Source of the DNA: Octopus bimaculoides
Lineage: Eukaryota
Length of the DNA: 40,197 nt
NCBI RefSeq assembly: GCF_001194135.2
Contig: NC_068996.1
Location: 33,496,202-33,536,398, forward strand
Direction: 5' to 3'
The translations under genes were made by a program, and so were the position numbers. The notes under the pieces are model-generated. The model did no database searches. It had not been told where the DNA came from and saw nothing but the letters and a program-made list of their open reading frames with translations. Below are positions 1 through 40,197 of the stretch, in pieces (position 1 is the stretch's first letter; each line of letters starts with the position of its first letter).

Positions 1-100
1 ATATATACACATAATATATGTATAATATATAATATATATATATGTATGTATGTATGTGTGTGTGTGTGTGTGTGTGTATGCATGCATGTATATATGTGAG
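1..100. repeat. (AT)n/(ATGT)n/(GT)n microsatellite tract
   Basis: Direct reading of simple repeats. Confidence 0.95.
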
Positions 101-189
101 ATAATAGTTTCACTTTTAATAGTTTCATCATTATCTCACATTGCAATAGAGATGTTATCGCTTCCCTTTTGCACATAATACTGAAATAG

Positions 190-770
190 TGTAAGAGATA
201 AGAGATTGCTCCAGATCAGTCCTGATCTGCACCACTAGACCTCTTCACTCCATCAATTGTAACACATTGAAGCTAAATCCACTGAAGGTTATAGCATTGC
301 AAAGTTTTATGCACTTCCATGAAAATGTCTTCTCCAGTTGTTCCATGCATGCTGCAAATGGATGCCAACTCTTCTCTGATCCAAATTAACATCACGAATG
401 AACACGAGAAGCTGTAATGTACTTGAGAGATCAGTGGACTCATCCAGTGCCAGAGAGTACCACAAGAAGTTCCTAGCTTTCTTGCGTATCTGTAGCACTA
501 TGTTCTCTCCAAGTTCTTCTGTTCTCCACACAACTGAACTTGCTGAATGGCTGATACTTCCAAACAAATTGCTTCCTTAGAACACAAGTCATTTGTTACT
601 TCCATCATGCTTTTGATGAAGTTGCCGTCAGTAAATCCTTTTCCTTGCTCTGCCATCTTATGCACTATTTTGTAACTTGTACAAGTGACAGATTCATTTT
701 CAGCAAACATTCTTGTGAAGAGACTGTTTAAATACGGCAATGCCAGTTAAAACACGATTACTGCAGGAAT
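190..770 (-). mobile_element. Decayed hAT transposase fragment (Charlie/SPIN, GTF2IRD2/EPM2AIP1-like)
   Basis: Minus-strand frames give SYKIVHKMAEQGKGFTDGNFIK, WYSLALDESTDLSSTLQLLVFIRDV (first catalytic Asp motif) and CVTIDGV (VTTDGA-like). The pieces are split by frameshifts. Confidence 0.85.
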
Positions 771-1002
771 GAACTCTCAAAGCAAGTACTTACACAAAAG
801 GTACAGCGTGACAGCAGACCAAATGAACTGACCTTGTAGGCTGTACTTTGGTGACCCCTGTACTAGGTGAAGGAAATCTCTGAAATAAAAACCATTCAAC
901 AGGGACTTGCAACCAGCTGATACTATATTCCATAGAACAATTGACATGAAGCTGTTATAGTTTCATCTATGGATGACTGATAATAACAACAAATATATCT
1001 AC

Positions 1003-1158
1003 AGGCAGCTGTGGCTATTTGATGAAAAACTTGCTTCTCAACCATATGGTCGTGGAATCAGTTCCACTATATACCACCTTGGGCAAATGTCTTCTACTAT
1101 AGCTTCCAGCTGACCAAAACCTTATGAGTAGATTTGGGAAATGGAAACTGAAAGAAGT
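1003..1158 (+). mobile_element. tRNA-derived SINE, 5' part (same family as 10262-10697)
   Basis: Degenerate tRNA-like head followed by ccttgggcaaatgtcttctactatagc...ggaaactgaaagaag. The same block recurs at ~10540-10690, ~21640-21790 and ~22870-22963. Confidence 0.8.
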
Positions 1159-1426
1159 ACAGTGTGTGTGAGTGTGTGTGTCTATGCATGTGTATATGTA
1201 TGTATGTATGTCATTATTCAGTTTAATTTCAAGATTTCTTGCCTATGGAGAAAGAGCTGGTTTCTAACCTAGATCGAAAGTTCTTTCACTGAAATTCCAA
1301 CAGCATTAACAGGGTATTTTTGTTGTGTGTGTGTGTGTGTGTAGTGTAGTTGGTTGTTTTTTGAATAGGTATGCATCTGCATTCATCATTTATATTTGAT
1401 GAATATTTGTCCTCATCTTGTCTGTT

Positions 1427-1464
1427 GTTTTGGCTGATATATTCTCCAGCCTTCATCAGGTGTC
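1427..1464 (-). ncRNA. Degenerate hammerhead ribozyme core (inverted pLTR copy)
   Basis: Minus strand reads GACAC-CTGATGA-aGGCTG-gagaatatat-CAGCC-AAAAC: CUGAUGA box, perfect 5-bp stem II, and GAAAC with G changed to A. The stem III/cleavage triplet is absent. Confidence 0.55.
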
Positions 1465-1645
1465 TTGGGGAAATTTTGAACCTGAGTTCTCATTCCCACC
1501 ATCCATACAGTGTAAAGTGATGGATTGCTCAGTGCCTAAAACATCAAGCAAAGAATATAAGTAGCAATTGTGATACACACCACAAAGAAGTGATCAAGCT
1601 CAATTAAGCGACAACTACCCCCAAAATATACTATCCACTCCAATT

Positions 1646-2166
1646 ATGAAGAAAAGAGAGGATGAAACCAATAAACTGTCTAAAGTCTGTCTACCCTATG
1701 TGAAAGGCCTCTCCAAAAAGATACTAAAGATATGCAGCCCATATGACACCAGGACAGTATTCAAGAGTAATACAATACTTTGCAAATATCTCCTTCAAGT
1801 AAAGCCATCAACAGAAGAGAATATGACCAAAGACTGTGTATACTCCATCCCATGTAGCTGTGGTAGGTTATACAAAAGTGAAACATGCCACCTCCTCAAA
1901 ATAAGGGTAGATGAACATCGCAAAGCAGTGATATGAGAAGATATTGATAAATCGGGTATAGCTGATCATGTATGGAAAAATAGAGACCACCTCCCTGTGT
2001 GGGATGAAGTTAAAATAATAGACAGAAAACACCACTGTAAAATATGAAATCTAAAAGAAGCAGCACATATGCTAGGACACAACAACTTCCTAAACAGACC
2101 GAGTGCAGATATGAGTAACATATGGGAACCAGTATTAAGGAAGGATAGGAAAATATTAGATTTATA
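1646..2166 (+). pseudogene. Penelope GIY-YIG endonuclease domain, with in-frame stops
   Basis: VCLPYVKGLSKKI...CVYSIPCSCGRLYKSETCHLLKIRVDEHRK*...SGIADHVWKNRDHLPVWDEVKIID...LKEA. The frame continues past the stop at 1934-1936 to 2166. Confidence 0.85.
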
Positions 2167-2196
2167 AGCCCTAAAATTCACTCCCTAATTGTCCAT

Positions 2197-2270
2197 GGAG
2201 ATATGACATAGTGATTAAGAGTGCGGGCTACTAACCCCAAGATTCCGAGTTCGATTCCAGGCAGTGACCT
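2197..2270 (+). promoter_or_regulatory. tRNA-like Pol III head (A box/B box); not a functional tRNA gene
   Basis: A-box-like TGACATAGTGA at ~2204, GGG-ctactaa-CCC anticodon-like loop, B-box-like AGTTCGATTCC at ~2248. No acceptor stem evident. Confidence 0.7.
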
Positions 2271-2315
2271 GAACAATACCTTAAGAATGAGAACCCAAGT
2301 TCGAAATTTCACCAA

Positions 2316-2358
2316 GACACCTGATGAATGCTGGAGGGTATATTAGCCAAAACATGTT
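2316..2358 (+). ncRNA. Degenerate hammerhead ribozyme core in the Penelope terminal repeat
   Basis: GACAC-CTGATGA(2321-2327)-atGCTggagggtatattAGCc-AAAAC-a-TGTT. TGTT can pair with GACA (stem I). G12 and the NUH triplet are damaged. Confidence 0.5.
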
Positions 2359-3190
2359 AACAACAAACAAGGGGACAAATAACCGTCAAATGTAAATAAT
2401 GTAAATAATGTACATAATTCCTCATCTTTTAAATATAGAACTCTATTATCTGTATGCATGTTTGCATGTGCATTTTTATGTATGTGTGCATCTGCATGTC
2501 TGTGTGCATGGATGTATGTAAAGTTGAGTGTGTATTCATGTGTGTGGATGTGTATAGTTGTACACTGGTTGTATACTGGAATTGTTCATAATTACATGTT
2601 TATCTCTATGGATCTCTGTGTATCCTGCTGTCATTCTAATGCAACCCTATATATTCCTACCTAAACCCACACATTACCTCCCACTCTCACAGTTGTACAC
2701 ACACCCACATTGTGTATGTGCTGCATGGGTAGTGTCAATAGTGTTGTGTTTCTGTTATTTGCTATGGGTATTTTCTATTTCATGTTGGCATTGTCTTATT
2801 TATGAGAACAGATTCACTTATCATTTATGAGAACAGACTCACTTATTTGTTTTTGTAGTGAATCTTGGGTTTTTAGACAAGATTTTGATACTTATTTGAT
2901 TCAGCTTGCTGCTATGTTGATCTCTAGCATTTTGGTAGAATATGACTGGTTCACAGACATACTGAAAGCAGACCTTGATAGGTGAGGGCATGTTATTGAT
3001 GAGGTCTTTGAAAGGACTCTGTCAGAGTGAACTAACAACCGTTTAATTTGTTCAATTAAATATTACAGAAACCACTGGATAGTTAGTTGGTAAACTAAAG
3101 GAGTGATATTGAACCAATGCGTGTATTTATTTTAATTTTTATTGACATAATGACCCTCCTTAAACACAGATATGCACACATACAGTCATA

Positions 3191-3233
<43 letters not shown>

Positions 3234-3402
3234 ATAGTAGAATAAGAAATAGAAAGTCCTTGATAGCAGTATCATCCATTTGGAAAAAGTGAATAGAAAA
3301 GACTTTTCTGATAATTTTTCCACTTAATAGTTAGTTTACAAAAAAGTGACTCTGATTCAGTTTCTCACTTGAAAGTGGTTTTCAAAATAATAATTTAGAA
3401 TT

Positions 3403-3638
3403 TAAAGTGATGGTTTGTTGCCAACTTAATGTGGCAGTCCTAGGAAAGGGAAGAAAGCTACTGCTATTTAGCCCCAGGAAACACCGTTTCCAGTTGGCGA
3501 TGTGACACAAGCATTCTTTGACCTTAAGTTTTCAAACAGGGGAGATAAGCTGGGTGGAGGTGCTTATCTCCCCTGCTTATCAGCATTCTTCCCTTTCCTA
3601 GGACTGCCACATTAAGTTGGCAGCAAGCCATCACTTTA
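3403..3638. repeat. Nested fold-back element: 57-bp outer arms and 14-bp perfect inner hairpin
   Basis: 3403-3459 is the reverse complement of 3582-3638 (3 mismatches by eye). CAGGGGAGATAAGC (3537-3550) pairs with GCTTATCTCCCCTG (3562-3575). Confidence 0.9.
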
Positions 3639-3789
3639 TCATGCTGCTACTGTATAAGTCTCTCTGAGAGATTTAGAAGTGTAATATTTCTAATTTAGAA
3701 TTTATTTTTACTTAAATAGGGAGTGTTTGATTACAAGCATACACAGATACGGTGGTGCACCAGCATGACCGCAGCCACTTGGCTGAAAC

Positions 3790-3885
3790 ACATAAATAAA
3801 TAAATAAATACACTTACACACACACACACACACACATATCTATACATAATCATATGTAGAGAGAGAGAGAGAGAGAGAGAGAGAT
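3790..3885. repeat. Compound microsatellite (TAAA)n/(CA)n/(GA)n
   Basis: Direct reading. A (TG)n tract is also present at ~3194-3232. Confidence 0.9.
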
Positions 3886-4021
3886 ACATCCACATATACA
3901 TATACATACACATGTACACAAACACACAAAAAGGAACATGGGACCTTATGAATACATAAACATAGAGACCCAAACACATATACATGTATTCATTCACACA
4001 CATATACACATATGTATACAC

Positions 4022-6691
4022 CAGGAGGCGTGCACTCTCAGGTATGCGCTGCATGTCCTGTGATTTTTTTATCCATATCATTGGAAAATTAGATAAAATT
4101 GTTACTTTGTTTCAAAGAAAATCTGTCCAGTTGTTTTTGGAATATTTTGTCTCCCCTTCCCCTCTCTCAGTGACTCGTACTTCTGCTTTGAGAAGTCATG
4201 CTTTGAGAAGACCCGCATGACAGACACTCCCTCTCTGTTGGTTTGTCCCTCCTTCCTGTCTCTCTTAGTGACTTGTTTAAAAGATATGCTAGGCGGAAAG
4301 GTCATTCATAATATTTTGTAACCCCTTCCTCTCTCTCTCAGTGACTCGACAAATTCATTGTGGCATGTCATGCTTTGAGAAGACCGCATGACACCCCCTC
4401 TCTGTCTCTTTGTTAGTATAGAATTTCTGACCGGAACAAGAGCAGTCCCATAATTCTTGAGTTAGCCAGCTGAAATTTTGGAATAGCCTGGCGGTAAGTT
4501 TGAATTTTTTTTATCCAAAACATCTGTTAGCACTATTATATTTTTGGAGTGTTCTGAAAACAAAAATATAATCTATATTATATTTCTTTTTTCAGAAGTA
4601 GCTAATTAATCTTATATTAATTTAACTAAGGTTATTTTTCCGTTTTGTTGAAATTGACTTACAATTTACGCAGACACTTACATGTGTGTTCTTATATAAG
4701 AGCAGCCTTTTATGAAATGAGTAAAATGTGTTTTATAAATGATATTTTGAGAAATAGTTTTTCGAAAAGAGACTTCGATGGAAAACAATTAATTATAAAC
4801 GGTGGGAGACCAACACTGAATTCACCGAATTTGCTACAACAAGAAATTCACAAGACAATTTCAGGTTAATTAGTATGAAAAGAAAAAATGGTTAACTGGA
4901 AGTGCTACACTTAATAAATTATTCTGTTGGCTTTGTTTACTTTTTTGCTTAGAAAAGAATGTTTGGAATGATAAAGGCTGTGATGATTTAAATAATTTAC
5001 ATATGGCTATGCTAAAGCACGAGCGATCTCAAAGGCATATAAAATCTTTGATAGATCTTAAAATATTCGGGAATGTTCGCATAGACTTACAATTAGATGC
5101 ATGTAAAAATCAAAGCATACAACATCATAATGAGAAAGTTAGACGAAACAGATCCATTCTGCAACGATTGATCGATGTTGTTATGTTTTTTAGTCCTCCA
5201 GGAATTATCGTTTCGGGGTCATTTTGAATCTAAAGGCTCTAATAATCGTGGAAATTATGAAGAACTCAAATATTTATTCAGTAAATATGACAAAAAAATG
5301 GAAAGTCATCTAGATACAGCTTCTATCTTCACTGGTCTGTCAAACAGAATTCAAAATTACTTGATCGATGCAATTCATAAAGTTATGTTGAATGAGATGC
5401 AAAAAGAAATTGAGCAAGTTAAGTTTGGGTACTATTCAAGAAGAGTGGTCCCTGTTGTATTTGCGCTTGCACATTATAGATTCATCTATTTCTACGATGT
5501 GCCCAAGTCCACCAATTTGGTAGGAGTTACGCAAAAGATGTGCAAGCGCAAATACAATGGAGGATCGGATAGAGAGGATAAAAATAGGTTTTTAGTCTTT
5601 GTATCTGACCGTTCTTCTGAAACTCTTCTACCACTTGTTAAAAAATTTGTTTTAAAAAAACCTTCACACGTTTTGTGCATACGTGCTAGATAGTCATTGT
5701 AGGATCGACTAGTCACGACTAGCTAGCGCAGATGCACGAGTATGCGAGTGCACGCCCCGGGACCACTCTTCTTGAATAGTACCATCATCCCATACACGCG
5801 CATCATAATCAGCCTTTTTGAACACATTGAAAATCCTGAAGAATGGGATGATACCACCATAAATTCAGCAATTGGATTCTTACATATTTTAAAAGCTCCT
5901 GATTTCTTATTTTAGTTAGAAGTATTCAGTGACATTTTTTCTTTTACTGACGTCTTATTTAACATCGTCCAGGGTAAAAATCATGACATAGTGTATTGTA
6001 AAGAGCAAATAGATAAAACTAGAACTGTACTTGAAAACAAACTTGATAATTTTTCAACCTTTTATATGTTAGGGGAAAAACATGAAGTTGATGCAGGAAT
6101 CAGAATTCAGAGATCCAAAAATATTGAGCCCCAACGACATTATAGAATGCTTTATAACAAAATTATCAGTATAGTAGTTAACCAAATAAAAGCATGATAT
6201 TCATCCTTAGAAGAGTTTGAATTCATGGAACCTTTTAATTTCAACAAAGTTGATGAGTATTGCAAACAATTTCCTGTGGACTCTTTAGATTCTTTAAAAA
6301 TCACTTATGGCAGATTTTTTTATGTAATACGATTACAAAGTGAGCTCAATGTGATGTATTCAATGAAAGATTTTAAAAAGTGAAGTATAAGTCATTTAAT
6401 GAGTCACATTTACAGCAGTGACCTTGTTGAAGCTATGCCAGAACTCTTCAATCTGTGCAAGTTGATTTTGACAATTCCGTCTACCACTGCTTCTGTAGAG
6501 CGATCCTTTTCTGCATTAAGTAGAATCAAAACATACCAAGGAAATGCGACAGGAGAAAGAAGACTGGGTTAGCACTAATGTCAATTGAAAAAGATTTATT
6601 ACAATAATTGATGAAAAGAGAAGATTTCTATGAAAATATGATAGATATATTTGCCCAGAAAGATCGAAGAATTGAATTAATTTATAAATAA
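4022..6691 (+). mobile_element. Decayed hAT transposon (Tip100/ZMYM1-like: TTF zinc finger, DUF4371 and C-terminal dimerisation domain)
   Basis: WLTGSATLNKLFCWLCLLF, QELSFRGHFESKGSNNRGNYEEL...SNRIQNYLI, and C-terminal LILTIPSTTASVERSFSALSRIKTY...ALMSIEK...FAQKDRRIELIYK* (ends 6691). TIR-like start caggaggcgtgcactc at 4022 and ~80-bp subterminal direct repeats (~4160-4240, ~4327-4405). Right end not identified. Confidence 0.88.
5428..5783 (+). mobile_element. Non-autonomous Merlin (IS1016/IS1595-like) derivative inside the hAT transposase
   Basis: Perfect 25-bp TIRs GGTACTATTCAAGAAGAGTGGTCCC (5428-5452 and 5759-5783). Internal peptide KRKYNGG...RFLVFVSDRSSETLLPLVKKFV matches the Merlin motif KRKYNRG...VPDRSAETLLPII. 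No TSD seen. Confidence 0.8.
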
Positions 6692-7629
6692 GGTAAATAA
6701 CATTTTAGAACATTAAAAAAAAATTAATATACTAAAGGGCATATATTGCAGGTTTTGGTTAGTGTTTGTTATAACGTAAGGTTCGACCTTCTTACTTCAG
6801 TATTGTTTTGCAGGAGAAATGGTTCGACTTCTTCATCACACCTTATCTACATAGGTTTTCCTTTCTGTGCTGCTGAGTGTAGTCTATTTACAGCCGTAAA
6901 TGTCTTGTTTCAATCTCAGAGATGTTGACTTCTGCCACAACAGTTTTGGGGGGCTTTTTACAATATTGAATTTTCGCTGTCTTTCATTGTGTGTATTCAT
7001 GTATATGCGTGTATTTTCAATGTGTGTGCGTGAGACGTAGACTTTTAATATACGGAGTTCAGTAAGTCTCAGACTGTTGTCTGCTTGAGTATCAATAATT
7101 TTCCCGAGAAAGCATGAGAAAGCACCTGACTTCTCTTTGAGAGCGTAACGATCTAAAGCCATGGCCATATAATGTAACTAAATGTGTTCTCTTAATTAAA
7201 TAATTTCAAATTGATTCAGCTCGACCAATAGGTATAGGGGCTAATGCAGAATCCTTGCAAAACAAATTTTTGTAAAAATTTTTTTTCGGATTCCTACCTT
7301 TAACAGAGATTCCGAATATACAAAAATATTAACAGAATCCAATTTCATCTTTATTACATTTCACTTATGATTTTTAGACTTTTTTAAGGGAGAGTGAGAA
7401 TGGGAAAGTACTGATGTTTCGAAGAGATATAAAAATATAAAACAATACACTTATTTCAGGCTCATCTCTACAGAGCCATTTTTATTCCCTGCTTATTCTA
7501 AGTCATACAGGGATGATTGCATATTCAGAATCTCCCATATGTAAATCGTAGGAATATGAAAATTTATTTACTGAAAAATTGCCGGGGGGGGGGGGCACAT
7601 TGCCTCCATGAAGTCCAACATTTGAGAGG

Positions 7630-8425
7630 TGTTTTATACATGCCCCCAGCACAGGTGCCAGATATGTGTCACTGGCAACAGCTACAACTATGATTTTACT
7701 TGGCTTAACAAGTCTTCTCAAGCATGGTGCACTGCTAAAAGTCTTGGTCACTAGTCATTGTCTCCATGAGGCCCATCATTCAAAGATCATGCTTCACCAC
7801 CTTGTCCTGTCTTCCTGGGTCTCCCTCTTCCACAGCTTGCTTCCACTGGTAAAGATCTGCACTTCTTCATACAGCTGTCCTCATCCGTACACATCACATG
7901 ATCATACCAACAGAGTTGTCTCTTTTGCACACCATATCTTATGCCTCTTATGCTCAACTTTTCTCTCAAGGTGTTTACAATCTATCATGCATGCACGCTT
8001 ACACTGCACATCCAATGAAGCATACTAGCTTCATTTCTTTCAAGCCTATGTATGTCCTTGGCAGGTATAGCCCACGTTTCACTGCTGCATAGCATAGCTG
8101 TTCGCACACAAGCATCATAGAATCTGCCTTTTACTCTGCAGGAGAGACCGTTTGTTACCGACAAAGGTAGGAGCCCTCTGAACTTTGCCCAACCTATTCT
8201 TATTCTAGCAGCTATGCTTGGAGCATCCACCCCTGTTACTGACTTGGTCACCTAGGTAACGGAAGCTATCAACTACATCTAGTTTTTCCTCCTGGCATTT
8301 GATAGAGTCTATTTTCTGTAGATTTTTAGTGCTTATTGTACCTGTGCACCTTTGACACACAAAACCTATTTTCCCTGTTAACCTTCTTCTGATATTGCTG
8401 CACCTCTTATGTGTCCATGGCTTAC
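7630..8425 (-). mobile_element. RTE-clade LINE, 3' fragment
   Basis: VVDSFRYLGD, ARIRIGWAKFRGLLP, YDACVRTAMLCSSETW, RQLCWYDHV...GRGRPRKT on the minus strand. Confidence 0.88.
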
Positions 8426-8433
8426 ACCAAGTA

Positions 8434-8915
8434 CATCATCATCATCATCATTGTTTAACGTCTGCTTTCTATGCTGGCATGAGTTGGACGGTTTAACTCA
8501 GGGGTGGCAAGCCAGAAGGCTGCACCAGGCTCCAATCTGACCTGGCAAAGTTTCTACAGCTGGATGCCCTTCCTAATGCCAACCACTCCAAGAGTGTAGT
8601 GGGTGCTTTTTACGTTCCACTAGTGCAAGGGCCAGTCAAGTGGTACTGGCATCAACAAAACTTGAATGTTGCTTTTTACATGCCACCGGCACAGGACCAG
8701 TCAGGCAGCACTGGCATCAACCGCACATGAATGGTGCTTTTTATATGCCTCCGGCACACGTACTAATCAGGCAGTACGGTCATCGGCCACAACAATGACT
8801 TCATTTGGCTCAACAAGTCTTCGGAAGTGCAGTTTATTGCCCAATGATTAAAGGTAATAAACTGCGCTTGCGAAGATCTGTTGAGCCAAGTGAAGTCATT
8901 GTTGTGGCCGATGAC
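8434..8915 (-). mobile_element. RTE-tail element (RTE 3' UTR or RTE-mobilised SINE) with (GAT)n tail
   Basis: (CAT)n followed by tgtttaacgtctgctttc...gtttctacagctggatgcccttcctaatgccaacc, shared with 18627, 20878, 29756 and 38866 copies. Confidence 0.8.
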
Positions 8916-8994
8916 AGTAATCTTATGGAATTTCTACCTACACCTTTTCTACAGATCAAGTAAAGCCATCTACCTGAGGGTATTTGTATATATA

Positions 8995-10233
8995 TCAGGT
9001 CATTAAGAATGAAATGTCTGATTTTCTTATGCACCAAGTTTGACAGTTGTTAACTCTAATGTTTTATCCTGACAATTCTTTGTTTCACAACATTGAAGAG
9101 TTACATCATTACTTTTTGAACTGCAATCCATGGTGTGTGATTATATTGAGTTTTGTCTTGTAAATCAATTCTTGTGAACCCATGGATAGGTAAAAAATTC
9201 ATGTTGTTTATGAATATGAGTTCTGTTGGGGAACCAATGCAGCTCAGACAGTTGAAATATCAATGAGGTATTTAATGAAGGCATGGCAAATGAGTGCACT
9301 CTCTGTTGATGGTTTGAGAAGTTCCCGTCTGGTGACTTTACTCTTGATAATCAGTCCCATGGTATAGCTGAGACCAAGGTGGATAATGATGAGCTGGAAA
9401 CTATAATGGAAGCAGATACATCTCAAACATTAGATAGCAGCAAGGTTTGATGTTTTGATTCCAGCTGTATTGGACCATCTGAAACAAATCGGCAAGGTAA
9501 AGAAGCTAGACAAGTGAATACCACACAAACTGAACAAGCATCAAATGATATGTTGTCTTGAAACTTGCTGTTCTTTGCTGTCAGGACATAAAAGCAAACC
9601 ATGTTTGCATTGTATTGTTATGTTTGATGAAAAATGAATTCTTTTCAACAATAGCAAGCATTCTGCATCGTAGTTGGATAGAGACGAAGTGCCAAAACAC
9701 AAACTAAAAAAGAATATTCACCAAAACAGCTAATGGTCCCATTTTGGTGTCATCTATTACAACTTCATGAGACCTAGTAAGTCAATTACAACGGATGTAT
9801 ACATCAACCAATTGAATGAAATGATGAGTGGACTTACAATTAAACAACCGAGATTGGCCAATAGACAATGCTCAACCACATGTTGCACAAAGAATGCTAC
9901 TCAAATTACAGGAACTGAACTTGGAAGTACTCCGTCAACCATAATATTCACCAGACCTTGCACCTACTAACTATCATGTTTTCCAGGCATTAGACAACTT
10001 TTTGCAAGGAAAAAACTTCAAATTTGAAGAAGATGCAAAAATAGCCTTTTGTGATTCCATCACCTCTTACTCTCCAGAATTCTTTGCTGCCAGCATAAAT
10101 AAGCTATCGATAAAATAGCAAAATTGTGTTGATAATTAAGGTACATACTTTGATTAACTGCATTGCTTTTTGTTGAGATAAAATGAAATAAACTTTCAGC
10201 TCAAAATCGGACATTTCATTCTTAATGACCTGA
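8995..10233 (+). mobile_element. Full-length but decayed mariner element (Hsmar1/cecropia-like)
   Basis: ~31-bp TIRs TCAGGTCATTAAGAATGAAATGTC(T/C)GATTTT flanked by TA (8993-8994, 10234-10235), length 1239 bp. Remnant motifs KKLDK*IPHKL (WVPHEL), IVMFDEK* (TCDEKW) and YSPDLAPTNYHVF. Many stops and frameshifts. Confidence 0.92.
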
Positions 10234-10261
10234 TACATACACACACACAGGTCACTCTCTA

Positions 10262-10468
10262 TATACTTTTATTTGTTTCAATCATTTGACTGTGGCCATG
10301 CTAGAATACCGCCTTTAGTCAAGCAAATTGACCCCAGGACTTATTCTTTGTAAGCCTAGTACTTATTCCATCGGTCTTGTTTGCCGAACTGCTAGATTAT
10401 AAGAACGTAAACACACTAGCATCGGTTGTCAAGCGATGTTGGGGCGACAAACACAGACACACAAACAC

Positions 10469-10523
<55 letters not shown>

Positions 10524-10697
10524 CATATGTAGATACAACGGGCTTCTTTCAGTTTCTGCCTACCAAATCCACTCACAAGGCTTTGGTCAGCCTGAAGCTA
10601 TAGTAGAAGACACTTGCTCAAGGTGCCACGCAGTGTGACTGAACCAGGAACCATGTGGTTGGTAAGCAAGCTACTTACTGCACAGCCACTCTTGCTT
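10262..10697 (-). mobile_element. Full-length tRNA-derived SINE with central (TA)n/(CA)n microsatellite
   Basis: tRNA-like head at ~10620-10697, conserved body, microsatellite at ~10450-10530, 3' domain gaataagtcctggggtcaatttgcttgac on the minus strand. Confidence 0.85.
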
Positions 10698-11123
10698 ATG
10701 TCAAGCTATATGTATATGTGTGAGTGTATGTATGTGTAGATGTTGGTGTTTGTATATGTGTATGCTTGTAATCAAACACTCCCTATGTAAGCAAGAAATA
10801 AGCTCTAAGTTATTAGTTTTGAAAACTGCTTTCAAGCAAAAAACACAATCAGAGTCACTTTTTAGTAAACATCTAGTTATTAAAGTGAAAAATTATCAGA
10901 AAAGCCTTTTCTGTTAATTTTTTCAAATACACATACATATACATAAATTTCAGGTAATACTCTATCTGATGATATAAGATAATGGCCACATAGGATTAAT
11001 CTCAGGTCGACTTCCTGCCTAAACTCCAACTTGATTTGCAACTAAAAATGCAAGGATATTATAAATGGTCAAAAGAGGATTGACCATAGACAGTGTTTCA
11101 ATCGAGCTAATACAGGTTTAATA

Positions 11124-11337
11124 TTGGGTTGTCCAGAAAGTTTGTGCCGATTTATAGTAGCTTACCTTTCGACTTATTTCCCATTAAACCACCTTAATTC
11201 TGGGAAGTTAAAGGAAAGATGGAGACACATTGTGCAACAAAATGGTTCATATTTGGATGATTAAAAATGTAATGGCAAGTATTTATTGACCTTTTTCTTT
11301 CCTTTAAAAATTGGCACGAACTTTCCGGACAACCCAA
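11124..11337 (+). mobile_element. Mariner-derived MITE (internal deletion derivative)
   Basis: TIRs ttgggttgtccagaaagtttgtgccgattt / aaattggcacgaactttccggacaacccaa with TA on both sides. Interior encodes a mariner C-terminus, KLKERWRHIVQQNGSYLDD*. Confidence 0.85.
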
Positions 11338-11874
11338 TAGAATAATGATACAGGCAGGCAAACAACTAACATCAGGCTGGATTATGACATATATATATAT
11401 TCATACTTTTTGAGGGTAGAACTGAGTGTTTACGGGAGTTTAAGTCACAAGAGATCAATAAAAGATTGGTTGAGGAATGTTCATAATTGCTGTGATATAT
11501 GCTGGAATTCTCCTGGTAAACCCATATTATTGTCATTAGATTGTAGGCTAAAGCAGGTTATCATAGGTAGAATCCAAAGCTGGGTAACAAGAAGGAAGTA
11601 GATATGCAGTCATTTCCTTAACAGCTGTTTCCAAGAATAGAAGCAAGGTTGGTACAATTCCCTGCAAGTGGTTCACTGCCAGCATTTTAGTGGCAATTCA
11701 TTCCATTTTCAGAGGAAAAGTAAATTAGGACTTTGGTGGAAATAAAGACGCATTAGTAGTGGGAGATATAACAGAAGTCAACCTAAAATGAAGAAAGGCA
11801 AAATATTTAAGGTCTTAATATGAGTAAGATAGATAACATTGAGGATGAGAGGCAGATCTATAAAGGTCTTGATT

Positions 11875-11975
11875 AGAGGAAGATATGGAGAAAGACATGG
11901 AGAAAGATATGGAAGATATGGAGAAAGACATGGAGAAAGATATGGAAAGAGATGGAGAAAAATATGGAAGGAAGA
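11875..11975. repeat. Purine-rich tandem repeat (ggagaaagaYat / ggaagatat units)
   Basis: Direct reading. It explains the YGERH-repeat ORF at 11839-12033. Confidence 0.85.
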
Positions 11976-12790
11976 TACAAAGTGGCAACATGTGATGGAA
12001 ACAAAGTGCAGAATTGCAGCAGTGAAGGTGTGAGTAAACTAAATTATCAGTTAGCTAGACTAGTAAGAGATAGGTAGTGTGTATTTGAAAGACAATGTTT
12101 CAGAACTGTTCCAGGAGAACACTAGCATATATCATAACTACTATGAAGATTCCTCAACCAATTTTTTTTATTGATCTTGTGATTATAACCCCTGTATCAT
12201 TCAACTCTACCCTCAAGTTGTATCAACATATAAATATATAAATGTGATACAAATAAGATGATATTTTTTCCAACAGTAATTCTGTGTTTGAAAAAATATC
12301 ACCTTATTTGTATTGTACGATGCACATTTCAATGCTTATAAAAAAAACAGATGTTAGTCATTTTATTCTATTTTTACAAATATTTAAAATTTTATTTTCA
12401 TTCGCACAAATGTTTTACTTCACAACATTTTCCACTTCACAAAACCTTTCTATAACCTTTTGAACTTTTTAAAAAATACTATAACATTAAAAAAAAAATA
12501 TAACATTACTCGATATGACTTCAAGTTCTGTAAGTAGGAGATATTTTAAATTTCTCAATTTTCAAACTATTTTAATTGATTTATTTGTACCTCTGATGAG
12601 AGAAATGCGACTATTTGTATTGGTTGGAAAACTTGCCCAATACAAACGCTTTCTTCAAAACAATTGTAAGGTTTTGTAATACTGCTTTTCTTAGGATTGT
12701 AATATTGGAGCATTTGAAACCTAAGATTTCGATGAATGTTTTATGCATTTTGTATTCCCACGAAAAAGGAACTGGACCTATGAAAATATG

Positions 12791-13240
12791 NNNNNNNNNN
12801 NNNNNNNNNNNNNNNNNNNNNNNNNNNNNNNNNNNNNNNNNNNNNNNNNNNNNNNNNNNNNNNNNNNNNNNNNNNNNNNNNNNNNNNNNNNNNNNNNNNN
12901 NNNNNNNNNNNNNNNNNNNNNNNNNNNNNNNNNNNNNNNNNNNNNNNNNNNNNNNNNNNNNNNNNNNNNNNNNNNNNNNNNNNNNNNNNNNNNNNNNNNN
13001 NNNNNNNNNNNNNNNNNNNNNNNNNNNNNNNNNNNNNNNNNNNNNNNNNNNNNNNNNNNNNNNNNNNNNNNNNNNNNNNNNNNNNNNNNNNNNNNNNNNN
13101 NNNNNNNNNNNNNNNNNNNNNNNNNNNNNNNNNNNNNNNNNNNNNNNNNNNNNNNNNNNNNNNNNNNNNNNNNNNNNNNNNNNNNNNNNNNNNNNNNNNN
13201 NNNNNNNNNNNNNNNNNNNNNNNNNNNNNNNNNNNNNNNN
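12791..13240. other. Assembly gap (N run). Other gaps: 15996-16273, 23263-23519, 29251-29415, 30483-30903, 39690-39917
   Basis: N characters. Confidence 1.
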
Positions 13241-13280
13241 TATATACTTGGGTATGTATGATTGTGTATAGAAGAATATA

Positions 13281-14585
13281 TTACTCAAAGAAATTCCAAC
13301 TTCGATTTTCACGTTTTATTTACAATCCTATAATAATATAATATAATATAATGAAATGATAGAATATTTAATGTCCATTCTGATTGAACTAGAACTTTCA
13401 TGCATTAAACTATGCAATTTTCAGGTTTATGTAGTAGAAGTGACAGTTATGTTTTACAATTTAAAATTGTAGTGAGATAGCTAAACTGTGTGCCTTAAAT
13501 ACATTTGTATAGGCTCCAGAATGTTAATTTTTGTAAACTCTATTCTGACTAATCAGTGTGTAGTTTTACTAAATTACTTAAGTTGATTGGTGTTTGGTTT
13601 AGGAGTCACAATTTGTTGAACATGTCAAGAGACCTGATTTTGACCCTGGTCAAAGTAGCAATTGCTGGGCTATTTTTAGAAATGTTGTAAACATTTTTAC
13701 ATATCAATTATCATCTCCTTTATTATTGTTGTTATTGTTGGTGGTGGTGGTGGTAGAAGTAGCTGTGGTAATAGAACTTTAAACCCCAAAAATAAGATTA
13801 TCTTTATTGACCTTTCTCTTGACTTAGCTAGTATTTTCCTTAAGTATTGTTGTTGTTGTTGTTAGTGGTCATAGCAGTAGAAATAGTACCTCTAAGTATT
13901 AGTATTATTGTTTATTGAGCTTGGGTTGGAATTTATTAATAAAGTTCTTTTCTCTGATTTTTCTCTCATATCTCAATTTCTCTGATTTTTCTCTCAAGAG
14001 AAAGGTCAGTAAAAATAATCTTATTTTTGGGGTTTTATTACTCAGCTACTCCTGCCACCACCTACAACAACGACAACAATAATAAAGGAGATGATAATGG
14101 TGATGATGATAATTGATATGTAAAAATTCCTGGGAAATGTTGTTTACAACATTTCTAAAAATAGCCCAACTGCTTTGGCCAAGGTCAAAATAGCCCAACT
14201 GCTTTGGCCAAGGTCAAAATATAGGTTTCTTGACATGTTCAACAAACCATGACACCTAAACCAAGCAACTTAAGTAATTTAGAAAAAAAACCACACACTG
14301 ATTGGTCAGAATGTAGTTTGCAAAATTTAACATTCTGAAGCCTATTTAAATGTATTTAAGGCACACAGTTTAGCCATCTCACTACAGTTGTAAATTGTAA
14401 AACATAACTGTCATTTCTACTACATAAACCTGAAGATCATATAGTTTAATGCATGAAAGTACTAGTTCAATCAGAATGGAATTTAATATTCTATCATTCC
14501 ATTATATTATATTATCTTATAGAGTATATTTTTATAAGATTGTAAATAAAACATGAAAATCAAAGTTGGAATCTCTTTGAGATAA
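13281..14585. repeat. 1.3-kb inverted repeat (fold-back element)
   Basis: Left arm ~13281-13821 matches the reverse complement of the right arm ~13995-14585. Example: cattaaactatgcaattttcaggtttatgtagtagaagtgacagttatgttttacaa versus ttgtaaaacataactgtcatttctactacataaacctgaagatcatatagtttaatg. Spacer ~170 bp. Confidence 0.9.
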
Positions 14586-16689
14586 TGTTTGACTCCTTGT
14601 AACCATTGTGTAATCTTACTATTGGATCGGTACCACATTATAAATGCAAGAATATTGTATAGATCCCTACGCCATTTTAAGAAAACCTTCGACTGTTATA
14701 TGCATAGTTTTTCTTTTTCTTGTTTTACTTTATTCTATTCTATTTGTATTTATTTTAAAACGCTTTGTAAACAGATTTAACCGTTTTTATGGATGGTTCG
14801 ATATATGGAATTCTATTATGCATGTATTTTTACCTAATTTTAACTGTTATACACCCAGCAATTTCTTAAAAAGTTGTCTACAAATATATGCTGAGACCTA
14901 AAAGTTTTTTTATATGGACGTCTGTATTGTAACAATACTTACGTATTCGTATGTGTGCGTCTATGCTTACATATAGAGCCTAGGTTTACACTTGTGCACA
15001 TACAGTTATGATTTTGTGTGTGTGCATTTTTGTGTATGCATGGGTAAGAGTGTATGCTTATATTTATTTACACATACATGCTTTTATTCGCGTGTGTGCA
15101 TCTGTTATATATGGGATTGTGCGCTCAGGTTTACGCTCACACATACTTGAATGTGTGCATACGCATGTATACGGTTATGTTTGTGAGTATTTGCGTATAT
15201 ATCCCCATATATATCTGTATACATGATGCTAATGTACATTTTCGTATACACATATATACGCAATCCAATTTTGTGTACGTTCGTTATATACGCTACACTC
15301 ACTTCTTGCTTGCTTTCCTCCTTTCTCTCTTTCTTTCTCTATTTCTTTCTTCCCTTCTTCCTTTCTGTCTTTCTTTCTTTCTTCCTTTCCTTCCTCACGA
15401 TAGCCACACTTTTTCTCTTTCTATATTAGTAACGTCCTTATCGATATGTTACCCTCCCCTCTACTTCATAGGTTAAGATACAATTTTTGTTACCAACGTA
15501 TATTTTTCGTGCAAATATATACCTATATACGTAGATTGTCTGTATGTATGCATCTGTGTATTTTGATGTATATATATATGTTGTAGATAGTCTAGTATGT
15601 GTTTATACTGTTGTAATTTTATTTATAATGCAGCGCATATTTTATTTTATTTTATTTTAATGTAAATTCGAATATAATTAATTATTTACAATATGTATTT
15701 TGAGCCCATTTTTCTATTTATGGTTTTCTTTGATTTTTTTAAAAATAGGATGAATCTATATTAAATTCATTTGTTTTGTTCATTGTGCACCCATGACCGT
15801 CATTTGAAACGACCAATCAAACAGATCTATGTGTTTCAAATTTTATATTACTTTTGATTGCATTGTCATTCCTTTTCCATTTCTAACAAAACTGTCCGAT
15901 GAACGGGGACGTGAATCTTAGAGTAACAGTCTTTTGTTATATTTCTGCTGCTTTTAAATAAAGAAATTACTCTACCTCTGGTATTTGAGTACTCTNNNNN
16001 NNNNNNNNNNNNNNNNNNNNNNNNNNNNNNNNNNNNNNNNNNNNNNNNNNNNNNNNNNNNNNNNNNNNNNNNNNNNNNNNNNNNNNNNNNNNNNNNNNNN
16101 NNNNNNNNNNNNNNNNNNNNNNNNNNNNNNNNNNNNNNNNNNNNNNNNNNNNNNNNNNNNNNNNNNNNNNNNNNNNNNNNNNNNNNNNNNNNNNNNNNNN
16201 NNNNNNNNNNNNNNNNNNNNNNNNNNNNNNNNNNNNNNNNNNNNNNNNNNNNNNNNNNNNNNNNNNNNNNNNNNCGGGTAAAAGTGGAGGTTTTACCCAA
16301 AATTTGTGTAACAATTAGAAAATGGAGGATAATATGCTGAACCCAACTACTTGCAGACGGTGTATCCCGTTGAATTCATTAGTTTAATTCATAGCAAAAG
16401 TGACAAAAAAAAGGAAGAAAAGAAAAAGAAAGAAAGAACCAAAGCACAGGTGTCCATGGCAGACTATGTTATTTTGCCAACATGGTTTACATATAGAAGT
16501 ACAAAGTACATAAGGAATTAGAGGATGAACAGAAGTTTAATCTTACAGCTGTTACGGCCTAGTTTTGGCAGACCCCATTCTATCCGAATATTCCTTTCCG
16601 GAGTGATTATCGGATGACATTTTGAAATGGGGTTACATGCCCGAACATACATACATACAGACAGACAGACACACATATACACATACATA

Positions 16690-17950
16690 TATACACAAGG
16701 TGATCAAGTTAAATTTGACAGTTTGCAAAAAAGGAAAAGAAAACAATATTCCATCCGAAAATATAAATATATTAAAAAATCAAAATGTATCAATTAGATT
16801 ATAGCTGGGAGATAAGAGTTTACTTAAGTAGCGACCCTCAAGAGAACTCCAGAACCTGGCACATGCATTCCTCATTGTGTCCCTGGGAAGATCTTTGAAT
16901 ACCTTCTTCATCTTGGCCACTATCTCAGCCTTCATGCTGCAGGCAGAATCGTTGGTACCTTTCTCAACCATGTCCCCCGCACAGTAATCTATAAGATTAC
17001 AATTGGAGGAATTAGGAGACCAGTAGTTGGGGCTAGTGGAATTGTAGAAATTCTCCAACAACCACCTCTGGCTCTCTCTGGAGGTATGGTAAGGAGTTGA
17101 ATCCTGCTGCAACAACTGTCTCCAGCCAGGGTTTGACCACAGTCTTCAGCACCTTCACACACTGTCTGCATTGAGCCTAACGCTTCATAGCACAGATGTG
17201 GTACAGCATGACATCATCTTCACTGAAGACACACCCAAAGACCACCACAGATTAGGGGGAACATAGTTTTCATGATAGGTGGGATATGGATTGTAGGTAA
17301 ACTACTTGACGTTCCAGATATTATGCAACTAGTCCTAGTAGAATTTCTTTTCATCTGAGAAGTATCAGGTCATCTCCAGCTCAACAGCATGCCTCAGCTT
17401 GTTTAGGAGCTTCTTTGTCTTCATCAAGTATTTCTTCTTGACCTTGGCTGTCAGAATTTGTCCCTTGAACCTCTTGTACAAGTGGTTCTCATTCAGAACC
17501 AGCTTCATAGTGATGACACCAACATCCATCTCTCTTGCCAAAGCTTAAAAGATTTTCTTGATTGGATCTTCTATCATCTTGTCCTGCAGTTGGATGAATT
17601 CCAGTGTGCAGATATAGTCAGAATGCTTGCAGTGTCTCTTCCTGCTGGTCAAGGCTTTGTAGTCTCCACTGCAACTATCCATGCCATGTTACAGCCTTTG
17701 TAGTATTCCCAGAGCACAGAGCATCAATCATGATGTTGTCTTTTTGATACCTAGTGTGAATCATCATGATACAGATAACTCTTTTCCAGCACTCAGATGA
17801 CTTCCAGTCTGTCATGTCAGCTAACTTTTTCTCAACTACAACTTTAATCTTTATGCTCTCCAGTGCTATTGTTTACCAATACATCAAGCTGTTCCTGAAA
17901 AAAAAAGGAAACATAAACATCGTCAATTTAGCCCAAATGGCCTATATACA
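16690..17950 (-). mobile_element. Decayed Tc1/mariner element, maT/DD37D-like (Bmmar1-like)
   Basis: YFSDEKKF, VVVFGCVFSEDDVM, QQDSTPYHTSRESQRWLLENF...WSPNSSNCNLIDY...RNACARF. Termini approximate; TIRs not clearly resolved. Confidence 0.82.
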
Positions 17951-17966
17951 GCAACAACAGTTAAAG

Positions 17967-18584
17967 TGAGGAAAAGAGAAATTCAAATTGATGTTACGAA
18001 TGTTTCAGTAAACAAACATTTTATATTCTGTACCACATATATTAATATGTGATAAATAAATATATCTAACATGCCATAAAATAAAATAAAATTATAATTA
18101 TCATTTACCTTGTCAGACATCATTATTTGACACAAGCAACTTAAAAGATAAATATGCAATGGAATATAGATTTGTAATACCTCATAAACATGTTAACTTC
18201 ATTCAAACAGATGAGATATAGATGAGTGAATTCCTAAGCATTTGAAATGTCAAAAGGATATATGTTAACTGACCAATTGAAAATAAAAAAAATAAAATTC
18301 ATATGGATCTTTTTAAAAATCAAAACATATACAAAGTCTTTCTTATGACACATCAAATTAACCTCTCTAAACAGGAAATAGTAAAATGTCCTTTAGTTTC
18401 CACTATATACATCTATATATAAATAGACACACTTATGTTATCATGTATATGCACACAAATAGTTTCTCACATTCTTTACAAACATTTACCTTTGATATCA
18501 TAGGTACAATAGTGTATAAATATATATAAATATGTAGACAAACACAAACTAAAATATACATGTGTGAATATATGTAAAATCATA
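17967..18584. repeat. Copy 1 of a ~620-bp local direct duplication (copy 2 at 22242-22867)
   Basis: Collinear alignment by eye along the whole length, offset ~4.26 kb. Confidence 0.92.
18109..18139 (-). other. Candidate 31-nt micro-exon, copy 1
   Basis: Minus strand: ...tctatattccattgcatatttatcttttaag|TTGCTTGTGTCAAATAATGATGTCTGACAAG|gtaaatga. Pyrimidine-rich acceptor and AG|GTAAAT donor. Confidence 0.45.
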
Positions 18585-18626
18585 TAAAAGCATACAGTTA
18601 CCGCAAATATCTATATTTAAGCATAT

Positions 18627-19060
18627 CATCATCATCGTTTAACGTTCGCCTTCCATGCTAGCATGGGTTGGACGATTTGACTGAGGACTGGTGAAACCGG
18701 ATGGCAACACCAGGCTCCAATCTAATTTGGCAGAGTTTCTACAGCTGGATGCCCTTCCTAACGCCAACCACTCAGAGAGTGTAGTGGGTGCTTTTACGTG
18801 TCACCCGCACGAAAACGGCCACGCTCGAAATGGTGTCTTTTATGTGCCACCCGCACAAGAGCCAGTCCAGGGGCACCGGCAACGATCTCGCTCGAAAAAC
18901 CTCATGTGTCACTCGCACAAGAGCCAGTCCATGGGCACTGGCAAGGATCTCGCACGAAAGATATCATGTGTCGCCCGCACATGAGCCAGTCCAGGGGCAC
19001 TGGCAACGATCCCGCTCGAAAGATTTCATGTGTCGCCCGCACATGAGCCAGTCCGGGGGC
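18627..19060 (-). mobile_element. RTE-tail element with internal 62-bp tandem repeats
   Basis: (CAT)n tail and conserved 3' block. 62-bp units start at 18842, 18904, 18966 and 19028. Confidence 0.85.
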
Positions 19061-19251
19061 ACACACACACACACACATACACACACACACACACTCAGTT
19101 ACTCACTCATGAAGAGTTTCCCTTTATAATCAATCTATTGGAGTTTAATTGATGTTTATTCAGTTAACTGAATACTATGTTAACCAGTTTCTAACAGGGA
19201 TTATAATTATCTCCTCAAATTTTATATTCATATATATATATATTATGTAGT

Positions 19252-19641
19252 GTGGAGGCGCAATGGCCCAGTAGTTAGGGCAGCGGACTCATGGTCATAG
19301 GATTGCGGTTTCGATTCCTAGACCGGCATTGTGAGTGTTTATTGAGCGAAAACACCTAAAGCTCCACGAGGCTCCGACATGGGATGGTGGTGAACCCTGC
19401 TGTATTCTTTCTCCACAACTTTCTCTCACTCTTACTTTCTGTTTCTGTTGTGCCTGTAATTCAAAGGGTCAACCTTGTCATACTCTGTGTCACGCTGAAT
19501 ATCCCTGAGAACTACGTTAAGGGTACATGTGTCTGTGGAGTGCTCAACCACTGCACGTTAATTTCACAAGCAGGCTGTTCCGTTAATCGGATCAACTGGA
19601 ATCCTTGACGTCGTAAGCGACGGAGTGCCAACAAAAAAAAA
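19252..19641 (+). mobile_element. Full-length tRNA-derived SINE (second family) with poly(A) tail and 12-bp TSD
   Basis: A box tggcccagtagttagg, B box ggtttcgattcc, A-rich tail. TSD ATATTATGTAGT at 19240-19251 and 19642-19653. Confidence 0.92.
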
Positions 19642-19805
19642 ATATTATGTAGTCATTGGTTATGTCTGGCTAGAAAGTTACCATTGGTTTCACATCTATA
19701 GACAAATCATCAGACCTGCTGGCTGGAGGCACATAATCTTTACTAATGGTTGTAAGAATACAGTATTGGTTAGCAAAGTTGTGAAAAAGAAAAACCCCGA
19801 AATGA

Positions 19806-20410
19806 AATTCTTCAAAGCAAAAACTCCTTCTGGGTGAGATTCAAGTTTTATCTAAAAATGATCAGTTTATGTACAATTTCCATTCAATAGTTAGGAAATG
19901 GGTAAATCCATATCTCCAACAAGAATTTTCTTTCATGAGGGCACCAACTAAAAACTTCACTTTTGGAATTTAAGAGAACCTTCAGATCAAGGATTTTATT
20001 AAGATCTTTGCCCTGTTGAGGTATAATGGTCCAGGCTGTTCATAGAGCTTCCATTTAAACCTGCATGGCATTCCCTCTACTTTAAATGCTGTATATTTGG
20101 CCAATTATATATGGTATCTAAAAGAAGGGGAAATGCCATACACGATTAAATAGAAGCTCTTGGAACAGCTCGGACCATACTTCAATGGGAGAAGACAATA
20201 CAAACTTTGCTTGGTCAAGAGGGTATGGATCCTAAAAAATTCGCCTGATCCAGGGACCGTCTTGAATTTGAAAAATGAAGTGTTTAGTTGATGCCCTCGT
20301 GTCCTCATGAGAGAAAATGTATATAAACTGCCCCTTTTCTGACAAAATTGGAACAGTTTTAAGGGAGATAACTCCATCTCACCCAGAAGGTATTTTTGCT
20401 TTGAAGAATT
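19806..20410. repeat. Spacer-less diverged palindrome centred on TTGG|CCAA (20100/20101)
   Basis: Arms align across ~300 bp. Example: aattcttcaaagcaaaaactccttctgggtgagat (19806) versus atctcacccagaaggtatttttgctttgaagaatt (to 20410). Confidence 0.85.
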
Positions 20411-20878
20411 GACGGCAAAGTGGCCAAGTTCCTCTCGAACATTGGGCCTGATGGAGTCAAAGTGGTTGAGTTCTTTTTGAGTGTTGAGCCTCGTGGAGGT
20501 GAGGTGGCTGATTTCCTTTCGAGTGTTAGGCCTCATAGAGACAATGACCAAGACCTTTGGCATTATGTCATGCTTGAGAAGAAGATCCATCAAACCAAGC
20601 AAAATTGCAGTCCTAGCAGATACCAATGTCATGCAAATTAGCACCCATGTCGGTGGCACATAAACACACTCGGTGTCACACAAATGGCATCTGTGCCAGT
20701 GGCATATAAAAGCACCCATTACACTTTTGGAGTGGTTGGCATTAGGAAGGGCATCCAGCCATAGAAAACCATGACAAATCAGACTGGAGTCTGGTTCAGC
20801 CTTTCAGCGTGCCAGCCCTGGTCAAACCATCCAACCCATGCAAGCTTGGACAACAAACATTGAATGATGATGATGATG
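20411..20878 (+). mobile_element. RTE-tail element with (GAT)n tail
   Basis: gttggcattaggaagggcatccagc...aacccatgcaagc...tgatgatgatgatg. Confidence 0.78.
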
Positions 20879-21179
20879 TATACATATGTATATGCATTCA
20901 ATCACATCTGCATAAATACGTGTGTATGTGTGTGTGTGTGTGAGTGTGTGTGTGCGTGCATGCATGTATGAAAATGTGTATTCAATTATTTATTTAACAC
21001 TTGTTTTCCTGTGCCAGCTTGGAGTAGATACAATGGTTTGGAGCAGGATTTTATAGACATTGTGTTGGATTGAGACTCTATCCATAAGATCCTGCTCCAA
21101 AGCATTTCTGTCATATATATATATATGAGTGTTTGTGTTTTGTGTGCATGTGTATATATCTTCTATCTTTTATTAGTTA

Positions 21180-21790
21180 TTGTAGTGTGGCTATGGTGTG
21201 GCACCACCTTGAAAGCTTTATTCTTGTCAAATGAATCAATCCCAGTAATGGTTTTTTATAGCCTGGTATTCATTTTATCAGTCTCTTTTTGCCAAACGGC
21301 TGTCTTACAGGGATGCAAACAACTCAACACTGATTGCCAAGCAGTGATGGGGAACAAATACAAACACAAAATGCACACACATAAAAATATATACATGCAG
21401 TAATCCCTCGCCATATCACCATTCACCAATTGTGGTTCACTTATCGTGGTTTATTATTTAAGCATATGTTGATTCCTTTGTGGTGTTGTTTTGCATTTAT
21501 AATAAAATAGATATATACAAATAATAAAAATAATGAAATATATATAGTACAATACTGTTTCTACTTTGTGGATTTTCACCTATCGTGGGGGTTTTGGAAT
21601 GTAACGCTCGCAATAGTCAATGAATTACTGTATATATAACAGGCTTCTTTCAGTGTCTGTCTAACAAATCCACTTGCAAGGCTGTCGCTAGCCTGGGGCT
21701 AAAGTTGAAAATAATTGCCCAAGGTACCATGCAGTGGGACACAATCCAAAACCATGTAGTTGGGAAGCAAATTTCTCACCACACAGCTAC
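21180..21790 (-). mobile_element. tRNA-derived SINE (10262 family) split by a MITE insertion
   Basis: 3' domain at ~21180-21380 and head at ~21640-21790 match the two halves of 10262-10697. Confidence 0.72.
21398..21630. mobile_element. Tigger/pogo-like MITE
   Basis: Imperfect TIRs cagtaatccctcgcc / caatgaattactg, right end followed by TA. The right end reverse complement (cagtaattcattgactattgcgagcgttacattccaaaacccccacgatagg) resembles Tigger ends. Confidence 0.65.
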
Positions 21791-22241
21791 AGTATTTAAG
21801 AGCACAGTTGATAATAACTTGTTAAGCTCCAGTATGTTATTATACAGAAGTTAATCCAGGTGGAGCCAACCAACAGGTATGTACATAATCAGGTAAAATG
21901 AACTTATCAAGCAATATATTTTGAATAAAAGTAGAAAAGAGTTAATTTCATACAGTTCAACTAAATTGTACTCAATAGCTGTTTCATTAGCATACATATG
22001 TGCTACAGATGTGAACATACACATAATTTGAAGGAATAATTGTAGATCCAAGCTTTCACCTTGTTAGCATTTCATGTAAGAAACTGGTTAACATAGTTTT
22101 CAGTTAACTGAATAAACATCAGTTAAACTCCAATAGATTATAAAGGGAAGCACTTTGCAAATCTGAAGTATAGTCAAACAGGCATAAGATATGCTTTGCA
22201 GAGTGTAATAATAATTAAGATGAGTACAATAATAATTAAGA

Positions 22242-22867
22242 TGAGGAAAAGAGAAATTCAAATCAAAGTTACAATGTTTCTGTAAATAAGCATTATATAT
22301 TCTGTACCACATATATTGATATGCCATAAAATAAAATAAAATAATAATTATTATTGTTCATTTACCTTGTCAGACATCATTATTTGACACAAGCAACTTA
22401 AAAGATAAATAATGCAATGGAATATAGATTTGTAATACCTCATAAACATGTTAACTACATTCAAACAAATGAGATATAGATAATCCTTCATGAGCGAATT
22501 CCTAAGCATTTGAAATGCCAAAGGGATATATGTTAACTGACCAATAGAAAATAAAAAACAAAATTCACTTGGGTGTTTTTAAAGATCAAAACATATACAA
22601 AGTCTTTCTTATGACACATCAAATTAATTTCCTTAAACATGAAAGAGTAAAATGTCATTTAATTTTGACTATATACGTCTATATATAAAAATAACACACT
22701 TATGTTATCATGTAATATACACACAAACACTTTCCCACTTTCTTTACAAACACTTATATATATTGCACTGTCTTCAATACTGTAGAGAGAATAGTGTATA
22801 AATAAATATATATAAATATACAAACACAAACTAAAAATATACATGTGTGAATATATACAAAACCATA
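22242..22867. repeat. Copy 2 of the ~620-bp local direct duplication
   Basis: Aligns with 17967-18584. Confidence 0.92.
22366..22396 (-). other. Candidate 31-nt micro-exon, copy 2 (identical to copy 1)
   Basis: Same acceptor ttttaag|, same 31 nt and same donor |gtaaatga. Confidence 0.45.
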
Positions 22868-22869
22868 GC

Positions 22870-22963
22870 AGACGACACTTGCCCAAGGTGCCACGCAGTG
22901 GGATTGAACCCGGAACCATGTGGTTTGTAAACAAGCTACTTACCAATCAGCCACTCCTGCGCC
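22870..22963 (-). mobile_element. tRNA-derived SINE head (truncated)
   Basis: Minus strand ggcgcaggagtggctgattggtaagtagcttg...ccgggttcaatcccactgcgtggcaccttgggcaagtgtc. Confidence 0.85.
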
Positions 22964-22970
22964 TATATAT

Positions 22971-23225
22971 AAATTAAAATTCAGAAAATGGAGATGAAGT
23001 AGTAATATAATTTATTAACTGCAAAAATTCAACATGTTCTCTCACAGCTGTTGTGTTTTTGTCCAAAGAATTAAATTCTAGTAATTTATTTGCCTAATAA
23101 AAATGTTTTAATTACTGGAATTTAACTCTTTGGGCAAAAACGCAACAGCTCTAAGAGAACATGCTGAATTTTCGCAGTTAATAAATTATATTAATGCTAC
23201 ATCTCCATTTTCTGAATTTTAATTT
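22971..23225. repeat. MITE-like hairpin with ~116-bp arms and ~23-nt loop
   Basis: 22971-23086 is the reverse complement of 23110-23225 with scattered mismatches. Confidence 0.9.
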
Positions 23226-23688
23226 GAATATTTATAAACCAAGATTTATACTTAAACCTATTNNNNNNNNNNNNNNNNNNNNNNNNNNNNNNNNNNNNNN
23301 NNNNNNNNNNNNNNNNNNNNNNNNNNNNNNNNNNNNNNNNNNNNNNNNNNNNNNNNNNNNNNNNNNNNNNNNNNNNNNNNNNNNNNNNNNNNNNNNNNNN
23401 NNNNNNNNNNNNNNNNNNNNNNNNNNNNNNNNNNNNNNNNNNNNNNNNNNNNNNNNNNNNNNNNNNNNNNNNNNNNNNNNNNNNNNNNNNNNNNNNNNNN
23501 NNNNNNNNNNNNNNNNNNNTATATTATATATTGTATATTTCATATTCTATACCCCACATTGGTTCTGCAGGAATATAAATAAAACATAAAAAACAGACAG
23601 TGTTGGAACTCTTTTAAACTAAATAATATATTCCTCTATACACAATCATACAAAAAAACCCACCTTTTTTGTATTTATTCTTACTCGC

Positions 23689-23719
<31 letters not shown>

Positions 23720-25191
23720 TACACATATGTATATACATGAGTGTCTCTATATATATACACACACACATGCATCTACACTTACATACATAAACATATATAT
23801 GCACTCATACATACACACACATTTATACACATAATACATATACAAATATAGCAATGAATTTCAATGTTCATCTTCGTACCTACAAGCATAGATAGATAGA
23901 TAAATAAATGTGATTTTCATAGTTTATCCAGTAAATATAACTACATATATACACACAAATATATGTAAGTACTTGCATATAAAACATATATACTGATATA
24001 TAAAAATATTCCTACCTACATCTACATGCATAACAAAAAAAAAAAACTAATAGATATGTACATACACATGTATACAAAAGGCAATATACTCTAAGGTATT
24101 CAAATTAAATGTAAATAAAAATATATACACTCAAAAAATATATACACACAAGGTAAAAATAATAGTACATAACTGCACACATGTATATATATGTTTCCAT
24201 AAGTATTGAAACATACACATACTTATATGTACATATGAAATGTACATAGTCAAATACAGATAACACAACCAACATATGGATACAGATTAATTTCTCACAC
24301 TAAATCAATAACTGGAAAAACTTGTCTACCTAATAATAGGTAAAATATAAAATACCAAATATAAAGTAAAACATAAAAAACACTAAAAAGGATAATAGAA
24401 AAATAAACTTAAAGAACCCAAATAAAATCAATCAAAACTAAATACGAAATACCACAATTAATCTGATAAATAATCCAATTGATCAATAGGTTTTATACAA
24501 GAATGCTCTATATAAGAAGCAAGCACCTAACTATGATCTCATCAAATTTGTTAATCAAGTTACCTTTGCAGCTCAAAATAGCTAGTGCCTCATTACTGCA
24601 TATTGTGCAAAATCTGCCAACTCTAGTAAAAGGCATTGCATATTTTAGATCCGTAAATTTTACCACACTTCTTAATTCCAGCTCTGGAATTTTTTAGAAA
24701 ATGCAAACATATGGAGAAATTTGTTTCGTCAAACTGCAAACTACCCTCTCTGGATTAAAGATGCTCTCACAGACTTTGGCCTCCTTCCTGTTGAACTATT
24801 CTGCACCTGCTATACTAACTATGAGGTTAATCGACAAAGGGCTTGCAACTCTTGGTTTTCCTTCCTTTATTTCTTTTACCACTTTATTTATTTAGTCTTT
24901 TCTTATTCTCCCTTTTCTCATTCCACCTTTTGCATTCACCTTCTGCTCGCCTTTTCTTGTGTTTTCTCATAGACCAGCATTCTTTCTTGGCTTTTAAAAT
25001 AAGACCAGCCATATTGTGTATTCAAGCCTGAAGAATTGCTTTGAGACACAAGGCATGATATATAAATCTACTGAATTATTGTGTTTCCATAGCATAAAAC
25101 TATTAGTAGCTAATGTTTAAATACTGTGAGATATTTATCTCTCAGTGGATGGAAAACTTCTTTTGTTGATCCTACTAATAAAAGAATAGTA

Positions 25192-25238
<47 letters not shown>

Positions 25239-25254
25239 TATGAAATGTATATGT

Positions 25255-25495
25255 GTGTGTACCCTTGTCTTGGCAGATTATGATAGGTGTTAATAAGCAT
25301 TACCATCATACAAGTGGTGTTATTCATTTCCAATTTTCTGTAGTAACATTTGTGACCACAGGGGAAATATCTTACTTAGAAAAGGTGAAAGTTGGTAATA
25401 GGAAGGGTATCTAGCTGTAGAAAATCTGTTTCAAGAAATTCCACCTGCCTCAAGCAACCACGGAAAATGGACATTAAATTATGATGATGATAATG
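25255..25495 (+). mobile_element. Old RTE-tail SINE fragment
   Basis: gttggtaataggaagggtatctagctgtagaaaatctg...ggacattaaattatgatgatgat. Confidence 0.65.
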
Positions 25496-25957
25496 CTGAT
25501 GTGCATGTGTGTGCATCTTTGTGTTTATCTCCCATACTACTTGACAACTATTGTTGGCTTGTTTACTTAATCATTTGATAAAAAAGACCAATGAAATAAG
25601 TACAAAACTTAAAAAATAAATGAGTGAGGTATTTATTAAATTACTTCACATAAGTTGTCCCAAAAAGGTAAGTTAGCATACTTTTACTTATACCCTTCTG
25701 CCTCAATTCACTAATCATTAGCCCATATTGGGAGATAGTCATCTCCAAGGATATGGTGCACTCTTTCTCACTATACATAGGAATAATAGTAAATATAACT
25801 AAAATAAAAGATGTGAAACAACTTAAAACTTTAAGATAACTATTGCATTTATTATAGTGGTAGTAGTAAATGGTAACTGCATAGTGTATTTTTCTCCAAA
25901 TAAGAGAAAAATACTTAATCACTTAGCCATATTAAAAAAATATTTAAGTGAACTTAC

Positions 25958-27211
25958 CACTTTTCCTGGACGAGCCCATGTGTAAACAAAACCTTCCTGA
26001 CATGCAGTAACAATGCATTCTTCTCTAAAAACTAAAGCTGTTAGCCGTTCATGTGCTATTTTTTTAAATATAAGAGGTTCCAACATAGGAATTTCATCTA
26101 AGCGTGGACAAGCTGGAGTTCCAAGTAATTTTAAAGACTCATCAATAGGCCGAACACTGGTTTTCAATATGCTTACTTTTTCACTGCTTCTGCCAGCTAA
26201 ACTTAAATTTCTTTTGTGTTCCTTTTTTTCATGATCCTTATCTTTTCTATCTCCAAGAGACAGTGTGGCAAATTTAGCAGTGATATTCACAGATGCATTT
26301 GGCAGAGAATTTCCATCAACAATTGGTACCTGTGTGTTCAAGGAATTAGATTTTTGAGAATTTGGTAGACTATTACAACGGGACATATAATTAAATGCAT
26401 TTGGTCCAATAATGGTACTTGTCCTTGTACGACCTACAGGTTGCTTAAGAACATCCTCTGTCAAGTCCCATAAGCATAAAAATGTATCCTGGCCAACAGA
26501 ACCAAAACGATATGACGTAAAATTTGTTGTCCGAGTGTCAGAAAAACTTTTATTTGATCCAGTCCTTGATCGATTTAATACACTAGTTTCATGAACAGAG
26601 TTTTCACTTTTCCCTTCATGGTTATGTAATGTCCCATAATGAAATTCTTCATCACTACCACTAAAATCACAGCCTTCTGTATCAGAAAAATTTGATGTGT
26701 AAGGATCAAAGGCTACTACATTAACCCATGACCGATGTCCTTCTCCTCTACAAATTACTTTTTTTTCATGAAATGACCAGACAGTAACTAAATCATCCTC
26801 TCCACCAGTAACAAGATATTTGCCATCAGGAGACCAACATACACAAAGAAGTCCACCAAAATAGCTTTTCATAGATCCAACTAAGTCCATGGAATCATAG
26901 TTGAATACCCTAAGATAACCATCCTGTCCAACAACAGCTAAGAATCGAGAGCAAGGAGAAAATGCAAACTCATTGATAGCACCTTGTCCAACAAGCCAAC
27001 GATATAGTGGATTCCGAGTACTTTTGGTCTTACATGTGTATATTGAATATCCATCTCCCTGTTTGAAAGGCTGATAGTGAGGAGGTGCTCCACAACATGG
27101 GAGCTCTTCATTGTATACATATATTTGTCCACTTGCATGTGAAACTAGAAACTGGTTTCGAGATCCTGGAATCCATTTAATACAAGTAACTTTGCTTTTA
27201 TCTATTAATCT
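25958..27211 (-). CDS. WDR20: WD repeat-containing protein 20 (USP12/USP46 deubiquitinase cofactor), large internal/terminal coding exon, 418 codons, phase 0 at both ends
   Basis: RLIDKSKVTCIKWIPGS...NPLYRWLVGQGAINEFAFSP...KSYFGGLLCVCWSPDGKYLVTGGEDDLVTVWSF...GHRSWVNVVAFDPY...FGSVGQDTFLCLWDL...KIAHERLTALVFREECIVTACQEGFVYTWARPGKV is recognisably WDR20/DMWD family. Acceptor tttatttcag| precedes 27211; donor GTG|gtaagt follows 25958. The ORF-track Met at 27271 is intronic. Read-through ends at 25919. Confidence 0.95.
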
Positions 27212-27628
27212 CTGAAATAAATAAAGAGAAACAACATTACAATAAGGTAAATTAAGATAAAAATACTTCAAAGTTTAATAAAACAAAATGAAAATAATAT
27301 TTAGCATTCTGTATACATTACTCTAAGTGGATATACTGTAGAAAGCTACAAAACTGTAGCACTCATCTTGAGACAGCTTCTCATATAGATGTATAAGTAG
27401 TAGATGAAAAACATCCAGAAGTTGTGAATTTACTAAATCTGGATTTATATGTCTGTGCACATCATCAATAGCAAGCATCTACTATCAACTACATGCATAG
27501 AAAAATTTAACCTCTACTGTTGCAAATAACTAGTGGGCTGGGTAAAAATGGAATTTGTTGGTATCGCTGCTTGGAACAGTATAATTCTACAATAATAACT
27601 GTGACCACTGCTATTTCTAGCATGCTAA

Positions 27629-27971
27629 TTTGTTATTAGCAATGGAAGCAGTATTGGTTCAGAATAGCATTCTGTATATCTTACTTAACATGGATATGAT
27701 TTACAAAGCCAAGCATGCAGTTATTAGTGGATACTTGCCACTGATGATGTATAAAAACACAGAAATTTGGATTTAGCAATTCCATCACTGATACAGAACA
27801 CTTCTCACCTACTACTGATACACTTCTGTGCACTTTAGCACAATACTTCAATGTAAGAATCTTTCTTATGAAGAATACTGCAGCTTTGTGGCTTTCCACA
27901 GTATATCCATATTAAGTAGGATTTACAGAATGCTATTCTGAACCAATACTACTTCAGTTGCTAATAACAAA
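27629..27971. mobile_element. MITE-like element in the WDR20 upstream intron, ~93-bp imperfect TIRs
   Basis: tttgttattagcaatggaagcagtattggttcagaatagcattctgta (27629...) versus tacagaatgctattctgaaccaatactacttcagttgctaataacaaa (...27971). Confidence 0.82.
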
Positions 27972-28709
27972 AATGTAATTTATTGGAAAAAAATAAGCAA
28001 ATTATATAATAAACCTTTAAGAAAATATGTAGAGTAATTTTCTTTTTTCTTTATCCCTTTATTAATATAAGAAGAAATATTTTAACTAAGGGATAGCAAA
28101 AGTTTCTTTATATGGAATATAAATAGATTTTTACTAAAATGTACTGCTTGTATGTAAATAATGAATTATTTTGAAAATAAAAAAAACTTGTTACATAAAT
28201 AGGGAAAAGTAAGTTGCAAATTTGAAATTTAATAGGTAAATAAAACAGACTATTCATTTACTGTTGTAAACTTGAAAGTATTTATTTCATTTATTGTCAC
28301 TTTCAGGTAGGTTAAAACAAAATGACAAGTATGTTAGTGCAAAGACTAACGTAATATAATGGAACATGGAAATGGGTATAAAGTGAATTTGAAGAGAAGA
28401 CCTTAAAATAAGCACATTCTCTCTATTCAGTGCCATGTCATAACTAATGAATATGATGAATGGATATTGTAAAATTTACAGGTAACATAAACAAAATAAC
28501 ATAATACTAGCCACTTAATATTTCCACATTTGATTCCCAATTCTAATAATTTTTATATTTCATGTCTAATTTCTTTGTATAACAGTGCTCACTTGCTCAG
28601 TAAATATTGCTTTCATTATTTTATCATAGCCATAATCTCTCTTTTTAAAAAAAATCAATCTGTTATATATATTTATCATTAATAATTGGTAGAACTTACA
28701 TAGGTGTGT

Positions 28710-29250
28710 GTTATGTCTCAATACTACACAGTGGTTGTGTGAGTTGCGAATCCTCGTCGCCACTGTTATATCGCAATACTACACAGTGGCTGTGTGAGCA
28801 TCTCATCCTCGTCGCCACTGTTATGTCTCAAGCTACTGCTATCTGGCACCTTCAGATGATCTCTAGTCAACCGCTACACAACTGCTATTCAACACTCTAC
28901 CAAGGCCAGACTACCTCTATTTATATGTCTTAGGAGATCCTACTTCTTCGCCTGGGGGCGAGGACACAACAGTATGCTGGCCACACAGGATTTGTGAAGT
29001 TATTTTTGAGGTCAGCATATATACAAAATCACATAGATCTGAAAGAGTACCACTTTCAAGGCAAGGGTCATTGGGTAGTTTGATTCTGAATTCACCTAGG
29101 CTTTGTTCAACAGAAATATTACCATTTCTTACATCAAGAAGGTAATTAGCAAACGCTCTTTCATCAGAATGACCTTCTGTAAAGAGTCTTAGATCAATTG
29201 TCAACTCCACTACTTCCACATGATCGCAAAGAAAAGATCTCTTTAGTGTT
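28710..29250 (-). mobile_element. Helitron fragment (Pif1-like helicase) with 55-bp tandem repeats
   Basis: TLKRSFLCDHVEVVELTIDLRL...FANYLLDVRNGNI...IKLPND...DLCDFVY matches the Helitron helicase region after motif IV. 55-bp units start at 28710, 28765 and 28820. Truncated by the gap. Confidence 0.78.
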
Positions 29251-29619
29251 NNNNNNNNNNNNNNNNNNNNNNNNNNNNNNNNNNNNNNNNNNNNNNNNNN
29301 NNNNNNNNNNNNNNNNNNNNNNNNNNNNNNNNNNNNNNNNNNNNNNNNNNNNNNNNNNNNNNNNNNNNNNNNNNNNNNNNNNNNNNNNNNNNNNNNNNNN
29401 NNNNNNNNNNNNNNTGTTTCAGTCGCTTTGCCCTGGTTTCATCTGATTCAGTTGCCCGTCTTTCTCTCTCAGTTGCATATTATATATAAATGAAAGCTCA
29501 TTAAAAACTATCTTGTTTAGCATGCTAGAAATAGCAGTGATCACAGAGTTATTATTGTAAGGCTTATAGCATTCCAAGTAGCCATACCAATAAAATTACT
29601 TCTTTGTTTAAAAAAAAAT

Positions 29620-31389
29620 TATACTGGTATATTAAAGAATTTTCATTGTATCAAAAATATTCATTTAACAAACTCTGAAAACTGATAATATTCTTGAAAC
29701 TGTGCCTCGTATCAAAGTTATACAACTATTTTGTGTAAATATGAAATGAAAAAATCATCATCATCATTGTTTAACGTCCGCTTTCCATGCTAGCATGGGT
29801 TGGACGATTTGACTGAGGACTGGTGAAACCGGATGGCAACACCAGCCTCCAATCTGATTTGGCAGAGTTTCTACAGCTGGATGCCCTTCCTAATGCCAAC
29901 CACTCAGTGAGTGTAGTGGGTGCTTTTACGTGTCATCCGCACGAAGGCCAGTCAGGTGGTACTGGTAACGGCCACGCTCAAATGGTGTATTTTATGTGCC
30001 ACCTGTACAAGAGCCAGTCCAGGGGCAATGGCAACGATCTCGCTCGAGAGTCCTATGAAGGCCAGTCAGGCGGTACTGGCAACGGCCACGCTCAAAATGG
30101 TGTATTTTATGTGCCACCCGCACAAGAGCCAGTCCAGGGGCACTGGCAACGATCTCGCTCGAAAATTCTTACACATGTCACGGGCACAAGTGCTAGAAAG
30201 GCGACGCTGGGTACAGGTGCTATCCCGATTTTGCTATTCGCTTGCCCCAATAAGTCTTCGCAAGCTGAATTTCGTGTCCAATGAAGGAGACGACGTTGGC
30301 ACGGTTGCCAGTTGTCGAATTTAGTTCGATTTCACTTGCCTCAACAAGTCTTCGCAAGTGGAGTTTAGTGTCCAATGTAGGAAAGGTACTCATGAGTGGG
30401 CTGGCTACACCCCTGGCAGAAGCCTTGGATTTAGGTCTCACTTGGCTTGCCGGGTCTTCTCACGCACAGCACATTTCCAAAGNNNNNNNNNNNNNNNNNN
30501 NNNNNNNNNNNNNNNNNNNNNNNNNNNNNNNNNNNNNNNNNNNNNNNNNNNNNNNNNNNNNNNNNNNNNNNNNNNNNNNNNNNNNNNNNNNNNNNNNNNN
30601 NNNNNNNNNNNNNNNNNNNNNNNNNNNNNNNNNNNNNNNNNNNNNNNNNNNNNNNNNNNNNNNNNNNNNNNNNNNNNNNNNNNNNNNNNNNNNNNNNNNN
30701 NNNNNNNNNNNNNNNNNNNNNNNNNNNNNNNNNNNNNNNNNNNNNNNNNNNNNNNNNNNNNNNNNNNNNNNNNNNNNNNNNNNNNNNNNNNNNNNNNNNN
30801 NNNNNNNNNNNNNNNNNNNNNNNNNNNNNNNNNNNNNNNNNNNNNNNNNNNNNNNNNNNNNNNNNNNNNNNNNNNNNNNNNNNNNNNNNNNNNNNNNNNN
30901 NNNCAGGCTATTCTTATTCTAGCAGCTATACTTTCAGCGCACCCACCCCTACTACTAACTTGGTCACCCAGATAGCGGAAGCTATCAACTACCTCTAGTT
31001 TTTCTCCCTGGAATGAGACACAAGTTGTTTCCTGTTTGTTTACAGTGTTTATTGCACCTGAACATCTGCCACATACAAAAACTAACTTCCTAGTTAACCT
31101 GCCTTTGATATTGCTATATATATATACTGGTATATTAATGAATTTTCATTTTATTAAAAATATTTATTTAACAAACTCCGGAAACTGATAATATTCTTGA
31201 AATTGTGCCTCATATCAAAGTTATATAGCTATTTTGTGTAATAGCATGCATTTATTCAACACAAAATCACTTAAAAATTATGCTGATATATTAAAAAAAT
31301 TTTAATTTTATCGAAAAATATTCATTTAACAAACTCTGGAAACTGATAACATTCTTGAAATTGTGTCTCATATCAAAGTTATATAGCCA
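29620..31389. repeat. Three copies of a ~120-bp AT-rich unit (29620-29741, 31123-31243, 31279-31389) interrupted by an RTE insertion
   Basis: Shared text such as aaaatattcatttaacaaactctggaaactgataatattcttgaaattgtgcctcatatcaaagttata. Confidence 0.85.
29756..31115 (-). mobile_element. 5'-truncated RTE LINE spanning a gap
   Basis: (CAT)n tail at 29756. After the gap the minus strand reads GEKLEVVDSFRYLGDQVSSRGGCAESIAARIRIA. Confidence 0.85.
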
Positions 31390-31827
31390 TTATTAAATCA
31401 TCGTTAATGAAAATAGAGGTGAACGAGAATAAGAAACTGTTACGAATACAAATGTAAAATGTTGCCTGCAACGAATTAATGTTTATTATTAAACATTAAA
31501 ATCTACTCCACAGTGAATGCAATGAATATTTAAATTTGCGAGAATTTGCAGTTTAAAATAATTCAATAAACTTCAGAAATCAAAATTATAAGAAATTTTT
31601 TAGAACATGAATTTATAAAAATATTTCCAGATGGTCAAGCTTTTAATATTGCTTTCTTTTAGTACTTTTAGTAATTGTTACATACTTAATTAATAAGCAG
31701 CTTTCTGCATTAGAGTATAGATACACAGACATGACAAAAGTAAATAGACAGCCTTATAATAATTCAAATTTATTTAAATCTAAAATTATACATTTAAATT
31801 ATTTATTAATTGTTATAATGTGAATAT

Positions 31828-32460
31828 TTAATATTTAATAGACATGCCCTTTGCATTTTTCAATGCAAGGACCGTATTAGGCATGTTACTGATCAGATGA
31901 CAAATATTCTCTTGCAGAATTTCTTGCCAAGTTTCATGCAGCAATCTTAAAAGATCTGGCTTTGAAGATGCTTTCTTGTTCTTTTTATGAAGTGATCTAT
32001 CTATTATGTCCCAGAAGTGTTCAATAGGATTTTTATCACTAGAGAAGACTAGAAGGAGTTCATTCTGCAATATGAACACATATTTATCTCAGTTTATGTT
32101 TCCCTCACACTCCACTAGCTCTGATCAACCATTGCTCCAAATTACTCCTCAGACTGTCACAGAATAGCTGCTGTGTTTCATTGTTGGCTGCAATCTTCTC
32201 ACATCAAATTCTTGATCACAAAGTCCCCAGACCCACACTCAACCACTGTCAGAAAATATGACAGTGTCCCAAAATGCTAGTGGCCTCTGCACCATCTCAC
32301 TGGCCCAATCTTTTCTCTTCTTGATGCTGTTCAGGACAACTACACTGTTTGAGTTTCCATATAGTACTTGGATTACTTTCATGAAGTTGTTATTGAAGTT
32401 GGAATTCTTCATCACTTGTCACAAACTATTAAGCCAAACATAGCCAAAAGTCTTTTTGAA
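31828..32460 (-). mobile_element. Decayed Tc1-like transposase
   Basis: VIFSD, LQPTMKH...IWSNG*SELVECEGNIN, SSDKNPIEHFWDIID...LISNMPNTVLALKNAKGMSIKY* (SPDLNPIEHLW...AKG.TKY pattern). Confidence 0.82.
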
Positions 32461-32878
32461 GTCAATGAAGTTGTGACAGGGGTGTCAAGGTAGAGAGAAT
32501 ACCTTGGTTTTCAGCTGCAGGATCTTTAGAGATGGATGGGTATACTGGGTCTCACCTGACTCTCACTTTGGCTTTGAGACTATTCTCAGCTACAGCCTGG
32601 TAACTACTCCTGTTACCAGTCTAAACTTAGAGAGGAGATGGGTGCCACCAAGCGTTTCTAAGCCCCAATGAAATGCCATAATAGACACAGAATCAAACCA
32701 AATTACATTATTTATTTAAATATATAATTCTAAAAATAATCATTTCTATGTTTCTAAATGCTTTCTGAAATAAACTTACACTTCAGTTTAATGGCTTTGA
32801 GTGTAATGCTTATTAAAGCAGAAACAGCTGTAAGTTATGAAGCTGATTTAGTAATCCCTGCTCCCTTGTCATTCTTTA

Positions 32879-32914
<36 letters not shown>

Positions 32915-33194
32915 ATCTCTCAGTTTCCCTAAAATCCTTACAACCATTAACCCTCCACCTTTTCTTATCTTCCATTCCACACTCCCTTCTAATCCATTTT
33001 CTGCTTTAGCACTGCATCAGCATGGTCTTTAAGCCTCTTTCTGGATCCACCCATCCATTCATATATATATGTATAAATTTATGCTTACCCAACATATAAG
33101 TAAGCATGAATTTGCTTCATACTGACAAACATATTTCTATCCTTCTCATCATACAACCACTTAACACTTGTAATAAACCTACCTCTCTCTCTGC

Positions 33195-33415
33195 TATTTT
33201 CCCACTCAGTCAAGTGTGCTCTATAAATTTGTAAATTTCAAGGTAACCTCACTAATACTGGTGCCATGAAAAAAAGCACCCAGTACATTCTGTAAAGTGG
33301 TTGGTGATAGAAAGGGCATCCAGCCTTAGAAACCATGCCTATACAGAGAAACTGGGGTAAAACAAGGTCCTTCAATCTGACGTACCCATCAAACTGTCCA
33401 GCCCAAGCCAGCATA
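33195..33415 (+). mobile_element. Old RTE-tail SINE fragment
   Basis: aaaagcacccagtacattctgtaaagtggttggtgatagaaagggcatccagcc. Confidence 0.65.
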
Positions 33416-35254
33416 TATCATGACAATGTACATATATGATATATGAACATATATCATGACAATGATATGTGTATATATGTAGATATACACACACATATAT
33501 ATACATAGATATAGATCATAATCTTCATCAATTTGACTTTCAGTTTTCTTCTTAATAACACCCTGCTATTCTGCCACAATTGAAGACCTTGATACATTCT
33601 ATTTTCATCTATGACTACTGCTGTTACTGAATGGTACTATGATTGAAATGTTCTGCAGTGTCAGTCAACTACAATGGAGTTGATCATATTTCAGTGCTGA
33701 ACATCTGAGTTATCCAGGTACATTTCTTTCCAAATCTTTTCAAGTATTTTCACTTTTGCAATAATGACTAAACATTCTCTTCTTTCATTTCTTTCTCTCA
33801 ATTCAAATTTTCTAACATGCTTCTCACTAAGGAAGCAAGCAGATTTTTGAAGGAATTATAGTATCCTAGACAACTATTCACTCTAACACATCCCCTAGAA
33901 TTAGTAAAAGCATACCAAAAGTTTGTGTTGCTTTCATATTTAAAAAAAAAACTTTTGATAGCAGAGGAGAATGCAGTGCTAAAGTCACTGAAGATGTGGA
34001 GTTAAGGCACAATACACCAAACTTCGCAAGAGGGTGAACTTGGATTGTATCTTAGATATAACTATGCTATAAGTACATAAATGTTCCATTTCAGAAGAGT
34101 ATCTAACAAGGTGATACCATCTCTCTAAAATTTTTAACCATAAGAACCTCAGATCAGGTGCAGACCATGCTGCTAGAGCTAGACAGTTGCAAACAATGAT
34201 GATAAAACTAATGTAACTCTTTTAGTAACTTTCATAATCTAATATAACAGTTAAATAACTCTTTGTAATGCATCTCATTTGCTTTTGTAGCAGTTGACAA
34301 TGATGCTGTTATGCCACCTCACTCACTATGCAAGAACCTTTTATGTCTTCATATCCTTAATTGCCCTATCTACAATATTGTTGTTATTTTTTTATTGTGG
34401 CAATATTGATGAAGGCTACATGACCTGACTTGAAGAGGGGGAGTCTGTTCAAAGAGGATTCCTCAGTTTGATGCCTGTTTTCTGAACCTGAAAAGAAGAA
34501 ATTTTGTGCGATTGATCAGCAGTGATCAGAGGACTCTTGTACATGGTTAAATGCTTCTATTTTATTGATGAGCTATTATTTCACTATACTCCAACAAATC
34601 TCTTAAGAAAATAAAGTTACTATTATGAATTCTATTACCAATAATAAAAGAATAATAAATATATGAGAAACAAAGTGAGTTACAAAGAGTAGACTTTGCT
34701 AGATGTAAAATATTAATAGCAACACACGTACAAGTATGATATAAGTAAATATGAAGTGATGTATACATGTATTGGACAGAACTATGAATAGTGAAGGAGA
34801 CACATTGGGCAGAAAATAAACATTCTATGGGCATATCCAAGATTGGGATACTTGTGAAAGGAGCAAGGAGAGAGGAGTTTCTAAAGATATTTCTAGAGTG
34901 ACGGAGTAAAGTTTCCAGAGACACTGTGCAAAGCACATATAAGAGGCAGTGAAAGGGGCAGAGTTGGTGGTTACAATTAGGGAAAAGAAAATTTCACCAT
35001 AAACAATTTTTGGAGAAAATCCTGAGCAAAGAAATAAATAAATGAACATATTGTAAATAGTTATAACTTACAGCTGGAATAAAAAGAATTTAGTTGATAA
35101 ACTATAAGCGATAAGGGAGGCTGACATAAAAGGAATATATTTTAAAGATATGAAACAGACACATATGTTCGCTGTATTTTAAGATGAGGATACAAGAAGA
35201 TAAATATGAAGATGAGATATACTATCCATATATTGATTTTCTCTGCCCAATATT

Positions 35255-35830
35255 CCTACAAAGATCATTGGGGTAGAATTTTTAGGCACCTCCACCATAG
35301 GGTCCTATTAGGAACAATTGAGATCAGATTTTGCGGCAGGATTTCCAAGCGTGACCAACTGAGACTATGGATATTATACAACTATCTTATTCTTAGTCTA
35401 CCCCTTGGTCTTCTGTTAGTTGGCTAGGCTTGAAGAATCAGTCTTGCAATTCTTTCTAATCGCATGCCTGTAGTATGGGAGCTGTGACGTCTGAATGCAG
35501 AGAAGCAGCTGCTTAACCCGGAGAAACTCTCTGATCTCTGAGCTACACACCCTGTTGAGTAATATTACTCCAGAGATCCTTTGAAGCAACTCCATTTTGG
35601 CTACTTGGTCATTACCTAACATTCATGACAAAAGGTGAAGATAAGCATTGAAATTAAATTGAAGAGAGTAAGTTTTGTTTTTGTTAACCAACCTCTCCTC
35701 TTTTGAGCTGGTGCATTACTGTGCCAGCATGTGCAATTCTAGTATCTGGTTCAGCCTCGTTTCCCATCACATATGAAATTGGCCCAAAGATATTTAAACT
35801 TATCCACTAGCCTCAGCATATTTTTCATAA
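35255..35830 (-). mobile_element. RTE/Rex3-like LINE 3' fragment (different subfamily)
   Basis: VDKFKYLW(G)...DGK, MELLQRISGVILLNRVCSSEIREFLRV, RPRGRLRIR*L...SWSRLEI on the minus strand. Confidence 0.75.
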
Positions 35831-37080
35831 TCTTTATAAACTGGATTGGCATGTGCAGCCATTGCAGAAGTGTTATCACAATTGGTAGACTGATATTTGC
35901 AAACAAATCGATGTTACTTGGCTTATCAGAATATGGTTTCCAGTAAGCACTGAATGGGTTCATTACTGAGAATTGCAAGGCAGAGATGAGAATTAGTGTT
36001 GTAAAGACTGAGATATTAGCTATTTCAAGAAAGTTTTCCCCAGTGCACTCTGCAGATTAGTGGAATATCACTGAGATATATTATATAATAGAAAATTACA
36101 TAATATCAAGATACAGAGGAAAATAGCAAAGGATTACATACCTACTTGAATAACATATCATATATTAGGTGTAGTGACTAACTAACTAAAAAATGAAGAA
36201 TGGGTGAGAGAAAAGAAGGGATGTGCATGTGCCTTTTAATTTCCTGACTGAAAGTACCATAGACAGTTTTGGGAGAAGAGAAGCCCAAGTAAATAAATAG
36301 AAGACTGAATACCTTAATAACAAAAGATCAAAATTTTGAATTTTGAAATACATTAGGGAAAAATAAGACAAATCGTCTTAAAAATGCATTTTTGAAAATG
36401 TATTTGTTTGAAAAATGAACAACATATTTACTTTAAGAAATTCAAAGTGTATTGCAGGTATAGTGTTTAAAAAAATTTCAAAGTGTATTATCAAAGAGAT
36501 AAGCAAAAATATAAATAGTTTATTTATAAAAGATTTCCTTTCTTTAAATTTTCTCAATATTTTCCATCTTTTCTTTCAATATAAACATAGTAAATAAGCA
36601 AAAGATCAAATTTTGAGATACTGCATCAAAGGTAAAGTGAAATAAGCAACAAATAGAAGCTGCTGCACTATAAAGATGACATTTCCAATGTTAACAGTAC
36701 ACTGTGGACTTACATTGGGTAAAGTGAAAACACCTTCAAGGAGATATTTGCATAGTATACAACTTCATTTAGATTTAGCAATAAATGCAGCTCAAATATA
36801 TTCAAATTTGCAGCTCAGATATATTCAAATTTGTGTGCAGCCTTAAGGACCAAGGAATAAACAACTCACTGATAAATACCAAGGCAAACAAATACAATGC
36901 ATATGCAATTTATGCATTGTAGAAAAGTATCAGGGAATATCCTTAACAAAAGAAGAAAAACTTGGTCAAAAACAATACACTGTTACTACTTCAAACATAT
37001 TCCTATTCCCAAAAAAACAGAAATCCAATCCAGATAAACTCCAAATAACATCCACTCATCAACCACTTAGACAATACCTA

Positions 37081-37365
37081 CTAGGGTGGAGTGAAAATAA
37101 AAAATTGCAGAAATTGAAAATGCCTGAGGGCTAAAATGTTGCTATATTTGATTACTAGAAGATGCTAAATTTTCAATCAAGGGCATTTACTAAAAAAATG
37201 GGGGATTTTCGTAAATTTTTTTACAATAGTGGAGTTTGCAGGGTTTGAGGGAGTAAATGCCTCAGACTGATCTAAGCAAAAATTTAGCATTTTTCTAGTA
37301 ATAATATATAGCAAAATTTTAGGCCTTTTCATTTTCCACAATTTTTTATTTTTACTCCACCCTAG
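37081..37365. mobile_element. MITE with TAGGGTGG termini (hAT-like), copy A
   Basis: ctagggtggagtgaaaataaaaaattg / caattttttatttttactccaccctag, with long imperfect internal inverted symmetry. No TSD recognised. Confidence 0.8.
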
Positions 37366-37405
37366 ATTACACAATCTATATACTCACACACACATACATG
37401 TATGT

Positions 37406-37669
37406 TAGAGTGGTGTAAAAATAAAAAATTGAAAAAGCCTGAGGCCTAAAATCTTGCTATATATTACTACTAGAAAAATGCAAAATTTTTGCTTAGATCA
37501 GTCAAGGGCATTTACTCCAAACTCTGCTATTGTAAAAAATTTACAAAAAAGTCCCCATTTTGGGGGTTTAGGGGGTCTTGAAGGAGTAAATGCCTTTGAT
37601 TGATCTCAGCGAAAATTTAGCATTTTCTATTAATCAAACATAGCAACATTTTAGCCCTCAGGCAATTTC
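37406..37669. mobile_element. Same MITE family, copy B, opposite orientation, right end eroded
   Basis: tagagtggtgtaaaaataaaaaattg...cctaaaatcttgctatatattactactagaaaaatgc matches the reverse complement of copy A's right half. Confidence 0.75.
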
Positions 37670-37897
37670 CTCCGTCCTGATACCCACTTACCAATGTATG
37701 ACCAAAACCACTTCACTTAATGCACACAGAGCTCAATACTTCAAGAGGGACTGCAATTCAATCTCCACTTTTACTGAACAAAATACAACCAATGCACACT
37801 TATCATCCACACTTTATTTGTGCACCACCATTTTGAGTGTGTACACACACATACATACGAATGTATATATGTATGTGTGTGTGTGTGTATATATGTA

Positions 37898-37933
<36 letters not shown>

Positions 37934-37936
<3 letters not shown>

Positions 37937-38866
37937 GTGAGCAAGTTAGTAGCAGGGGTGGATGCTCTGAGAGTGTAGCTGCTAGAATAAGAATAGCCTG
38001 GGCAAAGTTCAGAGACCTCTTACCTCAGAGTAAAAGATAGACTGTATGATGCATGCCTGTGAACAGCCATGCTACATGGCAGTGAAACATGGGCTGTGAC
38101 TACTGAGGACATTCGTAAACTCGCAAGGAATGAAGACAGTATACTCCGTTGGATATGTAATGTCAGTGTGCATACTAGACAGAGTGTAAGAACCCTGACA
38201 TAAAAAGCATCAGATGTGGTATGCAAGAGAGACGATTGTGTATGGATGAGGACAACAGTGTGAAAAAGTGTCACACTCTAGCAGTAGAGGAAACCTGTGG
38301 AAGAAGTAGACCCAGGAAGACCTGGGATGAGGTGATGAAGCACGACCTTCGAACATTGGACCTCACGGAGGCAATGACAAGTGGCCGAGACCGTTGGAGA
38401 TATGCTGTGCTTGAGAAAACCTAGCAATCCAAGTGAGACCATAACTGTGGCTTATGCTCATGCAGCAGAGTACCCTTCAATCATTGGGTAATAAACTGCA
38501 CTTATGAAGACCTGCTGAGTCAAGTGATGACATTGTTGTAGCCAATGCCAGTACTGCCTGATTGGCACCTGTGCCGGTGGCATGTAAAAAGCACCATTTG
38601 AGTGTGGTCAATGCCAGTGCCACCTGACTGGTCCCATGCTGCTGGCACGTAAAAAGCACCATTGGAACATGGTCGTTGCCAGTGCCATCTGACCAGCTTC
38701 CATGCGCCCACTACACTCTTGGAGTTGTCGGCATTAAGAAGGGCATCCAGCTGTAGAAACTTTGCCAGATCAGATTGGAGCCTGGTACAGCCTTCTGGCT
38801 TGCCAGCCCTCAGTCAACCCATGGCAGCATGGAAAGCAGACGTTAAATTATGATGATGATGATGAT
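37934..38866 (+). mobile_element. 5'-truncated RTE LINE with complete 3' end and (GAT)n tail
   Basis: GEQVSSRGGCSESVAARIRIAWAKFRDLLP, RSRPRKTWDEVMKHDL, then 3' UTR ending gacgttaaattatgatgatgatgat. Confidence 0.9.
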
Positions 38867-38867
38867 A

Positions 38868-38932
<65 letters not shown>

Positions 38933-38950
38933 CTCTCTATATATATATAT
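38868..38950. repeat. (ATCT)n followed by (AT)n microsatellite
   Basis: Direct reading. Confidence 0.95.
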
Positions 38951-38952
38951 AT

Positions 38953-40165
38953 TGAAATGCGGAGTAGATGGAACAGGGACAACTGATGAAGGGAAATATT
39001 CTTTACGTTGCATGTCTCGTTTCTCTGTTTTTTTTTCATTGTTCGAAAAAAAAGTTTGTTTTCTGTCTTCGTTTTTATGTTTTCGTTTCTCATTGTGTTT
39101 AACGTTTTTTTGTGATGTTCTGTACCCATATATGCATGTATGTATGCATATAGATGTAGGTATGTACATATATGTATGGATATATGCATATATTTATATA
39201 TTATTTACATTATTATATGATCGAACGCCATGCACTGTCTCAAAGTAAGTTTTATCTTAACTACTACTACTATTCTACTGCTATTATTATCTACTATTAT
39301 TACTCTACTACTATTATTATCACTTCCCTGTCTGTATCTCTCTCTCTCTTGTTCTTCATCCTTTCTGTTTTTCTCTCCCAACCCTCCTCTATTCTTCTCT
39401 TCCTTTCACCGTTCCCTCTCTCTCACTCCTCCTCCTTGACCCTCTCATCGCTGACACGTGACGAAAGGGATTCTTTCTTTCTACTTCCTGCCTTCCTATA
39501 GAAAAGACGTGAATTTTTTTCTCTCTCATTCACATCTAACTTCGCGTTCAAAATAATAATTTTTCTATCGTCTTGGCCTAACAGCCCTTACCGTTTGTTT
39601 TCACCGTTCTGTCTTGTTTTTACTGTCTTGTTCTTGTTTACACTTTCACTCTCCGCAAAAAATTACAAATTTTATTTAATTTGCTTGCGNNNNNNNNNNN
39701 NNNNNNNNNNNNNNNNNNNNNNNNNNNNNNNNNNNNNNNNNNNNNNNNNNNNNNNNNNNNNNNNNNNNNNNNNNNNNNNNNNNNNNNNNNNNNNNNNNNN
39801 NNNNNNNNNNNNNNNNNNNNNNNNNNNNNNNNNNNNNNNNNNNNNNNNNNNNNNNNNNNNNNNNNNNNNNNNNNNNNNNNNNNNNNNNNNNNNNNNNNNN
39901 NNNNNNNNNNNNNNNNNTTGTCCTTGCATTCGAAACGCGGAGTACATGGAACAGGGACAACTGAAGAAGGGAAATATTATGTTGCATGTCTTGTTTCTCT
40001 GTTTTTTTCATTGTTTGAAAAAAAGTTTGTTTTCTGTCTTCGTCTTTATGTTTTTGTTTCTCATTGTTTTTAACGTTTTCAGTATGTATACATATAGATG
40101 TAGGTATGTACATATATGTATGGATATATGCATATAATTATATATTATTTATATTATATATATTA
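38953..40165. repeat. Diverged direct repeat pair (~38953-39225 and ~39931-40165) flanking a pyrimidine-rich segment and a gap
   Basis: Both copies contain gcggagtaSatggaacagggacaactgaWgaagggaaatatt...gtttgttttctgtcttcgt...tagatgtaggtatgtacatatatgtatggatatatgcatata. Confidence 0.85.
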
Positions 40166-40197
40166 TTCAAAAATTCTTATCGCTCCTTAAAATTATG

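What the first reader, a model, noticed from the sequence alone, without database searches (positions are those of the whole stretch)
17967..22867. Duplicated ~620-bp cassette whose most conserved part is a splice-flanked 31-nt micro-exon
Seen: the two copies are identical over 53 nt spanning donor, exon and acceptor, then nearly identical (one 1-nt indel) for ~45 nt more of the acceptor-side intron. The outer flanks are visibly more diverged, with indels. Minus-strand exon: TTGCTTGTGTCAAATAATGATGTCTGACAAG. Joined in phase 0 to the WDR20 donor it gives ...ARPGKV-LLVSNNDV*, with the stop 4 nt before the next junction (should escape NMD by the 50-nt rule). In another frame it contains ATG ATG TCT GAC AAG (MMSDK), a possible start exon of a different transcript. 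Inference: tandem duplicated, possibly mutually exclusive micro-exons under constraint inside otherwise neutral TE-filled DNA.
Basis: partly seen in the sequence, partly recalled or inferred. Interest (0 to 1): 0.7.

Follow-up and report, generated by a model that had tools for sequence, protein, structure and literature searches.

The report
Duplicated intron piece in octopus WDR20
A roughly 640-base piece of the last intron of the octopus WDR20 gene was copied next to itself. Its middle has stayed nearly identical, most likely because the two copies corrected each other, and nothing available here shows that the 31-base "micro-exon" inside it is ever spliced.

Summary
Window 17952-18584 and 22227-22867 are two direct copies, 82% identical with gaps counted. 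Both carry the identical 31-nt string with AG/GT flanks on the WDR20 sense strand. Divergence is clearly non-uniform, with a 105-column substitution-free run (P about 5e-5).

The window is Octopus bimaculoides WDR20. The copies lie in its 58-kb last intron. Most of the DNA between them looks like later repeat insertions, so this was probably a tandem duplication.

The conserved unit is not the exon. It is a block of about 340 nt (4.5% versus 17.8% substitutions). The exon plus splice sites (0/53) cannot be told apart from the rest of my earlier, narrower hand-drawn block (7/161, p=0.2). Indels are not depleted in the block. The acceptor is weak.

None of the nine distinct protein sequences in the octopod/cephalopod WDR20 cluster ends in LLVSNNDV. 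The known tails are LFTKIESCNDGC and EQLDVLVN.... The exon for the second tail lies 214 nt downstream of micro-exon A. No homolog of the block was found in the Argonauta WDR20 locus or in a more distant cephalopod contig. No RNA family or stable fold matched.

Best reading: an intronic tandem duplication with a gene-conversion patch. A real lineage-specific terminal micro-exon is not excluded (about 13%). RNA-seq junctions and the O. sinensis/O. vulgaris introns could not be reached.

The parts
17952..18584 (-). Cassette copy A. It is the distal copy in gene sense, 7.4-8.0 kb downstream of the WDR20 donor at 25958.
   Evidence: Self-BLAST gives 82.35% over 663 columns against 22227-22867. Alignment is A1.
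22227..22867 (-). Cassette copy B. It is the proximal copy in gene sense, 3.1-3.7 kb downstream of the donor at 25958. A SINE-like insertion at 22865-22960 interrupts its upstream end, and homology to copy A resumes weakly after it.
18022..18361 (-). Low-divergence segment in copy A, from the maximum-likelihood two-rate segmentation.
   Evidence: 14/314 substitutions inside against 54/303 outside. 2dLL is 29.7, above all 300 permutations.
22296..22627 (-). Low-divergence segment in copy B.
18094..18198 (-). Substitution-free run in copy A: 105 aligned columns, interrupted only by a 1-nt and a 7-nt indel. The counterpart in copy B is 22344-22456.
   Evidence: (1 of 20000 permutations).
18109..18139 (-). 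Putative 31-nt micro-exon A, ...cttttaag|TTGCTTGTGTCAAATAATGATGTCTGACAAG|gtaaatga. It would add LLVSNNDV* after ARPGKV.
   Evidence: Crude donor score is 3.4 and acceptor score is -0.35. No transcript evidence was found.
22366..22396 (-). Putative 31-nt micro-exon B, identical to A.
25958..27213 (-). Large WDR20 coding exon ending ...WARPGKV, with donor GTG|gtaagt in phase 0.
   Evidence: ORF listing. 95% identity to cephalopod WDR20. A transcript alignment ends at 25958.
17847..17894 (-). Coding part of an annotated alternative last exon, EQLDVLVNNSTGEHKD*. Its acceptor is tttttttttcag|GAACAG. It lies 58 nt beyond the end of copy A and 214 nt downstream of micro-exon A's donor. It is not duplicated with copy B.
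   Evidence: The tail of an older O. bimaculoides model XP_014769678 and of O. sinensis isoform X2 was located by translated search. Sequence read. Acceptor score 8.7.
18625..19062 (+). SINE-type repeat inserted next to copy A only. It includes 62-nt tandem units at 18842-19062.
   Evidence: Several other copies lie in the window.
19112..22155 (.). 3.04-kb unit bounded by about 85-nt inverted repeats, with further repeats nested inside. It fills most of the spacer between the copies.
   Evidence: Inverted repeat I3 is 95% complementary. BLAST 19112-19196 versus 22155-22075 gives 89%. The arms were read.

Best explanation
A roughly 640-750-bp stretch of the 58-kb last intron of Octopus bimaculoides WDR20 was duplicated in tandem. 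The stretch lies just upstream of a lineage-specific alternative last exon (EQLDVLVN...). SINE and other repeat insertions later pushed the copies 4.27 kb apart.

The outer parts of the copies have diverged at the neutral rate (about 15-18% substitutions). A central patch of about 340 bp has only 4.5%, and none over 105 columns. The most likely cause is ectopic (non-allelic) gene conversion, which repeatedly re-homogenised the two neighbouring direct repeats.

The 31-nt 'micro-exon' is a splice-site-like string that happens to lie in that patch. It is not shown to be an exon.

Shown: the duplication, its location in the gene, the non-uniform divergence, and the absence of the predicted protein tail from all retrievable gene models and assemblies.

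Inferred: the tandem origin, and gene conversion as the cause of the patch.
For: - The window equals CM046616.1 of GCA_001194135.2. The canonical last exon (LFTKIESCNDGC) lies 58 kb downstream of the donor and outside the window.
- There are two copies only, in direct orientation. I saw no terminal inverted repeats or poly(A) tail at the cassette ends when reading; there was no dedicated scan.
- The spacer is mostly later insertions.
- Each copy has its own private SINE insertion at its upstream end.
- The low-divergence block is far wider than an exon: 314 aligned columns at 4.5% versus 17.8%.
- Exon plus splice sites is not distinguishable from the rest of my hand-drawn central block of columns 446-700, p=0.20.
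- The downstream edge of the near-perfect zone coincides with a 23-nt indel, as expected if heterology ends conversion tracts.
- Gap events are not depleted in the block: 4 in about 255 columns versus 6 in about 424. Purifying selection would remove indels at least as efficiently as substitutions.
- No homolog of the block or the 31-mer exists in the complete Argonauta WDR20 locus (113 kb) or in 10 kb downstream of the exon in another cephalopod (BLAST, nhmmer). Any function would therefore have to be young, whereas near-perfect 100-300-nt intronic flanks are typical of old regulated exons (general knowledge).
- No protein with the LLVSNNDV tail turned up.
Against: - Gene conversion was not demonstrated. 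Doing so needs the orthologous copies from O. sinensis or O. vulgaris, or polymorphism data. Those gene ranges were too long for the retrieval tool.
- The 53-nt perfect run is bounded on both sides by indels. It matches the extent of an exon plus its core splice signals closely, and the exon lies only about 19 nt from the centre of the substitution-free zone.
- On my crude scoring, a sense-strand AG..GT pair at least this good occurs about 0.2 times per kb. The chance of one falling in the block is therefore only about 3-7%.
- The core shows no GC enrichment that would suggest biased conversion.
- A simple single recent conversion event would also have erased the indels. The model needs short tracts between heterologies, or fast indel turnover in AT-rich DNA.
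Confidence: 0.5

Rival explanations
1. The 31-nt strings are real, lineage-specific cassette or alternative-terminal micro-exons of WDR20. Including either one ends the protein as ...ARPGKV-LLVSNNDV*. The surrounding block is conserved because it carries their splicing signals.
For: - AG/GT flanks lie on the gene's sense strand, and the reading frame is phase-compatible and ends in a short tail like the known ones.
- The perfect 53-nt run spans exactly acceptor tract, exon and donor.
- Only 5 other pairs of equal crude quality lie in 24.9 kb.
- This intron does host lineage-specific alternative last exons with short tails: EQLDVLVN... in Octopus and NFLYIWLKNRSVVY in another cephalopod.
- The donor of copy A lies 214 nt upstream of the strong annotated EQLD acceptor.
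Against: - No listed protein model has this tail: O. sinensis X1-X3, two O. bimaculoides models, O. vulgaris, Argonauta and cephalopod transcript or contig assemblies. Nor does any short fragment in the protein collection.
- The acceptor is weak (-0.35 versus 8.7).
- Conservation extends over about 340 nt and is not exon-specific.
- Indels are tolerated 8 nt after the donor and 16 nt before the acceptor.
- Two identical redundant exons should not both be under strong constraint.
- It is absent from Argonauta and from a more distant cephalopod.
Confidence: 0.13
2. The block of about 340 nt is a functional non-coding element, kept in both copies by selection. Examples would be an intronic splicing or polyadenylation regulator of the adjacent EQLD alternative last exon, or a transcriptional enhancer.
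For: Substitutions drop four-fold over more than 300 nt. Copy A lies directly upstream of an annotated alternative last exon.
Against: - Copy B has no exon behind it.
- Indels of 1, 7, 10 and 23 nt lie inside or at the edge of the block.
- No Rfam family reaches threshold and folding z-scores run from -0.6 to +1.1.
- There is no complementarity to WDR20 exons that would suggest an editing-site partner.
- It is not conserved outside the genus-level lineage.
Confidence: 0.15
3. The cassette is a copy of a dispersed repeat family (a non-autonomous transposable element) that landed twice in the same intron. Its middle is the better conserved part of the family.
For: The intron is full of repeats. 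Genome-wide copy number could not be measured here.
Against: - There are only two copies in 79 kb of O. bimaculoides. None turned up in 113 kb of Argonauta or 21 kb of another cephalopod, whereas the neighbouring SINE family recurs many times.
- I saw no terminal inverted repeats or poly(A) tail at the ends when reading.
- The copies share orientation and were probably only about 110-160 nt apart before the later insertions.
- A 56-aa ORF across the core has no relative in the protein collection.
Confidence: 0.1
4. The pattern is chance heterogeneity or an assembly artefact, such as a retained haplotig.
For: Assembly gaps (runs of N) lie close by, for example 23263-23519.
Against: Permutation gives P about 5e-5 for the substitution-free run. 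The two-rate likelihood exceeds all 300 permutations. At 82% identity, and with different private SINE insertions, the copies are far too diverged to be haplotypes.
Confidence: 0.02

Closest known systems
Ectopic (non-allelic) gene conversion between tandem duplicates, giving patchy concerted evolution
   Same: There are two direct repeats a few kb apart, and probably adjacent originally. An internal tract of a few hundred bp is far more similar than the flanks. One edge coincides with an indel.
   Different: Conversion is inferred from a single genome. No ortholog or polymorphism data show that the paralogs are closer within the species than between species. Indels persist inside the tract, and no GC bias is visible.
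Tandemly duplicated, mutually exclusive exons (for example the Dscam1 exon clusters or vertebrate MXE pairs)
   Same: The candidate exons are tandem, homologous, of equal length and equal phase, and have conserved flanks.
   Different: The two candidates are identical, so they cannot encode alternative peptides. They carry an in-frame stop. No transcript evidence exists. Conservation is not exon-centred in a statistically separable way.
Alternative last exons giving short C-terminal tails in cephalopod WDR20 (annotated tails LFTKIESCNDGC and EQLDVLVNSQ/EQLDVLVNNSTGEHKD, plus NFLYIWLKNRSVVY in another species)
   Same: The same phase-0 donor after ...ARPGKV would be used, and the tail would be short (8 aa). 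The position is in the same intron, 214 nt upstream of one such annotated exon.
   Different: Those tails appear in annotated gene models (the LFTK and EQLD tails) or in assembled transcripts (LFTKIESCGDGC, NFLY). LLVSNNDV appears in none. The annotated EQLD acceptor is strong, and the micro-exon acceptor is weak.
Neural microexons of the SRRM4/eMIC programme (definition recalled from general knowledge)
   Same: It is a very short candidate exon with highly similar flanking intron sequence and a UGC about 17-19 nt upstream of the AG.
   Different: At 31 nt it is above the usual limit of 27 nt. Its length is not a multiple of three and it contains a stop. It is not conserved in other cephalopods, and no expression data exist.

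Membership tests
Tandem duplication with gene-conversion patch | Two paralogous copies, in direct orientation, close together, and not part of a dispersed family | tested here: met
   There are only two copies in the window and in the 79-kb locus. The spacer is mostly later insertions. Genome-wide copy number was not testable.
Tandem duplication with gene-conversion patch | A contiguous tract whose divergence is significantly lower than that of the flanks | tested here: met
   4.5% versus 17.8% substitutions. 2dLL is 29.7, above all 300 permutations. The substitution-free run has P about 5e-5.
Tandem duplication with gene-conversion patch | Within the tract, paralogs inside a species are closer to each other than to their orthologs in a sister species | not testable with these tools
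   The O. sinensis and O. vulgaris gene ranges exceed the 100-kb retrieval limit. The metagenome scans were empty.
Cassette or alternative-terminal micro-exon | Splice acceptor and donor on the gene's sense strand | tested here: met
   The sites are ttttaag|...CAAG|gtaaatg. The donor is moderate (3.4) and the acceptor is weak (-0.35, against 8.7 for the annotated neighbour). Five other equal-or-better pairs lie in 24.9 kb (crude position-weight matrices).
Cassette or alternative-terminal micro-exon | Junction-spanning transcripts, or gene models that contain it | tested here: not met
   None of the nine distinct protein sequences in the octopod/cephalopod WDR20 cluster, and no short fragment, ends in LLVSNNDV. 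Raw RNA-seq could not be queried, so this is only a weak negative.
Cassette or alternative-terminal micro-exon | Conservation centred on, and stronger in, the exon and its splice sites | tested here: inconclusive
   0/53 versus 7/161 substitutions, p=0.20. The exon lies about 19 nt from the centre of the substitution-free zone, but the low-divergence block is about 340 nt wide.
Cassette or alternative-terminal micro-exon | Presence at the orthologous position in related species | tested here: not met
   It is absent from the complete Argonauta WDR20 locus and from another cephalopod's contig. The closest species could not be examined.
Mutually exclusive tandem exons | Homologous neighbouring exons of the same length and phase | tested here: met
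   The two 31-mers are identical.
Mutually exclusive tandem exons | The alternatives encode different peptide segments | tested here: not met
   The sequences are identical, so the products would be identical.
Transposable element family | Many dispersed copies | tested here: not met
   Two copies in 79 kb, and none in 134 kb from two other cephalopods. This is a limited sample of the genome.
Transposable element family | Terminal hallmarks (terminal inverted repeats, target-site duplications, poly(A) tail, LTRs) | tested here: not met
   I saw no terminal inverted repeat or poly(A) tail when reading the cassette ends. The inverted-repeat list has no pair joining the two ends of either copy. 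Target-site duplications were not assessed at the cassette ends.
Structured small RNA (miRNA or snoRNA) in an intron | Match to a curated RNA family, or an unusually stable fold | tested here: not met
   No Rfam hit reached threshold in the block. Folding z-scores ran from -0.6 to +1.1 on both strands.
Neural microexon | 27 nt or shorter, frame-preserving, deeply conserved (definition recalled from general knowledge) | tested here: not met
   It is 31 nt, contains an in-frame stop, and is absent from other cephalopods.

The most novel reading that the evidence does not exclude
Octopus (sensu stricto) WDR20 has acquired a young 31-nt terminal micro-exon that was then tandemly duplicated. Both copies are kept intact, by selection with or without conversion. 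They give the USP12/USP46 cofactor a lineage-specific 8-residue C-terminus (LLVSNNDV) that escapes nonsense-mediated decay.
Probability: 0.13. Interest if true: 0.4.

Novelty: new member of a known kind. Interest (0 to 1): 0.2.

Why it matters
If the micro-exon were real, it would be a small example of exon birth and duplication in a conserved deubiquitinase cofactor. The host genome is known for unusual RNA-level diversification.

As the evidence stands, the feature is an ordinary intronic tandem duplication with a patch of concerted evolution. Its main value is cautionary: between-paralog identity inside one genome cannot be read as purifying selection, because gene conversion gives the same picture.

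Tried and rejected
- **Orthologous introns of the closest species.** O. sinensis and O. vulgaris WDR20 were found, but their gene ranges (131 and 142 kb) exceed the retrieval limit and no DNA was returned.
- **More distant relatives.** The Argonauta-labelled locus L014 (113 kb) and an ENA cephalopod contig L010 (21 kb) were searched with BLAST word 7, fuzzy matching (up to 6 edits) and nhmmer profiles. Only the flanking SINE and low-complexity DNA matched.
- **Transcript evidence through proteins.** The cluster members and a search with the C-terminal 77 aa plus LLVSNNDV showed no such tail. The collection seems to hold no O. bimaculoides transcript assemblies for this gene, so the negative is weak.
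- **ORFs as handles.** A 56-aa ORF across the core found no relatives. Ten window ORFs near the cassette are not in the collection.
- **Metagenome scans.** Two exact-pattern scans found nothing.
- **Structured RNA.** The Rfam and folding checks were negative.
- **RNA-editing complementary sequence.** The block has no inverted match to WDR20 exons.
- **Recursive splice site.** I rejected this by reading the sequence. The candidate exon starts TTGCTT, so splicing to it would not regenerate a GT donor.
- **Derivation from the canonical last exon.** There is no similarity to L009 around position 69047.
- **Literature.** Searches for WDR20 with octopus and for microexon with cephalopod returned nothing relevant.
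- **'MMSDK start exon' idea.** It could not be tested, and nothing supports it.

Full report
**Where this is.** The large minus-strand ORF at 25919-27271 is WDR20. Its translation is 95% identical to a cephalopod WDR20 cluster representative. That cluster contains O. bimaculoides, O. sinensis, O. vulgaris and Argonauta hians proteins. Looking up the O. bimaculoides protein returned a 79-kb piece of chromosome CM046616.1 (GCA_001194135.2), stored as locus L009. The window matches it at 100% in reverse orientation, with window position w equal to L009 position 36891-w. A cephalopod transcript aligns to 27213-25958 and stops exactly at 25958. This confirms the phase-0 donor ...CCAGGAAAAGTG|gtaagt.

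**Gene context.** The annotated C-terminal tails after ...ARPGKV are of two kinds.
- LFTKIESCNDGC occurs in O. sinensis X1 and X3, O. bimaculoides and O. vulgaris, and as LFTKLESCNDGC in Argonauta. Its exon is at L009 69047, 58 kb downstream of the donor and beyond the window.
- EQLDVLVNSQ occurs in O. sinensis X2, and EQLDVLVNNSTGEHKD in an older O. bimaculoides model. Its exon is at window 17894-17847 on the minus strand, behind a strong acceptor tttttttttcag.

The second exon lies only 58 nt beyond the end of cassette copy A and 214 nt downstream of the putative donor of micro-exon A. Another cephalopod has a third tail, NFLYIWLKNRSVVY, whose exon is unrelated to anything in this window. 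The whole finding therefore sits in the last, 58-kb, repeat-rich intron of WDR20, an intron that does host lineage-specific alternative last exons.

**Checking the observation.** The 31-mer occurs exactly twice, at 18109-18139 and 22366-22396 on the minus strand. Self-BLAST aligns 17952-18584 with 22227-22867 at 82.35% over 663 columns. There is no third copy in the window or in the 79-kb locus. In the MAFFT alignment A1 the homologous part has 617 aligned columns, 68 substitutions (11%) and 10 gap events. The longest perfect run is 53 nt: 15 nt before the AG, the 31-mer, and 7 nt of donor. Joined to the WDR20 donor, the 31-mer reads LLVSNNDV*, with 4 nt after the stop. The description is confirmed.

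**Is the heterogeneity real, and what is its unit?** It is real. The longest substitution-free run is 105 aligned columns (A 18094-18198, B 22344-22456). Only 1 of 20000 random placements of the 68 substitutions reached that length.

The conserved unit is much larger than the exon. An unbiased two-rate likelihood scan places the low-divergence segment at A 18022-18361 / B 22296-22627. It has 14/314 = 4.5% substitutions against 54/303 = 17.8% outside, and its 2dLL of 29.7 exceeds the maximum of 20.4 in 300 permutations.

I also drew a narrower central block by hand (alignment columns 446-700). It has 7/214 = 3.3% substitutions against 61/403 = 15.1% in the flanks (Fisher p = 2.5e-6, post hoc). 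Within it, the 53 nt of exon plus splice sites (0 substitutions) cannot be distinguished from the remaining 161 columns (7 substitutions, p=0.20).

In fairness, the 31-mer lies near the middle of the substitution-free zone, about 19 nt off centre. An exon-centred pattern is not excluded, only unproven.

Gap events behave differently from substitutions. Four of them (10, 1, 7 and 23 nt) lie in or at the edge of the central block of about 255 columns. Six lie in about 424 flank columns. Indels have therefore accumulated at the same density everywhere, while substitutions are four- to five-fold depleted in the centre.

**Origin of the two copies.** The 3642 nt between them (18585-22226) hold several repeats.
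- A SINE-type repeat at 18625-19062 has many other copies in the window.
- A CA microsatellite follows it.
- A 3.04-kb unit at 19112-22155 is bounded by about 85-nt inverted repeats that are 89-95% complementary, with further repeats nested inside.

If these are insertions, only about 110-160 nt separated the copies originally. That would make this a tandem duplication with a period of about 750 bp. Copy B's upstream end is interrupted by a different SINE-like insertion at 22865-22960, after which weak homology to copy A resumes. The SINE insertions therefore post-date the duplication. I saw no terminal inverted repeats or poly(A) tail at the cassette ends when reading, though I ran no dedicated scan. 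The EQLD exon is not part of the duplicated unit, because homology ends at 17952/22227.

**Is the 31-mer an exon?** I scored splice sites with crude position-weight matrices written from the general metazoan consensus. This is my own approximation, not a trained model.
- The donor CAAG|gtaaat scores 3.4. The real WDR20 donor scores 5.5.
- The acceptor tatttatcttttaag| scores -0.35. The annotated EQLD acceptor scores 8.7.
- In 24.9 kb of this intron's sense strand there are 16 other donors and 133 other acceptors at least as good.
- Five other AG..GT pairs are spaced 15-60 nt. That is about 0.2 per kb, so the chance of finding one in a 100-340-nt block is about 2-7%.

This is mild support for the exon reading. 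Against it, none of the nine distinct protein sequences in the WDR20 cluster has the LLVSNNDV tail. The cluster holds O. sinensis X1-X3, two O. bimaculoides models, O. vulgaris, Argonauta and three assembled cephalopod sequences. A search with the last 77 residues plus the predicted tail also found no such fragment. The collection seems to contain no O. bimaculoides transcript assemblies for this gene, so this negative is weak. Raw RNA-seq cannot be queried with these tools.

**Comparative evidence.** The introns of the closest species could not be fetched, because the gene ranges exceed 100 kb. The complete WDR20 locus labelled Argonauta hians has a large exon 94% identical at DNA level and a last intron of only 16 kb. 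It contains no homolog of the cassette, of the block, of the 31-mer (up to 6 edits) or of the EQLD exon. The same is true for 10 kb downstream of the exon in a more distant cephalopod contig. Whatever the block is, it is young.

**Other functions tested.** No Rfam family reaches threshold in the block. The block does not fold better than shuffled sequence on either strand, with z-scores from -0.6 to +1.1. It has no inverted complementarity to WDR20 exons that would suggest an RNA-editing partner. It shows no GC enrichment. It cannot be a recursive splice site, because it starts TTGCTT and would not regenerate a donor.

**Interpretation.** The simplest account of all this is a young tandem duplication of intronic DNA whose central few hundred bases have been kept alike by gene conversion between the two direct repeats. 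Several observations point that way.
- The patch is far wider than an exon.
- Its downstream edge falls at a 23-nt heterology.
- Indels are not depleted.
- The element is absent from other cephalopods.
- Two identical, redundant exons give no reason for strong constraint on both.

A young exon with near-perfect 100-300-nt flanks in both copies would be unusual, because such flanks normally mark old, regulated exons (general knowledge). I put this reading at about 0.5.

The alternatives are as follows.
- A real lineage-specific terminal micro-exon: about 0.13. Its best arguments are the exact fit of the perfect run to exon plus splice signals and the neighbourhood of a genuine alternative last exon.
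- Another constrained non-coding element: about 0.15.
- A low-copy repeat family: about 0.1.
- Chance or an assembly artefact: about 0.02.

**What is shown and what is inferred.** Shown: gene identity and structure, the duplication, its statistics, the position of the annotated alternative exon, and the absence of the tail and of deep homologs in everything retrievable. Inferred: the tandem origin (from the repeat content of the spacer) and gene conversion (from the pattern alone). The decisive data are junction reads, the O. sinensis and O. vulgaris orthologous copies, and genome-wide copy number. All of these lie outside the tools provided.

Noticed in passing
window 17847-17894 (-), with stop at 17844-17846: This is an annotated alternative last exon of WDR20 (tail EQLDVLVNNSTGEHKD*, and EQLDVLVNSQ* in O. 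sinensis X2). It lies just beyond cassette copy A, behind a strong acceptor. It is absent from the Argonauta locus, so it appears lineage-specific.
   Followed up: partly
window about 16780-17800 (-): Directly downstream of the EQLD exon the sequence reads like a decayed Tc1/mariner-type transposase, with ...FSDEKKF... and MLQQDSTPYHTS... motifs. Pfam gives only a sub-threshold DDE_3 hit (E=0.023, 15 bits against a cut-off of 28.6). The alternative last exon may take its 3' end from this element.
   Followed up: partly
window 19112-22155: A 3.04-kb unit is bounded by about 85-nt inverted repeats (19112-19196 and 22075-22155, 89-95% complementary). Nested inside are SINE fragments and a 600-nt internal inverted repeat (19806-20410). 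It is probably a DNA-transposon-like insertion. No clear target-site duplication was seen.
   Followed up: partly
window 22965-23231: A near-perfect 267-nt hairpin has 122-nt arms that are 89% complementary, with a 23-nt loop. It lies next to copy B. It draws sub-threshold plant-miRNA Rfam hits (MIR2670, 54 bits against 117) and looks like a MITE or foldback element.
   Followed up: no
window 18842-19062, also 29943-30162: The abundant SINE-type repeat carries an internal 62-nt tandem array of 3 or more units at 87% identity.
   Followed up: no
window 22207-22245: An 18-nt motif AATAATAATTAAGATGAG is duplicated with a 21-nt period exactly at the downstream boundary of copy B. Copy A has a single version.
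   Followed up: no
window 23263-23519 and six other N runs (1799 N in total): Assembly gaps lie close to copy B. The true number of tandem units could differ in a gap-free assembly.
   Followed up: no
L011 (cephalopod transcript), L014 (Argonauta locus): The WDR20 last intron varies from 16 kb (Argonauta) to 58 kb (O. bimaculoides). Different cephalopods use different, unrelated alternative last exons after the same ...ARPGKV donor.
   Followed up: partly
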